Shown: one piece after another, positions 1 to 64,000 of the stretch
How the letters are laid out: every line of letters starts with the position of its first letter
How positions within the stretch are numbered: the first letter of the stretch is position 1
Position numbers and translations under genes: made by a program
IMG/VR virus record: IMGVR_UViG_3300044878_000031
Location: 32,001 to 96,000 of that record
DNA: 64,000 bases
Origin: a virus
Strand: one strand, 5' to 3'
The notes under the pieces: model-generated
Databases searched by the model: none
The model's input: only the letters and a program-made list of their open reading frames with translations
Told to the model about the DNA's origin: nothing

Positions 1-185
1 GCGTTCTCACCAAAGTACTGATCCCACTTCGCTGTTGCCGTTTCCATAAAGGCTCGGCCAGTGTCAGTCAGGTTCTGGGTAAAGACTGAGGCAGACTCAG
101 CCAAATACTGGAGAGTTGCTTGTGAACGTGGTGCGTACGCCAGCTCATTAAACGCCAGCGCACCTCCTTCAATGTATCGTGCCAT
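1..185 (-). CDS. Conserved phiKZ-like hypothetical protein, N-terminal part (runs off the window)
   Basis: ATG at 185 preceded by GAGGAG RBS; open frame MARYIEGGALAFNELAYAPRSQATLQYLAE... to the window edge; not in the ORF track because it is truncated. Confidence 0.75.
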   Translation of the reverse strand, partial: MARYIEGGALAFNELAYAPRSQATLQYLAESASVFTQNLTDTGRAFMETATAKWDQYFGEN

Positions 186-225
186 GATAGCTCCTCTTTA
201 CATACCTTAAGCAAGGCCTGTAAGT

Positions 226-492
226 TTAAACCAAAGAGAAGCCACGCTCTTCCAGCCATTCTGGTTGGGAGTTGGTTGCCACAATGATCATTGCATCATT
301 ACGACCGTCGATCAGGTACAAATCGTACTGACCGTCAGTTTGCTTCAGCTCGAAGGTCACCTCATGCGCCGCGAGTTCCTTGCACATCTGTGTGAATTCT
401 TCGGGGGTTTGTTTGACCAGCGACAGGTACAGTGCTGGAGTTGAGTGGTGACCGTCTTGAATCAGCTTCAGGACTTTCTCAGTATTGCTCAT
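226..492 (-). CDS. Hypothetical protein (88 aa)
   Basis: ORF with AAGGA RBS, co-oriented with neighbours. Confidence 0.75.
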   Translation of the reverse strand: MSNTEKVLKLIQDGHHSTPALYLSLVKQTPEEFTQMCKELAAHEVTFELKQTDGQYDLYLIDGRNDAMIIVATNSQPEWLEERGFSLV

Positions 493-540
493 GATTTTTC
501 CTTTTCCGTAAAAGGTCGAGGGGCCGAAACCCCTCGGAGG

Positions 541-1962
541 TTATCTGCCGTGATGAATGAAGTTCGCGATCGTAGCAATGATCGTAGACGAAAGACTCAC
601 GTGACCAGAGATTGCTCGAGGTGCACGCAGGTCCAGTACACCGTTGCGTGGAGCCAACGGGTCTAACTTCTCCAGCGTCTTCTGATCCAAGATCACAATG
701 CCGTTGAGGGCGTCACCGTCAAAGTCAGCGTTCATCCCCGAGAGAATGTTCACAGACGGACTGATGGTGTTGATACGAGGATCTTTCTTGATGCGACGAA
801 TGTACAACCGTTGCGCCGACAGACGGGTCAGCGTTGGGTTACGTTGGAAGATGACCGGAATACCTTTACGAGGGGATTCGTTAATCAACTCCTGGAACAA
901 TTCATCCAACAGTGGATGGTAACGCAGGGTGTTCTCGTACAGGAACTTGTTAGCTTCGTTCGGAGTGAACCCACGTTTCAGCAGCTTCGCCGTCAGGTGG
1001 ACTTTGAAAGTCATCACCGACAGTGACCACGGCGCTTCCAGATCTTCATAGTGGTGAGGATCAGAGAGCGACGAGATTACGCCACGGAACGAGAAGTTGA
1101 CTCGAGAGCCGAAGATGTGTTTCCGATACCAACCAGGCTTCCCGCCCAGTTGCGTAGTAATGAAGGGAGCGTAATACGCCACCAACATGTTGAGAGCCTT
1201 GATCGTACGCAGTTCGACTTCCCGTTGCCGTAGGGGCGTAGGGGAATTCTCGATTGCGCTGAAGGTACGCATGGCACTTACCGCAGGAGTCATGCCAGTG
1301 TCAGCATAAGTGCCGGTGGCTGTGTTCTCCGTGATAAACGTTACCCGGCTTGGACAGGGTAGGTACTTCGAAAAGATCTGTTTCCGGTACATCTGGATAA
1401 ACAGCAGGGTGTCATCCATTTGCTGCTGGTTCTTGTTGTTCGGAAGTACTTCCCGCAAGAACAGATTCATCAGGCTATCAAAGTTGCGGTAGAACGCGTT
1501 GATCCCTCGACCAATGCCCAGCCCTTTCAGGTACTGGATAATGTTCGCTGAATCATTGTTGGGGGGAATGTAGCTTGGATTTGTAATCCAGTCCAACAAG
1601 TTCGTTCCTTTATATACGAAGACCGGCTTAAGCACATGGAATGCCCAAGGGTTAATCAACGTATCCACGCCTTTCGGTGTGGTAATCCACAGTAACGATT
1701 CCAAGGGCCGTTCGGTAACAGACATACAGGTAAACCCGCAGTTGTCACACACAACTCCAACGTTGTGCTCGAACTTGACCTTCTTACACTCACATGACGG
1801 CACGACGTCTAAGGTGTCACCCTCATAACGCGTCATGATCATTTGGTTCAGTCGTTCCCTGTCTGCCTCGGTGGTAACGTCGAAGTCGTTGATGATGACT
1901 GGAGTTGAAGTGAGGCTATGGAACAACTCATCATGACTAACGATTTCCGCTTCTACACCCAT
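541..1962 (-). CDS. Non-virion RNA polymerase beta'-like subunit (phiKZ gp55-like)
   Basis: N-terminal Zn-binding CxC...CxxC, RNPTL motif and catalytic NADFDGD; directly downstream of chimallin as in phiKZ-like phages. Confidence 0.92.
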   Translation of the reverse strand: MGVEAEIVSHDELFHSLTSTPVIINDFDVTTEADRERLNQMIMTRYEGDTLDVVPSCECKKVKFEHNVGVVCDNCGFTCMSVTERPLESLLWITTPKGVDTLINPWAFHVLKPVFVYKGTNLLDWITNPSYIPPNNDSANIIQYLKGLGIGRGINAFYRNFDSLMNLFLREVLPNNKNQQQMDDTLLFIQMYRKQIFSKYLPCPSRVTFITENTATGTYADTGMTPAVSAMRTFSAIENSPTPLRQREVELRTIKALNMLVAYYAPFITTQLGGKPGWYRKHIFGSRVNFSFRGVISSLSDPHHYEDLEAPWSLSVMTFKVHLTAKLLKRGFTPNEANKFLYENTLRYHPLLDELFQELINESPRKGIPVIFQRNPTLTRLSAQRLYIRRIKKDPRINTISPSVNILSGMNADFDGDALNGIVILDQKTLEKLDPLAPRNGVLDLRAPRAISGHVSLSSTIIATIANFIHHGR

Positions 1963-1993
1963 GGGACTCTCCTGAATTAACGGACATAAAAAG

Positions 1994-2017
1994 AAAAGGG
2001 GCCCGAAGGCCCCTTTC
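1994..2017 (-). terminator. Intrinsic terminator after chimallin
   Basis: AAAGGGGCC-TTCG-GGCCCCTTT hairpin followed by a U-tract and TTTATGTCCG on the minus strand. Confidence 0.85.
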
Positions 2018-2035
2018 CGTTCTTTTCAACCAGCG

Positions 2036-4045
2036 TTACTGGCGACGACCCCAGGTCCCGGTGAACGGGCTGGCGAAGAGACGCGAGTTCTGCTGCTGTT
2101 GAGAGCCGTAGTTGAAGAAGTTACCGATGTTGCTACCGGCAACCAGGTGATCCAGAGCGTAGCCACCACGTTGGATGGTAGCAGCGCCGTCATCCAGACC
2201 TTTGGCAGGGCGGATAGCCAGGCCAGACTTCTCGATGGCTTGCGACAGGGCTTCCAGGAAATCGTTGTTGAAGGATACGCGACGTGCGAAGCCTTTCACG
2301 TGGATCTCGCTGGCAACCAGTTGTTGCAGGATCGCCTTGCGCTGAGCCAGACGGATTTCCAGAGGAACCTGTGTGTTGCGGTGGGTGTCTTCCCACGCTT
2401 CAACCAGTTTCGGATTGGTCTTGCCAGCCAGGTTGAGAATCGCAACGTAGTCCAGCTCACGCAGGTCACGACGATTGCCTTCGCGATCGTAGTAGTAGCC
2501 GAGGTGGATGCGGTCTTGATCGTCGTAGCAGACTGGGTTGGCCGGGTTGAACAGAGTCTGGAAGTGACCCATGGTCAGGTTGTTGGCCGCTTGCAGGATA
2601 GCCAGGTTGGCATCGACGTCGCCGTTGGCGGCAGCGATGTAGGTCTGGTGAATCCAGGACAGCTCGCCAGCTTCTTCGATGTCGAGGCTGTAGATCAAGC
2701 GAGGAGCGATCAGCATGTTGATCAGTTGGCGCATGGCGTTGTTGTCGAACTCGGTTGCGCGAGTGTCGAGGCGATCTGGCTTGGCTTGTGGATCGCCAGT
2801 CAGGTTCACTTCGTAACCCAGTGCGCCCAGGTCTTTCAGATCAACGTCGGTGCCTTTACCTTTGGCAGCGTAGTAGGTACCGGCCCACTGCATGTTGCGG
2901 TTCAGACCCAGGCCAGTAGCCAGAGCCAACAGTTGCAGTTCCATGGACACGGCGTCGGTCAGGGTATCGATCGACGTCATCACGAAACGTGGCTGGTACA
3001 TCTGAGTAGCCATCGGCTGCTGCTGGAACATGCCCATTTGCAGTTGGTTCTGCTGGAAGCCAGCTTGCTGAGCAGGCTGGTACATCAGATCCACGTAGCC
3101 GGTGAGGCGAGTCAGCGGACGGGACTGTTGCAGGCCGAACTGAGGATCGGTCTGGGTTTGAGCCGACATGGTTACCGCGATGTCCGCACGGACAGGCAGG
3201 CCAACGATGTTTTCGTCGTGCTGACGGGAGAAGTCAACGCGAGCGATCATCTGGTCGTTTGCACCAACTTCGCCGAGGCTGAAGGGTTCTTCGGTACCGC
3301 CCAGCTTGTTGTCCATGATGGCGTAGCAAGCTTGGGTGCTGTTGTGCAGCAGGCGGTTGAAGTGCGCTTCGGTAGTGGTTTCGCATTCAGCAGCGATCAC
3401 TACGCAACCGGCGTCGTGTACCAGAGCGTTCACGCCGAAGCTGTCGATGACGAACTTCTCGAGAACTTGCCAGTAGCTCTTGTTCAGGTAGATGTCGGAA
3501 CCAACGATGTCGACTTCCACTTGGCCGGTGCCAGGGATGTTCACGCTGTTCGGTTCCAGAGGAGCGCCCGAGGATTCAACCATCAGCGAGTAGACCGCGA
3601 TGTGGTTGGTGCCTTGGAACTCTTCTTTGTAGCAGACCAGGATCGAGCTGTAGGTCACCGGGTTCTGGTTGTTGTCCAGTACCAGGATGTTGAAGTCTTT
3701 CTTCTGCTGGTCGGACATGATGCGAGCAGCACGATCTTTCAGACCTTGGGAGATCAGTTGAACATCTTCGCCGGTCAGGTTACGCGGCACCGGACGGCGG
3801 TGGTTGGCGTTGATGTCGAGGACGGAACGGCCACGACTGCCGACGCGGGAGTTTTGCTGGTTCTGGTTCATGTTTACGCCTGCATTGAAAGGTTGTTGCG
3901 ATTGAGCTTGAGGTTGGGGTGCAGCTTGAGCCTGAGGTTGGACAGGGTCAGGCTGAGCGCCAGTATTCATTCCCGCCTGACGCATGGCATCGGCCATTGC
4001 AGAGTTAGGAGGGGTTTGGCCTTCGCCTTGACGTTTGACGGACAT
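2036..4045 (-). CDS. chmA: Chimallin, major phage nuclear shell protein (phiKZ gp54 / 201phi2-1 gp105-like)
   Basis: ~670 aa, strong codon bias, own early promoter and terminator, immediately upstream of the nvRNAP beta' subunit; disordered Q/P-rich N-terminus; start moved to ATG 4045 (AAGGA RBS). Confidence 0.85.
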   Translation of the reverse strand: MSVKRQGEGQTPPNSAMADAMRQAGMNTGAQPDPVQPQAQAAPQPQAQSQQPFNAGVNMNQNQQNSRVGSRGRSVLDINANHRRPVPRNLTGEDVQLISQGLKDRAARIMSDQQKKDFNILVLDNNQNPVTYSSILVCYKEEFQGTNHIAVYSLMVESSGAPLEPNSVNIPGTGQVEVDIVGSDIYLNKSYWQVLEKFVIDSFGVNALVHDAGCVVIAAECETTTEAHFNRLLHNSTQACYAIMDNKLGGTEEPFSLGEVGANDQMIARVDFSRQHDENIVGLPVRADIAVTMSAQTQTDPQFGLQQSRPLTRLTGYVDLMYQPAQQAGFQQNQLQMGMFQQQPMATQMYQPRFVMTSIDTLTDAVSMELQLLALATGLGLNRNMQWAGTYYAAKGKGTDVDLKDLGALGYEVNLTGDPQAKPDRLDTRATEFDNNAMRQLINMLIAPRLIYSLDIEEAGELSWIHQTYIAAANGDVDANLAILQAANNLTMGHFQTLFNPANPVCYDDQDRIHLGYYYDREGNRRDLRELDYVAILNLAGKTNPKLVEAWEDTHRNTQVPLEIRLAQRKAILQQLVASEIHVKGFARRVSFNNDFLEALSQAIEKSGLAIRPAKGLDDGAATIQRGGYALDHLVAGSNIGNFFNYGSQQQQNSRLFASPFTGTWGRRQ

Positions 4046-4127
4046 CTCTCGATTCCTTTTCTGTATTTGGGTGAGCACTAACACATCATGAGCATCTGCA
4101 CTATTTTAATACAGTTCGCTTGATGTT

Positions 4128-4153
4128 CACTAGGGTAATATGTGGGTCAGATT
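4128..4153 (-). promoter_or_regulatory. Early (virion RNAP) promoter for chimallin
   Basis: Minus strand AATCTGACCCA-CATATTAC-CCTAGTG, matching the TATATTAC phiKZ early promoter core and the five other copies here. Confidence 0.7.
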
Positions 4154-4267
4154 AGTTTCAATCCACAATCACCATGCGGTTACTGAGATCATGCGCCCAT
4201 ATTTCTAAGTACCGTAGTACCCAGGTGGGAGCATTCTCCTATAACATAGTGCAAAGTATGTAAAAGA

Positions 4268-4564
4268 TTACTTAAGCCGGATGTTGCTAATCACGGAGAA
4301 CACGGAGAGCCCCTTAGCTTTAGCAGCTTTGCGAGCTTCCAGTTCAGCGGTCAGCTCCATGATCGCTTTGGAGTCGAACGGGAATTCCGTTACGGTGTGT
4401 CCACGATCATTACTGATGCCCAGTACTACATGGCGTCCTTCCTTCTTTTTCTTGGGCTTGACAGTGGCCATCTCGGGGATTACTGATTCTGGCGTCTTTC
4501 CAGTAGCACGACCAATTTCCAGACGCAGTGCAGTTTCCCAATCCAAGAGTTCTTTGTCAGACAT
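4268..4564 (-). CDS. Hypothetical protein (~98 aa)
   Basis: ORF; probable start ATG 4564 with GGAG RBS. Confidence 0.7.
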   Translation of the reverse strand: MSDKELLDWETALRLEIGRATGKTPESVIPEMATVKPKKKKEGRHVVLGISNDRGHTVTEFPFDSKAIMELTAELEARKAAKAKGLSVFSVISNIRLK

Positions 4565-4676
4565 TTTAATACTCAACTCCACAGTTGAAAAAGATTAAAT
4601 GATAGATTCGTTCTAGTCTATCACGAGGATAGTATGTGTTTCAAATTCCTTTGAATCGACTTTTAAGGGCCGCCCA

Positions 4677-5777
4677 ATGTACACCCTATTTAACGAACCG
4701 ATCTGGGGTACGAGTGGTGCTAGTGTTACTTTCCCCAAATACCTCCGGGCGACCCAAGGCCTGAGACAGAATCTGGAGAAGGTGGTTCAGTACAACCGTA
4801 CTTATCCAAGGGCTGTGGAGAGCAACCACTTTCTGGTAAAACTCCTGGCATCCCTTAACGTACCATTAAGCATGGATGTCAACATTTACCGGGACCGGGT
4901 GGAGGAGGTAGCGGAAGGCGTGAGTATGGCCTTCAACTTGACTTCTTCCTTATATAGAGGCCGAGTGTTCTCTCCGGGGATCTTCTACGGGAAAGGGTCT
5001 TCTGAGATCATCATTGCCCATGCTGAAGAATTCGACATCCGCAACATTGAGGATGAGTGGGAAGATTACCGCCCAGTGACTTTCCTGACTCACCCCAAGA
5101 CTGACCTAGGGATTGACTTGCCCTTGGGATTCCAGAACGGTAGCGAAGAAGGTTTCTCTGTCATTCTGGTAAACATTCCGATGTTGGCTTGCCAGTACCG
5201 GATGTGGCGTATCCGAGAGTACCGGGAGAACAATGAAGCACAACGCACCAAAATGCAGTTCGTGTCTTCGTATCCCCTGACCAACGCTCTGTACTCCCAA
5301 CTGGACATTGCGATCCTGAATCGTTTCCAGCGCATCTACCGGGGAGAACCTCGGGGTATGTCAATGCTGCGTAAGCCCTACACCCTGACTCGTTTGGAAC
5401 AGGAACTGGACTTTGGGTTAGACCAGTACGCGGAAGACTTGCAGAAACGCAACTACACCTTCGATCACGTCCTTAGCTATATTACAGGCGTCTCGAGTTG
5501 GACGATGCGTGATGCTATCCGTATTCCTCCGATGGCACCTACCCGGCAGGTTACTTGGGCTTTGGCCTTAGGTCGGGCTGAGCTGGTGAACTTCCTGCTC
5601 GACTGGAACATCGAGAACGACGTCAAGGCCAACAAAGGCTATTGCAACACGATCCAACTGGAGACTTCCCGGTTGCTCAATGACAGTATCATCAAGTCGA
5701 TGCTACCGATGTGGGCACAGAAACCCTGGGACGATCTCTTACGCAAGATCATCGCCAAAGCAAAAAGCGTCCGCTAG
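4677..5777 (+). CDS. Conserved Chimalliviridae core protein (phiKZ gp52-like), function unknown
   Basis: 366-aa ORF on the opposite strand between chimallin and DNA polymerase, the usual arrangement in this family. Confidence 0.7.
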   Translation: MYTLFNEPIWGTSGASVTFPKYLRATQGLRQNLEKVVQYNRTYPRAVESNHFLVKLLASLNVPLSMDVNIYRDRVEEVAEGVSMAFNLTSSLYRGRVFSPGIFYGKGSSEIIIAHAEEFDIRNIEDEWEDYRPVTFLTHPKTDLGIDLPLGFQNGSEEGFSVILVNIPMLACQYRMWRIREYRENNEAQRTKMQFVSSYPLTNALYSQLDIAILNRFQRIYRGEPRGMSMLRKPYTLTRLEQELDFGLDQYAEDLQKRNYTFDHVLSYITGVSSWTMRDAIRIPPMAPTRQVTWALALGRAELVNFLLDWNIENDVKANKGYCNTIQLETSRLLNDSIIKSMLPMWAQKPWDDLLRKIIAKAKSVR

Positions 5778-5779
5778 GG

Positions 5780-5825
5780 AAACAGGGAGGGGCTCGCGCC
5801 TCTCCCTGTTTCTCCTTATGCCGCA
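5780..5825. terminator. Bidirectional terminator between convergent genes
   Basis: GAAACAGGGAGGGG/CCTCTCCCTGTTTC inverted repeat followed by TTATGCCG. Confidence 0.75.
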
Positions 5826-8044
5826 ACAGACGCTGGAACAAAGTCCGAAACCAACTTAGTATTGTTGTCGTTAGACAAGAACACACCAAGGGATTCCAAA
5901 ATCAAATAGAACGGCCGGACAGTGGAGTACACGAGTTTACGGATGTTCATTGCAGACAGCACTTCAGTAGGCAGACCTACTTGCTCTACGACGTCCTTCG
6001 GCAACAACAGAGTAGTTGCGTTAGTCTTGTCGCGATAGGTAGTCATCAATTGCATCTTGATGTTTGGATCTTGGATACCCTCAATCCATTGGCCCAGTGC
6101 AGTTTTGTTAGGCAAGTCTAGGGAAACCTTGATTGCCGAGTACGGTGGTTTTGGAGCTTCACCGTATTTGCCGCTGAACACACGTTCCCACAACAGGTAG
6201 TGCTGGTACGGAGATTGACCTGGGTTAACGTAAGCACCTGCGTCTTTAACCGAAGCACGAGCCAAGTACAGGGATTCCCCACGCATAACCGACGCGACAA
6301 TGCCGTGTTCGATGTCTGCGATCTTCTGCATGATCGGAGTGATCTTGATCTTCTCACCAGCCATCACGCAATCCATTACCCCACACATCGTGGCTGTAAC
6401 TTCCTTCATGATGTTCGGAGGACAGTTCGAGTCTTTGAGGTAAACCCCTTTGATCTCTTCCTCCAGCTCGGTGAACACGTTACCTTCTTTGGCTGCCTTG
6501 TAGGCGTAGTAGTGCTTAGCCATCGAGGTCAGACTGAAGACAGAGAATGCAAACTCGTTCTTCATGGCCAGTACGTTGAGTTTCTCAGGGACTACGCCCA
6601 GAGTGGTCGACAACATAGCCAGTACGTGAATGATCGACTGAGTAGCCAGATAAACCATGGTGTAATCCACGGCAAACGACTCGGGACTGAAGTCCACCTT
6701 ACCGGTGTACCACTCTACCCAGTTCTGCACGGTGAAGATCGTGGAGTCTGTGTCGGAGGTAATAGCTACCTGACGCACCGAATCCCGAATCCATGCAATA
6801 GAAGCAGGCATGTTGTCTGTAACCCAGAACGCTTTGATCAACCACTGGTAATCGTTGAGTACCGAATGGATGTTCTTGACCGTAGCGCCAATCAGGCAGT
6901 AGTTGTGGGGGTTCTGTTCCAGCAACTTACCCAGGCCTAGGCCCGACAGTTCATCGGAACACAGCAAGCTTACAAACGCTTTGAGGTCGTTGTCCATTCC
7001 CTTGATGAAGGTCTTGGCTTCTTCCAGCTCAATCGGCACTGTAGCTTTCTGGGAGAGACGCGCCATAAAGACACGCATCGGTACATCGTTGTACTTCGCC
7101 AGATGCCACATGTCGCCTACGTAAGCAAACGCAGCACGCTCATGATCGTTCAACCCTTCTACCAGAGCACGGATCTCTTCCATCTGACGACGGTTGGTCC
7201 AGTAGTGTTGAGTCGAGTACGCAATCAGTTGCATGGTCTCGTCTACGGTTGGAGCACGGAATCCGTAGAGATCCATAGCCTTAGCGATCAAGTCGTAATC
7301 CACGTGACCGATAATGCTGACGATGTTGGCCTTCACTACGTCTGGTGCCCAGTAGTGACGGTTGCCTGCAAGGAACTTCTCGTTGTTAGCGTTACCCAAC
7401 GAAGTAGCTACCCGGCAAGTAGAAGTCAGACTGGAGTGTGCAGACTTGTTGTGGAGAATCGTGGAAGCCGACGCTTGCCCACCGGACAGACTGTTGTTCG
7501 CAATCTTGTACGTGGTCTGTTCGTTTTCCTTGAGGTCTTCCAGTTCTTCCATGGTTGCCGCTTGGCGGTTCATGAAACGAGCCTGAACTGTATCACCCGA
7601 TGCTAGGAACTCAGCCGCTTTCAGCTTGAACTCCTGACCAGCCATCTTGGCTTCCAGACCTTCGTGCTTTACTTTACCCCGACCGACGATGTTACCGGTG
7701 ATGTATTCGGAGAGTAGAGACGGCAGTACGTCTGGATGTTCGTAGACTGTCATGCTTGGAGCAAACAGCCAACGTTGTTCGAGGATGTCCTTCAAGTACT
7801 GAGTGAAGGTGGTTTCGTATTGTCCCCGATCCCCATTCTTTCCACGGTTAATACAGAGGAGAGTAGGGTCAGTGATTTCGAACTTGCCGCCTGGACCAGT
7901 AACCCGGAGAACGTAAGCCTTGCAGTCCTCTACGGGTTTACCGGTACGTCTGCTCAGGAACAGAGCCATATCCCGACGATAGTTACCCAATACGTCTAAG
8001 TCGCGTTTATACGCAGACGCTGGTTTAACAAAATGGTTTTCCAT
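5816..8044 (-). CDS. Family B-like DNA polymerase, polymerase subunit (phiKZ gp50-like)
   Basis: KIANNSLSG (motif B-like), SDTDS (motif C), KHY and IKGV motifs; no obvious exonuclease domain, as expected for the split phiKZ polymerase. Confidence 0.88.
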   Translation of the reverse strand: MENHFVKPASAYKRDLDVLGNYRRDMALFLSRRTGKPVEDCKAYVLRVTGPGGKFEITDPTLLCINRGKNGDRGQYETTFTQYLKDILEQRWLFAPSMTVYEHPDVLPSLLSEYITGNIVGRGKVKHEGLEAKMAGQEFKLKAAEFLASGDTVQARFMNRQAATMEELEDLKENEQTTYKIANNSLSGGQASASTILHNKSAHSSLTSTCRVATSLGNANNEKFLAGNRHYWAPDVVKANIVSIIGHVDYDLIAKAMDLYGFRAPTVDETMQLIAYSTQHYWTNRRQMEEIRALVEGLNDHERAAFAYVGDMWHLAKYNDVPMRVFMARLSQKATVPIELEEAKTFIKGMDNDLKAFVSLLCSDELSGLGLGKLLEQNPHNYCLIGATVKNIHSVLNDYQWLIKAFWVTDNMPASIAWIRDSVRQVAITSDTDSTIFTVQNWVEWYTGKVDFSPESFAVDYTMVYLATQSIIHVLAMLSTTLGVVPEKLNVLAMKNEFAFSVFSLTSMAKHYYAYKAAKEGNVFTELEEEIKGVYLKDSNCPPNIMKEVTATMCGVMDCVMAGEKIKITPIMQKIADIEHGIVASVMRGESLYLARASVKDAGAYVNPGQSPYQHYLLWERVFSGKYGEAPKPPYSAIKVSLDLPNKTALGQWIEGIQDPNIKMQLMTTYRDKTNATTLLLPKDVVEQVGLPTEVLSAMNIRKLVYSTVRPFYLILESLGVFLSNDNNTKLVSDFVPASVAA

Positions 8045-8134
8045 TGTTGCTCCTAAAGCTGTGGCCTTTCATTCTATTGTGCACTCATAGATTTAATTAC
8101 TGTCGGCATAAAAGGGAGCCGAAGCTCCCCTCTA

Positions 8135-8737
8135 TTATTGTTCCGCGACGGTGTGCATGAGATCTACCGAGATAGTCCATTCCTTAAAGAGGTTCCCAAT
8201 GTGGGTGTTCTCTTCTTCGGTACGTTTAGCCGGTTGATTCACGATCACTTCTTTCAGCGGGAACGGGAACTGTGGCAGCTTGGTATCGGCTGACTTTACT
8301 TCCAAGTCAATCTTCAACCAAGGATGACGTTCACCAGACTGTGTGGTGTAGACGTCCACTTCCCATTTCAGGTCAGTGCCTTCGATCGGGAAGAAGTAAC
8401 GCGTCTTGTTCAGACCTTTGTCGGCGAAGAAGCGGTACTGCTCAAAGAAGTCCTTGGTGCAGACTTGTTCTACTTCTTTCTTACCGAGTTCCCCAGGGGT
8501 CTTGGTCTTGACGCACATGTGGAATGTCTTGTCGTCGATAGCCCGGACACGACACTGTGCGAAGGCGCCCTCACCACGATCGCGGTAAGATTCCCATTGC
8601 TCTTGCTTTTCTTGGCTGGCGGCTTGTTCTAGCCAATCCCAGTTCTCAACCCGAGCAAAGAAAGCGTATTCAATTTCCTGCTGGACTTCGCCGTTGGCGT
8701 CATCCTCAAGCGATATGCTTAAACGGCGAAGTTGCAT
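8135..8737 (-). CDS. CYTH-superfamily (triphosphate tunnel metalloenzyme) protein
   Basis: EIE near the N-terminus, R-V-R, K-T-R and WEVDVY motifs; SLE site at residues 9-11; start ATG 8737 with GGAG RBS. Confidence 0.8.
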   Translation of the reverse strand: MQLRRLSISLEDDANGEVQQEIEYAFFARVENWDWLEQAASQEKQEQWESYRDRGEGAFAQCRVRAIDDKTFHMCVKTKTPGELGKKEVEQVCTKDFFEQYRFFADKGLNKTRYFFPIEGTDLKWEVDVYTTQSGERHPWLKIDLEVKSADTKLPQFPFPLKEVIVNQPAKRTEEENTHIGNLFKEWTISVDLMHTVAEQ

Positions 8738-8875
8738 AAAAAACTCCAATTAGGCAAAAAAAAAAGAATAGGGGGCCGAAGCCCCTTATCCTTCCCTTCC
8801 GTAAGCTACCAACGGCCCGTGTTGGTTTCCTACGTTGACACAGCCCAATGCGTCATACATTAGACGTGTGTGTAA

Positions 8876-9289
8876 TCAGTTACTACTCGTGGTCAGTTCC
8901 ACGTGATCGTAACCAGCGGAAGCCAGTACAGCCAGAATGTCCTCGAAGTCATCCGGGGAGACTTGGGAGATCTTGGCGGTAATGGTGTTGAAGTTCAGCG
9001 AGACGATGGTCGACTCACGAATCCAAGGCAAGCCCAGGATCTCGAACTCTCCCGACGGGTGTTGAATACGAACGTACATGTACGCCGTAGGATCGTCAGG
9101 AGTGCCCACTGGTAAGGAGTTGTACACGTTGACGTGCTTCTCCTCAACAGACAGACCCAGTGCTCGGGCAGTGGTGTCATCAATGATGCCCAATACCTTT
9201 ACGTTTTTGTAGCTCGAGGGCAGCACCGCAGTCGGATACACCGAGAACGATACTGTGTCCTTGGGCTTTAGTTTCTCTTGTGTAGCCAT
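8876..9289 (-). CDS. Conserved Chimalliviridae protein (phiKZ gp49-like, predicted SH3-like fold)
   Basis: 137 aa with LPxGTPDDP...GLPWI pattern; located next to the DNA polymerase. Confidence 0.65.
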   Translation of the reverse strand: MATQEKLKPKDTVSFSVYPTAVLPSSYKNVKVLGIIDDTTARALGLSVEEKHVNVYNSLPVGTPDDPTAYMYVRIQHPSGEFEILGLPWIRESTIVSLNFNTITAKISQVSPDDFEDILAVLASAGYDHVELTTSSN

Positions 9290-9636
9290 GAAAGCTCATG
9301 CTCCTTATATTCCACGAACACTAATCCAGACGAGTTCATGATTCTGATGGATGTAACCGGACCACGAACCATGCGGCGCCAGAAGAGTTCTTCCTTGGCT
9401 TGTTCCACGGTTTCCCAGAAGTACTGGAAGGTCTCGTGGTCAAACTCAGGAATCTCGAGGGAGAAGGGATCGAGCAATCCAAGAACTACACTGGCGAGCA
9501 AATCGAATTCTGGGCATTCTTGTGATTCCTCTGGTTCATCCACTGGGGCATCAACCATAGCAACCGAAACGCACAGATCACGATATTGTCTCATGGCCTC
9601 CTCTAGGCTCTTTGAAACGAAGACAACTCGACCCAC
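9268..9636 (-). CDS. Hypothetical protein
   Basis: ORF with AAGGAAGG RBS in a tightly packed operon. Confidence 0.75.
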   Translation of the reverse strand: MGRVVFVSKSLEEAMRQYRDLCVSVAMVDAPVDEPEESQECPEFDLLASVVLGLLDPFSLEIPEFDHETFQYFWETVEQAKEELFWRRMVRGPVTSIRIMNSSGLVFVEYKEHELSWLHKRN

Positions 9637-9648
9637 GATAACCCTTCC

Positions 9649-9999
9649 TTATACGCGCTCCACAAGGATCGTGTGGCTCACGATGGTTTGCAAACGGTAA
9701 TGTAACATGTTCGCACTGTCATATAGTTTCATCTGGTAGAAGCAAGTCCGCAGGGATTCTGCTAACTCCCGGATTGCTCGTGCCAAGATTACACCGTCTT
9801 CACTCAGTCCGCCGTTGTTCCGGCTGAACATGGCTTCTGCACAGTACGTTGCAATGTCGCTCATGTTATTACCGTCACGAAGATGATTAATTACATCAGC
9901 AACGATTTTGTTCAAGTCGTAATCGGCAACTGTCATCATGGCTGCTGTCGATCGGAACTGCCTTAACATGGCAGCACTGTTTAATGCGTAGTTAGTCAT
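9649..9999 (-). CDS. Hypothetical protein
   Basis: ORF in a tightly packed operon. Confidence 0.8.
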   Translation of the reverse strand: MTNYALNSAAMLRQFRSTAAMMTVADYDLNKIVADVINHLRDGNNMSDIATYCAEAMFSRNNGGLSEDGVILARAIRELAESLRTCFYQMKLYDSANMLHYRLQTIVSHTILVERV

Positions 10000-10032
10000 A
10001 GCCTTTCCATCCTAGGTGGGGCTCTGGCCCCG

Positions 10033-10452
10033 TTAGCTGAAGGTGTTGATCAAGATATTTCTTCCGACCCATTGAGCAATCCCGTGGTAACCTAGGTTAG
10101 GCTGCGGGACGTATTGATTAACCATCGCCTGTATCCGCCCGTGTAACTCCTGAGCAAGGCATGTAAGCTGATGGATGGTGATTGCCTCATCGTCGGTCAT
10201 TTCCATCTGAGGATTCGCACGATGAGCTATGAAGTAATCTGACATGACGGACATAGCCGACCAGGTAAAACCTGGTCGATTATTGAACGAAAGGTTCAGA
10301 TTAGATACATCGAAGGACAGGTGCACCAGATCCATTAGGCTGAGCTTGTGCTCAGCCAGGTATGGGGACAGGTGTTCGTACTCCTTGATGATCCGCTCCA
10401 CAGGTACAAGGATTTTTGGGTTTTGCACGATGATAAAACCTCTCATATACAC
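10033..10452 (-). CDS. Hypothetical protein
   Basis: ORF in a tightly packed operon. Confidence 0.78.
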   Translation of the reverse strand: MYMRGFIIVQNPKILVPVERIIKEYEHLSPYLAEHKLSLMDLVHLSFDVSNLNLSFNNRPGFTWSAMSVMSDYFIAHRANPQMEMTDDEAITIHQLTCLAQELHGRIQAMVNQYVPQPNLGYHGIAQWVGRNILINTFS

Positions 10453-10459
10453 CTACTGA

Positions 10460-10813
10460 TTAGATGTCGTTGAGTTCGATTCCATACCCTCGATGGAATA
10501 GTCGCATATCAAACGACTGGAAGTCTATTCGCCTCACATAGCGTGCTATCACTTTCTGGACACGGATGTAGTCGTCCTCGTAAGTGAGCATTGGAATATG
10601 GTTACGCATGAAGCGCTCATACTCCTGGTTACTCAGGTTCTGGATTAGAAAATCATCCATGGCACAAACCACACTGGCATCGTAGTCGTAAGGATCACGA
10701 GTCAGCTCACCATAGATGACGTTCTGGATGAAGTCTTCACGACTCAATCCCAGCAGCGATAACACTTGTGGCGATACTGCTGGGAGTGTGTCATCAGGAA
10801 TGTAGATCCGCAT
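10460..10813 (-). CDS. Hypothetical protein
   Basis: ORF with AGGA RBS. Confidence 0.78.
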   Translation of the reverse strand: MRIYIPDDTLPAVSPQVLSLLGLSREDFIQNVIYGELTRDPYDYDASVVCAMDDFLIQNLSNQEYERFMRNHIPMLTYEDDYIRVQKVIARYVRRIDFQSFDMRLFHRGYGIELNDI

Positions 10814-10821
10814 GGTTATTC

Positions 10822-11298
10822 CTAGATGTCGATTAAGTCGCCTTTAACACCAAGGTGCTTACGAAGCGATTCTGGGTACCAATCACCCTGATCAACCCCG
10901 TTCTGTACCTCTTGCCTTAAACGTTCCATAGGCGTGCCCTCAGGACGACAGAGAGCCAATTGGGAGATCACAATGTCGCTGCGACCGGTCATTTCGAAAT
11001 GCCACGACCAATCATCAGGGTTCACTTGGATCAACCGCCAGATGTACCGCTTGATCGAATCAATGGCTTCATCAACCATGTCCTCGGCTTCAGCGGCTGG
11101 TATAGTTGCATCGTACTCACAGATCTGTCTTACAATCTGCGCATGAGCTGAGAATACGTTGCCGTAGAAACAGTTCTCCGCAATGTGCGAGATCATGCCT
11201 GCGAGGTTCAGGTATTTCGCTTTGTTACCTAGCCACGGCTGTAACCGCATCTCCAGTTGTTTAATTACTGGAGTTCCAGGGATGACATAAGTGGCCAT
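10822..11298 (-). CDS. Hypothetical protein
   Basis: ORF; probable start ATG 11298 with GGAG RBS. Confidence 0.78.
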   Translation of the reverse strand: MATYVIPGTPVIKQLEMRLQPWLGNKAKYLNLAGMISHIAENCFYGNVFSAHAQIVRQICEYDATIPAAEAEDMVDEAIDSIKRYIWRLIQVNPDDWSWHFEMTGRSDIVISQLALCRPEGTPMERLRQEVQNGVDQGDWYPESLRKHLGVKGDLIDI

Positions 11299-11776
11299 TA
11301 GTGTTGCTCCAATCCCAAACGCGGTAGTCACCTTTTCTCTCCACTAACAAGTTCTCACCCAAAGGTTTGATCAGACAAACGTCCCAAGTAGAATCACCGA
11401 ACAGCTTAGTGAACACTTGGTTGATCGCACAGTAAGTCGGGTCCATTACTTCATCAGTCAGGATGGCATGGAACTCGGGGTGTAGGTGTTCATCGTTTGG
11501 GAACAACCGGGTCATGGCCCCAGATACGTGACCATGTTCGAGGAACTCCCGAGGGAATGCTCCGAAAGCTTTCGACAGCGTACGCTTACGAACTTCGAAT
11601 TCGTACCAACGCATCCAACCGCGAAGCTCTTGTAGCACCATAGCTCGAGCCATCAAACGACACTTACTAGCTGTCGCTACCGGGATTAGGTGTGACAAGC
11701 CCACAGCAATGAGCGTGTTGTCTAACCGGAATTTGAATTGTAGCGCTGTTGCATCGACAGGATACAAAAAGTCCAT
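11261..11776 (-). CDS. Hypothetical protein (conserved phiKZ-like, C-terminal GDYRV motif)
   Basis: ORF with AGGA RBS. Confidence 0.78.
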   Translation of the reverse strand: MDFLYPVDATALQFKFRLDNTLIAVGLSHLIPVATASKCRLMARAMVLQELRGWMRWYEFEVRKRTLSKAFGAFPREFLEHGHVSGAMTRLFPNDEHLHPEFHAILTDEVMDPTYCAINQVFTKLFGDSTWDVCLIKPLGENLLVERKGDYRVWDWSNTNGHLCHPWNSSN

Positions 11777-11784
11777 GGTGGTTC

Positions 11785-12138
11785 CTAACTACTTAAGTAC
11801 AGTCCTGTTGGGCGAATGTCTATTCGCAACTCACCCTCAGGAACATGGTGGTAGCCCTGTGACGTGATCAACTTGAACAATCTACTGCGGAGGATGTTAC
11901 TCCGATCAATGCGATGGATTACTCTCAGTATCGCCGGATTCACCGATACGTCTACGCTGAGTAGTGTGCAGGCCTCGATGCAGTCAGCCAACCAAGCACG
12001 TTCCACTTCATTAATAGTTGTCATGAAATCACAACCAGCGAACTGGTCACGAATCTCTGGCAACAGGATTGTTCCAGCTATCTCTTCCCGGACTAAGATT
12101 TGTAGGTTCCGATAATCGGCAACCAGTTGAAGTCCCAT
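11785..12138 (-). CDS. Hypothetical protein, first gene of an early operon
   Basis: ORF with AGGTGAG RBS downstream of an early promoter. Confidence 0.78.
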   Translation of the reverse strand: MGLQLVADYRNLQILVREEIAGTILLPEIRDQFAGCDFMTTINEVERAWLADCIEACTLLSVDVSVNPAILRVIHRIDRSNILRSRLFKLITSQGYHHVPEGELRIDIRPTGLYLSS

Positions 12139-12164
12139 AGTTTCTCACCTTTCTGAAGGTTAGT

Positions 12165-12190
12165 CACTTGGATAATATAGGTCTCAAACT
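12165..12190 (-). promoter_or_regulatory. Early promoter
   Basis: AGTTTGAGACC-TATATTAT-CCAAGTG on the minus strand (one mismatch to TATATTAC). Confidence 0.7.
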
Positions 12191-12289
12191 TATTGGTTTA
12201 ACGTGTATGCCCTTTGCTCTATAGGATCAGGGGTCTATGTCAATTTAAACGGTTCGTTGAACCACGGGGCTTACAGACGGCATAAAGAG

Positions 12290-12921
12290 ACGAAGACTCG
12301 CTAACACGCCCATGAGTAGGAATGCTAACGAGTCTTGTCCACACCACACCGAAAGCCGCTTAGGAGAACGACTGAATGAAGCACACGAAATGCTTCCCCA
12401 AGTGCATTCAGACAAGAGTGGCCACTAATGACCCGAATGAACTTGAGGCTGCATTTAGACGCTTAGACCGACCACTCGAAAGCGCACGGTCCGACTATCT
12501 ACAACTTGTGCCCTTCGCGGGGACACCTTACCTTTTGGCTAACCTAATTCTTGCGAGGACTTAGGTCGGCACCTTACTACCCCGTTGTTATAAGGTATAG
12601 GTACAACAGGGCCTGGCCCTAACACGGGCGAGGATACACACAGGCGACAAGCCGCGCTCGCAGCGGCCGCCTTATCGTGTCAAGCTACCCTCTCTCTTAG
12701 AGTCGTCTACACTTACTGGTTGACCTTGAAGGGGACCTGATTTGGGGTTCTGTCCTAAAAGTAGTAACAGTTCCTACGACGAACAGGGGATTAGCCTGTG
12801 AGGGTACAACATGGGGTGAGCGGGAAAGCCGAAACCTTCCAGACAGTTAATGTCCGACGGGGAGGGACCTGTCCAAGAGCTGGGTAGATAAAGTCCAGCT
12901 CAAGACTTGCGATACGCTCAC
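12290..12921. ncRNA. Candidate large structured non-coding RNA(s)
   Basis: ~630 nt with no credible ORF; more than 12 hairpins and a multibranch domain closed by GTGAGCG/CGCTCAC. Confidence 0.5.
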
Positions 12922-12928
12922 TTCTGGT

Positions 12929-13381
12929 TTAACGGCCGCACCAAGATTGCTTGGTACCACCGTCGTACGCAACTGCTAGACCATTCTTGATCAACAGTTC
13001 CGCGATGTCAATGTCGTCCACCATTACCTTGGAGACGATGCGGAAGTACTTGTCGCGTTCAGGTTCAACCAGAGTGATCTGGGTGGCTGAGTCGATGTAC
13101 TTCTTCAGGAGTAGCCGGGCTTGACGTGCTTTGGCTTTCTCAGCTTCTTGGTCAGCGACTGCTTTACAAGTGCTGCGCATCTCGGGAGTATCAATCCCAG
13201 CCAGACGAATACCGATGTTCTTTCCGAAGAGGTCAGGAACCTCAGGGATGTTTACATAGATAGTGTCGCCGTCGTAAACCCGCACAACCTGTTTAGGTTT
13301 CAGGTTAAAGCCACCGAAGGCAAAGACGCTGAACGAAGCCAACATCAATACCAGTGTTGCAGCAATGTTTCTAACGTTCAT
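12929..13381 (-). CDS. Thermonuclease (staphylococcal nuclease family) with a signal peptide
   Basis: VYDGDT, IRLAGIDTPE and DKYFR motifs; hydrophobic N-terminus ending in VFA; start ATG 13381 with GGAG RBS (the longer ORF call runs into tRNA-Leu). Confidence 0.9.
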   Translation of the reverse strand: MNVRNIAATLVLMLASFSVFAFGGFNLKPKQVVRVYDGDTIYVNIPEVPDLFGKNIGIRLAGIDTPEMRSTCKAVADQEAEKAKARQARLLLKKYIDSATQITLVEPERDKYFRIVSKVMVDDIDIAELLIKNGLAVAYDGGTKQSWCGR

Positions 13382-13428
13382 ACGTAACTCCAAGTGATAT
13401 AGAACATAGTATCGCTTGGGGCGATGTA

Positions 13429-13515
13429 TGGTACCCGAAGCCGGGGTCGAACCGGCACGGCCTTTCAGCCATCGCATTTTAAGTGCGGTGCGTCTACCGA
13501 TTTCACCATTCGGGC
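13429..13515 (-). tRNA. tRNA-Leu(UAA)
   Basis: Cloverleaf GCCCGAA/TTCGGGT, loop CTTAAAA, long variable arm, encoded CCA. Confidence 0.95.
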
Positions 13516-13601
13516 AAAAGGGTGCCTTCTCTCACGTCGGGACAGGGTTCTTTGTTTCCGGCGCAGATCCATCACTCATTGAGAGAGAAGACATAACAAC
13601 G

Positions 13602-13695
13602 TTGGGGGATCGACACGATAGGATTCGAACCTATGGACCGTAGCCAGCGCTTAGCGCTTGCCTTAAACCACTCAGCCACGCGTCGAAACCCCCAA
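13602..13695 (-). ncRNA. tRNA-like RNA with collapsed anticodon arm and extended acceptor stem
   Basis: Intact D arm and T arm (ATAGG-TTCGAAT-CCTAT); anticodon arm AGCGC-TAA-GCGCT; no CCA at the canonical position; outer TTGGGGG/CCCCCAA stem. Confidence 0.75.
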
Positions 13696-13816
13696 ACTCT
13701 GTGTACCACATTAGTCCTCCTAGTTCTGATTACCCTGCGCGTCAGGTCGGTCGTAACTAGGATGGGCGTGTACCGACGCCCCGTTTTACTTCTGTTCCCT
13801 AAGGAACCTTCTAATG

Positions 13817-13898
13817 TGCGGCCCTCGGCAAGATTCGAACTTGCGACCTTCACCGGACCGAAGTCCGACAACGTTCTAACCGACTGAACTACGAGGGC
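13817..13898 (-). ncRNA. tRNA-like RNA with a UUCG tetraloop in place of the anticodon loop
   Basis: Perfect acceptor GCCCTCG/CGAGGGC, canonical D and T arms; central arm TTGTCGGAC-TTCG-GTCCGGTGA; ends CGCA. Confidence 0.8.
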
Positions 13899-13906
13899 AT
13901 TACAAA

Positions 13907-13992
13907 TGGCGGAAGGATAGAGATTCGAACTCTAGGACCTGTTACAGTCGACGGTTTTCAAGACCGCTGCAATACCGCTATGCGACCCTTCC
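13907..13992 (-). tRNA. tRNA-Ser(UGA)
   Basis: Cloverleaf, loop CTTGAAA, long variable arm, GCCA end. Confidence 0.95.
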
Positions 13993-14254
13993 GAAATCGA
14001 GCCGGGGCTTTCCCCGGAGTCACCACATAGCCAAGGCGGCGGCTATGAACCAATGGGAAACCCTGAGCAAGAGCCGATGGTACTCGGAGTCAGCAAGCTC
14101 ACCTCTATGGGGTACGAGATCTACGTGTATCGCTGTGTGAGCAACGATCCACTCCTTCGCAGGGGCAGGACACCAGGCAGGGCAGGCGCTTAGTGTTGGG
14201 CGGACCGTCTCGTTTATACTCGAGTACAGAAGCGCCTGAGGCGCGGTCCATAAA

Positions 14255-14342
14255 TGGCAGTAGATAAGAGATTCGAACTCTTGTGGCTGTTACACCAACA
14301 CGCTTTCCAGGCGTGCCCCTTAAGCCGCTCGGGCAATCTACT
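14255..14342 (-). tRNA. tRNA-Ser(GGA)
   Basis: Cloverleaf, loop CTGGAAA, long variable arm, GCCA end. Confidence 0.95.
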
Positions 14343-14349
14343 GTAGTGC

Positions 14350-14501
14350 TTCGATCATTACCCGGTGTGCGGTATATCGTATCCGCTCAGGCGTCCCAGC
14401 TAGGATTTCGGGTTGTACCTAGAATGCCGCCTTGGACGGGCGGAGTTATACCTTTCGGCGTTTTTAACTATTGGGACTCTTTTACCGCACCACTGATCGA
14501 A
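14350..14501 (-). ncRNA. Candidate structured RNA in a tRNA spacer
   Basis: Nested stems TTCGATCA/TGATCGAA, GTGCGGTA/TACCGCAC and GTCCCA/TGGGAC enclosing three hairpins, one with a GAAA tetraloop. Confidence 0.6.
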
Positions 14502-14572
14502 TTGCTTTATCGGGAATCGAACCCGAGTGAGCCGCCTGTGTGGCAGCCGTTCTACCATTGAACTATAAAGCG
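14502..14572 (-). tRNA. Atypical tRNA (nominal anticodon CAC, Val) or tRNA-like RNA
   Basis: Good D and T arms; anticodon loop CACACAG lacks U33; C1:A72 mismatch; no encoded CCA. Confidence 0.65.
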
Positions 14573-14576
14573 TGCT

Positions 14577-14651
14577 TGGCTCCGAGACCTGGACTCGAAC
14601 CAGGGACCAAACGGTTAACAGCCGTTTGCTCTACCACTGAGCTATCCCGGA
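14577..14651 (-). tRNA. tRNA-Asn(GUU)
   Basis: Cloverleaf, loop CTGTTAA, GCCA end. Confidence 0.95.
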
Positions 14652-14659
14652 ATGAAACT

Positions 14660-14842
14660 TTAGGCCGACTTCAGAACTTCAGTGACCTTGATCTCGCGAT
14701 CGTCGTAGACAACGCGCTGAGCTTGTTCACCGTCTTGCAGGATGAACTTCTCGTACACTTCGCCAGTAACGCGATTCACGATAACCACTTCGACTTCTTT
14801 ATCGGAAGCGCAGTGGGCTTGAGTAATAACTGTAGTAGTCAT
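14660..14842 (-). CDS. Small hypothetical protein (60 aa, beta-rich)
   Basis: AAGGAG RBS, highly expressed-type codon usage, directly downstream of the Tad2-like gene. Confidence 0.8.
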   Translation of the reverse strand: MTTTVITQAHCASDKEVEVVIVNRVTGEVYEKFILQDGEQAQRVVYDDREIKVTEVLKSA

Positions 14843-14851
14843 GACGACTCC

Positions 14852-15490
14852 TTAAACAGGGCGACGGTTGTAGTTGACGCGCTTAACTTCAAGCTCGACG
14901 AACAGCGCAATCGGATACCCTTCAGGCAGTTGTACAGCAACCTTGGAGTTTGTGGTCTCTTGGTTAACCGTAATGCTGAATGGAATTTTAACGACGCTAC
15001 CGAGAGTGCCGTTGAGGTGAATGTCTCGACCGATCTTTACAGACCGTGAGAAAGTCGCTGCAACTTCAACATCGTCTTTGGTAACGATGCGGAGAACCTT
15101 GACTGAGTCAATGCTGTCCGTGATGTCCACAGCAACGCCACTGGCTCCTACCAGACCGAACAGGCTCTTGGCATCACCGTCTTTCAACGGGAGGCGTACA
15201 TTGGAGACGTCAGTGTTGATGGAAGGTTCCGTCAGGATCTCCCAGTCTTTACCCAGTTGATCCGATTGAGCCGGATGCCACGGGGTGAAAACGTTCTGAG
15301 CTGTCTTCATGCCAACCCACGGTGCCAGTGTTGGACACTCGTTCTCACCAGGCTTGTAGCCCAGGGTTGCACAACCTACATCGTAATTACCCGGAGTGAC
15401 TAACACCAACCACATGTCTTTGCCATTCCAACTTGGGCGAGTAACACGCTTGCCTTCATGCAATGCCGCAATTGCTGCACCGAAGTCCAT
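14852..15490 (-). CDS. DUF2829 / Tad2-like anti-Thoeris sponge domain fused to an extra C-terminal domain
   Basis: MDFGAAIAALHEGKRVTRPSWNGKDMWL ... PWHPAQSDQLGKDWEI matches the DUF2829 pattern; start ATG 15490 with AAGGA RBS. Confidence 0.82.
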   Translation of the reverse strand: MDFGAAIAALHEGKRVTRPSWNGKDMWLVLVTPGNYDVGCATLGYKPGENECPTLAPWVGMKTAQNVFTPWHPAQSDQLGKDWEILTEPSINTDVSNVRLPLKDGDAKSLFGLVGASGVAVDITDSIDSVKVLRIVTKDDVEVAATFSRSVKIGRDIHLNGTLGSVVKIPFSITVNQETTNSKVAVQLPEGYPIALFVELEVKRVNYNRRPV

Positions 15491-15500
15491 GGGTAATTCC

Positions 15501-15662
15501 TTAACAAACGAGGATAGGGACTGGAATGCCTTTCTCGGCACAGACGCGCTTTAAAGCTTCGTCTGCATCTTTCCAGCGCTGTAGTCGGGCGAGGCTTTGC
15601 TCACGAGACTGCGGAGTAATCTTGGAACGATCCAGATCACGTAAGCGAAAGACCGGAACCAT
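15501..15662 (-). CDS. Small hypothetical protein (53 aa, MVPVFRLRDLDRSK...)
   Basis: AGGAGG RBS; fills the gap between tRNA-Ser and the Tad2-like gene; below the ORF-track size cutoff. Confidence 0.65.
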   Translation of the reverse strand: MVPVFRLRDLDRSKITPQSREQSLARLQRWKDADEALKRVCAEKGIPVPILVC

Positions 15663-15678
15663 GAGGCCTCCTAAAACG

Positions 15679-15766
15679 TGGCGGCGGGTGAAGGATTTGA
15701 ACCCTCGGGGCTGTTACACCCTCTCCCTTAGCAAGGGAGCGCATTAAACCACTCTGCCAACCCACC
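15679..15766 (-). tRNA. tRNA-Ser(GCU)
   Basis: Cloverleaf, loop TTGCTAA, long variable arm, GCCA end. Confidence 0.95.
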
Positions 15767-15773
15767 GTGAAAA

Positions 15774-15850
15774 TGGCGCCTCCGAACGGACTTGAACCGT
15801 CGACCCCTAGCGTGACAGGCTAGTGCTCTAACCAACTGAGCTACGGAAGC
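15774..15850 (-). tRNA. tRNA-Asp(GUC)
   Basis: Cloverleaf, loop CTGTCAC, GCCA end. Confidence 0.95.
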
Positions 15851-16044
15851 GTAAACGTCCTGAGGAATATGGACTCTGCAATCACCCAGACTGTGCCTGT
15901 AGGTGCATCGCGTGTAGGCTCAAGGTTCGTGTAGACTACCATGGGCCAAGAACAGTCCTGAGCATGACGAGCAAGGCTTAGCACTTTAAAGCGCAGCCCG
16001 CTAGGAGATAGATACTCTCCTTTCTCTTCAATAGTCTCAAGCAT
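15841..16044 (-). CDS. DUF1653-like small protein
   Basis: G-x-x-F-x-V-x-x-x-A-x-H ... VVY-x-x-L ... W ... F pattern; start ATG 16044 with GAGGA RBS; stop codon lies inside the tRNA-Asp 5' end. Confidence 0.65.
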   Translation of the reverse strand: MLETIEEKGEYLSPSGLRFKVLSLARHAQDCSWPMVVYTNLEPTRDAPTGTVWVIAESIFLRTFTLP

Positions 16045-16298
16045 GTTCGTTCCTCGAATTTGTTGCCTACTTGCTTCCCGTTTGAAGCGGGTTGCTAAAC
16101 TCATGTGTAACCAGACGCCCCGCAGGTCATGGGCTTTATCTATCTAGCCAAGCCGCCCCCGAGGGCACCGAGTTAGATCCACTGGATTACGAGTTAGGTG
16201 ATCCTCTCAGCGTTTGTCACGCCAAGTTAAACATGAAGACCGGGAACGGCTATCCGCGAATTCGCAAGCCAATAGTTCTTCAACGTAAGGATCGTAAA

Positions 16299-16384
16299 TG
16301 GTGGGTGAGGTAGGATTCGAACCTACGAAGCCATCGGCGTCAGATTTACAATCTGATAACTTTGAACCACTTGTATACTCACCC
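16299..16384 (-). tRNA. tRNA-Tyr(GUA)
   Basis: Cloverleaf, loop TTGTAAA, long variable arm, ACCA end. Confidence 0.93.
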
Positions 16385-16389
16385 GGTAA

Positions 16390-16473
16390 AGCTGACAATG
16401 TTAGGCATCGAAGCCCTGCTAGTTCCCGGACCGCACTAGCTTTCCATTAACGACGGCTGACGCGTTGTCAGCT
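16390..16473 (-). ncRNA. Cloverleaf-like RNA with a T-loop-like hairpin
   Basis: AGCTGACAA/TTGTCAGCT closing stem enclosing three hairpins, the last GGC-TTCGAT-GCC. Confidence 0.55.
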
Positions 16474-16516
16474 ATGGCCCTCGCTAATGACTCCCCAGGA
16501 GTGCACTGCCACAAAA

Positions 16517-16655
16517 TGGTCCTCCGCTGTCGGATCTACCGACGCGACCGCTTCAACTGACCCCCGGCGTACGGGACGTTTAGGTTACACTAGAACAACA
16601 TTCCCACGCAGTAGCGTTCACAATGCGCACTCTAATGGCCTTGGTCTACAGAGGA
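16517..16655 (-). ncRNA. CCA-terminated, acceptor-stem-containing RNA (~140 nt)
   Basis: CCTCTGT/GCGGAGG stem plus ACCA end, preceded by a GTCGG-TAGAT-CCGAC hairpin in the T-arm position. Confidence 0.55.
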
Positions 16656-16669
16656 TGAAACTATGAATT

Positions 16670-16799
16670 TGGCCCCGAGGGGTGGACTCGAACCACCGAC
16701 CTCCCGCTGGCAAGCGTGTTTAAACGTTCTCGCCACGTTAGTAGCTATCAACGTAACCGCATGTCTAACGAGTGTTCTAACCGACTGAACTACCCAAGG
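16670..16799 (-). ncRNA. tRNA-like RNA with a ~53-nt insertion in the anticodon loop
   Basis: Canonical D arm, T arm (GGTGG-TTCGAGT-CCACC) and GCCA end; stem CTCGTT/AGCGGG closes a large structured insert. Confidence 0.78.
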
Positions 16800-16808
16800 G
16801 ATTGAAAG

Positions 16809-17029
16809 ACTAACCGCTACCCCGACCTACGGAATGCAATACTCACTGTGACCTCTGGAGGAAAAGAAAGAAAACCCCAGAGCAACTCGGTATGCAATCG
16901 AGCCATGTAACACATTGAGTCGGGTCACGCTACTCCAACCGCAGAACACCGGAAGTCCGTCAAGTCCCAGTAGATTCCCCTTTCGCCGTGAAGCTAGAGG
17001 TCGTGCTGGAATCCCTGCTATCGGTCAGT
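16809..17029 (-). ncRNA. Candidate structured leader RNA of the tRNA operon (~220 nt)
   Basis: Terminal stem ACTGACCG/CGGTTAGT (G-U on minus); internal stems GGATTCC/GGAATCT, CTCTGGGG/CTCCAGAG, ACTCA/TGAGT; no ORF. Confidence 0.5.
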
Positions 17030-17095
17030 AACGTGTAGGTCTCTCAATAGATCACTGGAGTATGTAAATTATTACGTAAACTCAGGCAAAAAAAA

Positions 17096-17114
17096 AGGCC
17101 CGGTGAAGGGCCCC
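17096..17114 (-). terminator. Intrinsic terminator
   Basis: GGGCCC/GGGCCT-type GC hairpin followed by a long U-tract on the minus strand. Confidence 0.75.
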
Positions 17115-17128
17115 ATTGGAAAAGGGTG

Positions 17129-17542
17129 TTACGGAATCTCTGGGAAGCCCACGATCTTCAGGACTAGGTTACGCTTACGGCGATACCAACCAATGGATCT
17201 GGTAGGGTAGCCACGTTCCTCACTCTGCTTACGAATGGTCTCGTCATCTTCAAACAGCAGGGGGACTGGGAAGTATCTCCAGTGTTCTTGACTACCGTGC
17301 CTGACTAAGGCGTGGAGTGTACGCTTACTCCAATTGCCGGTGGTAATGCCTTCGATCAATTCTTGTTTGATTGCTTCGATGCACTCGGCTGCGTTGGAGG
17401 CGTTGAATAGATTGTTGTAGTGCGCAACAGTTGTACCTGACTCTTCGTCGTTAGCACGTTTCATGATGTATAGGACACCACCATTCTCATGCTTGGCAAT
17501 GTTACCGTTAGCGTAAGTGTGAGTGTGGTATTCGCGGGTCAT
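17129..17542 (-). CDS. Early hypothetical protein
   Basis: Start moved to ATG 17542 (MTREYH) because the early promoter lies inside the longer ORF call. Confidence 0.75.
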   Translation of the reverse strand: MTREYHTHTYANGNIAKHENGGVLYIMKRANDEESGTTVAHYNNLFNASNAAECIEAIKQELIEGITTGNWSKRTLHALVRHGSQEHWRYFPVPLLFEDDETIRKQSEERGYPTRSIGWYRRKRNLVLKIVGFPEIP

Positions 17543-17591
17543 GGGTAATACCTTCTGAGGCCAATAGATTAGAGGGAGTTTGTAGCGTGTA

Positions 17592-17618
17592 CACCAAAGT
17601 AATATATATCTGAAACTT
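17592..17618 (-). promoter_or_regulatory. Early promoter
   Basis: AGTTTCAGATA-TATATTAC-TTTGGTG on the minus strand. Confidence 0.75.
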
Positions 17619-17671
17619 CTTTGATTCAACCCCGAATAGAATGAAGGGTTATTTTACTTTGGGGTGTTCTA

Positions 17672-18289
17672 ATGAACCGTTTGCAGGAACTGGTACAGAT
17701 CGGGGAACTCGATCTAACCTACAGTCCTGAGGGGCTGGAGATGATGGAGGAGGCTTCTGCTGAAGTCCCTTCCAAGACGATCTACATATTGCTTACCGAT
17801 ACCAAGACTCTGGTCAGTAAGGTTAGCCGTATGGTTACAGGTGATCCGTACAACCACGTGTCGCTGATGCTGTCTGATGACTTCGATGATGGTATCTATA
17901 CCTTCAGTCTGGGGAACGGCGTCAACGGCATTAAGGGTGGCTTCATGGTGGAGGATCGTGCAAACCTGAAAGGGTCTCACTACTCCATGTACAAGATGGG
18001 AGTCACCTCTGACGCGTACGACAAGATCAAGACTCGAATCACTGACTACGTCAAGGGTATCGAGAAAACGTCATACAACCATCTGGGGTTGTTTAACGCG
18101 ATCTTCAAGAAGAACATCTTTAAGACCGAGGATGGCCAAACTTCGATCTGTTCTGAGTTCGTCGTTGAAGTCCTGAAGTTCTCCGGCGTAGAACTCTTCG
18201 CCAAAAGATTCGCCAGCTCTGTAAGACCTTACGAGTTGATCAAATCGAAACTGTTGAAGTTCCACCGTCGTGGCGTCATAAAACCCTAA
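17672..18289 (+). CDS. Permuted papain-like (NlpC/P60, YiiX/YebB-like) protein, probably virion-packaged
   Basis: His before Cys order: YNHVSL ... Y-N-H-L-G ... ICSEFV; N-terminal acidic leader with GLE site. Confidence 0.78.
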   Translation: MNRLQELVQIGELDLTYSPEGLEMMEEASAEVPSKTIYILLTDTKTLVSKVSRMVTGDPYNHVSLMLSDDFDDGIYTFSLGNGVNGIKGGFMVEDRANLKGSHYSMYKMGVTSDAYDKIKTRITDYVKGIEKTSYNHLGLFNAIFKKNIFKTEDGQTSICSEFVVEVLKFSGVELFAKRFASSVRPYELIKSKLLKFHRRGVIKP

Positions 18290-18334
18290 GTCTAGACCGG
18301 CTCACTTAGGTGGGTCGGTTTATGGCGGCATAAA

Positions 18335-18897
18335 AGCGCGGCTCGAGGGAATCTCGAACCTACTCCAGAACTTTCACAGCCCGGTAGGGCAGGAGCGTCT
18401 GTTTCGCGTTGGAATCCCTGCGGCTTTGCTTTTATGTTTTCTTACTGTCAAACACGTTGGCTTTTTGTGGCTGTGATCGTCTTCTTTCCAAGGCCTTGGT
18501 AAGTGTTGCCTTAGATCCACACTAGCTCAGGTACACCCTTTACGTGCTCCGGCCTCACACTGAGGCTCTATCAACATTTGAATGCTCGTGAACCTCTAAG
18601 CGCTATAAGGTGGCCAAGAGGTATGCTTGCCCGGCCCTTTGCCGAGTGCATTACCACCGTGCCACTTATTGATGGGCTTAGAAAGGCGCAAGGCTATTGA
18701 TTGTGGTTTGCCGGAATCTCTCCCTATGTCGGGTATCAAACTGAACACGAGCAAGTGCGTCAGTCTGAAAAGTGCGAACACTCTAACCCAACTAGAAATC
18801 CCCAACCAAAGCCAGTTCTTCAACTCTTCTGTCACGGTGTGCGCGTTAACCGTTGGACTTTCAGTCATCAGATTATACTGGAGGTCTCCTATGACTG
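18335..18897 (-). ncRNA. Candidate large (~560 nt) ornate non-coding RNA
   Basis: Long nested helices with many G-U pairs on the minus strand, a UUCG loop, multiway junctions; ends at the genome's TTTTATGCCG terminator tail. Confidence 0.62.
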
Positions 18898-19206
18898 GCA
18901 CGCACCTCGAGCGTGGGTCAGCGGAATCCCCGCAGCGAGTCTCGGACTCGCAGTACGTAGATGAATGGAACAGTCCGGCAAGTCGTACCACACGTCCACG
19001 GCGCGATCGCGCCAGAGGTCGCTATGAACCAAGCCAGCATCAAACTGACGGGGCAGTAGCCCAATCTGCTCAGCGGTGACATGGTGTGGATTATGATAAC
19101 CGCGATAGCTACCATCGTCTTCGACGACTTCGATACCGCGATCTATCAATGCTTGCGCGACTAACGAACCTAACCCTAGACAGCCCCCAATGAGGAGAAC
19201 TCTCAA
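18889..19206 (-). CDS. Hypothetical protein (N-terminal Rossmann-like VLLIGG.G.LGS segment)
   Basis: TTG start with AAGGA RBS, downstream of phuZ in the same operon. Confidence 0.6.
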   Translation of the reverse strand: MRVLLIGGCLGLGSLVAQALIDRGIEVVEDDGSYRGYHNPHHVTAEQIGLLPRQFDAGLVHSDLWRDRAVDVWYDLPDCSIHLRTASPRLAAGIPLTHARGACQS

Positions 19207-19219
19207 GTGCAGTCCTTAC

Positions 19220-19414
19220 TCAGCCCAACCCTACTCCTGAAGGGCGGTTCTCGACCATGTGTTTAGCAGGATCGTAAACCACCTTCTCGTAGCAGTTGTG
19301 CCAAGGCTTTCCTTGACAACACGTACAGTGGAACGGAGCAGCCGCTGGAGAGGTGAGTAACTCAATCACCCCGCACTTGTCACAGGCGTACTCCAACAGC
19401 GCTCCACCACTCAT
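19220..19414 (-). CDS. Small Cys-rich (Zn-ribbon) protein
   Basis: CxxC ... CxxC ... WH; start overlaps the phuZ stop codon. Confidence 0.75.
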   Translation of the reverse strand: MSGGALLEYACDKCGVIELLTSPAAAPFHCTCCQGKPWHNCYEKVVYDPAKHMVENRPSGVGLG

Positions 19415-20388
19415 TACAGCACCAGGCCGTCGTCGGTGACGGTGTCCTTGGCATCGTTGATCAACTTCTGGGCAGCAGCGCGGCCTTCGCTACGCTGTTC
19501 GAAGTCGTTGATGGTCGATTGTAGGCGATCGAAGGTAGCACCCAGGTGTTGGGTGGATACCACGAAGTGCAGCTCCTGGATGTCTTTCACCGGATGTAGG
19601 AAGTAGCCAGTGCAGGAGTATTCCGGCACGGGGGTTTCCAGATGCGGCTGATTACGATCGGCGTACAGCGAGGCGATCGAGATCGGGTCAGCAATTTCAG
19701 ACACGTCGCTGGCGCCAGCGAAGATGTCCAGCAGAACCAGTTGAGCTTCTACGCTGGTCGACTTGTTGATGTTCAGCCAGTTGTAGATGTCCTTGGTGTC
19801 CAGCTCGGCGTTCTGACGCGAGGCCAGGTAGCACAGGCAGGAGATTGCGAAGTCCAGTTGGTCGTCGACAATCTTGCGAGTAGCTTCGCCGCCGTTGTGA
19901 CGGTAGAACGCGACCAGCGGTTTGTCGATTTGCTTGGTGATAGCCGACAGGGACTTCACGGTGTTCAGGGTGTTGCGTGCAGTGATCGCAGCTTCGGACG
20001 AACCGGCGGAAACGATAACTACGGAGTGACCACGGTCAGCCAGCTCTTTTGCCAGCAGTGGGCCGATTACCGAACCCGAACCGCCCGACGCCGAGAAGAC
20101 GACGATGTTGAAATCTTCAGGAGCCTGCTTGAGCAGGATCTGTTTGATGACTGCGGAGATCTGCGCGTGGTTCTCTTTACGCACTTTACCGGAGCCGTCG
20201 GTTTTCTCGAGGATGAATACGTCTTCTTCCTTGACCGTGTCGGTCAGGTTGGAACGACTGGTGTCCACGAAGCTTGGGAGCAGATCCGCGAAGCCCGGTG
20301 CGGATTGACGATTCAGGTAACGCAGGGCAACGTTCACGCCCAGACCACCACAACCGTACAGACGCACTTTACCTTTACCTTGTTCCAT
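19414..20388 (-). CDS. phuZ: PhuZ phage tubulin
   Basis: GCGGLGVN, DTSRSN, GSGKVR, tubulin signature SGGSGS, NAELD, acidic C-terminal tail DDGLVL. Confidence 0.95.
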   Translation of the reverse strand: MEQGKGKVRLYGCGGLGVNVALRYLNRQSAPGFADLLPSFVDTSRSNLTDTVKEEDVFILEKTDGSGKVRKENHAQISAVIKQILLKQAPEDFNIVVFSASGGSGSVIGPLLAKELADRGHSVVIVSAGSSEAAITARNTLNTVKSLSAITKQIDKPLVAFYRHNGGEATRKIVDDQLDFAISCLCYLASRQNAELDTKDIYNWLNINKSTSVEAQLVLLDIFAGASDVSEIADPISIASLYADRNQPHLETPVPEYSCTGYFLHPVKDIQELHFVVSTQHLGATFDRLQSTINDFEQRSEGRAAAQKLINDAKDTVTDDGLVL

Positions 20389-20541
20389 TTTCTACATCCT
20401 AGATCAGTTAATTTCGACGGTAGGTTTTACAAGAGTCGCATTACTCTCAATAGATACTACCACGGAATCTTTTTTTACAGATGCTCATAAGTATCGGGTA
20501 CTTTATGACCGTAGGTCCACATCTATAACCTCGAGGCCTTT

Positions 20542-21357
20542 ATGAATCCTATTCAAAAAGCAATCTCGGACGTCAAAGCGAGTATCCCTCGGGAGATCCT
20601 CGAACGCACGTTCATGAAGCCGGACTCGATTGCCTACGGTACACGCAGCTCTTATAGCCCTACCTCGTTAGACTTCCGTATTCGTACGGCGGTGATCGAG
20701 GGTAACGTTCTACCTGACTGTAACTTGGTCGGTGGTACTGAGGTGACTATTCCGTTGAGTTCAGTGATCCCACAAATGGTTTCTGACTACAACGTGATCT
20801 ACCGTGTGCCGAAGTCTCTCACCCAGAACCGCAGTATCCTGAGACTGTTACACCTGACCTTCGGTGATGGTGGTGTGGTCGGTAGTATGAACTTGGCTAT
20901 CCAAGGTCGCTCTGCCATGATGGATGCTGCTCAGGGCGTTCTACAGGCTCACCTGCCGATTCCTATCGTCTCCACGGCGAACTTGGAACTGGTAGCAGAA
21001 AACACGGTCATGGTGAAAGACAACATTACCATGCCGGGCAACCCGTACTTACGTTGTGTGGTAGAGGGCGACACTGAACTCAACCACTTGCAACCGACTT
21101 CGTATAAAGCGTTTTCGAAGTTGGTGGTATTGGCGACTAAGGCGTACATCTTCAACAACATTGCGATCCCGATGGACCAAGCAGCACTGTCGGGTGGTAT
21201 GGCGTTAGGACGTATCCGTGAAATCGTCGATGGCTACTCGGATGCTTACGAGCAGTACGATACCTACTTCGAGGAAGTTTGGCGTAAGGTGGCGATCTTT
21301 AACGATCCAGAAGCCAACAAGCGTCACCTCAAGTTACTTACCGGGGGTCGCTGGTAA
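20542..21357 (+). CDS. Conserved phiKZ-like hypothetical / virion protein
   Basis: 271-aa ORF with GAGG RBS, divergent from phuZ. Confidence 0.75.
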   Translation: MNPIQKAISDVKASIPREILERTFMKPDSIAYGTRSSYSPTSLDFRIRTAVIEGNVLPDCNLVGGTEVTIPLSSVIPQMVSDYNVIYRVPKSLTQNRSILRLLHLTFGDGGVVGSMNLAIQGRSAMMDAAQGVLQAHLPIPIVSTANLELVAENTVMVKDNITMPGNPYLRCVVEGDTELNHLQPTSYKAFSKLVVLATKAYIFNNIAIPMDQAALSGGMALGRIREIVDGYSDAYEQYDTYFEEVWRKVAIFNDPEANKRHLKLLTGGRW

Positions 21358-22097
21358 TGTATCAGGAGGGCTCGGGTAGTACCTTTACACACAACGGGAA
21401 AGAGTATCCGCTCGATCCCTTTCTGAAACGTGCTGCCAAACTTCCAGTGAAGCAGCTTTATATCAGCAAACTGAAGTGGAACCTTGACGGACTGACGTTA
21501 GACCCTGTACGCGTGGCTCAGGCCGACCCTAGCGTGCCGATCTTGTTTACCATGGACCCGAAGTGGGGTTACGTGATAATCGACGGTACGCATCGTTTGG
21601 CGAAGGCGGTGCAGGAAAAGCGTTATTCCATCCCAGGTCGTGAAATTCCCTACAGTTGGTTTGCTGAAGTTGGAACTGTCTCTATGGAAGATGATTCGAA
21701 CCCTACCTACACCGTGGGCAAAGTTACTCGTGAGCAGGCTTTCGAGTGGTTGTCACAATACGATCAACGTCGTCCTGAGTTCCCAGTACAACCGGGTTCT
21801 GTGGACGGTGAAGAGCGTGTGTACGCTTTCGCTTGGCACGGGGACGAGATCGTAGGCTACGCTTGCCTGTTAAACGGACAGCGTTACCTGATCGACATGT
21901 TCGTGCCTGAGTCGGGACGTGGCAAAGGTGTAGGACGTCAGTTAGTAGATTCTTTGCTGGTTGACCTAGTGGTTGTGAAGAAGTACCAGACAGACATCAT
22001 TGCTTTCCTGAAGGCTGTGGGGTTTACGCTGGAGAACGACTTCGTGAACACTAAGATCTATCGGAAGTACCACGGACCTAAGGTCCACGCTTACTGA
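21357..22097 (+). CDS. ParB/Srx-like domain plus GNAT acetyltransferase fusion
   Basis: PIL...IIDGTHRL (ParB/Srx-like) and FVPESGRGKGVG...FLKAVGF (GNAT acetyl-CoA motif). Confidence 0.72.
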   Translation: MYQEGSGSTFTHNGKEYPLDPFLKRAAKLPVKQLYISKLKWNLDGLTLDPVRVAQADPSVPILFTMDPKWGYVIIDGTHRLAKAVQEKRYSIPGREIPYSWFAEVGTVSMEDDSNPTYTVGKVTREQAFEWLSQYDQRRPEFPVQPGSVDGEERVYAFAWHGDEIVGYACLLNGQRYLIDMFVPESGRGKGVGRQLVDSLLVDLVVVKKYQTDIIAFLKAVGFTLENDFVNTKIYRKYHGPKVHAY

Positions 22098-22104
22098 CGG
22101 CATA

Positions 22105-22133
22105 GAGGCTCCCGTGTGGGAGCCTCGTTATGC
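22105..22133. terminator. Bidirectional terminator
   Basis: GAGGCTCCC/GGGAGCCTC flanked by CGGCATA and TTATGCG. Confidence 0.75.
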
Positions 22134-22135
22134 GC

Positions 22136-22477
22136 TTAGCGACGGTAGTGTCGGCTGAAGTTGAAGTACGGGGAGTCCTTCAGTTGAATCACTTCATGGC
22201 CAGCAGCAGCAAAGGTAAAACGCCCTACGCTGGAGGACAGGACAATCGCAGACTTATCGCGGGGTTCAATGTTCCACGAAACCTTACGCACTTTGTCTTC
22301 GTAGCTAGGTGCTAGCGCTTCCCAGTGCTTACGAGCGTACTCCATGATGTTGCCAACCATCCGAGTCTTGATCGGGTCTAGCAGACTGACTTGTTCCAGA
22401 TCACGGGTTTCACAACGACCTATGCGTCCTGTCAAGTCTTCGATCAATTCCTGAAAGCGTTTTTGGTGATGAGACAT
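22136..22477 (-). CDS. Hypothetical protein
   Basis: 113-aa ORF. Confidence 0.7.
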   Translation of the reverse strand: MSHHQKRFQELIEDLTGRIGRCETRDLEQVSLLDPIKTRMVGNIMEYARKHWEALAPSYEDKVRKVSWNIEPRDKSAIVLSSSVGRFTFAAAGHEVIQLKDSPYFNFSRHYRR

Positions 22478-22864
22478 TCTAAGGGTCTTCTGAGAGTTGG
22501 AGGATTGTTACTACATAGCGTAGTGCTATCACTGTAAAGTAATATCAGAATTTCGCCCCGATTTTTTATTTGTTGTTTAAAGCTCTCTGTTAGTAGTTTG
22601 TACGTGGTCTTGACGTACCTGTGGGGTACTAGCCCACTACACTCCTAGGTTAAGCAATTTCCCCAGGGAAAAAGGCTAGCATAGACTACGGAGTAGGCTT
22701 TGCTAACGCAGCCACTCACAAAGCAATATTGTTAAAGCTTCGCTTTGTTTCTATTGAACCCCCCAAACCCCCCTTTTCCTTCTTTTGCAAAACAACGTTA
22801 TACTGACAAAAGATATGCCCTCTAAATTATTCTTTTACCTAAGCAGGGAGCAACCTCCCTGCGT

Positions 22865-23272
22865 TTAGAGGTAGAAGTAGTCAGACGTGTTACACTCACC
22901 ACCATGATGCACAACAATCCGAGTCATCAGCAACTTGAAAGCAGCACTAGGTATCTCCATCAACGTATCGCCTAACCGAATGTAGTATCGGTCATACAGC
23001 AAACGTTTCAGTTGAGACATCACCGTGATTGAACAACGGTAGTGACATGGCTTAGCACGGATGTCATCCACGAAGGCTACCAGAGGCAGGTAATCGTAGA
23101 CAAACAACCGAACTGGAACCAGCCCTTCCTTTGAATCAACACCCACTTCCCGCAAAGCTACGAATCCATCCACAGAGCCCTCTAGGAGACGCTCTAACGA
23201 ACGATCTATGCTTCCGAGTACACACCCCAAGATTTCAGCTATCGTCGTGTCAACGGCTACTGACTGCTCCAT
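22865..23272 (-). CDS. Hypothetical protein
   Basis: 135-aa ORF with GGAG RBS. Confidence 0.7.
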   Translation of the reverse strand: MEQSVAVDTTIAEILGCVLGSIDRSLERLLEGSVDGFVALREVGVDSKEGLVPVRLFVYDYLPLVAFVDDIRAKPCHYRCSITVMSQLKRLLYDRYYIRLGDTLMEIPSAAFKLLMTRIVVHHGGECNTSDYFYL

Positions 23273-23320
23273 CGTAATCTCCGTGCATAAAGGAGGCTGC
23301 CCTAAAGCAACCCCCTTTGA

Positions 23321-23815
23321 TTAAGCGGCGCAGGCCACGTACAGCGCTGCGTCTTCGAGACTCGCTACTACCACCGCACCAGAGTCAGCCACTTGAGTTA
23401 ACAGGCGGCTACGTTCAGGAGTAGTAGGACGACCCACCACCACTGCACGCTCAGGATCACGCATGGCTTGTTCAGCACGCTCTACAGCGAACTGCGATAA
23501 ACCTGGTTCTTCTGGCAAGACGTAGATCTGCGTCGCATCGGCGAGTGCTTTCATCACGTCCTCTACAGCTTGCACTTGGAACTGGAGAGTTTCCAGGGAT
23601 GGGGTCGAGATTGCACCAACGTTCCAGACCTTAACATCCTTGTGGCATTCCATCATGATGGCTTCCCACTCACCCGAACCAACGTCACCGTGAATGATCA
23701 CGTTACGTTCGTTCTTGATCCCGTCTACGTCTGCCAACTCGTTATTAGGAGTGGCCACGTGATCAGGACTTTCATCTGCTTCATCAGAAGCATCGAAGTA
23801 ATCACCGAGAGACAT
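23321..23815 (-). CDS. Hypothetical protein, possibly nucleoside 2-deoxyribosyltransferase-like fold
   Basis: AGGAG RBS; loose resemblance to that family's alpha/beta pattern (VIIHG...W...ADA...E...VVVG). Confidence 0.5.
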   Translation of the reverse strand: MSLGDYFDASDEADESPDHVATPNNELADVDGIKNERNVIIHGDVGSGEWEAIMMECHKDVKVWNVGAISTPSLETLQFQVQAVEDVMKALADATQIYVLPEEPGLSQFAVERAEQAMRDPERAVVVGRPTTPERSRLLTQVADSGAVVVASLEDAALYVACAA

Positions 23816-23896
23816 ATCGAACTCCTTTAGTACAGTTGGGTCTCATAAGATCGCAAAAAAAAAAGAGGGAGTGTAACCTCCCTTCTTTTGTCGCCA

Positions 23897-24538
23897 TCAA
23901 ACGCGTTGGCGTAGGATAGCTTTGCCGCGAGTAACTTGAATGAAGATGCCACGTTTACGGGAGTCAGGGTTTTCACCTTGATCGTCCAGCGTGACAGTCA
24001 TCCCAGCTTCTTCACAGCGTTTCACGTTTACGGTGTTCAGCAAACCGTCACGTTGAATCAGACACTTGTGAATCCGCTCACCCAGGAGTTTGAGTTCCCG
24101 GAGTTGCGGTTGAACATCTTGCGGGTAACCTTCCAGCAACACCACATGCTCATAGAAGATTGCGAAGTGGCGAATCATATCGCCTACCGGATCTTCAATA
24201 GTGGTGACTGGTTCGGACAGTGCCTCGTCTTCAAGGGGTGGGTTCCAGCGAGTGCGCAGTTCGTCAATCGCTTCCTGTGTCTTCTCAACGCCGTAACGTT
24301 CGGTCATGATATTGGCCAGCCCTGACATGATGCTGTCGCGAGTGAAGGTAATATCTGGGTTCTTCTCGAGGAACGACTCGAGGAACGATTTACCGGGTAC
24401 ATAGGTTTCGTCAGACATGGTAATTCCTTTTGGGGGCTCTTCACCAGTATAGTGAGGAACCAACATGTGGGGAGTGTCCATGATGCAGGAGAAGTCACAG
24501 GAGATTTCGTCTTCGGAGACAGTAGTAGATTGGTTCAT
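23897..24538 (-). CDS. Hypothetical protein
   Basis: 213-aa ORF; possible internal start at MSDET with AAGGA RBS. Confidence 0.7.
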   Translation of the reverse strand: MNQSTTVSEDEISCDFSCIMDTPHMLVPHYTGEEPPKGITMSDETYVPGKSFLESFLEKNPDITFTRDSIMSGLANIMTERYGVEKTQEAIDELRTRWNPPLEDEALSEPVTTIEDPVGDMIRHFAIFYEHVVLLEGYPQDVQPQLRELKLLGERIHKCLIQRDGLLNTVNVKRCEEAGMTVTLDDQGENPDSRKRGIFIQVTRGKAILRQRV

Positions 24539-24539
24539 G

Positions 24540-24794
24540 TTACACTTCCGTTTTAACAGTTAGGTTTGGTTCAAGGGGTTCTTGGTAGTGCGCTCGGATT
24601 AGCACACCACGTTTGGGACCGTTCTGCCCGTCGATCCACTCGATCTCTTCAGCTCGGTAGACCGGTTGGATGTTGGTGTACATTCCAGCGTAGTGCTGGA
24701 TCGATTCAAAGAACACCGGAAGCTCATCAGGGAACTGTGCCAGTAAGCCCCTGAGGTCCCGAACTCTTTGTTGCTTAATAAAGATGCCGGACAT
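24540..24794 (-). CDS. Hypothetical protein
   Basis: 84-aa ORF similar to the C-terminal half of the upstream gene. Confidence 0.72.
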   Translation of the reverse strand: MSGIFIKQQRVRDLRGLLAQFPDELPVFFESIQHYAGMYTNIQPVYRAEEIEWIDGQNGPKRGVLIRAHYQEPLEPNLTVKTEV

Positions 24795-24796
24795 AA

Positions 24797-25285
24797 CTAA
24801 GCCCCTTGACCTTCAGGATCTTCTGGGTCTACGGGATCAGGTGGGCACTGACGGATGATCAGGCAAGGGATGTCCTTACCAAAGAAGCCGTAGGTAGTTT
24901 CCTCGACTACGTAAGCAGCTTCGATGTTACCACAGACAGGTGCAACGCGTTCGAAGAAGACATCCAAGTTTCTATCCTTGGTTGCCAACAGATCGCACAG
25001 CGTACCTGCGTTGAGTTGACGTCCTTCCCGGTCTTCAGGATAGTTGTAGTCTTCGTCGGGCAAAGGCCAGAGGCAGGACTTAGGGAAGTTGTAGGTTTGA
25101 TCAGTACCAGGTAGGCGAACCTTGTACATCCCAGACTTCAACCATTGCTCAACCACCACGATCTGACCCAGGAACGGTCGGGCATCAGCATCGATGCCGT
25201 GGTCACCAATGTTCTTTTGTTGGTAACGCTTTCCGATGTGGAGTTGGTTATTGCGGTAAAGTCTTTCCATCTTTTCGTTCTGCAC
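24797..25285 (-). CDS. Hypothetical protein (SH3-like N-terminal part)
   Basis: 162-aa ORF with GGAG RBS. Confidence 0.72.
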   Translation of the reverse strand: MQNEKMERLYRNNQLHIGKRYQQKNIGDHGIDADARPFLGQIVVVEQWLKSGMYKVRLPGTDQTYNFPKSCLWPLPDEDYNYPEDREGRQLNAGTLCDLLATKDRNLDVFFERVAPVCGNIEAAYVVEETTYGFFGKDIPCLIIRQCPPDPVDPEDPEGQGA

Positions 25286-25345
25286 AACTAGGCTCCCATA
25301 AAAAAGAAAACCACAGGAGCCCCGAAGGACTCCTGTAGCTATTAC

Positions 25346-26344
25346 TTACTTGCCGTCAACGCGAACCAGATCCCACAGGGTGTTCTTGTCGAAGTCGCTG
25401 TAGTCAGCGATGCGGTCAGCCATGTCGTCTTCTTTGTTCATGACGTTGCCGCCAACCGAGCAGGTGCTCAGTTCCACAGTACCGTCTTCGTTCAGCTCAA
25501 CTGGGTTGATGCAGAACAGCTTGCCTTCCAGCAAAGCCACCACGTGTTCTTTGTGACCACGTTTGCCGAACACTGCAACGTGCGACAGTTGGATGTTGTT
25601 ACGGCCTCCGTTGTGACCATCTTTGATCAGGCCGCCAGCAGCCAGCACGCCTTCAACAACCTTGGCGTTGCGAGCACGAATCTTTTCGATCAGTGGGTTC
25701 ATTGCGATTTCTTCCTTCTGAGGAGTTTGCTCTTCGGTGAGCGAGATCATGTTTTCAGCGAAGTCACCAGTGGCAACCTGACGAGCCAGGTTAGGGTAGT
25801 TCCACTCGGTAACAACATTCTGGTAGTTGGTGCTGAACACCGCGTACATGCCATTGTGGCGAACCAGAACGTGGGTGTGACCTTTCTCGTGTAGGAAAGG
25901 TTTGTAAGCATCAGCAGGAATCTTGTCCAGCAGGATGTGTTCTACAACAGCGTCGACCACAGCTTGATCGATCACAACAGCTTTAGCAGCAATTTCCATT
26001 TCTTCAGCCTCGAGAGTTTTGAACGGGATAACACCGATGATCTTGCCACCGAAAGAATCCCAGTAGGCAGCAGCAGCTTCTTCGATCAGCGCGAACTTGT
26101 GACCATCAACGTGGCCAGCGAAGTGCGGGCTGGAAACACGGTAGCCACCTTCAGCACGAATTACAACTTCACGCAGAGGAGCTTCTTTACCGTCTTCCAA
26201 GTACACCAGAGTCAGGCGACCATCCTTCACTTTGTACAGACCCAGGAAACCTTCCTGAACCAGTTGACCAGCGAAGTAGATACCATCGTTCTTGATGGCT
26301 TGAGTAGCAGCGCGTACAGCAACAACCGAAGTAATGGAGTTCAT
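25346..26344 (-). CDS. Early, highly expressed hypothetical protein
   Basis: AAGGA RBS, strong codon bias, own early promoter and terminator. Confidence 0.8.
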   Translation of the reverse strand: MNSITSVVAVRAATQAIKNDGIYFAGQLVQEGFLGLYKVKDGRLTLVYLEDGKEAPLREVVIRAEGGYRVSSPHFAGHVDGHKFALIEEAAAAYWDSFGGKIIGVIPFKTLEAEEMEIAAKAVVIDQAVVDAVVEHILLDKIPADAYKPFLHEKGHTHVLVRHNGMYAVFSTNYQNVVTEWNYPNLARQVATGDFAENMISLTEEQTPQKEEIAMNPLIEKIRARNAKVVEGVLAAGGLIKDGHNGGRNNIQLSHVAVFGKRGHKEHVVALLEGKLFCINPVELNEDGTVELSTCSVGGNVMNKEDDMADRIADYSDFDKNTLWDLVRVDGK

Positions 26345-26400
26345 ATTCGTATTCCTTCTGAGGATAAAGTAGTTTGATGAACAAGATTTTGTATCCTATT

Positions 26401-26427
26401 CACCAGAGTAATATAGACTTGAGATTT
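26401..26427 (-). promoter_or_regulatory. Early promoter
   Basis: AATCTCAAGTC-TATATTAC-TCTGGTG on the minus strand. Confidence 0.78.
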
Positions 26428-26490
26428 TTTTATTTCGACTTTTATGCCCTACGTATTTTGTGACTATAGTTTCTCCTGAGGAATGGCGAC

Positions 26491-27717
26491 ATGACCGCTA
26501 GCATTAAGGGGGTCTTCACCAGCGAGCTGAATGACCTAGAGCTTGACCCCAAGCTCGTTAAAAGACTGTCCCATTTCAAACACGCTTTCATCAACAAGAA
26601 CGATGACCACATCAACTTCTTTGGTGGGAACCTGTTAGGGGTGGAAGTGGTACGGTATCTGCAACAAGACCGTGACCAGTGGTTCAGTGAAGTTCTGGAC
26701 GTGGATGACGTAACCCTGACTGAAGCGTTGTATTCCCTCGATGTCATTAACGAGGAGTTCAAACGTACTTCGGACGTGGTCAACTTAACCAGCGTCTATC
26801 TGTTACACGCTCTCTACAACTCCAAGAAGCTGACGGCTACGGAGAAAGAGAAAGCAATGATCGATGTGGTGTACATGCTACAGGTGAAGTTTATCACCAG
26901 TATCTTTGCCCACTACTTTAAGTTCCCTGCGGACAAAGAGATTGCTCAGGCGGTCTACGAATCCCTCAGTTACAAGTACGCCCTCAAACGTGCGGGTAGC
27001 TGGAACGCTTTGTTCACCGAACGTTCCAAGGACGTGATCAGCCACAACAGCATTCACTTCAAGACCATCAAAGACTTCAACGACGATGATGCGATCTTGT
27101 ACATGATCACCGACATCCAGGGTCGTATCCGGGAAGTGGTCAAGAAGATGTACGCTGTGCTGATCCAGATGCGGGACAACAAAGACCGTATCCATTCGAC
27201 CACCAGTGTGGCACTGTCGACTGACGGGGAAGCTATCCTCAAAGACCGGCAGCGTAGCTTCTCCACGTACAAGCGCTATATCCACAGTGTGATCCCAGAC
27301 CGGGTGACGTTCATTCGTGACGAGGTTGTGTCTGTTATTACAGATGCCATGCACACTATGTCCCCGAAGCTATTTCTGGACGTGCTGGAACACTGTAGCG
27401 CCAACTACGGCAAAGCAGGCCACCAAGAGATTGCTGATCTCTGTGACGAGACCTTGCTCCACGCCTTCGAGTTTCTATCCGCTAACCGAACCCTCCTGCG
27501 CAATCAGGGCGACCTCGGTAAGCTGTTGACTCGTCTGCGTTCGCTGTACATGGCTTCACGAATGGTTGACCCCACTCTGTTGAAGATGCGTGACCTCGCT
27601 GACAGTATCGTCCACAAGTCCAGTACGAGTAAGAACAAAGCAATGCAGGCCAGTCTGCGTACCGGTCTCGAACTGTATATCGTGCTTCGGACTTTCACGA
27701 TGAACTACTACTCTTGA
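26491..27717 (+). CDS. Conserved virion-associated core protein (phiKZ gp32-like)
   Basis: 408 aa with HINFFGGNLLG motif; near the terminase/tail block. Confidence 0.7.
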   Translation: MTASIKGVFTSELNDLELDPKLVKRLSHFKHAFINKNDDHINFFGGNLLGVEVVRYLQQDRDQWFSEVLDVDDVTLTEALYSLDVINEEFKRTSDVVNLTSVYLLHALYNSKKLTATEKEKAMIDVVYMLQVKFITSIFAHYFKFPADKEIAQAVYESLSYKYALKRAGSWNALFTERSKDVISHNSIHFKTIKDFNDDDAILYMITDIQGRIREVVKKMYAVLIQMRDNKDRIHSTTSVALSTDGEAILKDRQRSFSTYKRYIHSVIPDRVTFIRDEVVSVITDAMHTMSPKLFLDVLEHCSANYGKAGHQEIADLCDETLLHAFEFLSANRTLLRNQGDLGKLLTRLRSLYMASRMVDPTLLKMRDLADSIVHKSSTSKNKAMQASLRTGLELYIVLRTFTMNYYS

Positions 27718-27724
27718 GGCACTT

Positions 27725-28078
27725 ATGAAAGCATTGCTCCGCGCACTGGGCACCCAGTTCAATACTGAGAAGTCCCGGATGGAGATGATTGTAGAACGTC
27801 CACCATTCGAGGCGGATCTGCGTAAGATCATCAAAAGCACCAAACAGATGATCAAGACCACCACTCGGGTTAGCCGTTGGCAATGTCTCTGGTGGAGCGG
27901 TTACGAGGAAGAGGTAGTGACGGATTACTACATCGTTCACTTCCTAGTCCGGGGCGATGCTTTGTCTTACTCCAAACGCTACCACACGGAAGTGATTGAC
28001 CAGCAGCATTTGGAGGCTCTGTACCAAGAGTCGATCTACAGCGTGAAAGGTCATCTGGCTCACGACGAGTTCCAGTAA
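27725..28078 (+). CDS. Hypothetical protein
   Basis: 117-aa ORF with GAGG RBS, followed by a terminator. Confidence 0.7.
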   Translation: MKALLRALGTQFNTEKSRMEMIVERPPFEADLRKIIKSTKQMIKTTTRVSRWQCLWWSGYEEEVVTDYYIVHFLVRGDALSYSKRYHTEVIDQQHLEALYQESIYSVKGHLAHDEFQ

Positions 28079-28081
28079 GGC

Positions 28082-28120
28082 GCATAAAGAGCCCACCCCA
28101 GCGGGTGGGCTCTATGCCGT
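28082..28120. terminator. Bidirectional terminator
   Basis: AGAGCCCACCC/GGGTGGGCTCT flanked by GCATAAA and TATGCCG. Confidence 0.8.
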
Positions 28121-30333
28121 TAGGCAGCCATGCGAACACCACCCCACGGATTGTTAGCCGCAGGACGTTGTTTGTTCCCCCACGAAATCCCTTTCGAGAA
28201 GAAGTCGTTCTGTTGCACACGGGCTTGCTTGTTGTTCCGCACCAGACGTTCATCCGAGGCACGCTTGATCAAGGCGTTCATGTTGTTCACCTCCTCAGTG
28301 TCCTCTTTGATACGGCTAGCCAAGAAGCGCAGACGTGCTTCAGTCCGGGTAACTTGGAAGGTATCCGAAGCTTCAGCCAACACAGCGTACAGTCCATCCA
28401 TTTCCGTACGGTAGTCTTTCTGCACCCGCTTCTCGTGGATCTCTTCCAACGTGAGAGGTTTACTGTTATCGCTAACAGCCGACATCACAATGCTAGCGTC
28501 AATCCCGTACCAGTCAAGGTTCGTCCCCATCATCAACATCCAGTTAGCCAACAGCCACGCAACTACCGTGTCGTCGTGTCCTGAAGCATCGTGGTCGATA
28601 CGTCCTCGCTTCACCACTAGGGCGCGAATCTCTGCGGAGAGTACCTTGTCTCTGACGAGGTGTCCGGCTTTCTTCGCCGATTGTTGCAACACAGTCGAGT
28701 ACAGGGAGTTCCGTGCTTCCGCCGTGGTGTTGAACCCGAAGTACTTCTTCGTGCTGTCGTAGAACCCAGGAGAACGAGCACCGTGTGGACGTTGCAGTTC
28801 TTTGAACAGGTCTTGACGATCGGAAGCTTCGTCGACGATACGGTTGAAGATACGACGGAATGGATCGATGCCGTGTTTCGGCAGAGTCAGGAGCAGGGAG
28901 TCTACGATCATTTGACCGGTGGACTTCTTCTCTGGAATCAGCGTCATGTTCGGGTACTTCACCATCAGTTCGGCCAAAGCGTTCGAGAACCGGATCAAGT
29001 TGGTTTCGTTCACAGTGAAAGCACCGACTACCGACAGATCCTTCGCACTGATGATTACACCCGCGATGGCATCTCGACCGATTGCTTCCGAGGTATCCAA
29101 CCCCAGGATGAAACTGTCGTTGCGTTTGGCAGCAGCAAGTTCCACTTCGTCCAAGTACCAACGGATGATGTACAGCTCTTTGGTGATCTCGGTGTGTTTG
29201 ATCTCGACCACAGAATCGCGAATCTTTTCGTTGAGTGCGGGAGACAGTGGGGAACTCTGCGTACCCGATGTCCACACGTTGAAGAAGTCTCGGTCTGCTG
29301 CGTCGCCGAAGGAACTGGCCTGAGACATTGCCTCGTACAGCCATTCATCGGTGTAGCCCAATTGACGGTGACTGAAGGTGGCGTTGATAATCAACTTACG
29401 TCCAGCGCAGTTCTTACGAACCATTTCCACCAGAGCATCACGGTCAACACAATCGTAGAACAGTTCAGTCCACGTTGCACCACCATGAATCATGTCGTAC
29501 ATGAAGCGACCGTCACGGTCGTCTTTCTTACCAGCCGTTGTAGTAAAGATGTTGCCGTGTGGACGGCCGTGCATCTTCGCTTCAGCACGAGCGGTAGTAG
29601 CAGCAGCCAGGGCCGCAGGCAGAGTAGTACCGATGTGGTTAATGAAGGGACCTTCGTCGATGTGCGCAATAGGTGCGGTAAGTCCCCGACCCAAGTTGTT
29701 CGCAGTAGACTCAGAGTTCTGAGAAACGCCAGTGGTGTAGTAGTTCTCGTGGTGCTTACAGGTAACTTCGAATTGGTTGTCCGAGTCGTCACGGCTCCGA
29801 GGTACAATGTAGCCCGGCAGCAAGTCACGCAGCTTCTTGATACGCTCAACGTTCTTCTTACGGAGGGTATCGTCCTTTGTGATCATGTTGATGATGGAGT
29901 TACCAGCACCGATGAACAGCAGCCACAGCATGATACAGTCAGTAGACACCGACTTACCCGTCTGACGTGGTTGGATCAACGCAATGTCGATACTGTTCAG
30001 GAACGCCCAGGTAATCGCAATGTTACCCCGGTTGGCAATGTAGGAGATTGGGTTCGGACCAGCAACAGGAGGAATCCGAACAACCTCACGCAAGAAGTAC
30101 CAAACGTTCCAGCGGCACTCCAGACCGATAGCGATCTTGGTGGCTTCAGAAAGAATCTCGCAGTGAGGGTCAACACCCTTTAGGTCTTGGTTAATCAAGG
30201 CTAAAGGAAAATATCGGTTCTTAACCCCCATCTCTCCATAGAGCGAGACGAGGCGTAGAAACGATTCATTCTTCGTATCGAAGTCAGGCCTTGCAGTAAA
30301 GGCCCTCGTCCAATCATTGGCGAATAGAATCAT
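28120..30333 (-). CDS. terL: Terminase large subunit (phiKZ gp25-like)
   Basis: Walker A PRQTGKS, Walker B HIDEG, TTTAG motif III, nuclease GLDTS and HDD; true start likely ATG 30333 (MILFANDW). Confidence 0.93.
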   Translation of the reverse strand: MILFANDWTRAFTARPDFDTKNESFLRLVSLYGEMGVKNRYFPLALINQDLKGVDPHCEILSEATKIAIGLECRWNVWYFLREVVRIPPVAGPNPISYIANRGNIAITWAFLNSIDIALIQPRQTGKSVSTDCIMLWLLFIGAGNSIINMITKDDTLRKKNVERIKKLRDLLPGYIVPRSRDDSDNQFEVTCKHHENYYTTGVSQNSESTANNLGRGLTAPIAHIDEGPFINHIGTTLPAALAAATTARAEAKMHGRPHGNIFTTTAGKKDDRDGRFMYDMIHGGATWTELFYDCVDRDALVEMVRKNCAGRKLIINATFSHRQLGYTDEWLYEAMSQASSFGDAADRDFFNVWTSGTQSSPLSPALNEKIRDSVVEIKHTEITKELYIIRWYLDEVELAAAKRNDSFILGLDTSEAIGRDAIAGVIISAKDLSVVGAFTVNETNLIRFSNALAELMVKYPNMTLIPEKKSTGQMIVDSLLLTLPKHGIDPFRRIFNRIVDEASDRQDLFKELQRPHGARSPGFYDSTKKYFGFNTTAEARNSLYSTVLQQSAKKAGHLVRDKVLSAEIRALVVKRGRIDHDASGHDDTVVAWLLANWMLMMGTNLDWYGIDASIVMSAVSDNSKPLTLEEIHEKRVQKDYRTEMDGLYAVLAEASDTFQVTRTEARLRFLASRIKEDTEEVNNMNALIKRASDERLVRNNKQARVQQNDFFSKGISWGNKQRPAANNPWGGVRMAA

Positions 30334-30409
30334 AGGGAAAGTCCTAGAAAGAGTGGGTAGCTCATAACTTAGACGGCATAAAGCCGGAGGTTGCCCTCCG
30401 GCCCTAACC

Positions 30410-32095
30410 TTACAGAGCAGTAACCTGCAATGTAACCATCCCGCCCATGCCCAACTGGAGGTCTCCCTCTTGTAGGCGTTTGACGAAACGAATGAACAAC
30501 GGTTTCCCGTCCTTCGGTACTTCTGGAACTTGCAACTCCGTGTTCCAACGATCAATTGGGTAAGCGAATTCCTTACCGTTGATCATCAGCATGAAGTAGT
30601 TCGGTTCCGGTGCTTGGGTTTCGGATTGAGTATTCACCAACGGCTGAGCGTTGTAGAACACGTCCTTGATCCACAAGTCTTTCAACAGGTAACCCGAATC
30701 AATCTTCAGGAGCCAGTTGTTGACGTTGATGAACTTAGCCCGTGCACGCAGACCTTTACCGTACAGCTCAGGTTGCCCCGAGTAGTACTCGATGTTCCAT
30801 CCGTTGGTCTGGGTGTTACCCGGAGCCAGCAGTGCTACACCGATAGTCTGGGCGTGACGCCAGTCGGAGTAGTTGCTATCGATGTCGGACATGTTGATAC
30901 CAACGTTGATACGCTGGATCGGACCGTACGACGTCGGGTCGAATGGGTTCGAGTTGAGTGCGAAGGTAACCTTGTCAGTCACTTCGAAGAACTCAGAACG
31001 GTTGAGGTTGAACAAGAACCAGCGCAGCTTGTAACCCATGGTGGCATCGATCCACTCTGGGAAACAGAACAACTTGACAGAGTACGCACCGTTCATTCGT
31101 GTAGTGGTTGCCCAATACGGAACAGACATGTGCTTAGTGACGTTAGCCGAAGCCCCGTACACGTACTCTTCAGCCGACAGCTTGTACGACAGAGCCAACT
31201 CGACCTTCTGCCCCACGATGGTAGCAATGAAGTTCTGCAACCCGTACAGGTTGAACTTGGTTCCGTCGACTGGCATGATCTTGCGAGAGCCGTCGCTGTA
31301 CGTCACCACACCACGAGCGTTGAGTGCGTCGATCGGCATGTTGATAGCGAACTTCAACAGACTGTCGTCGCCTTCCGAAATGAACGGAGACTCGAGGTGG
31401 ATACTGGTGATAAACTTCTTCGACGCGTCCGTAGTACGGATGAACGCCGTGTTCATAACCAACAGCTTGGTGATCGAAGTCACGTTACCCACGGCATCGT
31501 ACAACACCGCAGTAACCACTTCATTGTCCGGCAGCTTCTGCAAGGTGTAACCAACCATCGGAGCTTTCACTGCGTAGTTGATTGCAGAGGGAACACCCGA
31601 CTGTGGGTTGTTGGGGACTTGCACCAACTCCAGTGGAATGTTCTCACCGAGCAACGTACCGCCGTGATCGTACATCGCAGAGATCACTTTGGATTCGTCA
31701 CTGATGTCCGTACCCCAGAAGATCTTGACGCTCGACACAGTAGTACCGTAAACCCGCAAGCGAGAGTCGATAGCCAACACGTGAGGAGTAACCGAGGTAT
31801 CGAGATACACACGGTAGGATTCATTCTGGTGTTCGTGACCCACACCCAACAGGATGTCTTCATCGGACACTTCAGAACCCGTCTTCGGAGGTTCGTACTC
31901 TTTGAGCTGACTCAAGCCAGTCAAGAGGTTAACGGCGATTACTTGCCAGAGACCAGTTACCCAGTCCCAGACTTCGTCGTTAACGTTAGGGACGTAGCGC
32001 CCCGTACCGGTAGGACCGGTATAGATCTCATCTTTTCGCCACCGACGGTGACCCCGGTTAGGGTCTGTGATCGGGACGATAAACGTATCGCTCAT
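30410..32095 (-). CDS. Virion structural protein (phiKZ gp26-like, probable baseplate)
   Basis: 561-aa beta-rich ORF next to terL. Confidence 0.72.
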   Translation of the reverse strand: MSDTFIVPITDPNRGHRRWRKDEIYTGPTGTGRYVPNVNDEVWDWVTGLWQVIAVNLLTGLSQLKEYEPPKTGSEVSDEDILLGVGHEHQNESYRVYLDTSVTPHVLAIDSRLRVYGTTVSSVKIFWGTDISDESKVISAMYDHGGTLLGENIPLELVQVPNNPQSGVPSAINYAVKAPMVGYTLQKLPDNEVVTAVLYDAVGNVTSITKLLVMNTAFIRTTDASKKFITSIHLESPFISEGDDSLLKFAINMPIDALNARGVVTYSDGSRKIMPVDGTKFNLYGLQNFIATIVGQKVELALSYKLSAEEYVYGASANVTKHMSVPYWATTTRMNGAYSVKLFCFPEWIDATMGYKLRWFLFNLNRSEFFEVTDKVTFALNSNPFDPTSYGPIQRINVGINMSDIDSNYSDWRHAQTIGVALLAPGNTQTNGWNIEYYSGQPELYGKGLRARAKFINVNNWLLKIDSGYLLKDLWIKDVFYNAQPLVNTQSETQAPEPNYFMLMINGKEFAYPIDRWNTELQVPEVPKDGKPLFIRFVKRLQEGDLQLGMGGMVTLQVTAL

Positions 32096-32098
32096 GGT

Positions 32099-34669
32099 TT
32101 AAACCCATCCGTCTTTGATGGAGACGAAGTGACTGAGGTCAACTTTGCCTTCCAGGTATAGAGCTATCGCCCGTTTGAGGAAGTTGTACTGGTAGATGTC
32201 CAACTCCGTTTCGTACGACAGGTGGTGTGGATGGATACTTACGTACCGGGTGTCCACGTCACGCTTGCACGGATCGAAATCGAGCAGGTACTCGTAGTCC
32301 TTCAACCACCGCTTGATGTCCGGGTCACCGTAGTAGGCTTTCATCTGGTCGTCCCAGATCAACCCACTCATCAAGTCAAACATCACCTTGCACGCAAACG
32401 GGCTGAACACCTCGTAACGTTCTTCGATCATGTTCGGGTTGGAGATCACTGGCTCCGGCAACTTCAACGTCAAGTAGTCAGAGATAGCCCTGTCAGTTAC
32501 TTTAGACTTGGCTCGCAGTGAGTACGTGTTTTCGTCTACTAACCCACGCAGCGGCACTACCACGTCGTCGATCTGGTACGGACTGCCGTTCTTCACTTCA
32601 GTCGTCAGATACACACCGCTGTGGTCTTCGGCAAACTTGAGCTTGTCCCGAGTCATAGTCCGACCACGCACCACCATCCGCATGACTTTGTCGTCACGAA
32701 TGTCGAAGCGACGGTTACGACTGAGCAACCCATTCTGCACAAAGCCAAACTCAGCAGGTGTTTCCAGAGTCATGTCGTCCTGAGGGAAACCTGTAGCACG
32801 TCCGAAGATTTGCTGAGGCCCAGACTCGACCAGGAACTCACGGTTGGTCAGGGTTACGTACGGCCAGTTCAAGAAGTAGTCCAGCCCCTCAATGAGAGGA
32901 TGTCCATTCAGGAACAATTCCAACTTGCCCATCGGCAGGTTCATTGGTTGCTCGTAGTAGTTCCCATCCGTACGCTTCTCAGTCACTTTGATTGGGAAGT
33001 AGTACAGGCCATCCGGTGCCGTAATCGACAGGTTAAATGCCAAGAACTTACGGTCATCCCGCACAGCGGTGTACCAGCGTACCCGATCCAGCGTCCACAC
33101 CACTTCATTGTTAGCAATGACGTAGTCGACATTCGGCGTAGCTGTTACCCATTCAAAGGACGGCGTCCCAGCGACCATCGAGCACTTGTAGAACCGATAG
33201 TTGTACGTCGGGTTCAAAGTGCTACGAAGTTGATGGTAGATCGTATCCAACACGTTCGAACCAATCCCCACCAACGCTTCAATCAGCCGACACGCTTCAT
33301 TACGAGGCGAGTAGAACTTACCTGACGTGTGAGGGTAGTAGCCCATCAAGACACCGTTAGCGTCATGCTCATAGCACGTGGCATCTGTCTGTAACCCAAT
33401 CGGCATTTCTGCAAAGCGGTCACGAGGCAGTACGGTGACTTTCTGTGGAGTGTCAGCTACCAGTTTACTGATGGCGTTGTAGCCATAAGCATCCTGAACC
33501 ATCTTCCGAGTAATGTCAGGACCTCGAGCCCCCATCACCTTCGGATACATCGCAGCCTCAAGGTTGTCGGCACGCCACACAGCAACAGTGGACTCCAGAC
33601 CCAACATCGCTTTCGGGATGTCTTTGACCTTGAGTTTGTACAGCTCTTTGATCCGAGAGTTCTCGTCAACCAGCGGACGTTTCCAACCAGCTTCCCGAAT
33701 GCACAAACGCACTGTGATCTCAGCTAAGTCATGCCACCCATCGGTAGCAGCAACAAAGCCCGCCACATAAGGCACCACGATAGCGTAGTCCTTGTGCGTA
33801 ACCATCCGCAGTGAATCCGGTTGGTTCTTGTGGTGATAGACCCCACGGTAACGACCGTTGGTTTCTTTCTTGATCAGGTAGATGTCGATGTCGTCTCGGT
33901 AGTCAATCGTCACCTTTTGATCGTCAACGTAGTGGAGCAAGTATTTACGCTTGTTGTCCACCAGACTAACGAAGGTGTCGAGATCCTTGAGCGGTAAGTC
34001 CACTACACGACGGATCGTGGAGTCGTAGACGTACTCAACAATGTCACCCGGTATTACACGGTCAGGTTGGAAGTCATCCACCAAGTAACCGTTGATGTAA
34101 GCGTAGGTGTGGCCAAGCTTGGCCTTCCACACCAGATACTCACGTTGGAATGTCAACAGCTTCGCACGATCGTCGTCGTAGGTATAGCCGCTGATCTTGA
34201 CCATGTTCACGTCTTTGTACGAACGCTCAGACGCAAAGAAGGCGTTGGAGTACACCCGGAAGTACAACGGGTTGTGGTACAGGCTACCAAAGATCTCGTT
34301 ACGCTTAATGGCGATAACAATGTTGCGATCCCCCATTACCTGTAGGTACGCCATGTGGCGAGGGATTTGCACACCGTCAACGTTGTACAGATCCACAATC
34401 ATCTTCGCCTGTTCACAGACAGTCGAGAATGGTGTCCACGTCTTCCACGAGTTGATCAACCCGAGAAGCTTAGGATGAATCTGTCCAATCCAATAAACGT
34501 TGAAGTCATCTTTGCGGTTTGGCAGATGGATTGTCTGCCATTCCACATCGACGGTACGAGAGACTCCGAACTTCCCAGTAATGTGGGCCATTCGGTAGAT
34601 GTACTGGTAGTCCTGGTCAGGCGTACACCAGACGTTGTCTAGTGCGTGCTCAATCAGGTAATCAGACAT
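32099..34669 (-). CDS. Virion structural protein (phiKZ gp27-like, probable baseplate)
   Basis: 856 aa starting with NVWCTPDQD; synteny with terL and sheath. Confidence 0.72.
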   Translation of the reverse strand: MSDYLIEHALDNVWCTPDQDYQYIYRMAHITGKFGVSRTVDVEWQTIHLPNRKDDFNVYWIGQIHPKLLGLINSWKTWTPFSTVCEQAKMIVDLYNVDGVQIPRHMAYLQVMGDRNIVIAIKRNEIFGSLYHNPLYFRVYSNAFFASERSYKDVNMVKISGYTYDDDRAKLLTFQREYLVWKAKLGHTYAYINGYLVDDFQPDRVIPGDIVEYVYDSTIRRVVDLPLKDLDTFVSLVDNKRKYLLHYVDDQKVTIDYRDDIDIYLIKKETNGRYRGVYHHKNQPDSLRMVTHKDYAIVVPYVAGFVAATDGWHDLAEITVRLCIREAGWKRPLVDENSRIKELYKLKVKDIPKAMLGLESTVAVWRADNLEAAMYPKVMGARGPDITRKMVQDAYGYNAISKLVADTPQKVTVLPRDRFAEMPIGLQTDATCYEHDANGVLMGYYPHTSGKFYSPRNEACRLIEALVGIGSNVLDTIYHQLRSTLNPTYNYRFYKCSMVAGTPSFEWVTATPNVDYVIANNEVVWTLDRVRWYTAVRDDRKFLAFNLSITAPDGLYYFPIKVTEKRTDGNYYEQPMNLPMGKLELFLNGHPLIEGLDYFLNWPYVTLTNREFLVESGPQQIFGRATGFPQDDMTLETPAEFGFVQNGLLSRNRRFDIRDDKVMRMVVRGRTMTRDKLKFAEDHSGVYLTTEVKNGSPYQIDDVVVPLRGLVDENTYSLRAKSKVTDRAISDYLTLKLPEPVISNPNMIEERYEVFSPFACKVMFDLMSGLIWDDQMKAYYGDPDIKRWLKDYEYLLDFDPCKRDVDTRYVSIHPHHLSYETELDIYQYNFLKRAIALYLEGKVDLSHFVSIKDGWV

Positions 34670-35579
34670 GTAAGGCCTCGATCAGACGTGAGAGGTTCAG
34701 GATGAAGGACTTGCCTGCACCACTGCGGTCCGCTTGCAGTACAACCTTAGCCACACCAGAGTTACGGTAGCTACGATCGAGCAGGGACATATACACCATC
34801 GCCAAGAAGGTCGGCAGGTGTTCCAGTGCTACAGCCATGGTCTCTTTGTTGTTGAGACCGAACCAACCACCGCCCACCAGTGCGTACACCAGACGGACGT
34901 CCATATCGTTGGCACGTTTGCTGTTGAGGACTTCCTTCAGAACTTGCAGGTAGTCGTCAATGCTTTCCATGTGACGCAGAGCGCCAGCATGTTGGAAGAT
35001 CACATCGGCTGGGATCTTGGTCGCACGAGCCACTTTCAGAGAGATGCGTTGCAGCTCACGCTCTTCGAACGGGCCTTCAGTCGGCTCTTGGAAATGGCAG
35101 ATGTACCAGACCGCACTGACCATGGTGATCAGCATTTGTTCTTGTGGACTGAACATCAACTGACGTGTGATCTTCTCACCCAGGAAGCGAGAGAATACAG
35201 TCAGAGGTAAGTCGCCCAGGCCAGCCATATCAGCCAGACCGTTTTGTTTGGCGTACAGCGTCAGAGCACCACGAACCACGTTGAAGGTGTATTCAGCGTA
35301 GTTGGACGGAGTCAGTGGCTCGCCTTTTGGACCACGGGCATAACCGCGACTATCGAGAACCACCAGCTCACTACCCGACCGATCTTTGAAGAACAGTGGA
35401 TGTGCGAACGGCGGTACTTCTTTGTTCTCAGGACGGATACCATACAGCCCTGGAACCATCTTCCCGTTCATCGCCATCGGCGCCAGATCGCCTTCAATAT
35501 CAGCCAGGGACAGAGCCTTGGTAATCCCGCCCATCTGGTATCCAGCGCAGGTTTTAGTTTCGTACGGAGAAATCTTCAT
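34662..35579 (-). CDS. Conserved core protein (phiKZ gp28-like)
   Basis: SPYET N-terminus, PPFAHP and ALEHLPTF motifs; divergent from the sheath gene. Confidence 0.7.
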   Translation of the reverse strand: MKISPYETKTCAGYQMGGITKALSLADIEGDLAPMAMNGKMVPGLYGIRPENKEVPPFAHPLFFKDRSGSELVVLDSRGYARGPKGEPLTPSNYAEYTFNVVRGALTLYAKQNGLADMAGLGDLPLTVFSRFLGEKITRQLMFSPQEQMLITMVSAVWYICHFQEPTEGPFEERELQRISLKVARATKIPADVIFQHAGALRHMESIDDYLQVLKEVLNSKRANDMDVRLVYALVGGGWFGLNNKETMAVALEHLPTFLAMVYMSLLDRSYRNSGVAKVVLQADRSGAGKSFILNLSRLIEALHV

Positions 35580-35787
35580 TCGCTCAGGTCCCCTCGAAGG
35601 TTGTTGTAAAAGTTTACAAAACCGACATATGTACTTTCCAACATGGATAGTATGATGTATTACATCGGTTTACGGCAACTATACCATTCAAGTCAATTCT
35701 CCCATGAAAGGACCATGGCCTTAAGTGACGAGAGACTGGTTTGGGTACCCAAGCGGTAATTTAGATAGATCTATCACAGGAGCTGTT

Positions 35788-37848
35788 ATGATCAATATCA
35801 GAAACGGTGCTCCTCGTTCAATCCTGTTGGGCATCAAAGACGAGAGTGGTCGCGCTCCGGTAATCTCACCGGAACTGATCCCGTCTCACTTGCCGCACGT
35901 GTTCGTCTTTGCCGAACGCGGGCCGCTTCTGCCGCAACTGGTTGTCGGGGACAGCCTTCTCACCACGTACGGGGCTAAGTCTTTCGACTACCGTTCCAAG
36001 TTTGCAAACCACCAGACCGTGCTGGTCAACACCGTAAATGGTGAAGCCAACAGCATGATGGTTCAACGGTTGGTTCCAGACGACGCCAAGACTGCCACCC
36101 TGGTATTCTGGCTGGACACGGTTGCTGACGATGTCACCGATTACGAACGTAACACGGACCTCTCGTTCAAGCTCTCCGAGCTGAGCGTGAAGATTCCGAA
36201 GCAGACTAAGATCTCGGGCCACCGTGCTCGTTGGGTCGCAGAGCTGCTGCCGGAAGACACCGAGTTGGGCGCTCTCGATCCGAAGGTAGGTTCTATCACT
36301 GCCGAGAAAGACAGCACTCAGTCGCAGATGTATCCGATCCATGCGTTCAAGGTTTCTTCTCCAGGCGGCTTCGGCAACCTGGTAGGTATCCGCCTTTCTG
36401 CTCCGACTACCGAGTCGAGCACTCCGATCGACGATGTCACCGCAGAAGAAGCGAAAGCTCAACTGTACCGCATCGCGTTCGTGGAACGTCCAGACGAGTT
36501 CAGCACCCCACTGGTCAAAGAGACCATCATGGGCGAGCAGTTCGTTGACTTCGCTTATAAGGAAGGTGTGATCAACACCCGTACTGACAGCGTTGTTTCT
36601 GCCAACGACGTTCTGTTGCAGGCCTGGAATGCTCCGGCCATCAATGGTATCCCACCGACCATCGGTGTGATCGACCAAATGCACGTCTACCAGGAAAACA
36701 TTGAGTTGCTCCTGGCCAAGTTCCAAGAGACCGAGTCCGAATACGACCTGATCTCTGCTGACGCGGAAGACCTGCACCTGTTCAACTTCATCGGTGCGAC
36801 CACCCTGAACAACGTTCCGTACTACTCGTACGTTGTTGAAGGTCCGCAATCCGGTGGCGTACTGATGTCGGAAACGGCCACTCATTACGCTAAAGGCGGT
36901 GCAGACGGTACCCTGAGCTTCGAGAACTTCGACAAGCTCGTGGCTGCTGCTGTATCCAACTACGGCGACGTTGCTGGTTTCGATTTCCTCGATACCGCAA
37001 TCTACCCGCAGTCCTGCATCTACGACACCGGCTTCACCTTGGATACCAAGAAGAAGCTGTTGACCGTTCTGGGCAAGCGTAAAGACATGTACGTTGTACT
37101 GTCGACCCAAGACGTATCGGCGAAGCAGAACACCCCATCGGAAGAGTCCAGCATCGCGATCTCCTTGCGTACTGCTGCTCGCATGTATCCTGAATCCGAA
37201 GTCTTCGGTACGCCGGTTTGCCGTGCTATCGTTATCGGTCACTCGGGCTACCTGATCAACTCCAAGTGGACCAAACTGACCCCGCTGACCATCGAGTTCG
37301 CGGCTAAGTCTGCCCGCTACATGGGTGCAGGTAACGGCATCTGGAAGTCGGCTCAGTCCTTCTCCATCTCGCCGTCCAACCAGGTTACCATGTTCCGCAA
37401 CGTAAACGCTTCCTTCAAGAAGGTTGAAGTGCGTTCGCAGGACTGGGACAACGGCCTGGTATGGGTACAGAACTACGACCGTCGTAGCCTGTTCTTCCCA
37501 GCGTTCCAAACCGTTTACGATGACGATTCCTCGATCCTGAACAGCTTCTTCAACATGGCTATCGCCGTGGAGCTGGAAAAGATCGCAGACCGCGCCTGGC
37601 GTGATCTGACCGGCATCGACGGTCTGACGCCTGGTCAGTTCCGTGCACGTAGTGACCGTCTGATCACTGCTGCCGCTGCTGGCCGCTTTGATGGCCGCGT
37701 TCAGATTCAGGTTGAAACTGTTCTGACCGCTGCTGACACTCAACGTGGCTATAGCTGGAGCTGCAACATCACCATGTATGGTAACAACATGATGACTGTC
37801 GGCACCTTCACTATCATCGCCCGCCGTCAAGAGGATCTGCAACAATGA
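35788..37848 (+). CDS. Tail sheath protein (phiKZ gp29-like)
   Basis: ~686 aa, strong codon bias, PSHLP and YDTGF motifs; start ATG 35788 with AGGAG RBS; coupled to the tube gene. Confidence 0.88.
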   Translation: MINIRNGAPRSILLGIKDESGRAPVISPELIPSHLPHVFVFAERGPLLPQLVVGDSLLTTYGAKSFDYRSKFANHQTVLVNTVNGEANSMMVQRLVPDDAKTATLVFWLDTVADDVTDYERNTDLSFKLSELSVKIPKQTKISGHRARWVAELLPEDTELGALDPKVGSITAEKDSTQSQMYPIHAFKVSSPGGFGNLVGIRLSAPTTESSTPIDDVTAEEAKAQLYRIAFVERPDEFSTPLVKETIMGEQFVDFAYKEGVINTRTDSVVSANDVLLQAWNAPAINGIPPTIGVIDQMHVYQENIELLLAKFQETESEYDLISADAEDLHLFNFIGATTLNNVPYYSYVVEGPQSGGVLMSETATHYAKGGADGTLSFENFDKLVAAAVSNYGDVAGFDFLDTAIYPQSCIYDTGFTLDTKKKLLTVLGKRKDMYVVLSTQDVSAKQNTPSEESSIAISLRTAARMYPESEVFGTPVCRAIVIGHSGYLINSKWTKLTPLTIEFAAKSARYMGAGNGIWKSAQSFSISPSNQVTMFRNVNASFKKVEVRSQDWDNGLVWVQNYDRRSLFFPAFQTVYDDDSSILNSFFNMAIAVELEKIADRAWRDLTGIDGLTPGQFRARSDRLITAAAAGRFDGRVQIQVETVLTAADTQRGYSWSCNITMYGNNMMTVGTFTIIARRQEDLQQ

Positions 37849-38702
37849 GTCGCTTAGCCGATACGGTCCTTGACAACAAAGCGTACAACCAGTACGGTCG
37901 TTCCGCCATGGTCGACATCCGCAAGGGTGGTCAAAATGGCGTGGCTCCAGACTACGCAGCCTACGTAAGTAGCGCTGCTTACGTCCGCCGTAACGTTATC
38001 GCTATCCTCATCGAAGCCCCACGTGGGTTCCAAGATCTGGAGAACCCTGATTACTGGGTCTCCACTCTGAAGAACCTGGTGGAGCTGGCACCTAAGACTA
38101 TCGAGGGTCTGTCTCAGACTCTGACTGTCGAGCACATCGAAAACCCATTCGGTGGTGCTGGTGAGGTTCAGCAGGACATCTCCAACGTTACGCGTCAGCG
38201 TTCTGCTCCACAGTTCACCTGGAACGAGAAGTACGGTAAAGCCGTTGCTTCCTTCCTGAACGGTTGGGTACTGAACCTGATCATGGACCCGGAGACCAAG
38301 TACCCGCGCGTTGTCAAGAACTCTGACAAGCCAACGGACTTGCTCCCTGACTACACCGGCATGACGGTGTTGTTCATCGAGCCGGACCCAACCCACACCA
38401 AGGTGATCACTGCCTGGCTGTCGACCAACATGCGCCCAACCGGCACTGTTGCGGAGATCTCCGGTAACCGTGACATCACTGCGGCCCTGCAAGGCGCCGA
38501 CTACTCCGTTGAGTTCACTGCACTGACCCAAATCGGTGAAGGCGTGAACAACTTCGCTCAGGAAATCTTGGACAACATGACCCTGACCGGAGCCAACCCT
38601 AACCTGCAAGAAGCGTTCGTTCGTGAGATCGACGCCGACGTACAGGCTGGTGAGAGTGGTTATGGCAACCAGATCGAGAAGATGGCTAACGCCACCGTCT
38701 AA
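37845..38702 (+). CDS. Tail tube / major virion protein (phiKZ gp30-like)
   Basis: 285 aa directly after the sheath; EKYG and LFIEPDP motifs. Confidence 0.85.
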   Translation: MSRLADTVLDNKAYNQYGRSAMVDIRKGGQNGVAPDYAAYVSSAAYVRRNVIAILIEAPRGFQDLENPDYWVSTLKNLVELAPKTIEGLSQTLTVEHIENPFGGAGEVQQDISNVTRQRSAPQFTWNEKYGKAVASFLNGWVLNLIMDPETKYPRVVKNSDKPTDLLPDYTGMTVLFIEPDPTHTKVITAWLSTNMRPTGTVAEISGNRDITAALQGADYSVEFTALTQIGEGVNNFAQEILDNMTLTGANPNLQEAFVREIDADVQAGESGYGNQIEKMANATV

Positions 38703-38713
38703 GTCTGATCGTA

Positions 38714-38748
38714 GGACGGGGGCCTTCGGGCTCCCGTTTTATGCCGTA
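38714..38748 (+). terminator. Intrinsic terminator
   Basis: ACGGGGGCC-TTCG-GGCTCCCGT followed by TTTATGCCG. Confidence 0.85.
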
Positions 38749-38798
38749 TCTGATGAGAGTTTTTAAGCTCACGGGACTAACCTTCAAGGAATCTAATC

Positions 38799-40055
38799 AT
38801 GCTGCAACAATACATGGAGCCCGAAGCTCCTAAGGTGGGGAACTGGTCCCTCGAGTCGATGATCAGCCAAATCGAATTCGGTGATGCCCGTCTCGACCGT
38901 TTCGAAAAGCTGTGCGCCACCATGGAAGCTGTGGACGACATCATCAATGACATCGAAACTCTGGTAGAGAATGGCGACGCCAACCAAACTACCGCCCTGA
39001 TGATCCGTGAACGTATCCAGGCTGTGGAAGAAGATACCGGTATGCGTGCCGAGATCCCTTCGCTGGAAGACCACGGCGACGACATGATCGCTTACCACCA
39101 GATCTCCATGGAAGCGGTGTCTGGTTTCTGGAACCGTATCAAGCAAGTGTACGTGTCAGACTTCCAATCGTTCATCGACGGCTGGGCTACCCTGTTCACG
39201 GGCTACCGTCGTTGGGGCCTGAAGCAACAAGGTCGTATCCACGGTCTGCGTCAAGAGTGGGCTGACAAGAAGCCTAGTCTGAACGAACAGCGTCACAAAG
39301 GTTCTCTGGCTGGTCAAGCGGTGTTCATGCCGTTTACTGTGGATGGTCGTCTGTCCAAGCACCCAGTGAAAGACATGACCGAGGACAACAAGACTGCACG
39401 TTACCTGTCCACGGACTATCCGAAAGCTCTGGCCATGTACGTTGAGAAAGTTCGTAGCATTCTCAACAGCGCCAAGTTCGATTCGGACGAGTCGTTCAAG
39501 AAGTCGTTGATCGACAAGCTGGCTATGCTGGAACACCCATCGACTATCCTGAAGTCCCCAATCATCGGTCAAGGTAGCGTCCTGCTACACAACACCGGTC
39601 TGGAGATCAAGAAAGGTCGTTCGGTGAAACCTGTGGCCAGTGAGCCTGGTTACAAGAAACTGGCTGACCTGTCCGTACAGACTCACGTCAAAGAGTTCAT
39701 CTTCTCCTGGTCGATGCTCAACGCCGGTATCCTGGAAGACTTCTACCTGACTACTGATGAAGTCGACAAGTTGCTGGATCTGTCGGAGAACTACGCCAAG
39801 TACCTGGTTAACTGCGCTGAGACCTTCCGTCCGTTGCAGAAAGCCATGAAGGGTATGGCTGACTACGCCAAGAAGTCCAACGACGTAGATCACCTGAGCG
39901 ACGTGAACCGCCGTGCCTTCCGTCAAGTCATCAGCTTCTGCCGTGGCCTGACCCGTTACGCCAAGACGCCTTACCGCGTTGAGATCGGTCGTATCCAGTC
40001 GGTGTGTATTGCTTCGCGCATTATCGCCAGCCGGACTATCGCTACTGCAAAGTGA
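38799..40055 (+). CDS. Internal head protein with cleavable propeptide
   Basis: Acidic N-terminal ~105 aa with SLE, SLE and SME prohead-protease motifs, then a basic helical domain. Confidence 0.7.
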   Translation: MLQQYMEPEAPKVGNWSLESMISQIEFGDARLDRFEKLCATMEAVDDIINDIETLVENGDANQTTALMIRERIQAVEEDTGMRAEIPSLEDHGDDMIAYHQISMEAVSGFWNRIKQVYVSDFQSFIDGWATLFTGYRRWGLKQQGRIHGLRQEWADKKPSLNEQRHKGSLAGQAVFMPFTVDGRLSKHPVKDMTEDNKTARYLSTDYPKALAMYVEKVRSILNSAKFDSDESFKKSLIDKLAMLEHPSTILKSPIIGQGSVLLHNTGLEIKKGRSVKPVASEPGYKKLADLSVQTHVKEFIFSWSMLNAGILEDFYLTTDEVDKLLDLSENYAKYLVNCAETFRPLQKAMKGMADYAKKSNDVDHLSDVNRRAFRQVISFCRGLTRYAKTPYRVEIGRIQSVCIASRIIASRTIATAK

Positions 40056-40098
40056 CGGCATAAAAGCAAAAAAAAGAGGGGGCCCGAAAGCCCTCTCT

Positions 40099-40482
40099 TT
40101 ATGCCGCTTGTTTCTGACGGTACTGCAACACCAAGTCGTGGATCGTGTTGAACAGGTCTAACTCGTTGAGGTAGTACTTGTCCAAGGAAAACGGATTGAT
40201 GTAGTTGTTCTTGAAAGCGTAGTCGTAGAACTGTTGATAGCACTGTACCTTGTCAGGCCAACGATCACTGAATGCGAGACACCACTGGAAGTAGAACACT
40301 ACCAATGGGTTACTGCCACACACTTGATGCACACGCATGGGTCTCAACTCTTTAGCGAACTCTTTCGTTAAAGCTTCGTACTCATTGCGTTCGGTAATGG
40401 ACTTCCCCCGAAGTTCCACTGCCTCGTAACTCAAGCCAATCATTACAGCCAACAACAATGTCCTATAACGTTCTACGTCCAT
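40099..40482 (-). CDS. Hypothetical protein
   Basis: 127-aa ORF in an operon. Confidence 0.72.
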   Translation of the reverse strand: MDVERYRTLLLAVMIGLSYEAVELRGKSITERNEYEALTKEFAKELRPMRVHQVCGSNPLVVFYFQWCLAFSDRWPDKVQCYQQFYDYAFKNNYINPFSLDKYYLNELDLFNTIHDLVLQYRQKQAA

Positions 40483-40506
40483 CTGTCCTGCCCCTAATGG
40501 TCCTAG

Positions 40507-40866
40507 TTATAACTCGCCCTTGTAGACGACCTCAGTGCCCCGCCACGCCCCGTAAGCAACTATCCGAGGCCAGAGTAGGTGTCGATGACAAAACACGCCA
40601 GCACGGCACATACAGGCCACAGCGACGCGATCCAATGTAATCACCCGCTCCCACTCTTCAGTGTGCTCGGAGATCTTGTCATCCAATATCTGGAGGTAAC
40701 GTTCTGTGTACTGTTCTTGTGTGAGACCTGAGTACTTGTACCCGTGGACGATGTCCTTGTTGGGTGAGAACGCTTGATTACCGTTACGCCATGTTGTATC
40801 GATCAGCTCAATACCAGCATCTCGGGCACGTCTCCACTGTCCCATTTGAATGGTGTAGATTTCCAT
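40507..40866 (-). CDS. DUF488-like protein
   Basis: IYT N-terminus and AxACxC...FCHR motif. Confidence 0.6.
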   Translation of the reverse strand: MEIYTIQMGQWRRARDAGIELIDTTWRNGNQAFSPNKDIVHGYKYSGLTQEQYTERYLQILDDKISEHTEEWERVITLDRVAVACMCRAGVFCHRHLLWPRIVAYGAWRGTEVVYKGEL

Positions 40867-40934
40867 ACCTGATCCCAAAAAAAAAGTGTCAGCATAAAAG
40901 CGGTAGGGTGTTACCCCTACCGCTCAGTTACTAC

Positions 40935-41843
40935 TTAGCCTTTGGCCAGTGCTTCACGGGCGCGCTCGTTGATGCTGTCACGCACCTTCTTCAGCGAGCC
41001 TTTGTTGGCATGGGCGTTCACGCCGAACTTCATGCTGATGATGCCGTACTTGGTAACGACCGCGTTCGGATCACGGGTTTCGCCTTCTTTCGGGATGCCG
41101 CCAGCAGGATAGTCCTTGCTGCGCTGGATGGTACCGGCCAGCGAGTCGGTGCCGCAACCGAACTCAACGCTCAGTTGTTCCAGCTTCTCGTCAGCCTTGA
41201 AGGCGTCGATGCCGACTTCGCCCAGAGCCAGGGCAGTAGCAGCAACCAGATCACCGACGTGGTTCTGGTAGGTTTTGACGGTTTCAGGGGTCAGCGTTTC
41301 CGGCAGGGTACGCTCGAAGAGACCGTCCTTGACTTCCACGATACCAGCTTCACCCAGGGTCAGATCAGCTTTGACGAGGGCAGCCAGATCCAGAACGTTC
41401 TTTTTGATGTCGGACATTTGCACGATTTCCTTGGTAATGAGTGTTGCAAGTTTATGGTGGGTATCTACATACCCTTGTTGAGCACAGTAATCTTTTACTG
41501 GCCGATTGATGTTTCTCTCGAAACTTTCGCGGGCGGCTTCAGCAGCCCTTACCGCGATTTCTTTGATCTCTTCCTCAGTCAACTCCCGAGGTTTCGGGAA
41601 GAAGTCCGGGTAAAGCTTTTCACTTACGCGACCACCAGGATAGACAGCTCGGATTGTTTCGGCGATGCCTTCAACGATCTCTGCTTGTGTGTCCCAGTCG
41701 ATGCACCCAAACCAACCGTCAAAACCTCCTCGGCCATTAAGTTCGGTGAGTACATCTTTTGCAGCCATGTTGGCAGGGTCACTTAAGTCGAGGGATTCAA
41801 TCGGATCAAGATCTTCTTCCTCGTTGTAAGCTGGACTAGACAT
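40935..41843 (-). CDS. Early hypothetical protein with a nested in-frame second start at 41417
   Basis: ATG 41843 with GGAG RBS; internal ATG 41417 with AAGGA RBS. Confidence 0.7.
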   Translation of the reverse strand: MSSPAYNEEEDLDPIESLDLSDPANMAAKDVLTELNGRGGFDGWFGCIDWDTQAEIVEGIAETIRAVYPGGRVSEKLYPDFFPKPRELTEEEIKEIAVRAAEAARESFERNINRPVKDYCAQQGYVDTHHKLATLITKEIVQMSDIKKNVLDLAALVKADLTLGEAGIVEVKDGLFERTLPETLTPETVKTYQNHVGDLVAATALALGEVGIDAFKADEKLEQLSVEFGCGTDSLAGTIQRSKDYPAGGIPKEGETRDPNAVVTKYGIISMKFGVNAHANKGSLKKVRDSINERAREALAKG

Positions 41844-41882
41844 GATGACTCCATAGTCAACAAACGATTCTAGCTTGTATTG

Positions 41883-41909
41883 CACTAGAGTAATATATAC
41901 CTCAGATTA
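41883..41909 (-). promoter_or_regulatory. Early promoter
   Basis: AATCTGAGGTA-TATATTAC-TCTAGTG on the minus strand. Confidence 0.78.
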
Positions 41910-42028
41910 CTTCGGATCGACTATCGCCAACGTCCACCGGGACGGGTAGTAACCTTTGGCCAGTAGTCAAAGCCTTCTGGTTTCTCAACAGGAGGCTCTG
42001 GGGGTTTCTCTGGAGGCTTACTCATGGG

Positions 42029-42388
42029 TCACGTGTCCTTAATGCCATTGAAGCGTGCACGTGGAACTGAGTGCAAAGGAGGTGGACGCTTCCTGACTGT
42101 AACAGTCTCAGGGATCTCCTCAGTACTCACCACATTGTTCTCCGCATCACAACGAATCAGTGTACGGGTCTTGGGGAAGATGTAAGCGCAAGGCCCACCC
42201 TTACCATCATCCAAACGAATACGGATCACCTCGTACGGTGTAGGGCCGATCCACAAGCCTGTGCCGTCGGTACTGCCGGTGAAGTTCGGTGGATAAGCAA
42301 ACCCACGTTCACGCATCACCAAACCGTAGTTGACCAACTCGTCCTTTACACGAAGCATCTCCAGTGAGACTTCTTCTGTATTATCCAT
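42029..42388 (-). CDS. Hypothetical protein
   Basis: GAGGAG RBS, 119 aa. Confidence 0.72.
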   Translation of the reverse strand: MDNTEEVSLEMLRVKDELVNYGLVMRERGFAYPPNFTGSTDGTGLWIGPTPYEVIRIRLDDGKGGPCAYIFPKTRTLIRCDAENNVVSTEEIPETVTVRKRPPPLHSVPRARFNGIKDT

Positions 42389-42596
42389 TCGCTGAACTCC
42401 TCATCAGTAACCAACCCAAGCCACGACGTACAGGTCGGAACCAGAGCACTAAGAACAAGAAGACGATTTGCAGGATTGTGATCACCAGACTGAGCTTGGC
42501 GAAACACAACACCAAGATGTCAACGGCGACGAAGCCTGCTAAGATGACAAACAAGAATTTTGAAATAGCTGTCTTGGTTTTGTTTTGGGTAGCCAC
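42381..42596 (-). CDS. Small membrane protein (2 predicted TM segments)
   Basis: Hydrophobic stretches with a basic C-terminus; AAGGA RBS. Confidence 0.6.
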   Translation of the reverse strand: MATQNKTKTAISKFLFVILAGFVAVDILVLCFAKLSLVITILQIVFLFLVLWFRPVRRGLGWLLMRSSANG

Positions 42597-42816
42597 GGAG
42601 TTTCCTTTGTCTTCTGATTACGTGGATGATTGCCAAGCCAATGCCGAGCACGAGTACGTAGACCATCTGTGCCAACATGATAGCAGTGTCCCACAGTAGG
42701 TACTGGCAGAGCACGAAGGAGAGAACCACATAGCCAATCGACGTCAGGAGGAGGAACCATCCTACGTTGGAAATCTCCAGCGTATAGGCCCAAGCATGTT
42801 TTAAGAAGTTACGCAT
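42520..42816 (-). CDS. Small membrane protein (2 predicted TM segments)
   Basis: Hydrophobic stretches then RRQRK; first gene after an early promoter. Confidence 0.65.
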   Translation of the reverse strand: MRNFLKHAWAYTLEISNVGWFLLLTSIGYVVLSFVLCQYLLWDTAIMLAQMVYVLVLGIGLAIIHVIRRQRKLRGYPKQNQDSYFKILVCHLSRLRRR

Positions 42817-42863
42817 GAATTCCCCCGAAAGATAAAAAGACTATTCTACAACTTTGTAGTTAT

Positions 42864-42890
42864 CACCTAAGTAATATATACTTCAAATTC
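42864..42890 (-). promoter_or_regulatory. Early promoter
   Basis: AATTTGAAGTA-TATATTAC-TTAGGTG on the minus strand. Confidence 0.78.
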
Positions 42891-42964
42891 TTTTTAACAC
42901 GATTCGTTTTAAGCGGCATAAAAGCCCCTAGGGATACACACCCTAGGGGTCTTATGCGATCACG

Positions 42965-43678
42965 TCACCAGCGAGCGCTAGGAGGCTCCTGACGGGACAA
43001 CAGATCAGCCGTGGAACCCTTGACCTTCTTCCATTCAGTGCTAGTCAGTTCTCGGAGGTTTTCAATCACCGCCTTATCCCAACCTTTCACCCAACGAGAG
43101 AATTCAAATGTCCAGTAGCCCTCAGTCAAGTACAACTCATGACTGAATCGAACTGTGGCACCCTTCGCAACTTCAAAGAACACCTCGATGGTTTTCTCAC
43201 CGACAGCGTTACGCTGATACTCACGGACTGAGCGGTAGAAGTACTTGCCGATAATCTCAGCCGGGTACTGCCACTTGTCAGGACCGTAAGGAACCAACCA
43301 ACGTTCGTCAGTAAAGTCTGCATCGTAGAGGATCTTGACATTAGGCTTGACAGAGACCTCGTTACGGAAACCGTAAACGTACCAGCCGTCCCGCCAACCT
43401 TTGTTAGAACGCCCATACTCCCAATCGTTGCGATCCTGTTGATAACCCAAGATGCAACCAAAGATAGTAGTTGCTACACTGACCCGAGGAACCGAACGGT
43501 CTTCCTTAGGTGCAGAGCGCTGCGTCAACGCCGGGACAAACTTCTTGATCCCTGGGTTTACAGAAATGTGGTACAACCATTCCTGCCCCAGTTCTTCAGG
43601 AGACACGATCGTACAGTTCTTACCGACACCATTACGGAACGAGTCGATGTACGACTTACAGGCTTCGACGTCTTCCAT
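42965..43678 (-). CDS. Conserved hypothetical protein downstream of the prohead protease
   Basis: 237 aa; YHIS...F.P...EDRSVPRVSVA...E.W pattern; ends PPSARW. Confidence 0.72.
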   Translation of the reverse strand: MEDVEACKSYIDSFRNGVGKNCTIVSPEELGQEWLYHISVNPGIKKFVPALTQRSAPKEDRSVPRVSVATTIFGCILGYQQDRNDWEYGRSNKGWRDGWYVYGFRNEVSVKPNVKILYDADFTDERWLVPYGPDKWQYPAEIIGKYFYRSVREYQRNAVGEKTIEVFFEVAKGATVRFSHELYLTEGYWTFEFSRWVKGWDKAVIENLRELTSTEWKKVKGSTADLLSRQEPPSARW

Positions 43679-43687
43679 ACCGCCCCC

Positions 43688-44452
43688 TTACCAGCGAGCA
43701 GAAGGTGGTAACACCAAACCAGCCGAACCAGTCTTCTTCCAACCGAAGTCGACAAAGATGGACTTGGCGCTAACACCGCCATTGGATTCCATCGACACAC
43801 CAGCACCCACACCGATGTCCAGTCCTTCGACGTGGTCACGGGTGAACTCGGTTTCCTGGAACGATTCCAGACCCGGAGCATTCCACTTACGTGCAATGTC
43901 AATACCCGGTTCGTTCACGTAGTCCCAAGTCACGATGGTACGAATGTGTTTAACCAGACGACCGCCTTCGATCTTGTCATCCGTCAAAGACCGTACAGAG
44001 AAGCACACGCTCTCGTTCGGGTTCTCGAGGGACTCACCCAGGGCTTGACCTTTCGGACCGCTAGGCTTGACATGACCGATCACAGCTACGACGCGATTAC
44101 CCGACTTGTCTTTGATCGCGTTCTGCTCTAACCGGACATCTTTGAAGTGGCAACATACGTTGTCTTCGTAGATAGTCGACACACGACGCAGGAAGCTGCG
44201 CATGTCTTGGTTAGGCAATTGTTTCGGGTGACCATACTCGCCACGGCAAGCACCGGTCTCAATCCGACGCATCAGGTTCGACGATTGCTCGAACAATGAC
44301 TTAGCCGAATTCATGGGGTAGAAAGCACCACCACTGTTGTAAGTGTCCAACCCACCCAGCACCAGCTCGTAGTAGCCGTCGCTATCAGGAGTCAACTTCC
44401 CTACTTTGTTGGTGCCGAGCAACGCGACACAACCATAACTCACACGTTCCAT
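43688..44452 (-). CDS. Prohead (head maturation) protease (phiKZ gp175-like)
   Basis: GEYGHP (His), FSVRS (Ser), TWDYVNEPG (Asp); C-terminal GLE/SME self-cleavage motifs. Confidence 0.9.
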   Translation of the reverse strand: MERVSYGCVALLGTNKVGKLTPDSDGYYELVLGGLDTYNSGGAFYPMNSAKSLFEQSSNLMRRIETGACRGEYGHPKQLPNQDMRSFLRRVSTIYEDNVCCHFKDVRLEQNAIKDKSGNRVVAVIGHVKPSGPKGQALGESLENPNESVCFSVRSLTDDKIEGGRLVKHIRTIVTWDYVNEPGIDIARKWNAPGLESFQETEFTRDHVEGLDIGVGAGVSMESNGGVSAKSIFVDFGWKKTGSAGLVLPPSARW

Positions 44453-44457
44453 AGCAC

Positions 44458-45183
44458 TTACCTTCTCAAGAGTCCTTCGATGGGTTCTACGGTATCAGAA
44501 GGGTTAACCAGTGCTGAAGTCAAACCTTCCTCCCAGTACGCACCCACCAGTTTTGCAGTGGTGTTTGAAGCACCGTACGTTACGCTTCGCAGCGGAATAA
44601 AGAACGGAGGGAACGTAGCCAAGTCTTTCTCGGTCTTAACTTTGTGCCGATAGAACTGGGTACGATCATCAGCCAGACGACTGATAGCAGCAACAATCAT
44701 CTCCACGATGGCGTGGTTAGCACCCACCGAAACCCCTGCGTGGTGCCGAGCACTTTCGAAGATCTTGCCCAGTTCTTGGTAACCCATGAACCAAGGCACG
44801 TGTCCCTTACCTAACAGCTCGGAATAGATCCGGTAGATAAAGGTGTCGGTCTTCAGCAGGTTGATGTTGGCAATCACCACACTACCGGGCTCGAATACGA
44901 ACTCGATGTAGTCTTCGTCCTCGATCTTGATGTAGTTGGTGATGGTGGGTTCAATACGCATCATGGCGTTAGCCAACGACACACCGAAGTAAGTGTCGTC
45001 GACTGTGATTGCAAAGATACCGGAGATGCTAGTCTCGGTGCCTAAGAACGCCATCTGTTGTTCAGAAAAACGGGCAGGGATATAAATCTTACACCCCTTA
45101 GTTGTTACCAACGTCCCGTCTTCCATTTCCTTCAGATGCGCATGAACCTTGGAAGCATCACGCTTAAGCTTCTTCGGGTCCAT
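44458..45183 (-). CDS. Conserved core protein (phiKZ gp176-like)
   Basis: 241 aa; position between protease and vRNAP beta. Confidence 0.72.
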   Translation of the reverse strand: MDPKKLKRDASKVHAHLKEMEDGTLVTTKGCKIYIPARFSEQQMAFLGTETSISGIFAITVDDTYFGVSLANAMMRIEPTITNYIKIEDEDYIEFVFEPGSVVIANINLLKTDTFIYRIYSELLGKGHVPWFMGYQELGKIFESARHHAGVSVGANHAIVEMIVAAISRLADDRTQFYRHKVKTEKDLATFPPFFIPLRSVTYGASNTTAKLVGAYWEEGLTSALVNPSDTVEPIEGLLRR

Positions 45184-45193
45184 ACTTTACCTC

Positions 45194-46639
45194 TTAGTTG
45201 GTCGGGCTATCAACGGTGATCAGAGTAGCAACCCAAGTAGGGATGAACTCGATCAGGGCCAGCAGACCTACTTCACGGATTTCCAGCTCTGGGTTCTCCA
45301 GGGCTACAACGTCCATGGTGCTGAGGATGTCGAAGGCGTTGGTGTGCGGGAACATCACGTTGCAGATCACCTTACGCAAGGTGAGATACAGGTTGTCCTC
45401 GTACCAGTTGTTCGGCATCTCTTTCACGTAGGCGTGCAGAGCGCGGATGTAGATCGGACGCTCGGTGACCAACAGGTCATCAGGCAGATCAGCGATCTGT
45501 TTCTCGACAGCACGTACCAGGCCGGTCTGGAAGTGGTTGGCCTTTTGCAGACGCAGGTTGGTAGCCATCACACGTTCTTGCGATTGCCAAACCTTGATGT
45601 ACTGATCCTTACGCTCCAGCAACATATCGAAGCTGTAGTTGCGGTCAGACACGAATGCACCGAACAGCACTTCCGGGGTACCGCCAGCTTCCAGGAACTT
45701 GTGGTAGATGTCGGAGTTCACGCGGATCTGAATCGGAGTGATACCGATGTCGTCTTCGCGGTACTGAGACCAGTCGTTGATCAGAGTCTTGCGCTTGGCA
45801 CTGGACTCACGGCGTTCCAGAGCACGCACGACAGCACGACCGGATTGGGCCATGATCTCAGCGATGTACTCTTTATACGCAGCAGCACCAGCACGTACAC
45901 CTTCAGGAGTCTGCTCGAGCAAACGAGCGGCCATCAGGTGGATCAGCAGGATCTGGTTCGGTTCGACGTACAGGTGGTTCAGGTGAGCCAGCAGAGAAGG
46001 CTGGTAGTCCTCGCCACGGGATACGAAGATCTTGTTGTAGATCGACTGTACGAGATCAGGAGCCTGGTCAGCGATGAAGCTTTCCAGTTCGCTGTTGAAA
46101 CGAGCGATGCCAGTTTCGATCAACGCCATTGGCGAAGCGATACCGTCAGGCATTGGAACGGCGATGCTCAGACGGACGTCCTTAACAGGGGTCTCGTTGA
46201 AGCGCTCAACCATACCGTGCAGGTAGTGGCTGTCCCAGATCGGGTTGAAGGCATCTTCCTTGATCGACAAGGCAGTGTTCTTCAGGGTCATGGCGTCATC
46301 AACGTACTGGTTGACGAACTCCAGAGCCGACTGGACACATGGGTTAACCTGGTTGCGAGCCAAGTCCATGTTCCACGCCACAGTCTTCTTCAGGACTTCG
46401 AGAACTTCGTCCATGACCATGTCGTGTTCGACGATGCCAGCAGCGTTCTTCGAGGAGGCACCAAACATGATGCGCTCTTCCAAGGTCATGTCCAGAGTCC
46501 CACGATCAGGGTTCGGGAGATAACCAGCACGGATCAGCGACGCCAGTGGAGTACCGTCGATGGCACGCAGAGCAATGCCTTTGGAGGCCAGCTTGTCAGC
46601 CAAGCTCGCCGAGGCAGTGAGGGAGTTGTAGTTCAACAT
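45194..46639 (-). CDS. Conserved core protein (phiKZ gp177-like)
   Basis: 481 aa; synteny. Confidence 0.72.
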   Translation of the reverse strand: MLNYNSLTASASLADKLASKGIALRAIDGTPLASLIRAGYLPNPDRGTLDMTLEERIMFGASSKNAAGIVEHDMVMDEVLEVLKKTVAWNMDLARNQVNPCVQSALEFVNQYVDDAMTLKNTALSIKEDAFNPIWDSHYLHGMVERFNETPVKDVRLSIAVPMPDGIASPMALIETGIARFNSELESFIADQAPDLVQSIYNKIFVSRGEDYQPSLLAHLNHLYVEPNQILLIHLMAARLLEQTPEGVRAGAAAYKEYIAEIMAQSGRAVVRALERRESSAKRKTLINDWSQYREDDIGITPIQIRVNSDIYHKFLEAGGTPEVLFGAFVSDRNYSFDMLLERKDQYIKVWQSQERVMATNLRLQKANHFQTGLVRAVEKQIADLPDDLLVTERPIYIRALHAYVKEMPNNWYEDNLYLTLRKVICNVMFPHTNAFDILSTMDVVALENPELEIREVGLLALIEFIPTWVATLITVDSPTN

Positions 46640-46641
46640 GG

Positions 46642-46836
46642 TTACACTACCCCGTGTTCTTTGGTGAGTTGGCGTTGAATGGTAGCTGCAACAGCAGCCT
46701 TCATGGTGGCAGGAGGAATCTTCTTACCGCCGACAGTGTTGGACACAGCCTCACCGGCTACAGCCAGGATCAGGTTAGTCGACAGCTCGATGGCGTTGCC
46801 TAACACGACCAAGTTTTGTTCGTTTGCATTTGACAT
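46642..46836 (-). CDS. Small hypothetical protein
   Basis: 64-aa ORF coupled to the next gene. Confidence 0.65.
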   Translation of the reverse strand: MSNANEQNLVVLGNAIELSTNLILAVAGEAVSNTVGGKKIPPATMKAAVAATIQRQLTKEHGVV

Positions 46837-46887
46837 AACGGAATCCCGTCTTGAGAGTTAACGACGGGGAGCCGAAGCTCCCCTTAT

Positions 46888-49800
46888 TCAACCTTTTCTG
46901 TACGCCTCAACGACCTTCTTGCTCAACACTTTCAACAGCGTGGTTGTAGTGCCGATCAACTCAGGTGACAGTACGATACGGTTCGAGATACTGGTGTAGG
47001 AGAAGAGTGCATCCAGATCCAAACCAGACTCAGTCCGGTTCACACCTGCCATCACTCGCCCAATGATGGTTTTAAGCTGGTTAGCGAATACACCTTTATC
47101 ACCCACCCCGGTACCAACTTTGGTGGTGATGTATACACGGATCAGTAACGAGTCCATGTTGAGTGGATTACCTGCAACACGCAAGGCACCATCCACGCTA
47201 CCAGTCAACTGCTTACGGTTCAAAGCCTTTTGGACTTTAGCCCGCTCACGGTCCCCCAGATCAGCAATGGCTCGAAGACTTGGCGACATGTCTTCTTTAT
47301 CACCATTGTAGAACACCTCGATTCGTTCCACGATCCCGTTGTACTTCGCTTTAGGAGTTGGGCTCCCGAGCAGACGCAGGGTGTCGATCGAATCCTCATC
47401 GAACAAATCGGTGTTAGCCGTTACGGAGTCTTCAATAGTACATAAAATATCCTCACTCTCGACCGATTGCCCCTTGGTAACCAGACCGTGAATCTTCTGG
47501 TCAAACGTCAGGACCAAGTCACGAGGTTCCGTGATCGAGGTAGCCATCAGCTTAGCAACGCGCTCAGAGATAACCGAGGAGTCTTCCAGTGTATCGGAAC
47601 ATTCCACAATAGCCGTACGCACTGTGATACCGGTCTTCATCGAAACCTGGGTAGGGTTCAACGAGCTAGGTTTGAAGTAGTGGGAGTTGTAAGAGATCAC
47701 GTCCCCCGCTTTGAACTTCTGCCCAACCTTCATTCCGGTGATCACTTGGTGTGGGAATGTCTTACCAGCCACCGTACCGAAACGACGACCCAGTTCTACA
47801 CTCCGTTGTGAACCGTCTTTGTACTCGACTGTAATAGCCGTGTCAGAGACAGCTACCACCACACCGTCACCCTTCGCTGTGTAGGCGAAGAGATCATTAA
47901 CCCGGTGAGGGATCACGTCACCATAACCGGTTTGTACTGCTTGTACTTCGTAGCCTTCTGCGAACATCGAGGAGTGATGTTGGATACCGATGAAGTTAAC
48001 CCGTTTCGGGTCATCACGGTCAGCACAAGGAGACACCAACGCAGCGGTCGAGATCAACTTGGTAGGGCCGTCTTCACCTGGAGCGTACCGACGACTCAAA
48101 CCACGCAGGGAGTTGAAGTTCGGGTCAGCAGTCAGGAACGTGGAGATTGCTACGTCACCCGAGTCCACTGTGGATTCAGAGATCACGCCCATGTCGTTAG
48201 GGTGGAACACACGGCTACGTTTTACCATCGAACGACGGGAACGTCCACCGACACCACCAAACGTCACAGCTTCCTGAGTCCGCAGACATTCAATCGGGTT
48301 CGACTCTTCCACCAGACCTTTCGACGGGTCTTCCTGAATAGCTTGCCAGATCGCGTGAGGAGCCATCTCTACTTTGTTGCCAGCACTGCCACGACGAGCA
48401 TTCTGCATCCGAGCAGAACGAACGATCTCAGCATACACCGCACCAGCCACACGTTCGTAACCTTTGATCCGCATGTACTCCATGTCGGTCTCAGAAGGTG
48501 CCCAGTCTGTAATCAACAGTTCAGTTGCCCGAACTAACAGACCTTCCCATTCCGTGGGTTCTTTCATCTCTACGAGCAAGTCGTAAGTGATAGGGTCAAC
48601 GAACAGGTCTCGCAACAGATCGAGTTCACGCAGGTAGCGCACACCAATCTTGTTGGATTCCAGTACACTCAGGTACACGTCCTTGCGATCGAAGTCGTAG
48701 ACGCTGTGGTGCTTGATTACTTTGGCGTAGGTGTTGAAACCTTCCATCAGCAAGGCAACCACTTTGTCGTCACGGTGGAAGATCAACGTCTCGTCGTTAA
48801 AGCGAACAGTGTATTCACCGTCAGCCAACTTCAAACGTTCACCTGCCTGTTGCCGACGGAACACCGAAGGCTTGAGCGACTTGATCACACGTTCCAGACC
48901 GAAGTAGTAACCCAACGCAACACCCAGCGGAATGGCTTTGTTGAAGATCTTGATCTCCGCCATTTCCATTGGAGCGTTAGTCGTGTCCAACTCCAGCAGC
49001 TCTTCCAGCTTACCGAGAGGATCTAACCCACGGGCCTTCTGGACGTACAGGGTATCGAATTGGTCAACCAGCACCAGCTCAGTACCTTTCTTACCAATTA
49101 CCACCAAGCCTTTCTCTTCAGCAGCCTTGACAGCTTTCTCGCCGAACTCTTTCTCCCGGTGGGTGTACTCCAGGAAGAAGTCAATCCCCATCGCTTTGAA
49201 ACGACGGAAACGGTGAGCCAGCACACTGTAGAGCTTAGGCACCGGTAACAGGTGGTCAAACACGTTAGACGGTTTGAGATCAGTTACGCGGTTGTCTTTC
49301 GGGTCCAGACCCATTGCTGTGATACGGTTGCACAGCCAGCCCGGATAGTTGTTTACAGCCCGTTCGCTTCGATCAACGAAGACCTTGCCGTAATAGCTAG
49401 TGAGAGCGACACGCGTCGGAGAAACCTTGCGAATCGGGACGTCACCACGCTGCTTGCGTAGGCTATACCGTACGCCGTTTGCCAGATAAGAACCATCAGC
49501 GTCAACCTTTGGAATTTTGAAACGAATCGTCGAACTGGCCCCGGTGGACGGAGTCAGTTTGATGGTGTGGATTTCGTAGTGGTTAAGAACGTCTTCGACT
49601 TCCTCGACCTCATACGACGTAACCGCAATGCCAGCGTTCTGCAACGCCATCACCGAGTTGACCACGTCCTTAGGCATGATCTCTTCAATGTAACGTTTGT
49701 CGAACTCCAGCAACGAAGACTGCAACATCGACTTGTCGAAGACGAGCTTGTTGTCAGGGATCGTGTTCTTGCTGGTCATCTTCAGCGACTCTGGCGAGAT

Positions 49801-51156
49801 CACCAGATGGTCAGCCAACATACCAGGACCGTACGGGTTCTTGATCTCTTTGTACGAGTTCGCCAACTTCATCAGTCGACGGTATTCGGACGCAGACATC
49901 ATCCCCGACTCAGCCAACTCGTTAGCCTTGTCAACAATCCCCTGATCCAGAGGCTTACGCTCACCACCGACTTTCACCAATGAAGGGACGCTGGTTTCGA
50001 TAGCAGGTTCATCAACCGCATCGTTAACCTGATCGAGAGACTCTAGGTCTTTGTCGATCTCGTCATCCAGTTCACCAGCCTTCCGAGCTTCCTCCAAGTC
50101 TTCCTTGAGGTGACGTTCTTGCTCTTCTTTGAAGTCGATGTCACTGATGTAGTCTTCATCCACCCCAGTCACTTCAGGACCAGATTCATCCAACCGTTTC
50201 TCAACAGTGGTCTGGCCTTTGTCGTTCTCAGGGTCTTCAGGAATCAGACCTTCCTCGTCGTCGTTTGGCTCTGGCTCTTCTTCCATCTCCAAGATCGTGT
50301 GGGATTCTTGCAGAGTGATCAGAGACTTGAGGAAACGCTTTTGCAGCACCAGAGGATCAACACCAGCGGTCTTCTTGCCGTCAGCATCAACAGCGGTACG
50401 CCACGAGTTCAGCAGCCCCAAGTTCACGCAGAACCATTTGTCTTGGCTCTGGAAGATGACGTTGATCTTCTCAAGGTTCTTAGCCTCAACGTGATTCAAC
50501 GGGGACTCAGCACGGTTGTCACCCAACCACTGGAACATGTCCAGAATGTTGAAGGACTCATTACCACGCAGCTTGGACAGACTGGTACGGTCAATACGAC
50601 GTTCCGCTAAACGCAGAGCAGTAAAGGCCGGAAGCATCTCCGGCAGAGTGATCCGTACGAACTGATGACGCTCAGGGTACTCGTTCACCAGATCGTTGAT
50701 ACGCTTCCACATCGTGACCCGGATGTTGATCCAGCGATAGTAGTTAGCGAAGAAGCTGGTGGTGTAACGCTTCACGAATTGCAGAGGTGCGAAGTTCTCA
50801 CACACCCAGATCCGTGGGTTACCGAATGCCGAAGCAGGGTTTAACAGAGGGCGGAACTTCGAGCGTGTTTTACGCTGGTAGTCACGTAGAGGCTTACCCA
50901 CCACGAATGGAGTCTGACGCGGGTTACCGATCTCAGACTTCAGCTCAGTGATGTGCTCAATGTAAACAATCTTCTCAGCACGTTTGACCAGAGGGTCATC
51001 AATGCCGATACCAAAGTTTACGGTGTCTTCGGGAAAGTAGTTGATCACCGCCCCTTGTGGGAGCGCTAACTTACCGATCCCGTACGTGATGGGTGCCGTG
51101 AAGTTTGGTAGGCGACGCACACCAAACGCACGATACCACATGGGGTAAAGAAGCAT
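46888..51156 (-). CDS. Virion RNA polymerase beta-like subunit (phiKZ gp178-like)
   Basis: 1422 aa; SESTVDSGDVA, DDPKRVNF, LEDS and GDKGVFANQLK motifs of RNAP beta. Confidence 0.93.
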   Translation of the reverse strand: MLLYPMWYRAFGVRRLPNFTAPITYGIGKLALPQGAVINYFPEDTVNFGIGIDDPLVKRAEKIVYIEHITELKSEIGNPRQTPFVVGKPLRDYQRKTRSKFRPLLNPASAFGNPRIWVCENFAPLQFVKRYTTSFFANYYRWINIRVTMWKRINDLVNEYPERHQFVRITLPEMLPAFTALRLAERRIDRTSLSKLRGNESFNILDMFQWLGDNRAESPLNHVEAKNLEKINVIFQSQDKWFCVNLGLLNSWRTAVDADGKKTAGVDPLVLQKRFLKSLITLQESHTILEMEEEPEPNDDEEGLIPEDPENDKGQTTVEKRLDESGPEVTGVDEDYISDIDFKEEQERHLKEDLEEARKAGELDDEIDKDLESLDQVNDAVDEPAIETSVPSLVKVGGERKPLDQGIVDKANELAESGMMSASEYRRLMKLANSYKEIKNPYGPGMLADHLVISPESLKMTSKNTIPDNKLVFDKSMLQSSLLEFDKRYIEEIMPKDVVNSVMALQNAGIAVTSYEVEEVEDVLNHYEIHTIKLTPSTGASSTIRFKIPKVDADGSYLANGVRYSLRKQRGDVPIRKVSPTRVALTSYYGKVFVDRSERAVNNYPGWLCNRITAMGLDPKDNRVTDLKPSNVFDHLLPVPKLYSVLAHRFRRFKAMGIDFFLEYTHREKEFGEKAVKAAEEKGLVVIGKKGTELVLVDQFDTLYVQKARGLDPLGKLEELLELDTTNAPMEMAEIKIFNKAIPLGVALGYYFGLERVIKSLKPSVFRRQQAGERLKLADGEYTVRFNDETLIFHRDDKVVALLMEGFNTYAKVIKHHSVYDFDRKDVYLSVLESNKIGVRYLRELDLLRDLFVDPITYDLLVEMKEPTEWEGLLVRATELLITDWAPSETDMEYMRIKGYERVAGAVYAEIVRSARMQNARRGSAGNKVEMAPHAIWQAIQEDPSKGLVEESNPIECLRTQEAVTFGGVGGRSRRSMVKRSRVFHPNDMGVISESTVDSGDVAISTFLTADPNFNSLRGLSRRYAPGEDGPTKLISTAALVSPCADRDDPKRVNFIGIQHHSSMFAEGYEVQAVQTGYGDVIPHRVNDLFAYTAKGDGVVVAVSDTAITVEYKDGSQRSVELGRRFGTVAGKTFPHQVITGMKVGQKFKAGDVISYNSHYFKPSSLNPTQVSMKTGITVRTAIVECSDTLEDSSVISERVAKLMATSITEPRDLVLTFDQKIHGLVTKGQSVESEDILCTIEDSVTANTDLFDEDSIDTLRLLGSPTPKAKYNGIVERIEVFYNGDKEDMSPSLRAIADLGDRERAKVQKALNRKQLTGSVDGALRVAGNPLNMDSLLIRVYITTKVGTGVGDKGVFANQLKTIIGRVMAGVNRTESGLDLDALFSYTSISNRIVLSPELIGTTTTLLKVLSKKVVEAYRKG

Positions 51157-51170
51157 AGGCTACTCCAGTG

Positions 51171-52340
51171 TCAATCTTTGTAAAGGAACAGGGACTCTTC
51201 CACGAGGTCGACAATCGACTTGGCGTAGTAGGTGCACAGAACACACAGCTTCTGCGACGGAGAGATCATGTCATCAGCGGTGAAGTGATAGATGTCGTCC
51301 AACACACCGAGGTAGTAACCCGACAGACCAGCCGCACCAAAGTTGATGGTAGGGCGCAGGTACGACGCTACTTGAGCGTAACCACACGGACCAGCATCAA
51401 TGATGTCAGCTACGTGGTTGAACTCTTTGTCGAGGACTTTGGCGTGGTCTTCCAACTTCAGAGCGATCTCCAGTAGCATCAGCATCTCTTTCGGAGCCAG
51501 TGCACGGAAGTCACGAATCTTCAGTTGGTTTTTGGGAACGTTAGCCCAACGAGCACGACGGTGTTGCTTGCTGGCAAACTTAGCCAACGATTCACGCACC
51601 TTCGGGTTCACAGCTTTAACGTCAACTGGATTCGGATCGAAGAAACGTTCTTCACCCGGCAGGATCTGCTTGAGGTCACGGTCGCTCAAGGAAGCAGTCG
51701 GAGCAGTGAACTTCGAGCAGAACTGTTCGAACTCCATCCGAATGGTGTCTTCCTTCAACGTCCGGTTCATCGCCGCTTCGTTGAGACGTTTGACAATGTC
51801 ACCAATCTCTTTCCGTACAGCCTGACCCTTGACAATGAACTGTCCTTGGTAAGGCTTGAGCAGACCCGAGTAGCCAGAGAACAATGCCGTGATGTTGTAA
51901 TCCAGCTTCCCGTTGATGCACAGACGCTTGAGAGTTTTCTCGTCAGTGATCTTGCCGTTAGGATTACCCTTGATCTGTTCGATCCGAGGCTTGAGCTTGG
52001 ACACCCGAGCTTTGATCTGGGTAGTGTTCTCACCCACAAAGAAACGACTCCGGTTCTGGAAGACCTTCTCGTAGGTTTTGTTCAGAGCACGCTTGACCCG
52101 ATCGAGCATCGAGTTGATCGCTTCCATCGAGATCGTCCCACCGTCTTCCAAAGAAGCAGTAGGCTCACCCAAACGACCATAGAAACCCAACACGTTAGCG
52201 TAGGCCACGAGGTCTACGTTGCGATCGTGTTTCAGATCAGTGCGCATACTTTCCAGAGAAGCCTTAGCTCCCTTCAAGTCACGCACTAACTCACGATAGT
52301 CCTTGGCGGACATCTGGTTAATGTCAAATTGCATGATCAA
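51171..52340 (-). CDS. Internal head protein with cleavable propeptide
   Basis: SLE, SLE and SME within the first ~72 aa, followed by a basic domain. Confidence 0.65.
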   Translation of the reverse strand: MIMQFDINQMSAKDYRELVRDLKGAKASLESMRTDLKHDRNVDLVAYANVLGFYGRLGEPTASLEDGGTISMEAINSMLDRVKRALNKTYEKVFQNRSRFFVGENTTQIKARVSKLKPRIEQIKGNPNGKITDEKTLKRLCINGKLDYNITALFSGYSGLLKPYQGQFIVKGQAVRKEIGDIVKRLNEAAMNRTLKEDTIRMEFEQFCSKFTAPTASLSDRDLKQILPGEERFFDPNPVDVKAVNPKVRESLAKFASKQHRRARWANVPKNQLKIRDFRALAPKEMLMLLEIALKLEDHAKVLDKEFNHVADIIDAGPCGYAQVASYLRPTINFGAAGLSGYYLGVLDDIYHFTADDMISPSQKLCVLCTYYAKSIVDLVEESLFLYKD

Positions 52341-53995
52341 TCTCCGGTCATGTTTCTCAAAACGAGTTGAACAGTTTGAACGTTGCAGCTCGCTTTGAAC
52401 CCACCCCGAGGATCGAGGTAAGCCTCACGGCTATTCAACAGGTTGTCGATTTCATCAATCGACTCTTTGGTATAAAGGATGGTGGACGACGCCGTGTCAC
52501 CGTCGAAGTCGGCATCCAGACCTGCTAGGCGGGACGGGTGAATCACCTGACTGTCTACGAAGGCAAACGGTTCTTTGGTTGGGAACTCCAACGCTAAGTG
52601 GTCTTCACCAATGATGTTCCAGTTGGCATCCAGCTCGTAACGCATTTCACCTACGATACTGGTTTTGGTGTAGATGCTCGACGGGTAGGTCGAACCAATA
52701 CCAATTACCGGGTAACGCGTAACAATGGTCTTCAGGGTGTTCCACTTCTGGTAACCGGACAGGTACAACAACTCAACCAGACTGATTGGCTGTACGTACT
52801 TGCGATCCCACCCTTCAGGCAGTTCAGAGATGTCACCGAAGATCTTGTAGACGCCAGCAATGCTCGCCTTGATCGGTTCAGGGAACGGACCTTTGTAGAT
52901 CAGCCCGAGGTAACGTCCTTCCACCATGATTGGCTTGTGACGGTTCTCAACGATACGATACGACTCGATGACCTTCTCCAAACCTTCCACAGTGATCCAA
53001 CGGTCACGAGTGTCCGCAGGTAGATCCACTACTTCAGAACGCAGAGTCTTCGGGTCCACCAAACGCGAGGTAGTCGAGGAGTCACCCACAGAGAACACAG
53101 TACCCAACCAACCGGTACGCAACAAGTGAATGGTCAGAGGCAGTGCGCCTTTGATCACTTGGAACAGACCGAGGATAGTGTCAGTGTAATCTGGAGAGTT
53201 GATCCCGTCCAAGTCAGCAGTGGAAGTGTCCATTGCCGAAATAACGTTACGAGTACCGTTGAAGATACGACGGCTACCGAACTTCTCTTGGATGAAACCT
53301 TTCTTCCCGGTCACCATCGCAAGGATAGTGTCGTAGACATCGTTAAAGCCCTGTTGGAGGCTCTTGCGACTGTTATCGTACAAAGGGGAGGACTCAGCAC
53401 CGTCAGCGCCTACGATGACCTTAGAGGCACCGAGGATACGACGATAGATGTCGTTGATCTCATCTTGAGTACCACGACCACTGGCATCAATCTGGAAGTC
53501 ACGCAGACCAGCAGGCATCACCAGAATCTTCGAGGTGGTTGCAATCGACTGGTACTTGTTGATCATCCTGATCCGTTCAGTACGAACAGGAGACTTGGAC
53601 TCACGGAACTTGATCTTCTTCCAATGTTTCAGGAAGAAGGCGTAACCAGTTTGACCAGTCAGTTCGTTAGCGAGGATGAAGTCACCCTCTTTGTCATCAA
53701 AGGTAGCGAACGCAGTGCCACCCATGATGTCACGATATAGACCCCGCAGTTGAACCAACGCACGGTAGATGGTGGGATGGAAAACGTTCAGGTGGATGTC
53801 GATGTACGAGAACTTAGTGTCCCGCAATTCGTCACCCACTCGACCGAACGTCAAGATACTAAACAGACCATCCTCGTGGAAGTTGCCAGTCACCCCGTCA
53901 TAAACGTCGGGGGATTTCACTGGTCGCAGGAACTTCAGTTTCTCAGCGGTGAGATTGAGAATGGACACGTTAAAAGGTATTTGGCTATTCTTCAT
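52337..53995 (-). CDS. Virion RNA polymerase beta'-like subunit with catalytic motif (phiKZ gp180-like)
   Basis: GLFS..TFG, GKKGFI, TRYP and DADFDGD. Confidence 0.93.
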   Translation of the reverse strand: MKNSQIPFNVSILNLTAEKLKFLRPVKSPDVYDGVTGNFHEDGLFSILTFGRVGDELRDTKFSYIDIHLNVFHPTIYRALVQLRGLYRDIMGGTAFATFDDKEGDFILANELTGQTGYAFFLKHWKKIKFRESKSPVRTERIRMINKYQSIATTSKILVMPAGLRDFQIDASGRGTQDEINDIYRRILGASKVIVGADGAESSPLYDNSRKSLQQGFNDVYDTILAMVTGKKGFIQEKFGSRRIFNGTRNVISAMDTSTADLDGINSPDYTDTILGLFQVIKGALPLTIHLLRTGWLGTVFSVGDSSTTSRLVDPKTLRSEVVDLPADTRDRWITVEGLEKVIESYRIVENRHKPIMVEGRYLGLIYKGPFPEPIKASIAGVYKIFGDISELPEGWDRKYVQPISLVELLYLSGYQKWNTLKTIVTRYPVIGIGSTYPSSIYTKTSIVGEMRYELDANWNIIGEDHLALEFPTKEPFAFVDSQVIHPSRLAGLDADFDGDTASSTILYTKESIDEIDNLLNSREAYLDPRGGFKASCNVQTVQLVLRNMTGD

Positions 53996-54055
53996 GGCAA
54001 CTCTCAGGAATTTATATGAATACCACTACTACACCCAAGAGCCGGGAGCATTACC

Positions 54056-57000
54056 ATGGCTAAGGATAAAAACGAATTAGAGGATGATGACCTCGGGAGT
54101 TTTGACGATTTCGAGTTTGGTGATGATTTCGGAGATTTCGATACACCACCTGCACCCGACGATCGTAAACCCATCACTAAGGTTGCAACCTCGTTCTTAG
54201 CTGGGGCTGCCGAAGAGCTAACCGACCCAACGCGCGTCAAGAAGATGACGTTGGATGCCCTACCAAAGGGCTACGGCAAAGCGGCTGACCTGGTTGATAA
54301 CGTAGCGGCAACTGGGCGCGATCTATACCATACGACCGCCGAGGAATTGAAGCCGGTAATCCGTGACGCCAAACGCTTAGGTCGTCGCGCTTTACCGGCA
54401 GTAAAAGGCCTTCTGCCCGATCGTATCGCCAAGAAGCTGGAAGAGATCACCAAGGAAGAACCGTCCGGTCCTTCCGTCCAGCAGACTCGTGATTCTCAGA
54501 TGCAGTCTGAGGTGTCTGACATCTTCAAACTCCAAATGGAGAATGATGCTCAGGCTCGGGAAGAGGACAACATCGAGAAGCAGTCTCAGCGCAAGCAAGA
54601 CACTGCACGCTTCAAGACCGAACTGCAAACCCTGAACTCGATCCTTTCGGGGATCAATCGTCAGGTAGCTTACCAAGATCAGATTGCGTCGAAGTACCAA
54701 CGCAAACACTTGGAGCTGGAATACCTCCAGTACTTTACTCTCCGCGACACCTTTGAGTTGCACAAGGCTTCTGCTAAAGAAACCAAACAACAACTCCAAG
54801 ACATCGTCAAGAACACTGGCCTCCCTGAATTCGTCAAGTCCAACTTGTCAGAGCACAGCGGTCACTTGTTCCGTGAGAAGCTGTTGAGTGCTGCCTCGTC
54901 GAAGGTGAAAGACTTCGCTGGTCAGTTCCTTGGTAAGTACAAAGACAACATCGTCAAATCCATCAAAGGGAACGTTGCTAGCTTTAAAGACTCTGCGATG
55001 CAGGGCCTGACGGCTGGCGATATGTTGTTGGATGCTCGTGAGATGCAAGCGGAGACCGGTGAGAAATCCGATCCGTACAAGTCTGGCGGGAACATGGCGG
55101 GTAAGATGCTGGGTGGTTACGCTGGCGACAAGCTGGCTAAACTCCTACGTCCTCTGTTGGAAGCCAACCCCGGCATTGCGAAGATGGGTAACAAGTTGGA
55201 ATACGGGGTGGATAACCTCCCAGCTTTGATCTCTGACTGGATGAAAGGTGACCAAGGTGAGAACACCGGTTCGCCGGGTTGGAACAAGTTCCTCCGTGCG
55301 TTCAAAGACCTGGCCCCAGTCAACGTCGTAGATAACAAAGTGGGTGAGTCGGACCTGATCAAGTCTCAGGACGCTGTACCGTTCACACACTTGGCCCGTA
55401 AGTCGCTGACTGACATTATCCCTGGATACCTCTCTCGGATTCACCACGAGTTGGCGATCATCCGTACAGGTGATCCATCTATCAAACGCTTGAGCTATGA
55501 TCTCAAAGACGGTTCGTTTGCTACGATGGACAAGATCTCTAAGAGCTTGGCTGGTAGCTTGTTTGACCAGACCAAGAACTTCGATGGTGTCAAGGACACG
55601 ACTAACAAGTTAATTGACGAACTCGAATCTAAACAGGGTGAGAAGCTTTCACCTAAACTGCGGAAGGAACTCTACGATAAGTTCATTGGCGAAGCTGCTT
55701 CAGGACAAGGCCGTTTTGACGTTAAGAAGCTGGCGGATGTAGACACGTGGTCACACCTCAGTGACGACGAGGCTCTCAAGCTTTCCTACATGTTCAGTGA
55801 TGACGTGGGGGAAGACCGACAGAACGAGATGTCGAAGCACTTCTTGAAGATCCGGGATCACGTTAACAACCCAACTGATGCGATCAAAGGAATGATCAAC
55901 TCAGGTCAGCAAGAGTCTCTTCGGGACCTCGGCTTGATTACGGGTGAAGGTGAAAACCGTGAAGTCAGCCAAGAACGCATTATTGAAATATTAAGGCAAG
56001 GGGGCTTCGGTGAACCAACTGATAGCGGAACTAATCCTCTTGGTGGCCCTCCTCACAATCCTAACAACGGTCCTAATGGTGGAAATGGTCTTGGCGGTCT
56101 TCGGACTCCCAACCCTGCTCCTAAAGGCGCTTGGAAGGATGCAGAGAAAGTAGCGACTCCGAAGAACCCGAACGAGTTCATGGAAACGATCGGGGAATAC
56201 CAGATGCTCCTCCTCGAGGACATCCGCAAAGGAATCGCGAACCCTGCTGCCTTAGCTCAATACGCAGACGCTGCTCGCAACGATCCGAAAGCAAGTGAGG
56301 AAGAGTGCACTTGTGTTGACAAGATGATCGAAGCCTACAACGCCGGTAACGAGCAACTGGTGAAACAGCTCAGTGCAATGTACGAGGTGTTAATCTCCGG
56401 TCAGCTCCAAACCATGTCGATGAACATCCCGTTCGACCCTGAGAAATTGGGGATGCGTACGTTGGGTGGACATCTGGGTGCTGGATTAGGGAAGTTGAAG
56501 GGTGCTGGCAAGTGGGGCTTTGGTAAAGTCTCTAGCTTCTACAAAGGAGCTATTGGTCTCCAAGGCAAGATCATCAAGGGTGGCTTCAAAGGAGCATGGG
56601 CTGGCGCTAAAGGTGCTGGTAACCTACTCTTCGGTAAAGCCAAAGACAAGCTCAACGAATGGGGCGACGTCTACATCAAAGGTCATGCTCGTCCGATCTT
56701 GACGTGGGCTCAACTCAAAGCGGGTGAGTACCTCAACGAAGACGGCACTCCTATTACGTCATGGAAAGACGTTAAGGGTCCGGTTAAGAACAAAGCGGGT
56801 CAGTACATCCTCACAGCCGAACAGTTCGCTCAAGGTCTGGTAGATGAACAAGCCCGTCCGATGTTCACCAAGCTGCTCGACTTCGGGAAGAACTTCGCTT
56901 CTCGAGTCACTGGTTTCATCACCTCTCCTTTCAAAGCGATTAAATCCGCAATGAAGAACACGTGGAACATGGCGAAGAATATCGTCGAACGTCCACGTGA

Positions 57001-60000
57001 CATGTACATCCCCGGTAACCCTGTGCCAGTGCTGTTGGCTTCTGTCATGGCCGCTGGTGGTTATCGTAACGCTGATGGTTCTCCGATCCTTAAATGGACG
57101 GACATCAAAGGCACGGTGTACGACCTGGAGAACAACGTAGTGGTTTCTCTGGAAACCATGCGTCAAGGGTTGGTGGACATCGCAGGTAAGAAACTCCAGA
57201 CACTCAAGGGTGCTATCTGGGGCGGTGTTAAGTCTCTGGTCGGTGGTGCATTCAGCATGGGTCGTAAAGTGCTGGGTAGTGCCAAGTCGATGCTAGGCAA
57301 AGGCATCGGTGCGTTGAAGAAGGGTGCCTCTGGTCTGATGGGAATGGCCAAAGGTAAACTCAAAGGCATGAAGATGCCTGGGTTCGGTGGTAGCTCCGAG
57401 ATGATGGAAGTCATCGGTGAGTACCAGATCCTGTTACTCGAAGAGATTCGAGACGGTATCCGTGACCTCAAACCTCGGACTGTTCGCGGTGACGTGGATG
57501 GTGACGGTGTACGGGAAGGTTCATCGGCGTTCTTGAGTGCACGTCGCAAGAAGACTCGTGAGGAACGGGAAGCCAAACAGAAGGCCAAGGACGACGAACG
57601 CAAAGGGAAACAACCAGAGAAGAAAAGCGGTCTGATGGGCATCTTGATGTCCATGGCGGGTATGTTGGGAGCGATCCCAGTAGCTCTGCAAAAGATGGCA
57701 ACTGCTCTGAGTATCAAGAAGGCGGCTGGCTTAGCAGGTGATCTGTTAGGTTCCGCTGGTGACATGGCTGGTCGTGGTCGTCGGGGTGGTGCCCTGCGTA
57801 CCGGTGGTCGTCTGTTGGGTCGTGCGGCAATGGGTGCTGGTCGCTTAGCGATGGGCGTCGGTCGTTTCGCACTGGGTGGTACTGGTACGTTGATTCGTGG
57901 TGCTTGGGCGTTAGGCTCTGCTGCGATTGGTGTGCTCGGTGCTCCGATTGTTCTGGGTGCTGCTGCTGTAGCTGCTGTAGGCTATCTGGCTTACAAAGGT
58001 TACAAGGCGTACAAGAAGTCACAGAACTCTGACCTGCTCAAGTACCGTATTGCACAGTACGGTATCGACATCGAAGACGAAGACCAAGCTGGCAAGATTT
58101 TCGAGTTAGAAGCTATCGTTGCTCCGGCAGTGAAGTTCAACTCTACCCAGCCAAAAATCGAATGGAAAGAGATCAAGGTCGAACGCATCAAGGAACTGTT
58201 CGGTCTGAAGGATGACGACAAAGAAGGCATTGATCGCTTCGGTCGTTGGTTCGAAACTCGTTTCGGTCCAGTCCTGATCTCTCACTTGAAAATGCTCCAG
58301 AAGTATTCAACCAGCACCAAGCTGGAAGAAGCTGACGAAGCGGTGAAGATTGAAGACAAACTGAAGTTCTTGGAAGGCGTGCAAGTTGACGACCCTGAAA
58401 AGACTTACGGTGATCTGACGTCTCCGTTCGATGAAGACAATCTGAAACTCGATGCTGAAGGAGTGAAGAAAGTCTACGACGCTGTGGTTGCTCACATTAA
58501 GGAGAACCTCCCTGAGAAGGGTAAAGGTACTGCTGAAGAACCGAAGACTGCGGCTAAGGATGCTGCTGCCTCTGTTGCTGCTGCGGGAGCTGCTGCCGCT
58601 ACAATGAAACAGAAAGGCTTCATGGATGGAGTCAAAGACGCCCTAGCTAATACTTGGGTGGCTAAAACTGGTGGCATGATTGCTGCTGGTGCTTCGGCAA
58701 TCTTTGGGGTGTTGGCTAAACCTTACGTGGGTATGTTCAACTGGATCAAAGAGAAGATCTTTGGTAAGGACTTCAAAGTTCCGTCTATCCTCAATCGAGA
58801 GATTGACCCGTTAACCAGTATTCGTTACCGGTTGTACGGTGTGCACTCGATGGAGTACGCTCGTGTTTCTCCGATCTCCAAATTGGAAGAGGTGGTCATT
58901 GAAGACATCTCCTACAACGGACAGAAGAAAGCACAATTTGACGGTGACGCAGAGGACGTGTGGAAAGAAGTAGCGGGGATGTTTACCACTACTCCAGACT
59001 CCGAAGAAGTCATGAAACGTTGGACAGATTGGTTCAGTAACCGTTTCCTCCCGGTGCTGATCAATTACCTCACCGCTGTTCGCAGCTTCAAGAACAACGG
59101 TAACCCGTTCGAAGCTTACGACATGCTCCGTGCCTCTCAGAGTTTGGAGGTTGCTCGGTTCATGAACTCGGCTAACGCTGAGGAAGACACTAAGTCTGAG
59201 AACAACCGTTCTGTTTGGGGAGTCTCAACCTCTCCGTTCGATGACTATCCGCTCAACACGGATGCCAAGTCTATTGAACCGTTCATGTCTGTCTTGCAGC
59301 AGGATGCTAACCAAGAGATTCTGAACGAGAAAGTCAAAACAGGACAGGCTGCTAAGACGCAGTCAATGGTCAACAAGGCATTGGGTACTAACGGTTCTAA
59401 CGGACCGGTTGGTATGATGGCAATGGATCGTGGTAACGCTGTTCGGTCTGGTGGTAGCAGTGCATTGTTGAAAGCAATGTACGGTTCGATGCAGACGGCT
59501 GGTGGAGACGCCGGTTACATGAACGGTGGTCTGGCGGTGGAACACCCAGGTAACGGGACTGGCGGTAGTGTCAATGACCTGCCAAAGATCACCGGTGCTG
59601 ATGGTCAGTACTCTTCCTACAAAGACATGATCGTTGCTGTATCGAAGATGGTGGGTGTCGATCCTGGATTGATGGCTACCATGGCAGCCTTGGAGTCTAA
59701 CTTCCAAGGGTCGGTTAAAGCCTCCTCGTCGTCAGCGTCTGGTCTCTACCAGTTCATTGACGCTACGTGGAAAACGATGTTAGGTAAGTACGGTGCGAAG
59801 TATGGACTCGATCCTAACACACCTCCAACTGATCCTCGTGCTAACGCCTTGATTGGTGCAGAGTACATCCGGGAGAACGCGGAGAAGTTAGAGAAAGGTC
59901 TCGGTCGCAAACCTACGGACACTGACATCTACTTGGCACACTTCTTGGGTCCTAACGGGGCTCTGAAGTTCCTGTCGAGTAATGGCTCGGCTAACGCTGC

Positions 60001-61390
60001 TACGATCATGCCGAAAGCCGCTAACGCTAACAAGTCGATCTTCTTTGCTGACGGACGTCCTCGGACCATCAGTCAGGTTTACGCAGAGATTGACCGTCGT
60101 GTTAAAGTCAAGCGTGACATGTACGCTGGTGATGCTCGTTCGGCTATGGGCATGGCTCCGGGTACTGCCAACACACCAACTCCTGCTATCCCAGGGGTAA
60201 CTGCAAGTGCTGGTCTGGGGATGTCGGCTGCGGCCAATGATCCAGGTACTGCTAGCGGTGGTGGTGCTAGTGTGCCTTCGATGGGTACTGGTACTGTTGG
60301 TATCATGGCTCCTTCTAGTGCTCCGTCTCCTTCGGGTGGTGGTTCGTCTAAAGGGCCAATCGGGATCATGGCACCGGCTGCTAACCAAGGGCCTGTGAGT
60401 GCGTCACAGCAAGCTTTGGCAACCAACCCGAATCTGAGTTCAGCAGAATCCGCAGGCAACGCTACCCTGCAACGTGAGAAGTCAACAGACGGTGGTACAT
60501 TCGGTAAGCTCACGCTGCCAGATGGCACTACGTTCAACACCTTGGAATTACCATGGCGTAACAATGAGTCTGGTAAGTCCTGCATCCCTCCAGGGACGTA
60601 CAAAGTCGAGACGCGGAACTCTCCGAAGTTCGGTCCTGGCACGTACGAGGTGAAAGGTGTACCTGGTCGTACTGCGATCCTGATCCACTCCGGGAACTAC
60701 GCCGGTAATGTGGATAAAGGTCAAAAGTCGAACGTCGAAGGTTGCATCTTGTTGGGCTTCTCTCGCTCAACGCAATCTGGTCAGCCGATGATTCAAGAAT
60801 CACGGGCAGCCATGCAAGCGTTCACAGAGAAGATGGCCGGGAGACCGTTCGTCCTAACTGTGGTCAGTGCGGAAGGTGACACCGTTGCTCCGGCAGCACC
60901 AGCTAGCAATACTGGGGTGTCTCCGTTGGCGCAGTCGGTTGGTGCAACAATGCCAACCACCACTACGCCATCCACGTCGGCTCCTACGCCGTACGTTGCA
61001 CCGGTGAGTCAGAGCGTCGCTGGACCGAACTACTCGGGTGGCGGTGGAGAACCTTCACTGGGTGCTCCTGAAGCAACACTGCTTCGTAAACAACAGGCGG
61101 AACGTGAAGCACAAGCGACTCAGCTCCAGAGCATGAACGCTGATGCAACACTGAACCAAAACGTTGGGTCTATTACAGACTGGCTGAGCAAGCAGTTGGA
61201 AGTGCAAGAGAAGATGGCTGCGTCGTTGGAAAGCATCGACAAGAACATCGCAGGACTGGCTACTGGGGAAGCAGCGAAAGCCGCAGAACCTGCTAAGCCG
61301 GAAGCGCCAGCACCTACCAACCGTGGAGCACGCCCTGCTGAAGTAGCTGTACGCACTACTCCGATTAGCATGAAACGGATGAGGGCATAA
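54056..61390 (+). CDS. Large tail protein / tape measure with lytic transglycosylase (phiKZ gp181-like) and DUF5675-like domain
   Basis: 2444 aa; SLT motifs ALES-F...ASGLYQFIDATW and YLAHFLG; TLELPW...CIPPGTY...ILIHSGN...EGCILLG near the C-terminus. Confidence 0.88.
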   Translation: MAKDKNELEDDDLGSFDDFEFGDDFGDFDTPPAPDDRKPITKVATSFLAGAAEELTDPTRVKKMTLDALPKGYGKAADLVDNVAATGRDLYHTTAEELKPVIRDAKRLGRRALPAVKGLLPDRIAKKLEEITKEEPSGPSVQQTRDSQMQSEVSDIFKLQMENDAQAREEDNIEKQSQRKQDTARFKTELQTLNSILSGINRQVAYQDQIASKYQRKHLELEYLQYFTLRDTFELHKASAKETKQQLQDIVKNTGLPEFVKSNLSEHSGHLFREKLLSAASSKVKDFAGQFLGKYKDNIVKSIKGNVASFKDSAMQGLTAGDMLLDAREMQAETGEKSDPYKSGGNMAGKMLGGYAGDKLAKLLRPLLEANPGIAKMGNKLEYGVDNLPALISDWMKGDQGENTGSPGWNKFLRAFKDLAPVNVVDNKVGESDLIKSQDAVPFTHLARKSLTDIIPGYLSRIHHELAIIRTGDPSIKRLSYDLKDGSFATMDKISKSLAGSLFDQTKNFDGVKDTTNKLIDELESKQGEKLSPKLRKELYDKFIGEAASGQGRFDVKKLADVDTWSHLSDDEALKLSYMFSDDVGEDRQNEMSKHFLKIRDHVNNPTDAIKGMINSGQQESLRDLGLITGEGENREVSQERIIEILRQGGFGEPTDSGTNPLGGPPHNPNNGPNGGNGLGGLRTPNPAPKGAWKDAEKVATPKNPNEFMETIGEYQMLLLEDIRKGIANPAALAQYADAARNDPKASEEECTCVDKMIEAYNAGNEQLVKQLSAMYEVLISGQLQTMSMNIPFDPEKLGMRTLGGHLGAGLGKLKGAGKWGFGKVSSFYKGAIGLQGKIIKGGFKGAWAGAKGAGNLLFGKAKDKLNEWGDVYIKGHARPILTWAQLKAGEYLNEDGTPITSWKDVKGPVKNKAGQYILTAEQFAQGLVDEQARPMFTKLLDFGKNFASRVTGFITSPFKAIKSAMKNTWNMAKNIVERPRDMYIPGNPVPVLLASVMAAGGYRNADGSPILKWTDIKGTVYDLENNVVVSLETMRQGLVDIAGKKLQTLKGAIWGGVKSLVGGAFSMGRKVLGSAKSMLGKGIGALKKGASGLMGMAKGKLKGMKMPGFGGSSEMMEVIGEYQILLLEEIRDGIRDLKPRTVRGDVDGDGVREGSSAFLSARRKKTREEREAKQKAKDDERKGKQPEKKSGLMGILMSMAGMLGAIPVALQKMATALSIKKAAGLAGDLLGSAGDMAGRGRRGGALRTGGRLLGRAAMGAGRLAMGVGRFALGGTGTLIRGAWALGSAAIGVLGAPIVLGAAAVAAVGYLAYKGYKAYKKSQNSDLLKYRIAQYGIDIEDEDQAGKIFELEAIVAPAVKFNSTQPKIEWKEIKVERIKELFGLKDDDKEGIDRFGRWFETRFGPVLISHLKMLQKYSTSTKLEEADEAVKIEDKLKFLEGVQVDDPEKTYGDLTSPFDEDNLKLDAEGVKKVYDAVVAHIKENLPEKGKGTAEEPKTAAKDAAASVAAAGAAAATMKQKGFMDGVKDALANTWVAKTGGMIAAGASAIFGVLAKPYVGMFNWIKEKIFGKDFKVPSILNREIDPLTSIRYRLYGVHSMEYARVSPISKLEEVVIEDISYNGQKKAQFDGDAEDVWKEVAGMFTTTPDSEEVMKRWTDWFSNRFLPVLINYLTAVRSFKNNGNPFEAYDMLRASQSLEVARFMNSANAEEDTKSENNRSVWGVSTSPFDDYPLNTDAKSIEPFMSVLQQDANQEILNEKVKTGQAAKTQSMVNKALGTNGSNGPVGMMAMDRGNAVRSGGSSALLKAMYGSMQTAGGDAGYMNGGLAVEHPGNGTGGSVNDLPKITGADGQYSSYKDMIVAVSKMVGVDPGLMATMAALESNFQGSVKASSSSASGLYQFIDATWKTMLGKYGAKYGLDPNTPPTDPRANALIGAEYIRENAEKLEKGLGRKPTDTDIYLAHFLGPNGALKFLSSNGSANAATIMPKAANANKSIFFADGRPRTISQVYAEIDRRVKVKRDMYAGDARSAMGMAPGTANTPTPAIPGVTASAGLGMSAAANDPGTASGGGASVPSMGTGTVGIMAPSSAPSPSGGGSSKGPIGIMAPAANQGPVSASQQALATNPNLSSAESAGNATLQREKSTDGGTFGKLTLPDGTTFNTLELPWRNNESGKSCIPPGTYKVETRNSPKFGPGTYEVKGVPGRTAILIHSGNYAGNVDKGQKSNVEGCILLGFSRSTQSGQPMIQESRAAMQAFTEKMAGRPFVLTVVSAEGDTVAPAAPASNTGVSPLAQSVGATMPTTTTPSTSAPTPYVAPVSQSVAGPNYSGGGGEPSLGAPEATLLRKQQAEREAQATQLQSMNADATLNQNVGSITDWLSKQLEVQEKMAASLESIDKNIAGLATGEAAKAAEPAKPEAPAPTNRGARPAEVAVRTTPISMKRMRA

Positions 61391-61433
61391 ACGGAGAGGG
61401 GGCAACCCCTCTCCTTTCTCTAGAGGTCAGACC

Positions 61434-63389
61434 ATGGCTGATGTTAAGGATACAGACTGGATCAGACAATCGTTTATGTTGCCTCGCAAGACTATTGCGA
61501 ACGCGGACTCTATCCGACGGACTCTAACTGATGCTCGGTTCAAGTTTACCGATACGACGTTAGGGGGCAACTTTGCGATTAACCCTCCACCACAGTTTAC
61601 TCGTTATGCCGACTTGGTTGTTCCAAGTTTGTACAGCAAGTCAACCGGTATGGGTCGCTACTACAGTGAGGCCATTGACGACAACGCACAATTGATCCAC
61701 ATGCGTTTTGGTGTCCCGGAGTTTAACTCCCTCACGAACTTCTTCTTCAACTTCTACAACCCACAAGCTGCTACATTGGCACGAACCGGTCGGGCTAACC
61801 CCCTGTCGTTCGCGTTGGGTAAATTGCTCGGTACGGTACTCACCCTGCCAGTCCAACTGTTTATCACAGCGGGCTCGGCACTGAACTTTTTCTTAGGTCG
61901 TCCTACGTCGAAGTACTACTACCTGAAACCAGCAATGCCTCTGTACTGGAACGCAGTGAACACCATTGCGAACGGTATCGCGGTGAACATGGGTCTCACT
62001 CCTCGTAGCTTCCAAGACGAAGAGAAGAAGTCCATGCCTGGGACTATTGAGAACCAACAAGAACAAAACAAGTACTACCACGCACTCAACCCAGAGATCT
62101 GGCACGAGTCTGGTCAGATTGACGTCTACTCGTTGGCTACCCGAGCACAGCGCTTGGCGAACAGTCAACGAGAGAAGATGGAGGAGATCCTCGAAACCCG
62201 AGAGTCTCCAGAAGCCATCCGTAACGCGATCTTGCAGTATCGTCAAACTCCTCAGTTGAACGACAACCGTATCCACAAAGACTTCGAAGCGTACCTAGCT
62301 GCTTATCAGGGCTTGAACGAACGGCAGTCGGATACTGACGATGGCTCGGCTGAGAAGACAGGCGATAAACGTGAGTACAAGAAGTCGCTGTTGGACTTCA
62401 TGGAAGCAGAACACAACGACGGTGCCCAATGGGTTACGTTCAACGTGGAGCACACTGGTACAGCAGCAGAGAGCTTTAACAGCTCGACGCGTGAATCAGA
62501 CATCTCCTCGAAACTGAACGGTCTGTCGGCTACTGGTCGTTCGGCGCGCTTCTCCACGGCGGATGGTCAAACCGGTATCAACCCACTCGATAGTGTGATG
62601 TCGATGGTGGGTAGCTTTATCGACGGTGCTCTGGAATCTGTGAAGCTCTCAGGCTTGATGGCGTTCTCGGGTATGGCGATTGCTGACATTCCAAAGATGT
62701 GGGAATCGTCGTCTGCTCAGATGCCACGGATGGACTACACCATTAAGTTGCGTACTCCATACGGGAACAAGTTCTCCCGGTTCTGTGACCTCTACGTTCC
62801 ACTGTCGATGTTACTCGCAGCAGCCTTGCCGCTGTCCACGGGTAAACAATCGTACACCAGTCCGTTCCTCGTAGAACTCTACTCTAAAGGTCGGGGTCAA
62901 ACTCGTCTGGGGATGTTGGAGTCCTTAAGTATCACTCGGGGTGCTGGTAACCTCGGTTGGACACAGGACGGTGAAGCACTCGGTATTGACGTGACGTTCT
63001 CGGTGGTGGATCTGTCTACCATCATGCACATGCCAATCAACGCAGGCTTCTCTCTCAACGATGCTGCGGCTATCGGTGTGGGTACTGCAACTGCGCTGTT
63101 AGGTGGTGGCGGTGTGAAAGCTGTAGCTGCTGGTGCTTCGATGGTGGCCGGTACTGACTTTGCTAAGGGTGTGTTTGCTGAGGACACTATGTTCTCGGAC
63201 TACCTGGCAATCCTCAGTAGTATGTCACTGACGGAACAAACGTACACCTATCAAAAGCTCAGGCTCAACCTAGCTCGACAGATGGGTTCCATGAATACGT
63301 TCTTCTCGAAGTCTCACTTCTCGAACTGGTTCATGAACACGGCTCCTGCACGACTGATCTCTGGTTTTGCAACGGGCACTGGTCTTTAG
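61434..63389 (+). CDS. Virion structural / tail protein (phiKZ gp182-like)
   Basis: 651 aa; TTLGGNFAINPPPQFTRYAD; follows the gp181-like gene. Confidence 0.75.
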   Translation: MADVKDTDWIRQSFMLPRKTIANADSIRRTLTDARFKFTDTTLGGNFAINPPPQFTRYADLVVPSLYSKSTGMGRYYSEAIDDNAQLIHMRFGVPEFNSLTNFFFNFYNPQAATLARTGRANPLSFALGKLLGTVLTLPVQLFITAGSALNFFLGRPTSKYYYLKPAMPLYWNAVNTIANGIAVNMGLTPRSFQDEEKKSMPGTIENQQEQNKYYHALNPEIWHESGQIDVYSLATRAQRLANSQREKMEEILETRESPEAIRNAILQYRQTPQLNDNRIHKDFEAYLAAYQGLNERQSDTDDGSAEKTGDKREYKKSLLDFMEAEHNDGAQWVTFNVEHTGTAAESFNSSTRESDISSKLNGLSATGRSARFSTADGQTGINPLDSVMSMVGSFIDGALESVKLSGLMAFSGMAIADIPKMWESSSAQMPRMDYTIKLRTPYGNKFSRFCDLYVPLSMLLAAALPLSTGKQSYTSPFLVELYSKGRGQTRLGMLESLSITRGAGNLGWTQDGEALGIDVTFSVVDLSTIMHMPINAGFSLNDAAAIGVGTATALLGGGGVKAVAAGASMVAGTDFAKGVFAEDTMFSDYLAILSSMSLTEQTYTYQKLRLNLARQMGSMNTFFSKSHFSNWFMNTAPARLISGFATGTGL

Positions 63390-63390
63390 A

Positions 63391-63430
63391 GACGGCATAG
63401 GGGAGGGCACTGGCCCTCCCTTTATGTCGC
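63391..63430. terminator. Bidirectional terminator
   Basis: GGGAGGGC/GCCCTCCC flanked by CGGCATAG and TTTATGTCG. Confidence 0.8.
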
Positions 63431-64000
63431 TTAGATATTGGCGAGGGGATACCACTGCTTCACCAGCGAAGACAACTGGGCGGAACGGTACTGCGGTGCA
63501 ATGAGCATCGGCAACTTGAATTGCTCCAGTTGACCTAACAGGACAGTAGCGTGTGGCGAGGCGTAGGTGAACATCTCGAGGTTGTCGATTTGCTCCCCAT
63601 TGCGATCGTACTTAGCCCAATTAGGGTTGATGTGATTTAAGACGTCTAGCAGCTCCGTGGTGCGCTCTGCGTACTGGGCCGGTGTGGTATTGTCGGCGAA
63701 CTTGTAAAACATCAGGATGCGCTTGCAGGCGTCTGGCATCGCACCTAATACACCCCCTGACGTCAGACCTTCTCCCATCAGCTTCAAAGCAGAGATATTG
63801 CTGGTCAAAACAGCAACAGGATACTTCTCACGGTAGGCGTAGTACTTAACCGAACTGTGACTGGTGGACTTCACCGCTTCATCAATCAGGTCTGTAGCAC
63901 CAGAACGAATAGCGTAGTCGATGATCGTAGAAGCCATGGCTGCTTCTGCTGCCAAGTCGAACACCGAGAACATGTCAGACTTACCCGTCAGTTCGCGAGC
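63431..64000 (-). CDS. Hypothetical / virion protein, C-terminal part (start outside the window)
   Basis: Frame stays open from the window end (ARELTGKSDMF...) to the stop at 63431. Confidence 0.7.
   Translation of the reverse strand, partial: ARELTGKSDMFSVFDLAAEAAMASTIIDYAIRSGATDLIDEAVKSTSHSSVKYYAYREKYPVAVLTSNISALKLMGEGLTSGGVLGAMPDACKRILMFYKFADNTTPAQYAERTTELLDVLNHINPNWAKYDRNGEQIDNLEMFTYASPHATVLLGQLEQFKLPMLIAPQYRSAQLSSLVKQWYPLANI

Follow-up and report, generated by a model that had tools for sequence, protein, structure and literature searches.

Probably functional tRNA-like and other folded RNAs in an RNA island of a PhuZ-encoding jumbo phage

Introduction

What occupies the spaces between the tRNA genes of a large phage, and what are tRNA bodies for once their decoding arm has been altered? 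The question is raised by a 64,000-nt stretch of viral DNA (hereafter, the window; positions 32,001 to 96,000 of the IMG/VR fragment IMGVR_UViG_3300044878_000031, a record of 112 kb that is 41% complete) from a PhuZ-encoding jumbo phage. An RNA island is located at 12,675-17,075 of the window, in which canonical tRNAs, tRNA-like genes, free-standing structured RNAs and a few small ORFs are arranged head to tail, every element on the minus strand. The core observation of the initial annotation, a tRNA cluster whose spacers are largely discrete RNA modules, is confirmed here; the array extends further than first noted, downstream beyond tRNA-Leu to at least 12,675.

Layout of the RNA island

The island was compared with eight syntenic relatives and with two cultured Pseudomonas syringae phages, D6 and Psa21. 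tRNAs were called with ARAGORN and Rfam, for which the tRNA gathering score is 29 bits. A tRNA frame parser located the acceptor, D and T arms and measured the stretch from D stem to T stem, which spans 23 nt in a normal class I tRNA with U33. The canonical tRNAs, ORFs and candidate signals are as follows.

12929-13381: facultative SNase-like ORF
13429-13515, minus strand: tRNA-Leu (UAA)
13907-13992, minus strand: tRNA-Ser (UGA)
14255-14342, minus strand: tRNA-Ser (GGA)
14577-14651, minus strand: tRNA-Asn (GUU)
14852-15490, minus strand: ORF with an N-terminal Tad2-like domain (PF11195; Pfam E = 1.1e-21)
15501-15662 and 14660-14842: small ORFs on either side of the Tad2-like ORF, compared with PHROGs
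15679-15766, minus strand: tRNA-Ser (GCU)
15774-15850, minus strand: tRNA-Asp (GUC)
15841-16041, minus strand: small ORF of 66 aa (phrog_9138), its stop codon within the tRNA-Asp acceptor strand
16299-16384, minus strand: tRNA-Tyr (GUA), CCA encoded
17061-17075, minus strand: AT-rich box GTAATAATTTACATA, probable promoter
17095-17114: intrinsic terminator, just upstream of the AT-rich box

The seven canonical tRNAs of the minus-strand cluster, as initially counted, were recovered with both ARAGORN and Rfam, and all encode CCA, as do the tRNA-like elements D and E described below in most relatives. An anti-defence gene had been placed next to the array, and the Tad2-like ORF lies within the cluster; Pfam and PHROGs domain searches of the neighbouring ORFs returned no tRNA-related domains. 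The SNase-like ORF, missing in genomes L022, L016, L020 and L024, is all that separates a downstream RNA block from tRNA-Leu. Four relatives share the AT-rich box in the first M4 alignment, and it is probably the promoter of the island. Spacers between modules amount to a few nucleotides only, and this layout (one strand, an upstream terminator with an AT-rich box, tiny spacers and encoded CCA) is consistent with a single processed transcript.

tRNA-like elements with sealed or replaced anticodon arms

Five elements of the island are tRNA-like in the window or in its relatives.

13602-13695 (Rfam match 13610-13685), minus strand: element A, Rfam tRNA 39.7 bits
13820-13898, minus strand: element B, Rfam tRNA 49.7 bits
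14502-14572, minus strand: element C, Rfam tRNA 48.4 bits
16517-16655, minus strand: element E, recognised by orthologue frames and cargo covariation
16670-16799 (Rfam match 16673-16799), minus strand: element D, Rfam tRNA 35.9 bits and frame parser

Good D and T arms combined with an altered anticodon arm had been reported for 13602-13695, 13817-13898, 14502-14572 and 16670-16799. Elements A to D bear this out, since all exceed the gathering score and the frame parser finds in each intact acceptor, D and T arms with G18G19 and TΨC-type loops, together with an abnormal D-to-T stretch (25 nt in A, 28 nt in B, 22 nt in C and 76 nt in D).

Element D is a tRNA scaffold with acceptor, D and T arms and an encoded G73-CCA, in which a 59-nt domain splits the strands of the anticodon stem; this domain, cargo 1, is a long irregular hairpin that replaces the anticodon loop. 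When D is aligned with the long forms of B (8 sequences), 25 of 38 pairs show compensatory changes and 93% of cells are paired, a result reached by 0 of 300 shuffles. Element E carries cargo 2, which spans about 90 nt, folds into two hairpins and shows compensatory changes in 11 of 30 pairs (7 sequences). Its earlier description as cloverleaf-like or CCA-ended holds for the CCA and for L008, L015, L022 and L035, where the tRNA frame is complete with a D-to-T stretch of 104-107 nt, but not for the window, where the frame is degenerate: an acceptor-like stem, a T-arm stub and A73-CCA persist, and the D arm and T loop are gone. Cargo 2 is nevertheless retained where these parts are lost (window, L016 and L034).

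The same cargo also occurs in different frames, and frames are emptied or lost while the cargo persists. Cargo 1 sits in frame D in the window, L022, L016 and L034, and in frame B in L008, L033, L035 and L036, where 74-78 nt lie between D stem and T stem; cargo 2 is found in four different frames. Inserts remain conserved among genomes that include ones with PhuZ proteins only 67% identical. The comparative data point to a 'scaffold plus cargo' design, in which the inserted domain would be the conserved, exchangeable part. Element B of the window, with textbook acceptor, D and T arms, reads as an 'emptied' scaffold: it lacks CCA, and its anticodon arm is replaced by a 9-bp helix with a UUCG cap. 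A UUCG-capped helix also takes the place of cargo 1 in B of L021, and in B of L022 a UUAGU loop closes a stem of 7-8 bp; besides the B elements of the window and L022, the 'Arg-tcg' element of L008 and L033 is an empty scaffold.

Element A has the body of a class-II (Ser-like) tRNA, with its anticodon hairpin reduced to 5 bp and a UAA triloop, an acceptor stem lengthened by an outer helix of 8-9 bp, and no CCA. In the L016 orthologue, the triloop hairpin and the outer helix are each preserved through double compensatory changes, and A is missing altogether in L021, a genome 91-94% identical to the window. This outer leader-trailer helix should hinder RNase P, and A may be processed differently or not at all. 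Element C is a near-canonical cloverleaf with a 7-nt loop, CACACAG, in which A33 replaces U33 and which could close to 7 bp with a 5-nt loop; it has a 1:72 mismatch and lacks CCA. Its orthologues have the loops CGAACAA (L022) and CGCCCAA (L016), with compensatory changes in the stems. C resembles a normal tRNA closely enough that it may be one in decay, or an atypical tRNA that still decodes.

Free-standing structured RNAs

The remaining non-coding sequence of the island is divided among the following modules.

12675-12928, minus strand: downstream structured RNA block, supported by covariation
13516-13600, minus strand: M1, conserved, with an invariant 11-bp closing stem
13707-13818, minus strand: X, covariance model R1
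13993-14254, minus strand: M5, conserved non-coding spacer
14343-14501, minus strand: M2, supported by covariation
16105-16298, minus strand: M3, spacer not supported as a structured RNA
16385-16516 (132 nt), minus strand: Y, alignment A7, supported by covariation
16806-17050, minus strand: M4, supported by covariation

By folding energy, only A, C and X stand out significantly (z = -3.4, -4.4 and -3.8, respectively), and the minimum free energies of B, D, E and M2 do not improve on shuffled sequence (z = -0.2 to -1.3). The main support for the modules is covariation in relatives. The alignments are small (6-10 sequences) and phylogenetically related, so that shuffle controls overstate significance; slid-partner controls are also low. 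An Rfam 15 search of the modules matched no family except tRNA, and compensatory changes are abundant among relatives.

X is the best supported of the predicted structured RNAs of the island. It is a 110-nt four-way-junction RNA with the invariant core …GACCTGACGCGCAGGGTAATCAG, in which 16 of 32 pairs are compensatory and 96.9% of cells are paired across nine sequences, including the isolates D6 and Psa21 (0 of 500 shuffles; slid-partner controls, 30-44% paired). X was absent from the list of the initial annotation. Y is a nearly invariant multi-hairpin RNA immediately 5' of tRNA-Tyr (6 sequences; 13/40 pairs compensatory, 97.5% of cells paired, 0/300 shuffles); the 16390-16473 interval, once taken as a cloverleaf-like or CCA-ended module of its own, does lie in a structured RNA but is merely a part of Y. 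The multibranch folds suggested for 14350-14501 and 16809-17029 correspond to M2, of about 155 nt (10 sequences; 14/42 pairs compensatory, 97.6% of cells paired, 0/300 shuffles), and to M4, of about 240 nt at the head of the island (6 sequences; 19/73 pairs compensatory, matched by 0/300 shuffles). M4 holds no ORF, and its indels are not multiples of 3. Compensatory changes are also frequent in the downstream block (21 of 73 pairs, 8 sequences).

Strong covariation in X, Y, M2, M4 and the downstream block sustains the view of the spacers as discrete structured modules, which does not extend to M3 and applies weakly to M1. For M1, the multibranch fold proposed at 13523-13593 is reduced to the invariant closing stem, with one compensatory pair in eight sequences and 35 of 300 shuffles reaching that score. 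For M3, neither comparative nor thermodynamic support was found for a multibranch RNA at 16105-16222 (z = -0.5), conservation being confined to 54 nt in L016; M3 is probably the 5' UTR of the next ORF. Structural support for M5 is modest (4 of 64 pairs compensatory, 3 sequences), and its 3' two-thirds share 91-99% identity with L021, L020 and L022, the nearest relatives.

Conservation across phage lineages

X is preceded by a tRNA-like element in every lineage examined, and this pair persists across distant lineages, including the cultured phages Psa21 and D6, the latter with its tRNA-like gene labelled 'tRNA-OTHER' in the annotation. A search of 50,697 isolate phage records with the modules gave matches in D6 and Psa21 and in no other record. 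Whole modules are gained and lost quickly between near-identical genomes. Since they are conserved in related phages, the tRNA-like and other folded RNAs of the island are probably functional. The sequence comparisons also support selection for the tRNA body in elements whose decoding arm has been sealed or replaced. The earlier argument that an elbow kept alongside a changed decoding arm differs from random decay is upheld by the compensatory stem changes, but the elbow is lost in E of the window, L016 and L034. None of the relatives has a normal tRNA at these positions, with the partial exception of the L016 C element, the loop of which differs from that of tRNA-Gly(CCC) at position 33 only.

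Proposed mechanism and alternative explanations

We lean towards the explanation that the island of this nucleus-forming-type phage is a polycistronic, co-transcribed array that is cut at its tRNAs to yield stable RNAs that use a natural tRNA body as their scaffold and do not decode, along with free structured RNAs. One transcript would start near 17,075; RNase P would cleave 5' of every tRNA or tRNA-like body, and 3' ends would be trimmed by RNase Z, or by RNase E plus exonucleases, releasing stable small RNAs and short mRNAs. The scaffold RNAs would retain the signals for host tRNA maturation (acceptor/T-arm helix, D/T elbow and, in D and E, CCA) and would not decode, with the anticodon loop sealed into a small stable loop (A, B and partly C) or swapped for folded cargo (D and E). 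The tRNA body would be both processing handle and stabilising scaffold, comparable to the engineered tRNA scaffold. The acting parts would be X, Y, M2 and M4 among the free modules and, in the scaffold RNAs, the cargo or the sealed hairpin; these would most likely bind a host or phage protein or RNA. Counting against this explanation are the lack of CCA in A, B and C, the leader-trailer helix of A, the poor folding z-scores of B, D, E and M2, and the near-normal C.

The interpretation given initially, of co-transcribed non-decoding tRNA mimics that might be decoys or inhibitors of anticodon nucleases, synthetases or RelA-type sensors, is partly supported, in its RNA modules and selected tRNA bodies rather than in the suggested function. 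In narrowed form, the tRNA-shaped RNAs would be decoys or inhibitors of host factors that read the tRNA body or 3' end, such as toxins that act on the acceptor end by modification or cleavage (CapRel-type toxSAS, MenT) or other tRNA-binding immune proteins, and the cargo and free modules might serve as RNA sponges; this would add a function to the co-transcribed array rather than replace it, and we consider it possible but rather unlikely. The Tad2-like ORF lies inside the island, although PF11195 is widespread in phages and its presence is circumstantial. The most conserved module, Y, adjoins tRNA-Tyr, a known target for several defence nucleases (PMC13096335). Rapid module turnover between near-identical genomes is typical of counter-defence loci, and the anticodon loops sealed in three independent families would be uncleavable by anticodon nucleases. 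However, such nucleases are unlikely to cut, or to be diverted by, an RNA that has no anticodon loop, and an RNA of this kind cannot replace a cleaved tRNA, so that a role as anticodon-nuclease decoys fits the anatomy poorly. It is doubtful that the tRNA-like bodies are processing signals only, functionless after cleavage like the t-elements of plant mitochondria: B does lie 3-4 nt upstream of X in all lineages examined, tRNAs flank ORFs, one of which terminates inside tRNA-Asp, and empty scaffolds exist; yet a bare cleavage signal would not need cargo, whereas both cargoes are conserved and covary in their own right, cargo 2 outlasts its tRNA frame, and CCA is kept in D and E.

Decaying pseudogenes and recombination scars without function, in a fast-evolving tRNA cluster, would account for the Gly(CCC)-like loop of L016 C, the truncated E elements and the appearance and disappearance of modules. 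This explanation, already disfavoured, is very unlikely, given that the stems of frames and inserts are maintained by compensatory changes, inserted domains are conserved across genomes with divergent PhuZ, and loops are swapped for stable tetraloops or triloops rather than eroded. Some members, mainly C, could instead be working decoding tRNAs with a purine-33 loop that escapes host anticodon nucleases, and phage tRNAs with anticodon-loop changes reportedly evade nucleases. The Rfam score of C, its canonical D-to-T stretch (22-23 nt), 5-bp stem and 7-nt loop, and C-A at positions 36-37 would suit such a role, to which little probability is nonetheless assigned: all four orthologues have A or G in place of U33, the 'anticodon' varies in close relatives (CAC, AAC, CCC) without matching identity changes, and C combines its acceptor-end mismatch with the lack of a CCA that every true tRNA here encodes. 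Maturation to normal tRNAs by removal of the inserts as introns is extremely improbable. The inserts are located at the anticodon-loop position, but excising any of them yields no 7-nt loop with U33 and R37. At 55-90 nt they are too short for group I introns, no Rfam intron family was matched, a UUCG tetraloop replaces the insert in B of the window and L021, and RtcB was not found in the 112-kb record, itself only 41% complete.

Comparison with known systems

Like the elements described here, tmRNA combines a tRNA-like acceptor and T domain ending in CCA with a large insertion at the site of the anticodon arm; position 3:70 is G·U in tmRNA and U·G, C-G or G·G in the island. ARAGORN finds no tmRNA, and the 55-90 nt inserts have neither tag ORF nor pseudoknots. 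YrlA, a Y RNA present in some phages, likewise has a D/T elbow and an acceptor-like stem without an anticodon, but in a permuted topology with its ends in the Ro-binding stem, whereas the ends of the island RNAs are at the acceptor stem. The Rfam match to YrlA scores 21.7 bits against a threshold of 69, and a search for a TROVE/Rsr gene in the record and four relatives gave no convincing match, the sole one (25 bits, L016) having three stop codons.

Non-decoding tRNA-like bodies with an altered anticodon arm beside a functional RNA, as in B followed by X, are known from the vtRNA/pre-miRNA units of MHV68 and the mascRNA of MALAT1, where they are RNase P/Z processing handles whose cleavage releases that RNA; these operate in eukaryotes, by way of Pol III or processing in the nucleus, and share no homology with the island. 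Species 1 and 2 (rnaC/rnaD), two stable RNAs of still unknown function that are not tRNAs, come from the tRNA cluster of phage T4; they are transcribed together with its tRNAs and freed by the enzymes that process tRNA. As in that large lytic phage, presumably stable and released non-tRNA RNAs lie among tRNA genes here; the search of isolate phage records showed no sequence similarity to T4, and the island has many more modules, several of them plainly tRNA bodies in which the anticodon arm has been replaced. ROOL and GOLLD, large structured ncRNAs whose function is likewise unknown, are associated with tRNA islands of phages and prophages, beside or around them (10.1101/2024.12.08.627333), but neither was matched in Rfam, and the modules of the present island, some of them derived from tRNA, are numerous and small (110-250 nt). 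A parallel in design is the engineered tRNA scaffold of Ponchon and Dardel, which stabilises recombinant RNA in E. coli (PMC3753655): a foreign folded RNA replaces the anticodon stem-loop, and the tRNA body provides processing and nuclease resistance. That scaffold is man-made, while its counterpart in the island is natural and conserved, with cargo exchanged between frames in evolution. The island would add natural tRNA-scaffolded RNAs to the viral tRNA-like RNAs and the RNAs of phage tRNA islands.

Genomic setting and relatives

The RNA island on the minus strand of the window is real, conserved and largely undescribed; its anatomy is well supported, and from it we infer how its RNAs may be processed and what they may do. 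The source is a 112-kb IMG/VR virus record with a CheckV completeness of 41%, of which the window comprises bases 32,001-96,000. Since it encodes a PhuZ-type tubulin at 19,414-20,388 (Pfam TubZ_C_2 and Tubulin), the best isolate matches of which are in jumbo phages of Xanthomonas, Klebsiella, Erwinia and Pseudomonas, the genome is that of a phiKZ-like and probably nucleus-forming jumbo phage that lacks a close relative in culture. In Xanthomonas phage LucasX, the isolate closest to it in PhuZ, phuZ is not flanked by a tRNA cluster. Comparison of 10 neighbouring ORFs with Pfam and PHROGs gave nothing tRNA-related, and neither RtcB nor a CCA-adding enzyme was found in the 112-kb record, which is 41% complete.

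One related locus, L008, was found by a PhuZ protein search (67% identical), while the Tad2-like protein encoded inside the island retrieved only unrelated phages. DNA patterns derived from X, Y and M2, three of the non-tRNA modules lying between the tRNAs, led to L016, L015/L036, L033, L034 and L035 in IMG/VR, to L019-L024 in metagenomes, and to the distant carriers of X, namely L010, L013/L023 and L014; L011 was discarded as a chance match within a coding region. Megablast against isolate phages returned only tRNA fragments. Using the whole island, X, Y plus E and M2 as queries, blastn against 50,697 phage records gave tRNA matches only, plus X in the cultured Pseudomonas syringae jumbo phages D6 and Psa21, in both of which X is preceded by a tRNA-like gene, annotated as 'tRNA-OTHER' in D6 and unannotated in Psa21. 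The gene in Psa21 (1400-1478) has an 8-bp anticodon stem and a normal-looking 7-nt loop, AUACCAC, and that in D6 (4502-4582) has a 6-bp stem and a 14-nt loop. L013/L023 is a 47-kb record rated complete (IMGVR_UViG_3300023082_000015), in which X is preceded by a tRNA-like T arm and acceptor, and ARAGORN detects no tRNA nearby; thus, X is not restricted to jumbo phages.

The distribution of modules among loci is mosaic. A is missing from L021 despite 91-94% identity to the window, C and tRNA-Leu are missing from L008, and B and X are missing from L016. Another sealed tRNA-like family, labelled 'Arg-tcg' by ARAGORN and bearing a UUCG-capped extended anticodon helix, occurs in L008 (15939-16014) and L033 (2995-3070) between homologues of ORF53 and the Tad2-like gene; the window is without it, and B of L022 is similar. 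Further tRNA-like variants are present in L034 (1179-1274) and L036/L016.

Canonical tRNAs and tRNA-like elements

Seven canonical tRNAs on the minus strand (Leu, three Ser, Asn, Asp and Tyr), each with an encoded CCA, are called by both ARAGORN and Rfam. The four loci at which the initial annotation had placed tRNA-like RNAs with altered anticodon arms were recovered, each scoring above the Rfam gathering threshold for tRNA (RF00005, 29 bits): A 39.7, B 49.7, C 48.4 and D 35.9 bits. Sequence reading, combined with a parser that looks for the acceptor, D and T arms, assigns to these four loci textbook tRNA bodies with abnormal decoding arms, and a fifth element, E, is a degenerate frame with no RF00005 match in the window.

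tRNA-like elements of the window (minus strand)
13602-13695: A, Ser-like class II body with a long variable arm and an outer helix extending the acceptor stem; 5-bp stem with UAA triloop; no CCA
13820-13898: B, canonical body; 9-bp helix with UUCG cap; no CCA
14502-14572: C, canonical dimensions; loop CACACAG, with A33 instead of U33; no CCA
16670-16799: D, canonical body; 76 nt from D to T stem versus the normal 23; G73-CCA
16517-16655: E, acceptor-like stem and T-arm stub only; domain of about 90 nt; A73-CCA

A regular decoding arm, in which a 5-bp stem carries a 7-nt loop with both U33 and a purine at position 37, is present in none of the five. The insert of D is a 59-nt domain that takes the place of the anticodon loop. 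Most relatives encode CCA in D and E, and it is missing from A, B and C. Annotators should be cautious: ARAGORN assigns Ala, Val and an undetermined identity to three of the elements, and Gly, Arg and Leu to copies in relatives, although no normal anticodon loop is present in any of them.

Selection on frames and cargo

The comparative evidence favours selection of the tRNA-like elements over decay. The initial annotation had argued that the array is not the product of random decay, and this is borne out by stems that are kept by compensatory change in A, in B and D, and in the cargo of E. In A of L016, the 5-bp hairpin with its triloop is retained via two double changes (AGCGC/GCGCU versus GUCGC/GCGAC), and the outer helix via another two (GGGGG/CCCCC versus GAGAG/CUCUC). 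B and D are paralogues that share cargo 1, a long irregular hairpin, which resides in B of L008, L033, L035 and L036, and in D of the window, L022, L016 and L034. Their alignment (n = 8) describes a cloverleaf whose anticodon arm is extended, in which 25 of 38 pairs are compensatory and 93% of cells are paired; slid partners lower pairing to 36-46%, and 0 of 300 shuffles reach the observed count, although such counts, here as for the free-standing modules, are not probabilities, since the aligned sequences are few and related. In the window and L021, a UUCG-capped helix occupies the place of the cargo in B, and in B of L022 a small loop caps a stem of 7-8 bp.

Orthologues of E in L008, L015, L022 and L035 are full tRNA frames with a D-to-T stretch of 104-107 nt that holds cargo 2, a two-hairpin domain with covariation at 11 of 30 pairs. 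The D arm and T loop have been lost from E in the window, L016 and L034, while cargo 2 is retained, and in L015 the T arm and acceptor of the cargo-2 element are those of frame D. The distribution of both cargoes across frames thus indicates that frame and cargo are separable and that the cargo is the more persistent of the two. C is the weakest case for selection: its stems covary among four orthologues, all of which have a 7-nt loop with A or G at position 33, its 'anticodon' varies (CAC, AAC, CCC), and the L016 copy differs from the loop of tRNA-Gly(CCC) at position 33 only.

Free-standing modules

Covariation of the modules without a tRNA body (minus strand); shuffle controls cover X, M2, Y and M4
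13707-13818: X, n = 9; 16/32 pairs compensatory, 96.9% of cells paired; 0/500 shuffles
14343-14501: M2, n = 10; 14/42 pairs compensatory; 0/300 shuffles
16385-16516: Y, n = 6; 13/40 pairs compensatory; 0/300 shuffles
16806-17050: M4, n = 6; 19/73 pairs compensatory; 0/300 shuffles
12675-12928: downstream block, n = 8; 21/73 pairs compensatory

X was re-aligned by a covariance model, MAFFT having misaligned its distant copies, and its slid-partner controls leave 30-44% paired. A chance origin of the covariation is unlikely, given the low pairing in the slid-partner controls and the variety of pair types observed; MFE z-scores discriminate poorly in these RNAs. The sequence of Y is almost invariant, M1 offers only an invariant 11-bp closing stem, and M5 is conserved with little covariation. 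The multibranch RNA proposed initially at 16105-16222 (M3) found no support in folding or in comparison with relatives.

The downstream block probably reaches to about 12150 through an ORF-free region that is 70-94% conserved in relatives, its compensatory pairs lying in the first 250 nt. In relatives that lack the nuclease-like ORF of 12929-13381, the block comes directly after tRNA-Leu, and the RNA island is thus longer than the interval 13429-17052 initially proposed.

ORFs of the island (minus strand)
12929-13381: staphylococcal-nuclease-like (SNase) ORF (PF00565, phrog_452) with an apparent N-terminal signal peptide
15841-16041: conserved 66-aa ORF (phrog_9138), overlapping tRNA-Asp at 15774-15850

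The SNase-like ORF, located between tRNA-Leu and the downstream RNA, is a cassette that some genomes carry and others lack; it is present in the window, L021, L008, L033 and L036 and missing in L022, L016, L020 and L024. The phrog_9138 product, which we take to resemble DUF1653, ends in …F-T/S-L-P-stop, and its final three codons, CTT CCG TAG, lie within the 5' acceptor strand of tRNA-Asp, so RNase P cleavage at the tRNA would strip the stop from the mRNA. This overlap is conserved in five phages (the window, L033, L034, L035 and L016).

Processing model and alternative readings

All elements lie on one strand and the modules are separated by only a few nucleotides, and the small ORFs between the tRNAs have good ribosome-binding sites.

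Upstream boundary
17095-17114: intrinsic terminator, ending the upstream gene
17061-17075: conserved AT-rich box, following the terminator

The common strand, upstream terminator and AT-rich box, close spacing and intervening ORFs are consistent with a tRNA-punctuated polycistronic transcript. RNase P and the 3' tRNA-maturation enzymes would cut at true tRNAs and tRNA-like bodies alike, freeing stable small RNAs in which the tRNA body would allow processing and confer stability, with the cargo or sealed hairpin as the active part. The encoded CCA suggests tRNA-like 3' ends for D and E, while the leader-trailer helix of A suggests a different fate. As a whole, this model of processed, stable RNAs combining scaffold and cargo is one that we favour slightly.

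Known RNA classes account poorly for these elements. The claim that they are not merely members of known families held up against Rfam 15, including GOLLD and ROOL, which gave only tRNA matches in the window (at the gathering threshold and at E-values up to 5) and in eight related loci. A decoding role for A-E is rejected on account of their abnormal anticodon loops, and a tmRNA reading fails since ARAGORN reports none in the window, the 3:70 pairs are not G3·U70, and the inserts have neither a tag ORF nor pseudoknots. A bacterial Y RNA would be expected to resemble YrlA (RF02553), for which the score is 21.7 bits against a threshold of 69, and no convincing linked Rsr gene accompanies it: TROVE (PF05731) is absent from the window's own incomplete record, and among four relatives' records, also incomplete, the single match (25 bits, in the genome of L016) is broken by stop codons. 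A reading as tRNAs with group I introns is likewise rejected, as no intron family matched and the inserts, which measure 55-90 nt, leave no canonical loop behind when removed.

That the RNAs act against host defence, as first suggested, for instance in the form of decoys for anticodon nucleases, is unlikely: the Tad2-like ORF in the island and the fast turnover of modules fit a counter-defence locus circumstantially, but RNAs without an anticodon loop would make poor decoys for such nucleases, and if they are defence-directed, factors binding the acceptor end or elbow are more plausible targets. A broader and improbable proposal is that in this clade of jumbo phages, to which cultivable phages of Pseudomonas syringae belong, the tRNA body serves as an evolvable display scaffold of natural origin, with cargo swapped between frames and matured by the tRNA-processing enzymes of the host into trans-acting RNA inhibitors or sponges of host immunity or translation factors; the island would then be an RNA counter-defence arsenal beside a Tad2-like protein sponge.

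Significance and comparison with known systems

The prevailing view of phage tRNA genes is that they supplement codon usage or replace tRNAs cleaved by host defence systems; in the giant-phage lineage of this island, selection also maintains a whole set of structured RNAs that do not decode and are derived from tRNAs or linked to them. If processed and stable, these RNAs would give the laboratory tRNA scaffold its first counterpart in nature and would include six or more new RNA families (cargo 1, cargo 2, X, Y, M2 and M4), in a system made tractable by the culturable phages D6 and Psa21, in which B and X occur as a pair.

The tRNA cluster of T4 also includes two stable non-tRNA RNAs; homology to T4 rnaC/rnaD was not found at the sequence level (blastn, word size 11, 50,697 phage records). 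ROOL and GOLLD occur near phage tRNA islands (10.1101/2024.12.08.627333), and a large IMG/VR screen listed unspecified tRNA-like candidates (PMC10690425). In the literature, we found no description of tRNA frames with exchangeable cargo in phage tRNA arrays. The closest systems are the stable non-tRNA RNAs of T4, the engineered tRNA scaffold, and the tRNA-like processing handles of MHV68 and mascRNA.

Follow-up and report, generated by a model that had tools for sequence, protein, structure and literature searches.

Non-decoding tRNA shapes are found among Y RNAs, mascRNA, the TMERs of herpesviruses and the TLSs of plant viruses, and the phage RNA analyzed here would add a case from bacterial viruses. 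In the tRNA-miRNA (TMER) units of MHV68, tRNA-like units release the RNAs located downstream of them. In the tRNA scaffolds that Ponchon and Dardel engineered for recombinant RNA, arbitrary structured cargo reportedly takes the place of the anticodon arm, and the tRNA frame is said to confer processing and stability. To our knowledge, a dedicated CCA-less handle has no bacterial or phage example. The mascRNA at the 3' end of MALAT1 is a tRNA-like processing handle that defines this end (PMC8128908). In M. smegmatis, YrlA is an RNase P substrate and acquires CCA; the Ro-binding helix of YrlA carries the motif GNCGAAN0-1G (PMC4201824). Such YrlA-type Y RNAs (RF02553), which occur in bacteria and mycobacteriophages, join a non-decoding tRNA-like domain to a second conserved RNA module. 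HDV-like theta ribozymes are structured RNAs that lie in cis directly downstream of CCA-less phage tRNA shapes, and their upstream partner is a functional (suppressor) tRNA (PMC10879173).

The locus compared here with these systems belongs to an IMG/VR virus record of 112 kb that is estimated to be 41% complete; the window, that is, the whole stretch of this record that was analyzed, measures 64,000 nt. It encodes a PhuZ-type tubulin and a divergent family B DNA polymerase, and the virus is therefore regarded as a jumbo phage of the nucleus-forming type. A tRNA operon on the minus strand holds a tRNA-shaped module that is directly followed by a second structured RNA (Table 1). Very probably, this module is the non-decoding part of a bipartite phage RNA consisting of the module, a 2-nt linker and a core with a four-way junction. 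The arrangement resembles that of the YrlA-type RNAs; however, YrlA is permuted, has a closed acceptor, ends in a Ro-binding stem and adjoins rsr, whereas the acceptor of the phage module is open. With mascRNA and the TMERs it has in common that a non-decoding tRNA shape abuts another RNA and that the anticodon region is free to vary, but in these eukaryotic and herpesviral systems tRNA-processing cuts define the end of the neighbor, whereas cleavage of the phage unit is proposed. The position behind a CCA-less phage tRNA shape is shared with the theta ribozymes, from which the core differs in fold and sequence, and Rfam gave no HDV match for it. Four relatives of the module (L003, L011, L015 and L023) resemble the loaded form of the tRNA scaffolds and the module of the window resembles the empty one, but the phage unit is natural and its conserved cargo, the core, is attached 3' and not in the anticodon arm.

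A tRNA-shaped module without a decoding loop

The minus strand reads exactly as a preliminary description of the element had it, namely as a cloverleaf with intact acceptor, D and T arms and a 9-bp arm capped by UUCG. Like a canonical tRNA (RF00005), the module combines a 7-bp acceptor, a D arm with G18 G19, a T arm with UUCGAAU and the tertiary pairs, and it lies in a phage tRNA operon behind an AU-rich leader ending in U-1. The elbow nucleotides that belong to a tRNA cloverleaf are intact (U8-A14, G15-C48, G53-C61, the GG of the D loop and the T loop), and the remaining positions comprise U8 A9, G26 and the variable loop AGGUC. Unlike a canonical tRNA, it has a 22-nt tetraloop arm and no CCA, and its 3' side runs into a structured RNA. 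The Rfam tRNA model recognizes the module with an E value of 1.2e-7 over the 64-kb window, skipping the anticodon arm as a 20-nt insert, and ARAGORN assigns it a two-base anticodon.

Table 1. Positions of the bipartite RNA, its parts and related features in the window
Feature	Position	Strand	Remarks
tRNA operon	~16800 to 13430	minus	ARAGORN, Rfam
Paralogous tRNA-shaped gene with rod	16673-16799, CCA 16670-16672	minus	Rfam tRNA 35.9 bits
Canonical tRNA-Ser(UGA), encoded CCA	13907..13992	minus	8 nt upstream of the module
tRNA-shaped module, 79 nt	13820..13898	minus	Rfam RF00005 49.7 bits; ARAGORN tRNA-???
Acceptor stem, 7 Watson-Crick pairs	13892-13898 / 13821-13827	minus	read directly
D arm GUUC-AGUCGGUUA-GAAC	13873-13889	minus	read directly
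Anticodon arm UUGUCGGAC-UUCG-GUCCGGUGA, 22 nt	13850-13871	minus	9 pairs, 3 of them G-U
Anticodon-arm helix strands	13863-13871 with 13850-13858	minus	loop UUCG 13859-13862
T arm GCAAG-UUCGAAU-CUUGC	13828-13844	minus	read directly
Discriminator C	13820	minus	no CCA encoded after it
Linker G	13819	minus	column 1, invariant in the core alignment (25 sequences)
Core RNA, 116 nt, four-way junction	13704..13819	minus	covariance model R1 122.5 bits
Core P1, 8 bp	13811-13818 with 13707-13714	minus	closing helix

The 5-bp anticodon stem and 7-nt loop (U33, purine 37) of a decoding tRNA are missing from the module, which is non-decoding in shape. No symmetric register of the arm yields a 7-nt loop; the earlier view that the arm lacks a decoding loop is supported. 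The cloverleaf with the 9-bp arm has a folding energy of -28.3 kcal/mol, at most 0.3 kcal/mol from the MFE; a 7-bp stem with an 8-nt loop in place of this arm would be 4.9 kcal/mol less favorable, and a 5-bp stem with a 12-nt loop 11.8 kcal/mol less favorable. It is extremely improbable that the module is a decaying tRNA pseudogene, or else a functional tRNA that decodes as Arg-UCG or reads quadruplets through an 8-nt loop. Its location in a tRNA cluster, the UCG in the loop region and the anticodon calls that ARAGORN forces on some relatives would suit such readings, but the 8-nt loop, besides its energetic cost, lengthens the arm by two pairs, CCA is absent, and the orthologues carry unrelated "anticodons" or inserts of 40-70 nt within a frame that compensatory changes have preserved.

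Each of the seven canonical tRNAs in the cluster has an encoded CCA, whereas the tRNA-shaped module has none. Its trailer, GCACAUUAG, is not CCA (G-C-A-C-A-U-U-A-G) and contributes P1 of the core. The letters of the trailing CGCA in the preliminary description stand, but their reading has to be mended: C is the discriminator, G the linker and C-A the beginning of the P1 helix, and since this C-A pairs in core P1, the tail is not a degenerate CCA. The neighboring tRNA-Ser(UGA) is also present in L003, L015, L023 and the metagenome contig RCUP01001392. A megablast of the tRNA cluster against deposited phages returned short tRNA matches only, and the exact pattern of the D and T arms had no match in IMG/VR; a relaxed UUCG-arm pattern was found in one metagenome contig and nowhere in IMG/VR. 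The tRNA operon also contains an ORF with a Tad2-like (Thoeris anti-defence 2) domain (14852-15541, minus strand, E 1e-21).

A conserved four-way-junction core behind the module

The core consists of the closing helix P1, the hairpins P2 and P3, an 8-bp P4 that encloses the 4-bp hairpin P5, and a 3' tail G-U-A. P1 follows the module directly, the discriminator C13820 and the linker G13819 forming a 2-nt linker that recurs in all aligned modules except that of L003, where it is one base short. In an alignment of 25 core sequences, 54 of the 119 columns are invariant and concentrated in the junctions; the linker G and the first P1 pair (2-115, C-G) are among the positions that do not vary. The proposed structure is paired in 98.5% of the cells, compared to 74.9% in shuffles, both sides change in 18 of the 27 pairs, and the covariation score of 0.64 (vs 0.16) is lost when the partners are slid. 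The covariance model R1, which was built from this alignment and run on the window, detects a single copy (E 3.9e-33), with a runner-up at 11 bits. A search of Rfam at E≤10 with the 226-nt stretch 13680-13905 reported the tRNA only and nothing for the core, which therefore belongs to no known family, and a search of the literature found no description of a module-plus-core RNA. The bipartite unit thus links a tRNA shape to a conserved and structurally well-supported RNA.

The invariant junctions, the invariant G at +1 and the place directly 3' of a CCA-less tRNA shape could point to a new self-cleaving ribozyme that would cut its own 5' edge (C13820/G13819) and trim the CCA-less tRNA-like RNA. 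A precedent would be the theta ribozymes, whose associated phage tRNAs are without CCA in 95.5% of the cases (PMC10879173). Such an activity is nevertheless very unlikely: no ribozyme family of Rfam, whether HDV-like, hatchet or other, matches at E≤10, the topology, in which the 5' and 3' ends are paired in P1 and a four-way junction is formed, is unlike HDV, and because the upstream RNA cannot decode, its maturation by a ribozyme would be without obvious value.

Two other features of the core were considered and rejected. A T-box-like pairing of its 3' GGYA tail with an NCCA end conflicts with the first G, which pairs with the invariant C of P1, and with the base 3' of the GG, which does not covary with the discriminator. 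An SD-like arrangement on the 3' side, at 13711 (AGGAGG-ACUA-AUG, stretch 13695-13716, minus strand), resembles a ribosome-binding site with a start codon but is probably due to chance, because relatives share neither the SD-like run nor the AUG.

Distribution of the unit and coupling of its two parts

The core was found in 26 phage modules, which belong to jumbo phages and to phages of 42-94 kb. A degenerate pattern of its most conserved part identified 23 IMG/VR loci, located on jumbo contigs of 238-317 kb and in the 42-94 kb phages, and a looser pattern added one further IMG/VR locus. BLAST detected the core in six deposited phages, namely the Pseudomonas phages D6 and Psa21, TPWB-08 and three Vibrio phages. 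The first and stricter of these patterns had no match in 185,579 prokaryote species genomes (one genome each), so that no prophage or cellular context was found from which a function could be borrowed. In 25 of the 26 modules read, an element with acceptor and T arm abuts the core and ends 2 nt before P1; the three Vibrio phages have a 9-bp hairpin only, where other modules have the tRNA shape.

L003, the only close IMG/VR relative found through PhuZ (67% identical), shows the same order as the window: tRNA-Ser(UGA), a short spacer, the tRNA-shaped element and ~115 nt that are roughly 90% identical. Double (paired) changes separate the two in the acceptor and D stems, and the arm of L003 is a 68-nt insert. 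In several phages of 42-58 kb the module is the sole tRNA-like gene of the locus, and in L035 a distance of 11 nt separates its first base from the end of an upstream sigma-70-like promoter (TTGACA-17-TAATAT); the unit is therefore autonomous and starts with the tRNA shape. Behind the core, at a distance of 6-12 nt, a tRNA or tRNA-like gene is often present. The unit is located beside terminase and HNH genes in the smaller phages and in tRNA clusters in the jumbo phages, and no conserved protein neighbor was found across the carriers.

Two observations on smaller phages may be added. TPWB-08-like phages of 45-58 kb (L007, L009, L010, L012, L016 and L022) keep acceptor and T arm, while a conserved core of ~90 nt, which holds GGCCGGUAGGACCGG and GGAGUAAUUACCC, replaces the D and anticodon region; tRNA finders miss these modules. 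In the 42-kb phage L030, the bipartite RNA adjoins the HNH-terminase genes, and a portal protein fused to a C-terminal Acb1 (anti-CBASS) domain is encoded at 5279-7090 on the plus strand.

Selection on the tRNA frame and freedom of the anticodon arm

Pairing in the tRNA frame was counted over the cells of the acceptor, D and T stems in the 16 members with a full D arm. After bulges in four members had been removed by hand, and with D6 still partly mis-registered, 245 of the 256 stem cells pair (95.7%) and compensatory changes occur at all 16 stem positions, whereas none of 2000 shuffles reached 245 (mean 161). The 16 frames may come from different tRNAs, in which case part of the "compensatory change" would be replacement and not drift. 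The anticodon arms of the family measure 13, 17, 22-30, 40-44 or 66-72 nt, and the identities that ARAGORN gives to the members are unrelated (Asp, Gly, Ile, Thr, "???"); the shared anticodon of a decoding tRNA is thus missing among the orthologues. Judged from these alignments, selection retains the acceptor stem and T arm and, as a rule, the D arm and elbow as well. Because tRNA finders label members as Asp, Gly, Ile, Thr or "tRNA-OTHER", which is the annotation of the tRNA-shaped part in D6, phage tRNA inventories and codon-usage arguments are contaminated.

The arm of the module in the window aligns with the basal helix of the 66-72-nt arms in its nearest relatives, L015, L003, L011 and L023, whose arms continue into a distal rod that contains conserved motifs and ends in a covarying hairpin. 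About 49 nt of this rod are absent from the window, and UUCG sits at the junction. By this comparison, the most plausible origin of the UUCG cap is closure of the scar that remained after a distal domain had been deleted: in the lineage of the window, the distal rod of ~49 nt would have been lost and the stump closed by the stable tetraloop. The module would then represent a natural deletion experiment, in which the distal anticodon-arm domain appears dispensable, and the acceptor, T arm, elbow and 2-nt junction do not. RCUP01001392, which matches at 94.7% identity over 14.4 kb, also carries the capped stub, with one pair-preserving change (A-U to G-U) in the 79 nt, compared to nine changes in the adjacent tRNA-Ser (Fisher p 0.019). 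The persistence of the stub in this contig, the maintenance of the frame by compensatory changes in orthologues and the conservation of the element across the phage family agree with the original impression that it is selected rather than decayed.

A different fate befell the proposal, made in the same description, of a nuclease-resistant decoy. As a stable tRNA-shaped decoy or sponge for a tRNA-targeting defence enzyme of the host, the module would profit from its intact L-shape determinants and very stable arm, the Tad2-like anti-defence ORF lies in the same tRNA cluster, and phage tRNAs are known to counter tRNA-cleaving defences (PMC11555353). The comparative data make this role very improbable. 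Anticodon nucleases would be offered no anticodon loop, and since the region exposed to them ranges in length from 13 to 72 nt across the family, the arm holds no common target site. For enzymes that act on 3' ends there is no encoded CCA, unlike in the canonical tRNAs of the cluster, the cap is better accounted for as a closing scar, and the obligate fusion, in many lineages of phages, with a conserved RNA of 116 nt would be left unexplained.

A paralogous tRNA-shaped gene in the same operon (Table 1) shares its D arm with the module and has a rod of ~70 nt in place of the anticodon loop, which aligns with the rods of the core-linked modules L023 and L011; its acceptor contains one U-C mismatch. 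No core follows this paralog, and R1 finds no second core in the window. A relative that is 86% complete has the fused copy only. From sequence comparison, the pair looks like the outcome of a duplication followed by division of labor.

Proposed processing of the bipartite RNA

On balance, the data are best explained by a non-decoding tRNA-shaped 5' module that serves a two-part RNA as a CCA-less cleavage handle. The acceptor, T arm, D arm and elbow would be the parts read by tRNA-processing and tRNA-binding machinery, and the anticodon arm would be a passive strut that phages can shorten, lengthen or load with extra domains. The module itself would act as a built-in CCA-less substrate for tRNA-processing enzymes. 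RNase P is predicted to cut at G13898 and to set the 5' end of the module, and an RNase Z-type cut after the discriminator C13820 would free the module as a 79-nt tRNA-like RNA and, in the same step, leave the core with its exact 5' end, G13819. Where a tRNA lies 6-12 nt past the core, a further RNase P cut could set the core's 3' side. RNase Z is blocked by CCA, and a precise cut after N73 therefore needs a CCA-less frame. Genes for RNase Z-like or CCA-adding enzymes are missing from all five phage records checked, and host enzymes are therefore assumed.

That the module is indeed cut off, instead of being a permanently attached domain, is put forward tentatively. In principle, the core could equally be released by a normal upstream tRNA together with RNase E, the Vibrio phages replace the tRNA shape with a 9-bp hairpin, and the fixed 2-nt linker and the kept D arm and elbow fit a permanently attached domain equally well. 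In the latter case, module and core would remain covalently linked in an adaptor RNA of ~195 nt with the tRNA shape as one of its arms, the core binding one partner and the L-shape recruiting a tRNA-recognizing protein, in analogy to YrlA. The invariance of the linker and of the first P1 pair is compatible with such an adaptor, as is the retention of the D arm and of every elbow nucleotide, given that RNase P and RNase Z require no more than a minihelix. Furthermore, the 195-nt stretch of module and core folds as two independent domains (z -2.4). This possibility is nonetheless rather unlikely. RF02553 has no match at E≤10 in 13680-13905, and the rod-bearing paralog of the window stands without a core and with its own CCA. 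TROVE (PF05731), and with it an Rsr gene, is absent from the five records G000 (only 41% complete), G001, D6, Psa21 and TPWB-08, whereas the control genomes were positive, and there is no conserved protein neighbor.

An identity of the unit with YrlA/Ro was rejected, given that there is no TROVE gene and no Rfam match and that the motif is not conserved: the core stretch at the position of the YrlA motif reads ACGANCGACC, and the motif fits some members only.

Returning to the cleavage handle, a more general picture is conceivable, if less secure. The undescribed RNA of ~115 nt might depend, in unrelated phage lineages, on a dedicated CCA-less non-decoding tRNA cassette, either as a natural scaffold for exact ends made by host RNase P and RNase Z or as the docking arm of a new adaptor or ribozyme RNA, and the UUCG copy might be its minimal, cargo-free form, from which the essential parts could then be read.

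Further unusual tRNA shapes

Additional tRNA shapes were observed in the window and its relatives. The stretch 14502-14572 (minus strand), called "tRNA-Val(cac)" by ARAGORN, lacks CCA and has an anticodon stem of 6-7 bp with a loop of ~5 nt and a mismatch at the first acceptor pair; it probably represents a further tRNA shape that does not decode, and it has a counterpart in L011 (1894-1962). L003 (15939-16016) and L011 (3084-3161) contain elements named "tRNA-Arg(tcg)" by ARAGORN with the loop region CCC-UUCG-UGGG, which may be further UUCG-capped tRNA shapes; Rfam did not report a tRNA for the L003 element at E≤0.1. A type II (Ser-like) tRNA shape at 13607-13686 (minus strand) has the anticodon arm AGCGC-UAA-GCGCU with a 3-nt loop, no CCA, and an acceptor lengthened by UUGGGGG/CCCCCAA. 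The 95%-identical RCUP01001392 lacks this element altogether (13599-13701), and a recent insertion or deletion is therefore indicated.

Follow-up and report, generated by a model that had tools for sequence, protein, structure and literature searches.

Genomic context of the element

The window, meaning the whole stretch of 64,000 nt that was analysed, belongs to one 112-kb contig of a nucleus-forming jumbo phage (chimallivirus), and it encodes a PhuZ tubulin and a divergent family-B polymerase (PolB). The closest named phages are Xanthomonas phages, with PhuZ identities of 42-46%, and the tRNA island beside phuZ is absent from Xanthomonas LucasX (PhuZ identity 46%). The element described here is held by the sole tRNA island of the 112-kb contig. 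The features of the locus are as follows.

5816-8044, minus strand: divergent family-B polymerase (PolB)
13817..13898, minus strand: sister tRNA-like body (chassis) with the rod absent and an anticodon-arm helix capped by UUCG; orthologue of the rod-bearing body of L001, L002, and L005
16670..16799, minus strand: whole tRNA-shaped RNA gene of 130 nt, with its 5' end at 16799 and an encoded CCA at 16672-16670 (cloverleaf reading and Rfam)
16670..16680, minus strand: acceptor 3' strand CCUCGGG, discriminator G, and encoded CCA (same 3' end in L018, L033, and L003)
16681..16702, minus strand: variable loop AGGUC and T arm GGUGG-UUCGAGU-CCACC (sequence reading and alignment)
16708..16767, minus strand: 60-nt rod at the position of the 7-nt anticodon loop (Rfam alignment; one irregular hairpin by folding)
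16714..16723, minus strand: 3-nt bulge UUA, P3 3' strand AAC, A, and P2 3' strand CGC (alignment and RNAalifold)
16729..16749, minus strand: internal loop GAUA/GAG around the P5 hairpin GCUAC-UAAC-GUGGC (alignment)
16750..16754, minus strand: P4 5' strand ACGUU, paired with AACGU at 16724-16728
16761..16767, minus strand: UAGACAU, which resembles the anticodon loop of tRNA-Val(GAC) but has A33 (sequence reading)
16768..16772, minus strand: anticodon stem 5' strand CUCGU, paired with GCGGG at 16703-16707
16774..16790, minus strand: D arm GUUC-AGUCGGUUA-GAAC with A14, G15, G18, G19, and A21 (alignment of relatives)
16793..16799, minus strand: acceptor stem 5' strand CCUUGGG, paired with 16674-16680
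16800..17075, minus strand: conserved, ORF-free leader RNA (~250 nt) with a conserved AT-rich box, abutting the 5' end of the element
19414-20388, minus strand: PhuZ tubulin

The order in the island is the leader, the element, a second scaffolded RNA, tRNA-Tyr, and then further tRNAs and tRNA-like units down to position 13429. ARAGORN made ten tRNA calls between 13429 and 16384 on the same strand as the element, three of which are remodelled tRNA-like units, and the run on the window did not call the element at 16799..16670(-). The island also has a Tad2-like anti-Thoeris gene together with tRNAs for Tyr, Asn, and Asp. On the upstream side, a terminator-like site (17114-17095(-)) is located at the end of a 166-aa gene and is followed by the AT-rich box and the leader. 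The leader sequence is conserved in one relative (L018) and partly in three others (L001-L003), and the segment at 16800..17075 would act as the promoter and leader of the island. Homologues of the 166-aa protein (P0002-P0007) indicate closer relatives.

Homologues in uncultured phages

One IMG/VR contig (L001) was found via its PhuZ, which is 67% identical to that of the window, and two further contigs (L002, and L003 with L005) were found via a conserved motif upstream of the element and then via the D-arm sequence. A gapped pattern composed of the D arm, 55-85 nt, and AGGTC/T arm was searched in IMG/VR and a metagenome collection. It added L020, which is an identical copy, L033, which differs by 1 nt, and, from two assemblies (L018, L019), an orthologue that has diverged. 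In total, four sequence-distinct homologues of the rod were obtained, all from uncultured relatives. A covariance model of the rod detected exactly one copy, scoring 85-91 bits, in the window and in each of the relatives' examined stretches, and nothing else above 26 bits.

Searches of a wider scope returned ordinary tRNAs. Specifically, when the region was compared with 50,697 phage records by blastn and megablast, the only matches were to ordinary tRNAs, and an Rfam scan at permissive thresholds gave only tRNA matches at the locus. Patterns of the rod core in IMG/VR retrieved 8 new contigs for the P5 core and 1 for the other pattern. These were rejected because the hits lie outside tRNA shapes, several are apparently coding, and they look chance-like; neither a T arm nor a tRNA call was found near them. 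Two further candidates, L042 and L045, were also rejected as rod relatives, with a score of 25.6 bits, a fold no better than that of shuffled sequences, and no tRNA nearby.

The tRNA-shaped body

Reading of the letters alone had described a 130-nt element with a D arm, a T arm, and a GCCA end, and this description was confirmed for the minus strand (16799..16670). The Rfam tRNA model (RF00005) matches 16673-16799(-) with a score of 35.9 bits, which passes the gathering score of 29, and the E value is 8e-5 when 7 kb are searched and 3e-6 when 261 nt are searched. Between the 5' and 3' strands of the anticodon stem, 60 nt are passed over in the Rfam alignment, drawn as "[60]". The acceptor stem (CCUUGGG/CCUCGGG) has a single mismatch, U4.C69, that is common to L018, L033, and the element of L003. 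Within the D arm, the loop is invariant in all six aligned rows, as are three of the four stem pairs; the fourth pair co-varies from U-A to C-G in L001. The anticodon stem, which had been given as CTCGTT/AGCGGG closing a long insert, is read from the sequence as CUCGU/GCGGG with a possible U.A sixth pair, and 96.7% of its cells are paired across the relatives. The T stem is fully paired, and three of its five pairs co-vary against the other chassis (GCAAG/CUUGC). In the alignment, both the acceptor stem and the T stem co-vary across the relatives. The bases for tertiary contacts (U8, A14, G15, G18, G19, A21, G46, C48, AGGUC, and GUUCGA) are all present and invariant in the six rows. A search for a CCA-adding enzyme in the genome of the window and in two 86%-complete relatives gave no hit. 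Taken together, the Rfam score, the invariant tertiary bases, and the co-varying acceptor and T stems indicate a genuine tRNA body that is maintained by selection.

The anticodon arm departs from that of a tRNA. In a tRNA, the anticodon loop comprises 7 nt, position 33 being U and position 37 a purine; the element has 60 nt between its stem strands instead. The candidate remnant of a loop, UAGACAU, has A33, and the corresponding bases in the relatives are C33, C33, U33, and G33. With the rod occupying the site of the loop, the RNA probably cannot present an anticodon. Folding of the single sequence gives an unexceptional energy (z of -0.24 for the whole element and -2.1 for the insert), and the support for the fold is therefore drawn from comparison with the relatives.

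Structure and conservation of the rod

The comparison of inserts among homologues, which had been suggested from the sequence alone, showed the same rod in the four sequence-distinct homologues, with compensatory changes. In the MAFFT alignment (A2), 95.5% of the cells are paired compared with 80.6% in shuffled alignments, and the observed value was reached by none of 500 shuffles. Sliding the pairing partners on the same alignment lowered the paired cells to 37-50%, and both-side changes occur at 16 pairs. RNAalifold run without a supplied structure returned the same cloverleaf with P3, P4, P5, and another 3-bp helix, and the covariation term was -5.5. The alignment comprises six rows with five distinct rod sequences that are related by descent, and the covariation statistics are accordingly to be read as indicative, not conclusive.

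The helix P4 consists of 5 bp and is paired in all six aligned rows, and four of its five pairs have changed on both sides (variants ACGUU/AACGU, CCGCU/AGCGG, CCAUC/GGUGG, CCAUC/GAUGG, and CCACC/GGUGG). All cells of P5 are paired (100%), and its loop varies among the relatives (UAAC, UUCG, or CUCCAGU). Between these two helices, the 4/3 internal loop occurs as GAUA/GAG, GUUA/GAG, or AUUA/GAA, in which ..UA and GA. are kept. A U-rich 3-nt bulge (UUU, UUA, or CUU) is present in every relative. P3 is GUU/AAC or GCU/AGC in five of the six rows, and P2 is GCG/CGC in the window and CCC/GGG or CCUC/GAGG in the relatives. The hairpin first drawn in the insert, GTTACGTT...AACGTGGC, can be drawn for the window but is not kept in L018, L001, L002, or L005; the conserved fold is P4 nested around P5. 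Overall, the case for the rod as a conserved structure kept by compensatory changes is good but not conclusive.

Known motifs were compared with the internal loop and the bulge. In outline, the ..UA/GA. loop looks like a possible loop-E/S-turn motif. A kink-turn reading of the U-rich bulge was rejected because the required G.A pairs are misplaced. A search of the insert for complementarity to transcripts had been proposed as a check, and an antisense role was likewise rejected: the best complementarity of the rod within the 112-kb phage contig is 12 nt long with an E value of 0.27, and it lies in a part of the rod that is unconserved among the relatives. An antisense loop is also disfavoured by the P5 loop, which varies freely, even to a UUCG tetraloop.

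Exchange of chassis between lineages

Which chassis carries the rod depends on the lineage. The window, L018, L020, and L033 have it in the chassis that comes first in the operon. L001, L002, and L005 have it in a chassis located after tRNA-Ser(UGA) and before a highly conserved RNA starting with ATTAGAAGGTTCC. The orthologous position in the window is the element at 13817-13898, which shares with that chassis its flanks (tRNA-Ser(UGA) upstream and the ATTAGAAGGTTCC RNA downstream) and its T arm (GCAAG/CUUGC). An identity of 20 nt between the two elements of the window, noticed earlier from the letters, is real (GTAGTTCAGTCGGTTAGAAC, 16793-16774 and 13892-13873), and the AGGTC variable loop that they were said to have in common was verified in the sequence. 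The second chassis of L018 (about 5072-5150) has an anticodon arm reduced to a short helix with a UUA triloop cap, and capped or shrunken anticodon arms occur in other tRNA shapes as well (13817-13898, 13607-13686, and L001 15939-16016).

The window element itself is chimeric. Its acceptor and T arms are like those of the first-position chassis of L003, and the match for its D arm, anticodon stem, and rod is with the rod carriers L002 and L005. A second domain of ~100 nt follows the same pattern: it occurs once in each of the relatives' examined stretches, with the chassis varying, and it has a degenerate body in the window (about 16478-16646). These observations support recombination of the rod and the tRNA-like bodies between lineages. 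The rod appears to be the part that is retained, since it sits in different chassis by lineage and the vacated chassis are capped. The sequence-only reading had postulated a family of scaffolds with swapped anticodon-arm modules, and the distribution of the rod and of the capped, empty chassis bears this out. Its description of a tRNA scaffold with a cargo holds insofar as a conserved structured module, co-varying and single-copy, lies in a tRNA body, and fails for the hairpin that it named, which is not the conserved fold.

The exchange of chassis also bears on an explanation in which the tRNA shape is mere punctuation for RNase P/RNase Z, freeing the neighbouring RNAs, and the rod is a stable and harmless helix that has no partner. 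Neutral filler would not be expected to be single-copy and to move between chassis with the 4/3 loop, the 3-nt bulge, and the helix lengths kept at 67% PhuZ identity. In addition, the anticodon arm is capped by a tetraloop where the rod sits elsewhere, indicating that the phage is able to do so. The layout of the operon favours the punctuation explanation in two respects, namely that the element adjoins a conserved leader RNA on the 5' side and another scaffolded RNA on the 3' side, and that several units of the operon have capped or shrunken anticodon arms, as expected if the acceptor/T half alone matters. On balance, we regard it as unlikely.

Relation to interrupted tRNA genes

The element could be considered an interrupted gene for tRNA-Val(GAC), in which a 53-nt insert after UAGACAU is removed by ribozyme activity or host enzymes to give a working tRNA. 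Excision of 16760-16708 leaves CUCGU-UAGACAU-GCGGG, a Val-like arm, in the lineage of the window alone. UAGACAU is one base off UUGACAU, the loop of tRNA-Val(GAC) of E. coli. Short inserts in phage tRNA genes are common, as judged from unrelated phage tRNA arrays in metagenomes that have 40-60-nt inserts right after a canonical loop (UUUCAA| in L007, CUUAUA| in L008, and UUGGUAA| in L014). A removable insert of this kind would be similar to the "enigmatic" introns reported from the tRNA genes of Lak megaphages (Devoto et al. 2019, PMC6784885).

The bases at the loop position do not behave as those of a decoding loop. A tRNA rebuilt by excision would have A33, and the 7-mers at this position in the homologues are CCAACCU (L018 and L001), CUAAUCC (L005), and CGGGCAU (L002), with no anticodon in common; U33 is found in one of the five distinct sequences, the window included, and a purine at position 37 in two of the five. 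Between the window and L018, five of the seven loop-position bases differ though the flanking arms are identical, and each set pairs with the 3' side of its rod. The maintenance of this pairing despite the differences indicates that the constraint on these bases is pairing, not decoding.

Signs of a splicing mechanism were also looked for. The size of the insert (53-60 nt) is too short for a group I intron, in which the core P1-P9 usually occupies 200 nt or more, and neither the group I model (Intron_gpI) nor any other Rfam intron matched the locus up to an E value of 10, in agreement with the first reading of the insert as something other than a group I intron. Models of self-cleaving ribozymes (hammerhead, twister, pistol, hatchet, and HDV-like) also gave no Rfam match at the locus up to an E value of 10. 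A bulge-helix-bulge is absent, as the rod forms a continuous irregular helix and not two 3-nt bulges flanking a 4-bp helix. Splicing endonuclease (PF01974), RtcB (PF01139), and Rnl ligase (PF09414) were not found in the four genome records G000-G003, which are 30-86% complete. In two wastewater runs labelled "RNA-Seq cDNA" (Logan contigs, probably DNA and thus uninformative on expression), a contig covering 16702-16852 is unspliced and no joint spanning the insert was present.

Overall, we consider a spliced tRNA-Val gene improbable; if the insert were spliced, it would be a tRNA intron of a kind new to bacteria and phages. The ancestor of the element may nevertheless have been an interrupted tRNA-Val gene and not a purpose-built scaffold, given that UAGACAU looks like a decayed tRNA-Val(GAC) loop. 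L007, L008, and L014 look like genuinely interrupted, decodable tRNAs, and the rod-bearing clade appears to have left that class. Finally, a functionless, decaying tRNA pseudogene disrupted by an insertion would explain the absence of a usable anticodon, the acceptor mismatch, the lack of an ARAGORN call, and the unremarkable folding energy, but it is very hard to reconcile with four arms and tertiary bases that are intact and invariant or co-varying, with the compensatory changes in the insert, and with the identical or near-identical (1 nt) copies in independent metagenomes (L020 and L033).

Proposed function

We propose, with a probability of roughly 60%, that the element serves this nucleus-forming jumbo phage as a tRNA-shaped carrier RNA that does not decode, with the rod in place of the anticodon loop. 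Transcription would yield it as the leading tRNA-like unit of an operon made up of RNA genes only. By the rules of bacterial tRNA maturation, host RNase P would cut at 16799/16800 via the intact acceptor/T arm and the RCCA end, and the same cut would release the leader RNA. Trimming of the 3' end would stop at the encoded CCA. The expected product is a stable L-shaped RNA whose long arm is barred from decoding. Sequence and covariation place the rod (P2, P3, the U-rich bulge, P4, the ..UA/GA. loop, and P5) as a stack on the anticodon stem. The conserved rod would be the working part, and the tRNA body would ensure processing and stability and might also open the way to tRNA-binding machinery.

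The rod is most likely a specific binding surface, for a protein rather than for an antisense target, as judged from the pattern of conservation: the helices, the ..UA/GA. loop, and the U-rich bulge are fixed and the apical loop is free. As an extension of the carrier proposal, the clade might run a natural tRNA-scaffold system in which the chassis are interchangeable, mature through the tRNA pathway of the host, and each have their own cargo RNA (the rod or the ~100-nt domain), and the rod RNA might serve as a decoy or sponge for a host tRNA-binding factor, e.g. a tRNA-targeting defence nuclease. We hold this extension to be possible but doubtful. The Tad2-like anti-Thoeris gene and the tRNAs in the island make a decoy role towards a host tRNA-directed factor the most attractive speculation, and such a decoy, if real, would act alongside the replacement tRNAs and this anti-defence gene. 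If the element is expressed, it would be a small, defined RNA by which a nucleus-forming phage may interfere with the tRNA biology or defence of its host.

Comparison with known systems

Such an RNA in Chimalliviridae is not mentioned in the papers searched, among them a 2026 review of jumbo phages. The closest likenesses are found in other groups of RNAs. The Lak tRNA introns resemble the rod in being short, conserved inserts of the anticodon region, outside group I rules, in a very large phage (PMC6784885). In contrast, the Lak genes were called as tRNAs able to decode after removal of the insert, whereas a usable loop is missing from every homologue in the rod clade, where the bases at the loop position follow the evolution of a helix.

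Some jumbo phages encode a Ro/TROVE protein with a tRNA-like partner (PMC7824862). YrlA is like the element in that a tRNA mimic is joined to a protein-binding helix, but its topology is reversed: the two ends of YrlA lie in the long stem and its acceptor-like helix is closed. The YrlA model gave no match at the locus and a chance-level one over two tRNAs elsewhere (21.7 bits, compared with a threshold of 69), and TROVE (PF05731) was not found in the four genome records (30-86% complete). ARAGORN called no tmRNA in the window, and the element has a D arm and an anticodon stem, unlike tmRNA.

In mascRNA/MALAT1, the tRNA-miRNA units of MHV68, and mitochondrial tRNA punctuation, tRNA shapes serve as handles for RNase P/Z. 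The operon layout here suggests a similar use, in which a tRNA shape sets where adjacent non-coding RNAs end. Those systems have the second RNA next to the tRNA shape, whereas the element has it inside the anticodon arm.

The species 1 and 2 RNAs of T4 are "extra" tRNA-like stable RNAs of phage tRNA clusters that have gone unexplained for fifty years, and their stability and processing were established by old biochemistry. In the annotation of T4 (NC_000866), the corresponding genes rnaC and rnaD are small RNAs of unknown function inside the phage tRNA gene cluster. Like them, the element lies within a phage tRNA cluster and has a tRNA-like T arm and paired ends. In T4 rnaC, the ends are paired and the T arm is of the tRNA type (CCGGG-UUCGAAU-CCCGG), whereas long hairpins take the place of other arms; it has no sequence similarity to the element, and its enlargement is not a single rod on a complete cloverleaf. 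The element, which is known here from its sequence, differs from rnaC in having a canonical D arm, anticodon stem, and variable loop, with the loop alone replaced. It thus appears to belong, as a new form, with the tRNA-like RNAs that are encoded in phage tRNA clusters and are still poorly understood, and it is a cleaner case than T4 species 1 and 2, with a complete tRNA body and a conserved, co-varying rod as the sole change.

The architecture of the element is the same as that of the engineered tRNA scaffold, i.e. a complete tRNA body with a cargo stacked on the anticodon stem. In the scaffold of Ponchon and Dardel, a structured cargo reportedly replaces the anticodon loop, and the body is said to give correct processing and protection from nucleases. 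The engineered scaffold is man-made, whereas the element is natural, conserved, and exchanged between chassis, and its body would play the protective role by analogy. If the element is expressed, nature uses the tRNA-scaffold trick that was invented by RNA engineers.

Anticodon-less and canonical tRNAs of the island

Besides canonical tRNAs, the minus-strand RNA operon (the island) contains the following.

Window 13607-13686 (-): gene called tRNA-Ala(agc) by ARAGORN, with a Ser-type D arm and a T arm
Window 14499-14572 (-): "tRNA-Val", with counterparts in the relatives' loci L002 (1890-1963 (-)) and L018 (4269-4342)
Window 14852-15541 (-): ORF of 229 aa with a Tad2-like domain

The anticodon arm of the "tRNA-Ala(agc)" is formed by the mini-hairpin GCGC-UAA-GCGC, and the gene is one more tRNA shape without an anticodon. 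In a compost relative (run X2), 68 other letters stand in for it. The "tRNA-Val" is 69-70 nt long with a T stem of 4 bp, and its position 33 is not U: A33 is present in the window, L002 and L005 (another relative's locus), where the loop reads CACACAG, and G33 in the L018 copy (loop CGAACAA). The L002 copy matches that of the window at 100% identity. This gene is either a nuclease-evading decoder or a further non-decoding mimic.

Among the canonical island tRNAs (window 13429-16384 (-)) are those for Tyr(GUA), Asn(GUU) and Asp(GUC). Colicin-E5-type anticodon nucleases cut the four queuosine-family tRNAs, to which these three belong, and their presence is consistent with a replacement-tRNA set. 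The domain of the 229-aa ORF resembles Thoeris anti-defence 2 (Pfam PF11195, E 1e-21), which places an anti-defence gene in the midst of the tRNAs.

Leader and conserved RNA segments

Further segments of the island were located in the window, in loci of related uncultured phages, or in both.

Window 16800-17075 (-): conserved ORF-free leader RNA after the upstream terminator; L018 2090-2367
Window ~16478-16646 (-): second conserved domain of ~100 nt; L018 2511-2671, L001 13912-14070, L002 ~4634-4784 (-), L003 2203-2359 (-)
Window 13700-13815 (-): ORF-free conserved stretch of ~110 nt; L001 19258-19360, L005 ~1800-1920 (-), L018 5150-5260
L001 13633-13785, L002 ~4952-4800 (-), L003 ~2523-2370 (-): hydrophobic ORF of ~50 aa

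Within the leader, the hairpin stem CUCUGG...CCAGAG closes a pyrimidine-rich loop, GGUUUUCUUUCUUUUCCU, that continues, together with the initial bases of the 3' stem strand, into CCUCC, the anti-Shine-Dalgarno core. The motif GTAGGTCGGGGTAGCGGTTA immediately precedes the tRNA shape. In the three relatives listed, the conserved upstream motif and the first tRNA-like chassis flank the hydrophobic ORF, which is missing from the window and L018.

The second domain follows the pattern ..TAGAGTGCGCAT.GTGAACGCT... / ..CTAAACTCTCCCGT.AAACGGAG.. and is housed in a tRNA-like chassis in the relatives. The window's version of this body has lost its D arm and has a degenerate T arm, but a 7-bp acceptor-like stem and a CCA end are still present. 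The ~110-nt stretch (ATTAGAAGGTTCCTTAGGGAACAGAAGTAAAAC ... CCTAGTTACGACCGACCTGACGCGCAGGGTAATCAGAACTAGG) is nearly identical across phages with PhuZ just 67% identical, a conservation far exceeding that of the proteins. It has no match in Rfam and is probably a separate structured RNA immediately 3' of the second tRNA-like chassis.

Insert-bearing tRNA genes in unrelated arrays and at L017

tRNA genes with inserts were also found in unrelated phage or metagenome tRNA arrays and at the locus L017.

L007/L009, L008/L012/L013/L032, L014/L035, L016/L023, L022, L025, L027, L031, L034, L037: insert-bearing tRNA genes
L017 56-163: tRNA-Met(CAU)-like gene with an insert

The L017 insert holds the hammerhead ribozyme core words CUGAUGAG...CGAAA; an Rfam hammerhead match was not found at E <= 0.05. 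The inserts of the unrelated arrays are 40-60 nt long and lie directly 3' of an otherwise canonical 5' part of the anticodon loop, in tRNAs such as UCA suppressor-like, Ile-UAU, Thr-GGU and Gln-UUG. These tRNAs score 42-57 bits in Rfam, with no matches to its ribozyme or intron families, and look like true short interrupted tRNAs of the kind reported for Lak phages (PMC6784885).

Follow-up and report, generated by a model that had tools for sequence, protein, structure and literature searches.

The locus considered here raises the question of what a large bacteriophage keeps at the end of its phuZ operon, where positions 18335-18897 lie before a convergent gene and where a first-pass annotation had proposed an ornate non-coding RNA on the minus strand. 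The window, i.e., the whole stretch of 64,000 nucleotides that was analysed, is part of a 112-kb IMG/VR record, and its genome is that of an uncultured nucleus-forming jumbo phage (chimallivirus), because it encodes both the nuclear shell protein (2036-4084; phrog_4795, E=2e-111) and the tubulin PhuZ (phrog_4733; Table 1). Beta subunits of the phage multisubunit RNA polymerase are also encoded in the window, and an island of 10-11 tRNAs (13429-16799) lies about 1.5 kb from the RNA, on the same strand. The observation itself is confirmed: a large ornate non-coding RNA occupies the minus strand from 18895 to 18327, at the end of the phuZ operon, and this reading is borne out by sequence conservation and covariation, by the asymmetry between the strands and by the absence of any coding signature. 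Co-transcription of this RNA with phuZ is only inferred, as is any link to the spindle or to the phage nucleus.

Table 1. The RNA, its parts and its neighbours, in positions of the window and in the order of the minus strand.
Feature	Positions	Strand	Basis and remarks
phuZ (tubulin)	19414-20388	-	Pfam TubZ_C_2, E=5e-15; phrog_4733, E=8e-92; first gene of the operon
Zinc-ribbon ORF	19220-19414	-	Between phuZ and the 105-aa ORF
Hypervariable 105-aa ORF	18889-19206	-	Last gene upstream of the RNA
Upstream hairpin H0 (CACGC...GCGUG)	18899-18915	-	100% paired in 8 sequences; one pair U:A to C:G
Whole RNA, ~569 nt (about 570)	18327-18895	-	Bounded by the end-to-end clamp; ends closed by RNAalifold and single-sequence MFE; conserved block in alignments
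Clamp helix P1, 5' strand	18886-18895	-	GUCAUAGGAG (GGCAUAGAGG in relatives); pairs with 18336-18327
Promoter-like motif GUAUAAUCUGAU	18867-18878	-	Weak
Hairpin P2 (ACGGU/ACCGU)	18834-18853	-	100% paired in 8 sequences; conserved 10-nt loop with GCGCA
Small hairpin P3 (AGUU-GAAG-AACU)	18814-18825	-	Paired in six close copies; wobble pairs only in L018/L019, after covariance-model alignment
Domain 1	18692-18813	-	Long stem leading to a three-way junction: UUCG-capped hairpin, 13-bp hairpin, small GGCAAACC hairpin
Domain 2	18586-18691	-	Irregular hairpin of ~105 nt; closed by UUG/CGA and UUUCUAAG/CUUAGAGG; apex CUCGGC-AAAGG-GCCGGG
Hairpin H4 (GCCUCA-GUG-UGAGGC)	18552-18566	-	C:G to U:A and C:G to G:U in L018/L019; U:A and U:G interchange elsewhere
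Variable region	18450-18551	-	Hairpin with self-complementary 8-nt loop AAGGCCUU (18497-18490)
A-rich linker	18425-18449	-	Read from the sequence
3' module	18341-18424	-	GCCGCAG (18424-18418) pairs with CUCGAGC (18347-18341); bulged C and bulged A; encloses a variable hairpin
Terminal hairpin GGUUCGAG-AUUCC-CUCGAGCC	18340-18360	-	MFE folds; alternative to part of the 3' module; terminator stem
Clamp helix P1, 3' strand	18326-18336	-	Overlaps the phage terminator motif UUUAUGCCG (18334-18326)
Terminator of the convergent gene (hairpin and TTTATGGCG)	18295-18327	+	dG = -19.8; abuts the 3' end of the RNA
Convergent 205-aa gene	17672-18289	+	Always beside the RNA, whichever its type; syntenic at 13 IMG/VR loci

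Every copy of the RNA was found on an uncultured contig. Five full copies (L001, L003, L005/L011, L006 and L008) were recovered from IMG/VR and JGI metagenomes through a PhuZ-based search and exact-word scans, and two more divergent ones (L018, L019) through a search with the neighbouring 205-aa protein; the eight sequences of this type (type 1) leave out about 20 metagenomic relatives known only by that protein (P0002-P0023). Further pattern-scan matches (L007, with 26 nt of identity, L009, L113 and L115-L126) were dismissed as chance similarity to unrelated coding sequence. No match was returned by blastn in a distant setting against 50,697 phage records, nor by the covariance model R1 when the full genomes of LucasX and RTH11 were scanned, two Xanthomonas phages that are the nearest cultured relatives by PhuZ and have no gap downstream of phuZ; model R2, run with filters off on the more distant loci L024-L031, found nothing significant. 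Within the collections searched, the RNA family is found only in one clade of uncultured jumbo phages that encode chimallin and PhuZ. Its position there is constant, with the block of phuZ, zinc-ribbon ORF and variable ORF on one side and the convergent 205-aa gene on the other, and the RNA lies between convergent genes in 13/13 loci. It is single-copy in the 112-kb record and in two relatives of 86% completeness (G001, G004), and nhmmer detected no paralogue elsewhere in the window.

The RNA is better conserved among close relatives than its surroundings. Identity to L001, L003 and L006, taken per 50 nt, is 85-99% across 18850-18551. For the flanking genes the figure is about 60-85%, and the upstream 105-aa ORF reaches no more than 33-46%, with 48% amino-acid identity to the L001 ORF over its N-terminal 31 aa. 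BLAST puts the RNA core of the six close copies at 87-95% identity and their flanking genes at 67-81%. In L018 and L019, whose flanks are as distant as those of the close copies, the RNA is 74% identical over half its length; it is thus no more conserved there than the flanking genes, and strong sequence constraint is therefore not universal.

With respect to folding, the minus strand of 18335-18897 reaches -186.3 kcal/mol (z = -2.54, with 0/100 shuffles as good), whereas the plus strand of the same interval gives z = +0.79, so that only the minus strand beats its shuffled controls. The G-U pairs, which had been said to favour the minus strand, indeed do so, as many invariant G:U pairs would become C-A mismatches on the other strand. 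To count covariation, a model of 118 pairs was assembled from the helices of the first-pass annotation, RNAalifold and single-sequence folds, and was laid on an unfitted MAFFT alignment of the eight sequences (A6). There, 95.4% of cells are paired and 18 pairs have changed on both sides, compared with 8.2±2.0 in shuffles (0/500 as good), and controls in which the model was slid along the alignment are 38-47% paired with 3-6 such pairs. Compensatory changes beyond both shuffled and slid controls, which is what we require of a structured non-coding RNA, are accordingly present. An alignment of 18829-18689 (P3 and domain 1) that was fitted to the covariance model (models R1, R2) is 97.3% paired, with 13/50 pairs double-changed and 0/500 shuffles as good. 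Only eight type-1 sequences in roughly two divergence classes underlie these counts, which therefore rest on few independent events and lineages.

The substitutions themselves are readily followed in individual helices. GAGUG/CACUU becomes GAGAG/CUCUU or GAGUA/UACUU, UCAGACUGA/UCAGUUUGA becomes UCUUACUGA/UCAGUGAGG, and GCCUCA/UGGGGC becomes GUGUCA/UGAUAC; double-changed pairs also occur in GUUGGG/CCCGAC, GGGAUUUC/GAGAUUCC and UUGGUUG/CAAUCAA, and in L018/L019 within the apical helices GGUA/UACC and CUCGGC/GCCGGG of domain 2. The helix of the 3' module is 95.8% paired in A6. All helices named in the first-pass annotation are present in the sequence, and most of them are kept in the eight homologues, namely GGCU/AGCC, UGGC/GCCA, GCCUCA/UGAGGC, CUCGGC/GCCGGG, the UUCG-capped GAGUG/CACUU, UCAGACUGA/UCAGUUUGA, GUUGGG/CCCGAC, GGGAUUUC/GAGAUUCC and UUGGUUG/CAAUCAA. 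Two of its helices stand on weaker ground: CUUUCUAAG/CUUAGAGG is present and has an equivalent CUUUC.../...GAAAG closure in L018/L019, but it is invariant in the six close copies and hence offers no covariation, and AUAAG/CUUAU, also present, is the weakest of the named helices at 82% paired. Correspondingly, our model is least secure in the helices that close domain 2, in AUAAG/CUUAU and in the variable region, the last of which carries insertions in L003, L011 and L001. The 12-nt palindrome (18499-18488), the A-rich linker (18449-18425) and the terminal UUUUAUGCCG (18335-18326) were each located as described.

Two features had escaped that first reading, namely a 10-bp helix that joins the ends of the RNA (18895-18886 with 18336-18327), and the start of the conserved block slightly upstream, at hairpin 18915-18899 (H0), within the last codons of the variable ORF. 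The end-to-end helix, or clamp (P1), is 98.8% paired and kept in 8/8 copies, with four pairs that change on one side only (G:U<->A:U, G:U<->G:C, C:G<->U:G). Two helices proposed by RNAalifold were discarded: GAGGUUC/GAGCCUC in favour of H4, which alone pairs in L018/L019, and the long-range GCCUGAAG/UUUGGGGC, since only the UUUCUAAG/CUUAGAGG closure pairs in those two copies. The GCGCA of the P2 loop could form a pseudoknot with a UGCGC that lies between the domains; both segments are invariant and so provide no evidence of covariation. The alignment of relatives also has conserved junction and loop sequences, for which a hairpin serving simple stability would have no need.

A second type of RNA occupies the same locus in a sister clade. 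Five phages (L024-L028), whose 205-aa protein is ~60% identical, carry a different conserved non-coding stretch of ~340 nt that folds with z = -3.17 and yields an RNAalifold consensus of 96 pairs, 5 of them with double changes. No similarity between this type-2 RNA and domains 1-2 could be detected. What it retains, aligned as invariant blocks, are the clamp CGGCAUAAA/UUUAUGCCG, an A-rich linker before GCCGCAG, and the bulged 3' helix. In that helix GC|CG-c-AG pairs with CUCG-a-GY (GCCGCAG/CUCGAGY), leaving one bulged C and one bulged A, and it is invariant in the eight type-1 and three aligned type-2 RNAs. The combination of these features is unique in the window, and a gapped scan of IMG/VR for it returned known members only, plus chance matches in coding sequence. 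The still more distant L030 has ordinary genes and terminators at the equivalent site and no such RNA, and it carries two group I introns beside a PhuZ-like gene.

Both ends of the RNA are built from a sequence that the phage uses elsewhere. With at most one mismatch allowed, the nonamer UUUAUGCCG has 25 sites in the window where 7.9 would be expected (0/100 shuffles), and at 14/25 sites the upstream fold lies below the 5th percentile of random 45-mers; the motif directly follows GC-rich hairpins and often forms a two-sided unit, CGGCATAAA-hairpin-TTTATGCCG, e.g., at 40057-40105. Because it is enriched and stands directly behind GC-rich hairpins, the motif marks phage terminators, and UUUAUGCCG behind a hairpin is a candidate for the signal at which the multisubunit RNA polymerases of the phage terminate. 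The 3' end of the RNA has what an intrinsic terminator of this kind calls for, a GC-rich hairpin (18360-18340) followed by U(U/C)UAUGCCG (motif at 18334-18326), and the 45 nt upstream of the motif fold at -16.0 kcal/mol, lower than the 5th percentile for random 45-mers. Clamp P1 is formed by both halves of this bidirectional motif (CGGCAUAAA-hairpin-UUUAUGCCG), its 5' strand reading as the motif on the plus strand, with ~550 nt of conserved structure between the halves where other sites have a hairpin of ~30 nt.

The promoter-like GUAUAAUCUGAU resembles GTATCTATTGAG upstream of phuZ (20457) and GTATCTGATGAG at 38746, and L006 has an exact TATATTAC at this site; the motif is absent in L003, L018 and L019. 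None of the three patterns sought in the window was enriched, whether GTATAATCT (3 against 7.2 expected), GTAT-N4-5-TGA(G/T) (6 against 7.3) or TATATTAC with at most one mismatch (18 against 17.4). As no motif is enriched and the site is not kept in all copies, a putative promoter for the RNA at 18878-18867 is only a weak lead. Were it used, the 5' end would fall near 18866, and a start at this motif would exclude the 5' strand of the clamp from the RNA.

The variable region contributes one further hint. Its self-complementary loop AAGGCCUU is present in five copies, and L001 has AACGCGUU, in which a double change (G to C plus C to G) keeps the palindrome and breaks the competing intramolecular pairing of the loop with the upstream CUAAGG. 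The palindromic loop was not seen in L006, L018 or L019 (3/8 copies). These observations hint at a kissing-loop dimer, which is only inferred, and from a single compensatory event.

We consider it probable, without being certain, that the locus encodes an ornate structured non-coding RNA family, absent from Rfam 15, which is transcribed as the tail of the phuZ message or else from a promoter of its own, is stable and acts in trans; expression, ends, abundance, stability and action in trans are inferred. Taken as a whole, and with the same guarded preference, the proposed sequence of events would be as follows. The RNA would arise at the 3' end of the phuZ transcript or be started separately at the weak promoter-like site, and its 3' end would be set by termination; clamp and terminal hairpin would then protect it, so that a stable RNA accumulates. 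It may act in trans, whether as a scaffold or as a particle that assembles itself in the manner of ROOL and GOLLD, a second copy possibly being paired through the palindromic loop AAGGCCUU. The action in trans remains a guess, since no partner, target or ligand was found.

Several other readings of the locus have to be weighed against this one, beginning with an RNA of dual function that both folds and is translated into a hydrophobic peptide of 80-100 aa from the frame 18868-18596. This frame (99 codons in the window) is open for 83-100 codons in 8/8 type-1 RNAs and encodes a hydrophobic stretch (LKNWLWLGISSWVRVFALF...), and a GTG at 18835 is invariant; that GTG, however, lies within hairpin P2, 26% of RNA shuffles contain an open stretch of at least 83 codons, and the chance of the frame staying open at the divergence of L019 is ~0.2. 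Codon-level conservation, which the first-pass annotation had named, together with translation of the frame, as a finding that would refute it, did not appear: dN/dS in the frame is 1.04, 1.77, 0.66 and 0.60, no lower than in the two other frames (0.45-1.16), and substitutions are distributed evenly among the three codon positions, 8/9/3 in L001 and 33/36/32 in L019. Its statement that no ORF has a well-placed ribosome-binding site also holds, as there is no conserved ATG (that of the window, at 18867, is TTG or AGC in relatives), no Shine-Dalgarno sequence and no coding signature. The end of the frame moreover differs in L003, L006 and L018/L019, and type-2 RNAs have no conserved frame. Translation of the frame is thus not supported by these data, nor is it excluded, and we give a dual-function RNA very little credence.

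The RNA could instead be a 3' end module that acts in cis on the phuZ operon, i.e., an oversized terminator, insulator or stabiliser with no role as a free RNA, which would block 3' exonucleases and stop collisions of the convergent phuZ and 205-aa transcripts. Its place between the halves of a bidirectional terminator motif, a space filled elsewhere by a GC hairpin of ~30 nt, the convergent genes that flank it throughout and its ending in hairpin plus motif all fit such a module, and the different core in the sister clade fits a structure whose bulk matters more than its sequence. Yet the plus-strand gene has a terminator of its own before the RNA, which leaves little to insulate; at over a dozen other sites in the window, terminators of the hairpin-plus-motif kind manage with hairpins of ~30 nt. 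Junction and loop sequences are also invariant across phages whose genes differ by 20-30%, and the retention of the doubly bulged GCCGCAG/CUCGAGY helix in both RNA types suggests a specific recognition site. On this balance a purely cis-acting module seems to us unlikely, though not to be dismissed. Less credible still is the idea of a selfish or formerly mobile sequence, for instance a decayed intron or a MITE-like insertion, which entered a terminator and has been passed among phages by recombination. Imperfect inverted repeats, which are the terminator halves, do flank the RNA, the excess of RNA identity over flank identity in the close copies set beside the lower value in the equally distant L018/L019 would fit an exchange of alleles, and L030 combines two group I introns in this neighbourhood with an equivalent site that lacks the RNA. 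The G:U pairs of the clamp nevertheless identify it as an RNA helix and not a DNA repeat, and a transposable element or MITE was rejected on the grounds of one copy in the 112-kb record and in its relatives, including G001 and G004, and the same locus throughout. A group I or group II intron was likewise rejected, with no Rfam intron model matching at E<=10, no exons to either side and a downstream minus strand that is merely antisense to the convergent gene; neither a transposase nor a homing endonuclease flanks the RNA.

Returning to the preferred reading of a stable, trans-acting RNA, the next matter is whether it belongs to a family already described. The first-pass annotation had been unable to assign it to GOLLD, ROOL, OLE, RNase P or tmRNA, and the searches leave it in that position. 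With cmscan against Rfam, run on the whole window at the gathering score and on 17500-20500 at E<=10 with permissive filters, no family matches the RNA, and this includes the covariance model of GOLLD (RF01998) in both scopes, that of ROOL (RF03087) at E<=10, and OLE, RNase P RNA, tmRNA, 6S and SRP RNA; ROOL was also not detected in the relatives L018-L031 at E<=0.1, and ARAGORN called no tmRNA. An RNase-P-like GAAAGUCC at 18863-18856 was discarded, being replaced by GAAG--CC in relatives. Complementarity of domain 2 to the mRNA of a 166-aa gene (17338-17354; 15/17 positions) is not kept in any relative and was taken as chance. No repeats of the retroelement template/variable type were found beside the hypervariable ORF, and the literature searched contained no paper on non-coding RNAs of Chimalliviridae.

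To our knowledge ROOL, GOLLD, OLE and raiA are large ornate RNAs without known function, and as such a standing puzzle. ROOL and GOLLD have recently been shown to build RNA-only cages. A further ornate family, unrelated in sequence to these four, would widen the class, and it would do so in nucleus-forming phages, where transcription and translation are separated. Its origin, moreover, can be made out: the RNA has the look of a terminator hairpin that expanded to 570 nt and whose modular core was exchanged between sister clades. We may even be dealing with a separate class of ornate phage RNA that self-assembles, independent of ROOL and GOLLD, third in number beside them and specific to nucleus-forming jumbo phages, in which the loop of a terminator hairpin was elaborated, the clamp protects the ends, copies join via the AAGGCCUU/AACGCGUU loop and GCCGCAG/CUCGAGY serves as a site of recognition or assembly; this is a conjecture that we think doubtful. 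The palindromic loop, the bulged 3' helix and the clamp provide experimental handles.

Set against known systems, the RNA has partial likenesses to several. The group I introns (RF00028) of L030 are structured RNAs too (330-350 nt) and lie in the same neighbourhood of a related phage's genome, but our RNA is not matched by the intron model, is not similar to the L030 introns and lacks exons that could be joined. The phage's own bidirectional terminators (CGGCAUAAA-GC hairpin-UUUAUGCCG, 40057-40105) share its motif pair and its hairpin-plus-motif ending, the difference being that the ~30-nt hairpin is replaced in the RNA by conserved, covarying structure, ~550 nt of it in type 1 and ~320 nt in type 2. 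The dimerisation initiation site of retroviruses is a palindromic kissing loop, and the self-complementary hairpin loop described here, with a double change that keeps the palindrome, is similar to it; unlike that site, the loop is found in only 5-6/8 copies, has an alternative pairing with CUAAGG and is without experimental data. In its context the RNA resembles ROOL and GOLLD most closely. ROOL is an ornate multi-domain RNA of about 580 nt encoded by phages and prophages, often near tRNA islands; it has no known protein partner, its linker is poorly conserved, and kissing loops help to hold it together (PMC12286853). At ~570 nt, and with a tRNA island nearby, a variable region, an A-rich linker and a self-complementary loop, our RNA is comparable in these respects, whereas it has no similarity to ROOL in sequence or structure, occurs in nucleus-forming jumbo phages and sits inside a terminator motif. 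GOLLD, a phage RNA found near a tRNA island, combines a conserved 3' part with a variable 5' part (PMC12286853), much as the clamp and 3' module here are common to both RNA types while the 5' and central domains differ, and our RNA is likewise phage-encoded and beside a tRNA island; it differs in length (570 or 340 nt as against >800 nt), in having no tRNA inside its linker and in the absence of an Rfam match. By size, phage origin, tRNA neighbourhood and modular conservation, and without being a member of either family, the RNA of the phuZ locus finds in ROOL and GOLLD its closest analogues.

The RNA copies are mosaic in A3, our alignment of the type-1 form. Because the copy at locus L008 follows those of L001 and L011 in its 5′ half (GAGAG/CUCUU) and the window copy in its variable region, the alignment suggests recombination between phages inside the RNA gene. 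Metagenome contig L007 has a stretch of 26 nt identical to GGGAGAGAUUCCGGCAAACCACAAUC of the RNA, situated within apparently unrelated coding sequence; since no similarity to the RNA was found flanking this match, the identity is probably due to chance.

At the same locus, sister-clade phages (L024-L028) carry a second conserved structured RNA type of ~340 nt, which shares with type 1 both the clamp joining the 5′ and 3′ ends and the bulged 3′ module, whereas its core is unrelated. In the more distant relative L030, Rfam identifies a pair of group I introns, scoring 92 and 87 bits, which lie immediately 3′ of a PhuZ-like ORF and 5′ of a zinc-ribbon ORF; its tubulin gene or the gene next to it may be split.

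The last gene before the RNA, a 105-aa ORF, is hypervariable, with 33-46% nucleotide identity between otherwise syntenic phages. Conservation is confined to the N-terminal ~30 aa, which contain a Rossmann-like, glycine-rich motif (LIGGCLGLG), and the L001 counterpart ends in a different frame. In the convergent 205-aa protein, D, H and C-S residues are invariant; it has no Pfam match and only a weak match to phrog_1128. Its relatives comprise 65 from metagenomes, one labelled Streptomyces sp. CHB9.2 (a 242-kb contig), and 339 further, more distant homologues in bacterial genomes, nearly all from Bacillota at 26-39% identity among the 80 listed.

One Rfam tRNA match (36-45 bits) in the window spans 127 nt and was not called by ARAGORN. 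It is a tRNA-like gene carrying a large insertion, conserved in the divergent relative L019. Elsewhere, ARAGORN called a tRNA whose identity is undetermined and whose 'anticodon' has two bases (tc).

Coordinates of features in the window and related loci
Feature	Location	Strand	Remark
TTTATGCCG nonamer	8104-8112	-	≤1 mismatch
TTTATGCCG nonamer	30374-30382	-	≤1 mismatch
TTTATGCCG nonamer	38738-38746	+	≤1 mismatch
TTTATGCCG nonamer	40056-40106	both	≤1 mismatch
TTTATGCCG nonamer	42914-42922	-	≤1 mismatch
TATATTAC promoter-like site	12172-12179	-	
TATATTAC promoter-like site	17599-17606	-	
TATATTAC promoter-like site	17650-17657	+	
TATATTAC promoter-like site	26408-26415	-	
TATATTAC promoter-like site	41890-41897	-	
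TATATTAC promoter-like site	42871-42878	-	
ARAGORN tRNA	13820-13898	-	
tRNA match, large insertion	16673-16799	-	Rfam
tRNA match, large insertion	L019:2022-2149	-	Rfam
205-aa gene	17672-18289	+	
105-aa ORF	18889-19206	-	
Type-2 RNA example	L025:3576-3923	-	
Group I intron	L030:4725-5058	-	Rfam
Group I intron	L030:5212-5563	-	Rfam
PhuZ-like ORF	L030:5565-6581		
26-nt identity	L007:1176-1201		

The nonamer TTTATGCCG, which includes TATG, is enriched in the window (25 matches against 7.9 expected, allowing ≤1 mismatch; the table gives examples). It is placed directly 3′ of GC-rich hairpins, often with its mirror form CGGCATAAA across the hairpin. It is probably the termination signal for the phage's transcription units, perhaps read by the phage's own RNA polymerases. 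Six further sites have in common a promoter-like consensus, an A-rich stretch followed by tga(a/g)gta, TATATTAC and tNNNGTG, at 40-70 nt from downstream start codons; we take it to resemble the early promoter of phiKZ-like phages.
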